From Mustelus asterias (lineage: Eukaryota), in NCBI RefSeq assembly GCF_964213995.1, contig NC_135808.1:22692001-22756000 (forward strand): 64,000 nt of DNA, given 5' to 3'. The notes below the pieces were generated by a model that was not told the DNA's origin, ran no database searches, and saw only the letters and a program-made list of their open reading frames with translations. This document shows, piece after piece, positions 1-64,000 of this stretch; positions within the stretch are counted from its first letter, which is position 1, and every line of letters begins with the position of its first letter. A program made the position numbers and the translations under genes.

Positions 1-23448: not shown

Positions 23449-25326
23449 CGGTCTGCAGCCCCCATTCACAAGGGTAAGAAGGAGGGAAGAATTTACGTGT
23501 CAGCACTAGTAGGGGGCAGACAATGTGAGATGCTAGTGGACAAAGCAGCGTCCATATCTGTCACCGACCTACCCTTCCCCACTACAAATAAAATGATTTC
23601 CCTGACTGGGATAGGAGGGAACAAAACACCCGCCTACCTGAGCGAGACCACGTTAGTAGAGATAAATAATCTGTATATACCAATGAGGTTTTGTGTGTGC
23701 AAAAATAACGAGGGTACAATAATGGGAAATGATCTGATGAAAGAATATGAGATTCTGCTCGACTGTTGAAAAGGAGAATTAATCTGGCCAAGACAGGACG
23801 GTCGGAAAACTAGAACAGGGAAACTTACAAGTCACCTCGAAACTATTAAGGTAGCCACAGTCACCACCAGAAATTGGGAATTAGAAACAGGAGGGTTCGG
23901 AGCCATCTGTGCCCCTGTCCCCGGAATATGGTCGAAAACGAAGTTAGATACTGGTTTGACTAAAACAGACCCAATAAAGGTACCGGGACCAGAGCATAAG
24001 CCACACCGACAATACCCAATCAAACCCGAGGCAGAGAAAGCTGTAGTGGAGATAGTTAAAGGGTTAGTGGAAAGGGGGATTCTGAGAGAAACCACAAGCA
24101 CCACTAACTCCCCAACATGGCCAGTGAGCAAGTCTGACGGAAGCTATAGGCTCACGATAGATTACACCGGACTCAATAAAGTCACGTCCAAATTGCACCC
24201 CATCGTAGCAAGCCCTTCGACAATCCTGAATGGACTGAATGGAGCATAAAATATTCACAGTATTGGACATAGCCAACGGATTCTGGTCCTTACCATTTGT
24301 TCCTGAATCCCAAGACAAATTTGCCTTTCCAGTGGGTGAAAAGCAGTACACTTGGACTCGTTTACCACAGGGATTCCACAACAGCCCAGCTATATTCCAT
24401 AGAGCAATGAGTGACATCCTGAACAGAGTAGAACTGCCAGAGGGTAGTATGGTCCTACAATATGTAGATGATATCGTGATAGCTTCAGAGTCCAAGTCAG
24501 GACATCAAGAAGCCTTACATTTAGTACTGAATGAATTAAAAGCTGCAGGGTTAAAGGTGAGCCCCAAAATGGCACAAATCGGGAAAACACAGGTCCTATA
24601 CCGAGGACACGTTATATCCCAAGGACTTAAAGAAATGCCAACAGACTGACAGAAGGCAGTACAACAAATGCCGCGACCCGTCACCATAAGAGGGGTCAGA
24701 AAGGTGCAAGGACTATTCAACTATAGCCAGAGTTTCAACCCAGGGTTCACAAAATTAGCAGAACCCATACAGAGACTCGTCAGAGGGGGAAAACCAGCTT
24801 AAGATCCCGTAGAATGGGGACTCGAGCAGGAAGAGGCTTATCATAGAATCATAGAATTATAGAAACCCGACAGTGCAGAAGGAGGCCATTCGGCCCATCG
24901 AGTCTGCACCGACCACAATCCCACCCAGGCCCTACCCCCACATATTTAGCCTCTAATCCCGCTAACCTACGCATCTCAGGACTCTAAGGGGCAATTTTTA
25001 ACCTGGCCAATCAACCTAACCCGCACATCTTTGGACTGTGGGAGGAAACCGGAGCACCCGGAGGAAACCCACGCAGACACGAGGAGAATGTGCAAACTCC
25101 ACACAGACAGTGACCCGAGCCGGGAATCGAACCTGGGACCCTGGAGCTGTGAAGCAGCAGTGCTAACCACTGTGCTACCGTGCCGCCCCCTATACTGAAC
25201 TAAAAACTGACATCAGCCCCTGGACGAGGATTACCCAATTCTAATAAGGACTTCCATATCCATTGTAGAAATGAGAGAGGGTTCTATTCCGCCGTGGTAA
25301 CACAAGATCATGGCGACAGAAATAGA
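23449..25326 (+). pseudogene. pol: ERV-B pro-RT (disrupted; HE1 inserted at 24841-25189; RNase H and most of IN deleted)
   Basis: Degenerate protease LVDKAAS; RT QYPIKPEA, LDIANGFWS, QYTWTRLPQGFHNSP, YVDD. Confidence 0.93.
24841..25189 (-). mobile_element. HE1-type SINE, full length, inserted in ERV-B pol
   Basis: Complete head, core and tail; pol resumes (EQEEAY|TELK) on either side. Confidence 0.93.
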
Positions 25327-25582
25327 TGATGTGGAGATGCCGGCGTTGGACTGGGGTAAACACAGTAAGAAGTTTAACAACACCAGGTTAAAGTCCAACA
25401 GGTTTATTTGGTAGCAAAAGCCACACAAGCTTTCGGAGCTCCAAGCCCCTTCTTCAGATGAGTGGGACTTCTGAATTCCCACTAACCTGAAGAAGGGGCT
25501 TGGAGGTCCGAAAGCTTGTGTGGCTTTTGCTACCAAATAAACCTGTTGGACTTTAACCTGGTGTTGTTAAACTTCTTACTGT
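25327..25582. mobile_element. Penelope-like inverted terminal-repeat pair (palindromic) with minimal hammerhead cores
   Basis: About 110-bp near-perfect inverted arms centred near 25470; each arm has CTGAAGA-aggggcttggag(c/g)tcc-GAAA; same family as 5-162 and about 57010-57165. Confidence 0.75.
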
Positions 25583-25597
25583 ATTTGTGATCCACAG

Positions 25598-25851
25598 GCA
25601 TCCATGTCTTCCAGATGATGACTGGCTGCAACCTGAGGGATGATGGGACTACGAGTGCATTCAACCAGTTTGGGTGGGATGGACAGGATGTTCTCAGCTT
25701 CGACAAGGATCACATGGTGTGGGTGACCCCAGTGCTCTGGGGAGATGTCATCAAAAACTATCTTGATAGGGACACTGCCAACAATGAGCGACTCAAACAA
25801 TTCCTGGAGGTGGACTATATTGAGTAACTGAGGTAATTCCTCAAGTTCGGG
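25598..25851 (+). pseudogene. MHC class I alpha-2 domain exon, pseudogenised, embedded in ERV-B
   Basis: Phase-1 acceptor tccacag|GC; reads GIHVFQMMTGCNLRDDGTTSAFNQFGWDGQDVLSFDKDHMVWVTPVLWGDVIKNYLDRDTANNERLKQFLEVDYIE*LR*FLKFG, the canonical HxxQxMxGC…DGxD…C/W pattern with the second Cys changed to Tyr and two stops. Confidence 0.92.
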
Positions 25852-25962
25852 ACATATGAAGTTATAATTAGTGGAGACACCTGTGCCTGTATAGACATAA
25901 GAGGGAAAGGTGTCTGGAAACACTGGACACAACTAAAATTACACAAGGGAACAAATAAGTAA
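25852..25962 (+). pseudogene. pol: ERV-B integrase C-terminal tail
   Basis: TYEVIISGDTCACIDIRGKGVWKHWTQLK…* aligns with ERV-C GPHEIILTSDTCACVDVKGKGRWKRWSQLK. Confidence 0.88.
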
Positions 25963-26002
25963 TTAAATTGATGAACTAACAGAACTGATTTCCTCAACAC
26001 AG

Positions 26003-27594
26003 GCAAAGACTGCAAACAAGAACGACTGGTGCGCGCGGGTTGATAGATAATATAACTTGTAAAGATTATATGAATTATCGTGTTAGGTTTGATATTTGAT
26101 CGTTGTGAATATGTATTTAATCGCGTATGTAACTGTACTACTTTGCATTGCCGCGACTGTAAATTTAACTGGATTGGAGGATAACTTGTTTTACAAAGCT
26201 CACATAAATTAAGACGGGAATCGAACTGTATGTTACCCGTTAGCACAATTGGTAGAAGCCCTATTTGTAGCCACCCCTGGGTGGACCCCTCATGACTTAT
26301 GTACTGTAGATACATCAGATACACCCTGCAAGGGACAAATTGGCAAATATAAAAGAGGTATACAGGGGAGACGTGTGGGACTTGTAAATCCCACAGATCC
26401 TGTGTTCAGGGGGTTCCAACAGGTGGGAGGAATAGCTTGTTCAGATACTGCAAGCTATCCGCTTTGTTTTATGGGGCAGGGAGGGGATGTGCCTATGCCT
26501 TGGTCCCAAAGAATTATTCCTGCGTACAGATGCAGTGTGTCCGTCAACATTGTCAGATTAATAAGGGACAGTTTACTTGCACTTGTGATGAACAGAAATG
26601 TCTCAATATAACTGCGGACAATGCAATGGAACTCACGTAATCTCAGCCAAATGGACATACCCATTTGATACTTACCAGGTGGTGGGGTCAAACGGGGAGT
26701 CAAGTAAACCGAACAATTGGCAATATGAACAAACTCATAATCAAGACACTAAATGTTACCGGGCTAAGAAGGGATATGTGTTCCTCTTCAATGGTACTTA
26801 CATGACAGAAACACCAAACCTCCCAAACCATTTTGCAGTCGGAACAATAGGACCACTGACTGTTCCATGCCCTCAGAAGGGGCATATTCGGAGGAGAATA
26901 GTAACTCGGGCTATCAGCAAAAATTCTGCGCTGACTGGGAAGCCCCGGGCACAATGGGATCCTCACTGGGATATGGGTTCCTTGGAGCCTTATCCCTGCG
27001 GAGGGGCGGGGGGTGGGCGGGGTGGGGGGGGGGGGTGGTGGGGGAGGGCAGCAGGAGTGATTAGTGCAAAGAATAGGAATCATATTGTTTGTGGACTAAC
27101 GGTCCTGGGAAACAGCACTTCAAAAGCACTGGAGGCTGTTAACCAAGAAATGGCTGAACTGAGATTATATGCACAGCAGACACAATATGCAGTGGACTAT
27201 CAGTTAGCACAACAAGGGGGAGTGTGTACAATTATAGGCAATAAATGCATAACCCATGTCACGGACGAGTCCTATAACATTACACAGGTCATCAATAGCA
27301 ACAGAAAAACAACTTGATAGCTTCAGACAGGGACCCAAGAAAAGATGTAACTGGCTGGAATGGTTAGTAGGGGGGTTCTGGGAGTCTTACCTATGACATG
27401 GATTGGTCATACTCGTTTCAATTGTAATTGTCTGTTGTCTGACTGTTGGATGCTTTAAAGTCTGTTTTAAAATAATGTTGGCTAGAATTGTGCCAGGAGC
27501 CAGTGTATACATCGAAGAAGAAAACCCGATGAAGATCCCCGAAGACATCAGAAGAAATGAAGAAGGAAAGAAGAACAAAGAATTATACATGTAA
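26003..27594 (+). pseudogene. env: ERV-B env (frameshifted): Cys-rich SU and a TM with a Cys-flanked internal fusion loop
   Basis: Acceptor ctaac…tttcctcaacacag| at 26002; basic cluster RRRIVTR; C-ADWEAPG…GYGFLGALSL…NRNHIV-C-GLTVLGNSTSKAL…AVDYQLAQQGGVCTIIGNKC; anchor LVILVSIVIVCCL. Confidence 0.88.
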
Positions 27595-27647
27595 AAATTG
27601 CTGGTCTAGGGATTAGTGAAACTCATAATCCGACCAAAAGTGGGGAC

Positions 27648-28276
27648 TGAAGTGGGAAAAATATACAGATGGGTACACATAAAATGGCTGTCTGGCACAT
27701 AAACAGTCACCTCGGAAAGAGACATTAAACAGGCACTGACGTTCAGTACAGACAACCACCTGAGATTAAAGGACAGACAGCTATTCAAAGTTCAAGATGC
27801 AGGAATCAAATCCTGCAGGAAGCCAGCCAAGGCTTGAGGCACTCTTTCGGATAAGGACAATAGGGTTGGATAACGAAATTAGCTACAGGTGGGATTGGAA
27901 TACCTAACTGCAGGAAAGCCAATTACTGTAAATTACGATATGAATAGATTGAAACTAAAACCACTGATGGCCACTGACAAAGGAAATGTATCCATTCATA
28001 GAACAATGTGATGTTAACATGTTGATGTCTGTATCTGTCCGTATTTGTCTACAGCAATGTGTTAACAATCGATCACCTACTTGATTACAACGATGTGATA
28101 ATGGCTAGATGTCCGGTCCAGCCATTGTGTAAAGGGTATAAAGATGGACTACTCCTATAGTCTCATTGAGAGAAGGTTTGTTGCTTGTTAGTGCCTTTTC
28201 TTCACGAAGCTTCGTTAAAATAAAACTGTATTCTTGAAACCTTCAAGCCTGACTCAGTGGTACACTTCCCACAACA
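27648..28276 (+). repeat. ERV-B 3' LTR (629 bp)
   Basis: Follows PPT aaaagtggggac; TG…CA ends with inverted TGAAGTGGGAA / TTCCCACAACA; AATAAA near 28220. Confidence 0.92.
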
Positions 28277-28374
28277 GTGACCAAGATGAAGATCGTTGTA
28301 GAAACACGTCTGCTTCATTAATATTCTTTAGGGTAGGAATACAGCCATCCTTACTTGGTCTGGTCCATATGTGC

Positions 28375-28893
28375 TTCATTTATGGAGTAACATAGGAAGC
28401 ATCCTTTCCGGATGTATCACAGCTTGGTCTGGCCCCTTCTCTGATCAAGACCACAATAAATTACAAAGAGTTGTGAATGAAGCCCAATCCATCAGGCAAA
28501 TAATCCTCCCACCCATTGACTCCCTCCACGCTTCCCGCTGTCTCAGAAAAACATCAAGCATAATGAAGGACGCCACACACCCCGGATACACTCTCTTCCA
28601 CCTTCTTCTGTCAGGAAAAAGACACTAAAGTCTGAGGTCACACACTAACAAATCAAGATAATCTTCTCTCTGCTGCCATCACACTTTTGAATGGACCTAA
28701 ACAGATCATATTAAATTGATCTTTCTCGACACCCCAGCTATGACTTAGCTTTATATTAAGGACCAACTCCTTTCCATCTCCCCTCTGAACTCCAGGAACG
28801 CTATGCTTTTTCTATATGTTACCTCAGAAACAATATTTTCCACTGTATACTAATACACGTGACAATAATAAATCAGGTCAAATCAAATCAAAC
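28375..28893 (+). mobile_element. Rex1/Babar-type LINE 3' fragment (a second 3' end at about 30280-30485)
   Basis: IGSILSGCITAWSG…LQRVVNEAQSI…CLRKTSSIMKDATHPGYTLFHLLLSGKR motif and an (aaatc)n tail. Confidence 0.75.
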
Positions 28894-29179
28894 ACCGGAG
28901 AATAACTAGTCGCAGAATTCAATTAGTAACATGTCCAGATGCTCAGGGTCACACTTTAGGACAGGATGGGAATGTCCATCAAAGCGATCCCTCAAACAGT
29001 GTTTGCTGTTTCCCATATATAAGGGAACACATCATGAGCAGAGAATACAGCTGTTAGAGTGAAAGGAATACAAATAAGTTGTTTCTCCATGTGTATGCAT
29101 TTTGCGAAGTAAGAAGGTGAAAGGTTAGGCGATGTATCTGTGTGTATGGATAGTGAGTTGTTTCGGGAACGAGACTGGT

Positions 29180-29440
29180 TAGAGGGTGTGACGGGAAGAG
29201 CGGACCAATGTCTTGCAAGGGGCGAAGGCGGGAGAGGAGATGAAGATGAGTTTGGAGGTGGAATTGCGCTGGAACTGGAGGAAAAGCAACGGGAGGTCTG
29301 TTGAATGTTCAAGGTGAGGAATGTGTCATCATCATCAAAGCTGAATCCGAGACTGAGAAACAGGGAAAAAAAGAAATGACGCATGTCCAGGAAGTCGGGT
29401 GGATGAAAACCTAATCAAGTGAACTGGGGAAATCAGTGCG
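29180..29440 (-). mobile_element. Degraded Penelope-like RT-thumb fragment
   Basis: SLFLSLGFSFDDDDTF resembles the PLE SQFLRLRRICSDD motif; very decayed. Confidence 0.45.
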
Positions 29441-31017
29441 TAGTAAAGATTGCTGAACAGCCATTCCCCTGAAATGGAGAGAGATAAGTCGGGAAGCAAA
29501 TGAGATGAATCATCTGAAGATGGGCCGTGTGGCCTCCTGTGCATTGTAGACATTCTATAAAATACTACTCGGGTTAGATTAAGAGTGATTAAGAGCCATT
29601 CGGCCCATCGTGTGGGGCATAAATACCGACTGAAACCAATTGGACGGACAATTTCAGAGCTGTAAATGCAATGTTGTTCTATGTTGCTGGATTTTTATTT
29701 AAGAAGTCAACAGTTGTTTCATAATATTGCAGACATTGAAATGACTTACTGATGAAGAAGGGCACTACTATTCATCTCAATATTAACACTATAATTGTAT
29801 TAATGCTTACTGTCCTCAGGCTGATATCTGTGTTATGAAGGCCTATTTCGATGCTCGGCCTGAGAGAAAACACCTCATTGAGCTAAGGGTGGAAATTGGT
29901 GCTGGTTACATATGTTAAATAGATAATTACTGGTCTGTCAAATTAATCCATTACAGGAATGGATACCCAGTGCCCGATGCAATGTACAGACTATCAAATA
30001 CAACACTTGTAAGCACAGAACATTGTTGGAAAAAATAATCAGCACTGCATTGGTTAGCACACAGTGTTTGCAGCAATCATACTTATTAGAACCCCAGAAT
30101 CCCTCCAGCGCAGAAGGAGACAATTCGGCCCATCGAGTCTATGCAGACTCTCCGATGGAACGTCTTACACCCCCCCCCCCCCACCCCCTCATCCTTCTGC
30201 CCTTTTCCCTTAACCCCATTAACAATGGCCAAACCATCTAATCTGCACATCTTTGGACACTAAGGACAATTGAGCATCACATAATCAGACTTTTGAATGG
30301 AACTACCATATATCAAGCTTTTCTTTCTCTGCAACCTGGCTGTTAAGACAAGACTATATGCAACACCCACTACTTTCCTTCTCCCCTATGTACTCTACGA
30401 ATGTTATATTTTGTCTGTACAACAGGCAATAATCAATACTTTACACTGTTTCCAAATGCATCTAACAATAATAAATCAAATCAGATGAAAAATAGAGCAC
30501 CCGGAGAAAGCACACAAAAACATGTGAGAACGTGCAAACTATGCACAGTCACTCTAATAGCAATTCATTCTTCAAACTGTTGGAATGCATTCAACGTGTT
30601 CTCCATCTCTTATCTGCCGTTAAATAGTGGAGATCTGTTTCTCTTCGTGTAAGTTGAAATAGAAAGATCAATATCAATACATTTCATTGGAAACATGTAA
30701 TGAAACAACTGGAAAAGTCTCCTGTGTTACCATTGGTTACGTTGATAACTACGAAGACAAATCTACGGAGTGGAGAGAAAGATCAGTCACCACAAACAAT
30801 GATACAGAAAATTAATCAGTTTGTACTGCTCAAGTGACTGCCCCACACTCAATTCTATTGTGACAGATACTCCCAGGAATACTTTCCAAATGAGAATTAA
30901 CTGATAGCGGTACGACTGTGACCACTAGATCAGCATGCAATATTATGAGGCACAGTGTAAAACCAGAGACCAGCTCACATGCACATATACTTAAATTCAC
31001 TTGTTGTAGCTATGCAC

Positions 31018-31081
31018 CAGGAACACCAATGACAGCAAGAGTCATGTAGTACACTTTCCCGAAACTATCAAGGGATTCCAT
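31018..31081 (-). CDS. First coding exon of a GPR139-like paralog; no minus-strand exon 2 found (probably orphaned)
   Basis: ATG at 31081 gives MESLDSFGKVYYMTLAVIGVP, then G|gtgcat (weak donor); 64 bp; promoter homologous to that of 1030-1093. Confidence 0.8.
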
Positions 31082-31769
31082 GCTCCCCTGTCCCTTCACT
31101 GTGTTGGCAATCACTAGGAATTAAATTCTGAGTTGATGCAGTCATATAACTTATATCATGTGAGATTTCCACTGAGACTATGAAGTTGCAAACAGATGAT
31201 CACTCCCATGTTCGGTCCCTGTTGTGGGAGACTTAATTGGTAAACCCTAAAAATACCGCAACTTCAGTTACATTAATTAACTAATGAAAATTGGAAGCTC
31301 AATTGTTCCAGCAACAGTGATGAATATTCAAAGGTCATCAAGGTCCATCTCTAAATCTCATAGGTGGGAATAAAGAAACACAGAAAGGCCAACGAATCCA
31401 TCGTGCCTGGTCCGCTATTTGGACCATCGAGCCTTGTCCGCCAATTAACTAGATAGTGGCTGATCTTCCACCTCAATGAAACTTTCTTACACTATATTCA
31501 TATTGTTTGATGTCATTTTTGCCTCCGAATCTATCGATCTCTGCTTTGAACAATCTCAACCATCAAGGTTTCACAGTCCTCTCTGAGGCAGTGAACACCA
31601 AAAGGTCTATACCTGCTGTCTGAAGATGCTCCTTCTCATCTCGTTGACAAATGGTGTAACTCTTGTTCTGAGATTGAGACGATGGTTCTAACCAACCCCC
31701 ACTCCTGCGCAACACCCCCAAGACACACACACTGTTACCTCTCACCCTAACACCTTGGAGGATCAAAGA

Positions 31770-32082
31770 GAATCACAAAATCACCAGTGCAAAAGGGGGC
31801 CATTCGGCCCACCGGGTCTGCACTGACATCAATCCAACTCAGCCCCATCGCCTCATGTATTTACCCTGCCAATCCCCCTGACACTAAGTGGCAATTCAAT
31901 ATGGCCAATCACCATATCCCGCACATTTTTGGACTGTGGGAGGAAATCAGAGCACCCGGAGGAAACCCACATAGACCCAGGGAGAATGTGAAAACTCCAT
32001 GCACATAGTGACCCAAGCCAGGAATCGAACCTGGATCCCTGCTACTTTGAGGCAGCAGTGCTACCCACCGTGCCACCGTACC
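31770..32082 (-). mobile_element. HE1-type SINE, diverged
   Basis: Head, core and tail motifs as in the other copies. Confidence 0.85.
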
Positions 32083-32399
32083 ACACCTTCACTTCAGCTG
32101 CACTTCATACTGCTGCCTTCAGTCAGGAATTGACTTCTGAGGTTGAGATGTGCTCTCTGGGTGGCAGTAATTTGACCTTGGATGTAGCTGCCCTCTTCAT
32201 CTGCTGCAATTTGTTAAATAAGTCAAGTGGGGGAATTGATTCAACTTATTTTCAAACTTCTTCAAAAACTCCAAACAATGTTGTCACTCAGAATAATACA
32301 GAAGCTCAAGCCAAACAGCACGTCAAACACGTTCCTCATTGTCCAGGAGCAGGTGGTGTTGAGCAGGTGGTGTTGAGCCATCTTACGGTGCTACTGCAG

Positions 32400-33140
32400 T
32401 CCAACTGCCTGTTAGGCAGGGAGTATCAGGATGTTAATGTAGTGACCATATGATCAGTGAAATAAGCCCTTATGCTTTGTTGTTTTAATCTGGAAGTAAA
32501 GGTGATTTGTCTCCATGTAGTTATTGCCTTTCTCATTCCAGATGGTAAAGGTTGCAGGTTTGGAATGAGCTGTGGAAGGAGAGATTGTTCTCTCTTTCGA
32601 AGAGAGTTGTTCCAGTGCATCTTATATATGTGCACACTGCAGCAAACGTGCACTGGTAAGGAAGGATTGAATCTTCATGGTGGCAGAATGGATCACGTCC
32701 TCTGTGGTGTGGAGCTTCTTGGGTGTTGTTGGAATCACTTTCATCCGGGAAAATGAAGATTTTTCAATCAGACTCCTGACTTGTGCCTTGCAGAGGGTGA
32801 ACAGTGTTTGAGGAGCCAGGCTGTGATCTACTCCTTGCAGCATATCCAACTCCGGTTGCATGTGTATCCACAGAACCATGTCTTGTGTATGACACTTCCG
32901 AAATGATTACCATTGCCTGGCACTTCTGTGTCATAATGGTTTTCGCCACTTATCAGCCTAAGTCAGAATCGTGCTCATTCCTGCTGTATATGGACGATGA
33001 CTGTTTCAGTATCTGAAGAGTCATGAAGAGTACTGTGAACTGGTGAGCAGTTAGCTGACACTCCCATTTAGATCCCATGATGGTAGGGAAGATAACCGAT
33101 GATGCAGCTGAATATAGTTGGGCCTAGAACACTATGCCTT
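32400..33140 (-). mobile_element. Degraded CR1-group LINE 3' fragment
   Basis: Minus strand LFTLCKAQVRSLIEKS; same family as 5760-6740. Confidence 0.6.
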
Positions 33141-33289
33141 GGATTCTTATCTTTTGCCCATGTTTGACCGAGGGTGTAATTAGTTCGGGAACCAAACAGT
33201 TCCGGCAGAGCTCATCCCGAGCAGCAATGAGCAAGATAATACTGAGTTAATCCTGATTGGTGCCATTGTCAGAAACATCTTCAACCGTT

Positions 33290-34380
33290 GATGAGGACAT
33301 AGCTTATTTGGCCTGATTGAATGCTCTTTGTGGACGGGAACATAGTCCTTCAGGGGTTGAGCATGCAGGCCTGAGAGCCAGCTCCGCCAGTCAATAAGAT
33401 CATAGTGGGATCTCAACTCCACTTTTCTATCTGCCCACTGCCCACTCCCTCCTATAACCCCTGACTCCAATGCCTCTCAAAGTTGTCTCGAGCTCTGTCT
33501 TAAATACTTTGATGTCCCAGTTTCCATTGTTTTCTGGTGAAGAGCATCCCAGATAAAAATGACAAATTGAGTGAAAACAATTGTCCTCATCTCCATCTTA
33601 AATGGTAGACCGTTTATTTGTAAATTGTATCCCCTAGTTCTAATCTCTCCCACAGGTGCCGCCTCAGCCATGCCATGTCGAGCCGCAATAACGTTTTCCT
33701 ACTTCTACATTCCATTTCCCTCGCAATGAACACAAACATTTTATTTGTCTTCCTAATCACTTGCTGGACCTGCAGGTTACCTTTTCTTGGTACATTTTGC
33801 AGGACAACTGTGCCACTGAGTTGTGCAAACCTTTTCACTTGAAATTGGATCCTGCCACGTGAACAAGGTCCCACTTCCCACATTGTACTCTAGCCATTTT
33901 ATGCACGGTCACTTAACCTGCTGGTGTCCCTTTCCAAGGTTTCTATCTCCTCATGGCAACTAATGTTCCGAATTTTCTTGGTACGTTTGAACATTTATCT
34001 CCCATTCATTTGTTCCCTTCATCCGAACCATGAATGCAGATCATAAATAGTTAAAAGCACTGGCCCCTGAGGCACTCCACTACCTACCCCGAAAAATATC
34101 CATTCACGCCTATTAAGTAACCCATCCTTTACCCATAATAATATGTTACACGCTGCACCAAGCAGCCATATTCTGTGTCGTAACAATTGATGTTGCACCT
34201 TATCATGTTTTGAATTCTAAGCACCCCATATCTACTGAATCCCCCCTTGTCCACGAAGTATTTTTATTCCTAAAAAAATAGTTAAACACTATTTGTTTTG
34301 TACGAAACCAAGTTAACTCTGCCTAGTCAAATTATTGTCTTTTAAATATCCTGCTATGGTCTCCTTCAAAATGCATCTTT
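33290..34380 (-). mobile_element. Degraded CR1 LINE RT/3' region
   Basis: Minus strand QVQQVIRKTNKMFVFIAREMECRSRK and IRTRGYNL…FTQ motifs. Confidence 0.7.
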
Positions 34381-35159
34381 TCTTTTTACAGGACATGTCA
34401 TGGAAATTTACAGTAAATTTCACTCTTCCCCGAGTAACCAGGCCTGCAATCTGAAAATGAAAACCCATTTTACTCCACAACTCCCTCTGAGTCATGAGTT
34501 GAATGACCGAATGAGCTCGAATCCATATTCTCAGTTTGTCATGAACGACAAGCGGGCAGGCAGCACGATATTCAGAGCTCCCGGCCGCTTTTGTTTCTCT
34601 GAACGTAATTTGAGGAAAGATATGAAATTCATTTTGAAATGCATTACAAGCTTTTTATAGCATTTCCCCGCCCCCACGATCGCCCACAATCCGCCCCCCT
34701 CCCCCAACGACTCATTTTTGCAGTGTCTTTTTGCAGTGTCTCCCACGACTCCTTTTGCAGCCTCTTTGTCACCCTGTACGGTTCTTTACATCTTCTGTGT
34801 CATCAAGACTTGTGTCATGTTTGTATTTTTTATGCATATCTTTATTTTTGTATTGTCTATTACCTCTTTATCCTCCACAGCTGTTTCTGTTGGCAGCTGC
34901 GCCTCTTGCTCTTTAGGGGCAAAAGACTGTTCTATTTCATGTTAGATTCATTTTTTCACACCTACCTATTTTCTATCATTTTAAACATTGTCAGACTTGA
35001 CAATTTATGTGGACCATTTTTGAATGTCGGCATCCACCTTGTCTGAGCCGAGGATCTTAATATCTGTTGAGCACACCGCCACCGTTGTCTACCCTCATCC
35101 CCACTCCGCCCACCAGTCCTTTTCAAAACATTCCACTCAGTGGATCCTTTTTTGAAGAC

Positions 35160-64000: not shown

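Follow-up and report, generated by a model that had tools for sequence, protein, structure and literature searches.

A high-copy shark ERV family with a Cys-flanked fusion loop and an envelope with affinity to filovirus glycoproteins

The window, i.e. the whole stretch of 64,000 nt of Mustelus asterias DNA that was analysed, contains one copy of a high-copy class I ERV, and the env gene of this copy is broken. Its TM has two Cys around the fusion loop and no third Cys in the CX6CC motif, and it is probably derived from a class I fusogen without a covalent SU-TM link. The family belongs to the Env group from which filoviruses likely took their glycoprotein (GP), whole and more than once; several placements within that group are compatible with the TM trees. 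Of the whole-length relatives found, the nearest are envelope genes of lizards and the GP of a snake filovirus. A preliminary description of this DNA had noted a filovirus GP2-like architecture of the TM. That observation is correct and the affinity is real, and the idea is already published: the link between shark ERVs and filovirus GP is reported in the available text of a 2024 article (PMC11521997) and is not new. The additions proposed here are an SU of the Mab/Tapajos type that lacks the SU-TM cysteine, and the predicted likeness of this SU to the GP1 core.

The provirus in the window

The element is on the plus strand and consists of the following parts (window positions):

20809..21399, +, 5′ LTR (TG...), end approximate; blastn against the 3′ LTR gives 79% over 632 columns
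21400..21422, +, degenerate primer-binding site, found in the sequence 3′ of the LTR in the window and in one natural copy
22016..23448, +, broken gag; pieces 77% and 66% identical to a zinc-knuckle gag of a natural copy
23449..25335, +, broken pro-pol, class I; Pfam RVP and RVT_1, tblastn/blastn to a natural copy
26111..27594, +, broken env; pieces 60-77% identical to a natural open-frame env, over three frames
26889..26909, +, basic cluster RRRIVTR, likely SU/TM cleavage site, from the sequence
26927..27092, +, Cys-flanked internal fusion loop; Cys 26927, Gly/hydrophobic core 26957-26998, Cys 27090
26999..27054, +, expanded G-rich run within the fusion loop; a form of >10 nt occurs in 22/29 pattern-matching loci
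27090..27317, +, HR1 (sequon 27111), ISD-like segment, CX6C-Ile (27225-27251) and HR2 (sequon 27276)
27310..27594, +, membrane-proximal region, Cys-rich membrane anchor (~27397-27460) and cytoplasmic tail; 71% identity to natural env residues 404-495, translation
27637..27647, +, polypurine tract, in the sequence directly 5′ of the 3′ LTR
27648..28276, +, 3′ LTR; blastn, alignment

By sequence, the element is a class I (gamma/epsilon-related) ERV. The best PDB match of the family's Pol is the MLV RT (E 4.5e-107), and in a natural copy the gag and pro-pol ORFs adjoin, in frame across a stop. A filovirus EVE is ruled out by the flanking retroviral pol and LTRs. The pro-pol of the window copy is interrupted by short repeats and has lost most of RNase H and integrase. 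The primer-binding site is presumably of the tRNA-Ser type; no tRNA genes were found within the window.

The two LTRs share 515 of 611 aligned bases, with gaps chiefly in the 5′ half and 91% identity in a 300-nt core, and the 3′ side has no match to the 5′ flank of the provirus that would represent a target-site duplication. The divergence of the 5′ halves and the missing duplication would fit an old provirus or one that arose by recombination between two subfamilies. While the window pair differs mainly in its 5′ halves, seven of the 12 other regions fetched have LTR pairs that are 96.7-99.7% alike.

The env frame is broken or stopped at several places, namely within SU (~26470-26610), ahead of the first TM Cys, inside the G-run and upstream of the membrane anchor, and a full Env cannot be made from this copy. 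The residues had been placed correctly: the Cys codon is at 26927 and the HR1 Cys at 27090, CX6C occupies 27225-27248 with Ile as the next residue, and the sequons NST and NIT are at 27111 and 27276. The preliminary description had joined the TM parts without comment, whereas the basic cluster, the first Cys and its fusion segment (core GSSLGYGFLGALSL at 26957-26998), HR1-CX6C and the anchor do not share one frame in the window. A continuous TM is found in natural copies. The basic cluster RRRIVTR is not a canonical R-X-K/R-R furin site. Most relatives have the motif R-aliphatic-aliphatic-X-R, two have R-X-K-R, and SKI-1/S1P or a wider proprotein-convertase rule would presumably fit.

The copy family

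The genome (3.68 Gb) contains 3737 candidate loci; the 150 that were scored are all 89-100% identical, and nine of these 150 have stop-free frames of 504-509 codons. In 11 of the 12 regions fetched around long frames, both loop Cys and HR1 share one frame, so that the first Cys is in frame with HR1 in intact copies, contrary to what would have spoken against the preliminary description. The joining of the loop is valid because natural copies carry both Cys in one frame; the loop is in frame in other species as well, and a frame-joining artefact is ruled out.

For 40 loci, the diagnostic positions were compared. The first loop Cys is present in 36 (one Ser, three not called) and the second in 38 (two not called). 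At the third CX6CC position, each of the 38 called loci has Ile, and the third Cys is absent from every family member with a readable motif. The Asn named in the avian gamma-type definition is found in 37 loci (one Asp, two not called). The gap from Cys to Cys is 39 residues in unexpanded natural copies, compared to 44 in filoviruses.

The G-run in the fusion loop is a length hot spot. It was counted in 40 loci (including L001-L030 and L035), 11 of which, mostly of a second subfamily, are outside the pattern; of the 29 matching loci, 22 have 12-78 nt and seven have 10 nt. Slippage, G-rich instability or assembly error may be the cause. Four loci (L001-L004), the window's own among them, have cores that are 99-100% identical, lie within ~2 Mb of each other and differ in G-run length; they likely represent a segmental duplication.

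The named family members are from sharks and rays throughout, including a Rhincodon relative with 55% identity. Their Env has a signal-peptide-like start, a compact Cys-rich SU without CXXC, the basic cluster, the loop, HR1, an ISD-like stretch, CX6C-Ile, HR2, a Trp-rich membrane-proximal part, an anchor and a tail. In one branch (P0014, P0025, P0175, P0035 and P0074, from Scyliorhinus and others), the shared SU core is preceded by an additional N-terminal domain; it is rich in Cys, has ~130-170 aa and by analogy resembles an added receptor-binding domain. Related contigs are present in two putative-RNA sequencing runs.

Specificity of the filovirus likeness of the TM

The alignment with Ebola GP2 in the preliminary description was reproduced with Zaire ebolavirus GP2 chains: it is gap-free, has 17/46 identities and a 45-residue Cys-Cys spacing, and both sequons are in register (offsets 7 and 62). 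With window positions 27045-27314 as the query, a phmmer search of the PDB had the GP2 of Marburg, Ravn, Sudan and Ebola as its top matches, with E values from 7e-12 to 1e-9, followed by CAS virus GP2 (2e-7), syncytins (0.008 or worse) and ASLV TM (0.5). The claim that the TM is closer to filovirus GP2 than to ASLV TM is supported by these scores (7e-12 vs 0.5). With the family profile, filovirus GPs in the PDB had at most 71 bits; when post-fusion cores of similar length were compared, Ebola had 51, CASV 39, syncytin-1 25 and ASLV 19 bits. As a control, two ordinary anamniote envs ranked syncytins first in the PDB, the reverse of the shark env family. The HR1-HR2 part matched Pfam PF22307 with E 2.3e-5 and 24.6 bits, below the 27-bit cut-off.

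The identity level, the spacing and the sequons can be ruled out as proof of filovirus kinship, as ordinary envs match equally well. Among 1.84 billion representatives, dozens of ordinary envs score above the mammalian filovirus GPs (65-72 bits, the first near rank 80, best 150 listed). Across this ungapped stretch, 19-22 of 47 residues are identical in five ordinary envs, compared to 17-19 of 47 in four filoviruses, and the HR1 sequon is present in most ordinary env rows. With a filovirus GP2 profile, the median score of the shark family is 52.6 bits (n=27, max 63) and that of ordinary envs 41.5 bits (n=110, max 70), while Tapajos has 38 and Mab 23; the four best ERV rows are ordinary envs, three of them from Callorhinchus (C. 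milii). These four pieces (P0119, P0139, P0157 and P0200) are ordinary CX6CC envs without the HR1 Cys and score 65-70 bits with this profile.

The Cys pair around the fusion segment is common to the shark family, filoviruses, Tapajos virus GP, Mabuya Mab1/Mab2 and a squamate group. The extra HR1 Cys, i.e. the loop Cys pair, is the discriminating feature, while the gap-free alignment, the identity and the sequons are not filovirus-specific. A Mab+Tapajos profile that includes the loop ranks the shark env family first.

The family has features of several Env classes. It has the filovirus GP2-like arrangement HR1-CXnC-HR2 with two sequons, and a degenerate ISD-like segment, as in gamma-type envs, that aligns gap-free beside the Cys loop. 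Two features of the strict gamma type are absent, i.e. the third CX6CC Cys and CXXC at the start of SU; the SU/C-domain start has a lone Cys in N-x-T-V-C-Y-P. Of the features of avian gamma-type Env, which was defined, with its likeness to filoviruses, by Henzy & Johnson 2013 (in the part available), the residues of the Cys-flanked internal fusion peptide are present, with a putative bond, whereas the third Cys of CX6CC, which would form a covalent SU-TM link, is absent. TLV_coat was matched in two relatives with E 6e-4, below the cut-off.

SU and whole-length relatives

The SU has ~240 aa and contains neither CXXC nor a separate RBD or mucin region. Few high-ranking rows outside the family have a match that reaches SU; they include Mab-Env2 (110 bits) and Tapajos GP (94 bits). 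In BLASTP comparisons, a natural env aligned with Mab-Env2 over 486 columns (24%, E 2e-25) and with Tapajos GP over 166 columns, from the SU C-terminus through TM (31%, E 4e-20). An SU-only profile yielded 42 bits for Mab1 and 39 bits for Mab2, compared to no more than 7.4 bits in 485 shuffles, and apart from family members, these two were the only ones with SU homology among 97 SU-side pieces outside the profile's own rows. Three unplaced ordinary-type SUs had 6-17 bits. The SUs of Tapajos, squamates and filoviruses were not significant in SU-only comparisons (hhalign E 0.04-0.05; ordinary sets 0.4-0.9), and for Ebola, Sudan, Marburg, Lloviu and Mengla, sequence similarity to the shark SU was undetectable.

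The third CX6CC Cys is lacking in the shark family, Mab, Tapajos GP and the squamate group. An N-terminal SU Cys and a C-terminal Cys in P/E-C-P co-occur in the shark family, Mab and Tapajos GP, and both are missing in the squamate group. Since the two Cys occur together or are lost together, the N-terminal SU Cys likely pairs with the C-terminal SU Cys, and not with TM.

The preliminary description had proposed a comparison of a structure prediction with EBOV GP2. The TM of the whole-Env AF2 model is poor (pLDDT 55). The SU model superposes on GP1 ~32-190 and is closest to GP1, ahead of syncytin-2, and SU is tentatively predicted to fold like the receptor-binding core of Ebola GP1. A Foldseek search of the PDB with the whole-Env model found no match at E <=0.001, the top rows being GP1 at E 0.015. 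In the BFVD, the top rows for the whole-Env model were ChHV5 F-env (2e-6) and EAV-HP Env (8e-4), and the SU model had no match.

By analogy with class I fusion proteins, an intact Env of this family would be cleaved at the basic cluster, freeing a TM with a short leader. The compact SU, with its predicted GP1-core-like fold, would bind the receptor; its N-terminal Cys would pair with its C-terminal Cys in place of TM, and the SU-TM link would be non-covalent. The fusion loop, closed by a disulfide as in filoviruses and ASLV, would insert, and HR1 and HR2 would refold into a six-helix bundle.

Phylogenetic position and alternative explanations

For the trees, TM rows were picked from family-likeness searches (59, later 33), and sequences of ASLV, reptarenaviruses, tarsier and mammalian gamma-type envs were not among them. 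After inspection, P0197 was reassigned from the family to the ordinary group. In the loop+core tree (59 rows, 126 columns), the shark family is one clade (98/92), Tapajos and Mab group together (98/89), the shark family joins them (93/71), and the mammalian filoviruses are outside. The whole Cys-loop group, including one ordinary row, is set apart at only 67/85. In the core-only tree (33 rows, 84 columns), the shark family pairs with the mammalian filoviruses (81/67). AU tests rejected no placement of the family (p 0.26, 0.26, 0.47 and 0.54).

It is quite conceivable that the shark family is the sister of the lizard Mab1/Mab2 plus Tapajos clade, and that the likeness to Ebola GP2 is ancestral and slowly changed. 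The loop tree and the first rank with the Mab+Tapajos profile agree with this, as do the core AU test (p 0.47), the SU homology with Mab1/Mab2 alone among the 97 pieces, the common loss of the third Cys, the same SU Cys pair and a loop of 37-39 residues. However, the tree support is unstarred, the SU has only E 0.049 against Tapajos GP alone, and the three ordinary-type SUs with 6-17 bits weaken the SU test. Moreover, the SU likeness may itself be ancestral, and SU and TM may differ in history via recombination.

A direct sister relationship with the GPs of Ebola, Marburg, Lloviu and Mengla is possible as well; the SU would then have diverged past detection and the third Cys would have been lost after the split. 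The core-only pair and an AU p of 0.26 are compatible with this placement, the available text of PMC11521997 gives it a PP of 0.83, and the SU model is closest to GP1. Furthermore, the sequons and the HR1 start N-x-N-x-x-x-C-x-L are in register with mammalian filoviruses and not with Mab, and the family median against the filovirus profile exceeds the values for Tapajos, Mab and ordinary envs. In contrast, four ordinary env pieces score higher with that profile, inclusion of the fusion loop moves the family to Tapajos+Mab, no branch is starred, and filoviruses have retained the third Cys, while their loop is 44 residues long and has another core.

According to a third, unlikely alternative, the Env is an ordinary one of the gamma type of anamniotes, of the CXnC subtype, in which the loop Cys arose in parallel and which has no special filovirus tie. 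Such a subtype is described by Chen et al. (bioRxiv 2021.11.23.469661), in the part available, together with envs of six cartilaginous fish, and the HR1 sequon is common in non-mammalian envs (PMC9967133, PMC8278194, as far as their available text goes). The equal ungapped identity of ordinary envs, the AU tests and the ESM Atlas, with TLV_coat envs as the top clusters (0.92-0.94) and filovirus GP at 0.89, would also fit. However, both loop Cys align across the family, filoviruses, Tapajos, Mab and squamate envs, the PDB ranking is opposite to that of the control envs, the SU model prefers GP1 over syncytin-2, and free trees place the family outside 27 of the 28 ordinary rows. The phylogeny that had been called for separates the family from nearly all ordinary TMs in free trees, while the AU tests reject none of its placements.

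The reverse direction, i.e. that a retrovirus took env from a filovirus-like virus, is very unlikely: similarity gives no direction and Hotzel leaves both possible, but related envs occur in a retroviral context in sharks, rays, lizards and snakes, fish filoviruses have no such ectodomain according to the available text of PMC11521997, and Tapajos and mammalian filovirus GPs are rejected as one clade (AU p 0.016). That they are not one clade fits repeated capture from retroviruses. Of the proposal that this ERV lineage is near the donor or recipient in a glycoprotein exchange, the Cys-flanked-loop TM with filovirus affinity stands, while a place closest to the donor is one of several possibilities, with AU p values of 0.26-0.54 for three rival placements. 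Its SU sequence and Cys pattern link the family with Mabuya Mab1/Mab2 and Tapajos virus GP, and not with Ebola/Marburg.

A more far-reaching version of the fusogen without a covalent SU-TM link is offered tentatively. The whole Env (SU and TM) might have been captured twice by filoviruses from one ancient Env group that is still present in thousands of shark copies, and among living relatives the shark SU might be structurally closest to the receptor-binding core of GP1. One SU Cys would have changed its role, bonding with TM in Ebola and ASLV but forming a clamp within SU in sharks, Mabuya syncytin and Tapajos; the outcome would be an Env that derives from the gamma type and is competent for fusion without an SU-TM bond.

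Comparison with known envelopes

The filo-like ERV ectodomains of Nino Barreat & Katzourakis 2024 (PMC11521997) are from the same kind of host, have a retroviral context at the env position and have the same best viral matches as the shark family (6BP2_B, Mengla, Lloviu, Tapajos and CAS virus), so that the two sets, compared by description, are presumably the same. The article names Chiloscyllium, Scyliorhinus, Amblyraja and Leucoraja as hosts, and its supplement also includes rows from Rhincodon. In the available text, the shark and ray ectodomains are sister to mammalian filoviruses, and Tapajos groups with Mabuya/Varanus (PP 1), a result restated in the available part of PMC11398700. In its available text, PMC11521997 treats the ectodomain core and does not address SU homology, the SU fold or the lack of the third Cys. 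A full-text literature search, with subscription journals mostly outside its coverage, found no paper on the SU of these shark envs or on a tie to syncytin-Mab1 beyond the ectodomain.

The Mabuya proteins syncytin-Mab1 and Mab-Env2 share with the shark family homologous SU and TM, a Cys-flanked loop (37 residues in Mab), the absence of the third Cys and the SU Cys pair. They differ in having only 24-36% identity, no HR1 sequon and CX7C. Mab1 is named as a host syncytin, whereas the shark family is a multi-copy provirus without sign of domestication. Syncytin-Mab1 is reportedly fusogenic. Tapajos virus GP has the same loop core GFL-x-x-I/L-T/S-LG, the HR1 sequon, no third Cys and no mucin region, but its SU similarity alone is insignificant and it groups firmly with Mab. 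The GPs of Ebola, Sudan, Marburg, Lloviu and Mengla align gap-free over HR1-CX6C-HR2 (16-18/46, both sequons) and differ by CX6CC with a GP1-GP2 bond, a loop of 44 residues with another core, a glycan cap and a mucin domain. ASLV and alpha-like envs share the Cys-flanked internal fusion peptide, the HR1 glycan and the absence of CXXC in SU (PMC3758190, PMC13568524, available parts). However, ASLV keeps CX6CC and its TM core reaches just 19 bits, while the Pol of the shark family is class I.

Whether the filovirus glycoprotein originated from a retroviral Env has long been asked, and the link to sharks published so far is based on a short domain with moderate support (for further background, see the available parts of PMC3419519, PMC8498845, bioRxiv 2023.10.07.561363 and bioRxiv 2021.11.05.467493). 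Because there are many natural copies and relatives across sharks and rays, SU structure can join the test of this origin. If the GP1-like SU and the absence of an SU-TM bond hold, the placental syncytin of a lizard, the GP of a snake filovirus and the ERVs of sharks would share one Env type. This would be an exception to the view, found in the available text of PMC11575397, that the ISD always accompanies an intersubunit disulfide.

Neighbouring elements in the window

A second ERV remnant (12706-14853, minus strand) has an integrase piece 47% identical to the shark family's Pol and an ordinary CX6CC gamma-type env TM, the best PDB matches of which are syncytins and which served as a control. 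A third ERV (~46700-56300, plus strand) has LTRs that are 94.5% alike, a gag zinc knuckle and a broken pol 50-57% identical to the family's Pol. Its env (53404-55565) is different and has no Pfam match, and its long helical layout looks unlike gamma-type Env. A 335-codon ORF (39917-40924) matches rhodopsin-family GPCRs (7tm_1, E 1.9e-18), and a similar, broken-looking stretch (78% repeat pair) is found at 10600-11300. The window also contains many short interspersed repeats, and LINE-type repeats with endonuclease and RT pieces at 17609-18589, 44876-46737, 57250-59009 and 61411-63799.
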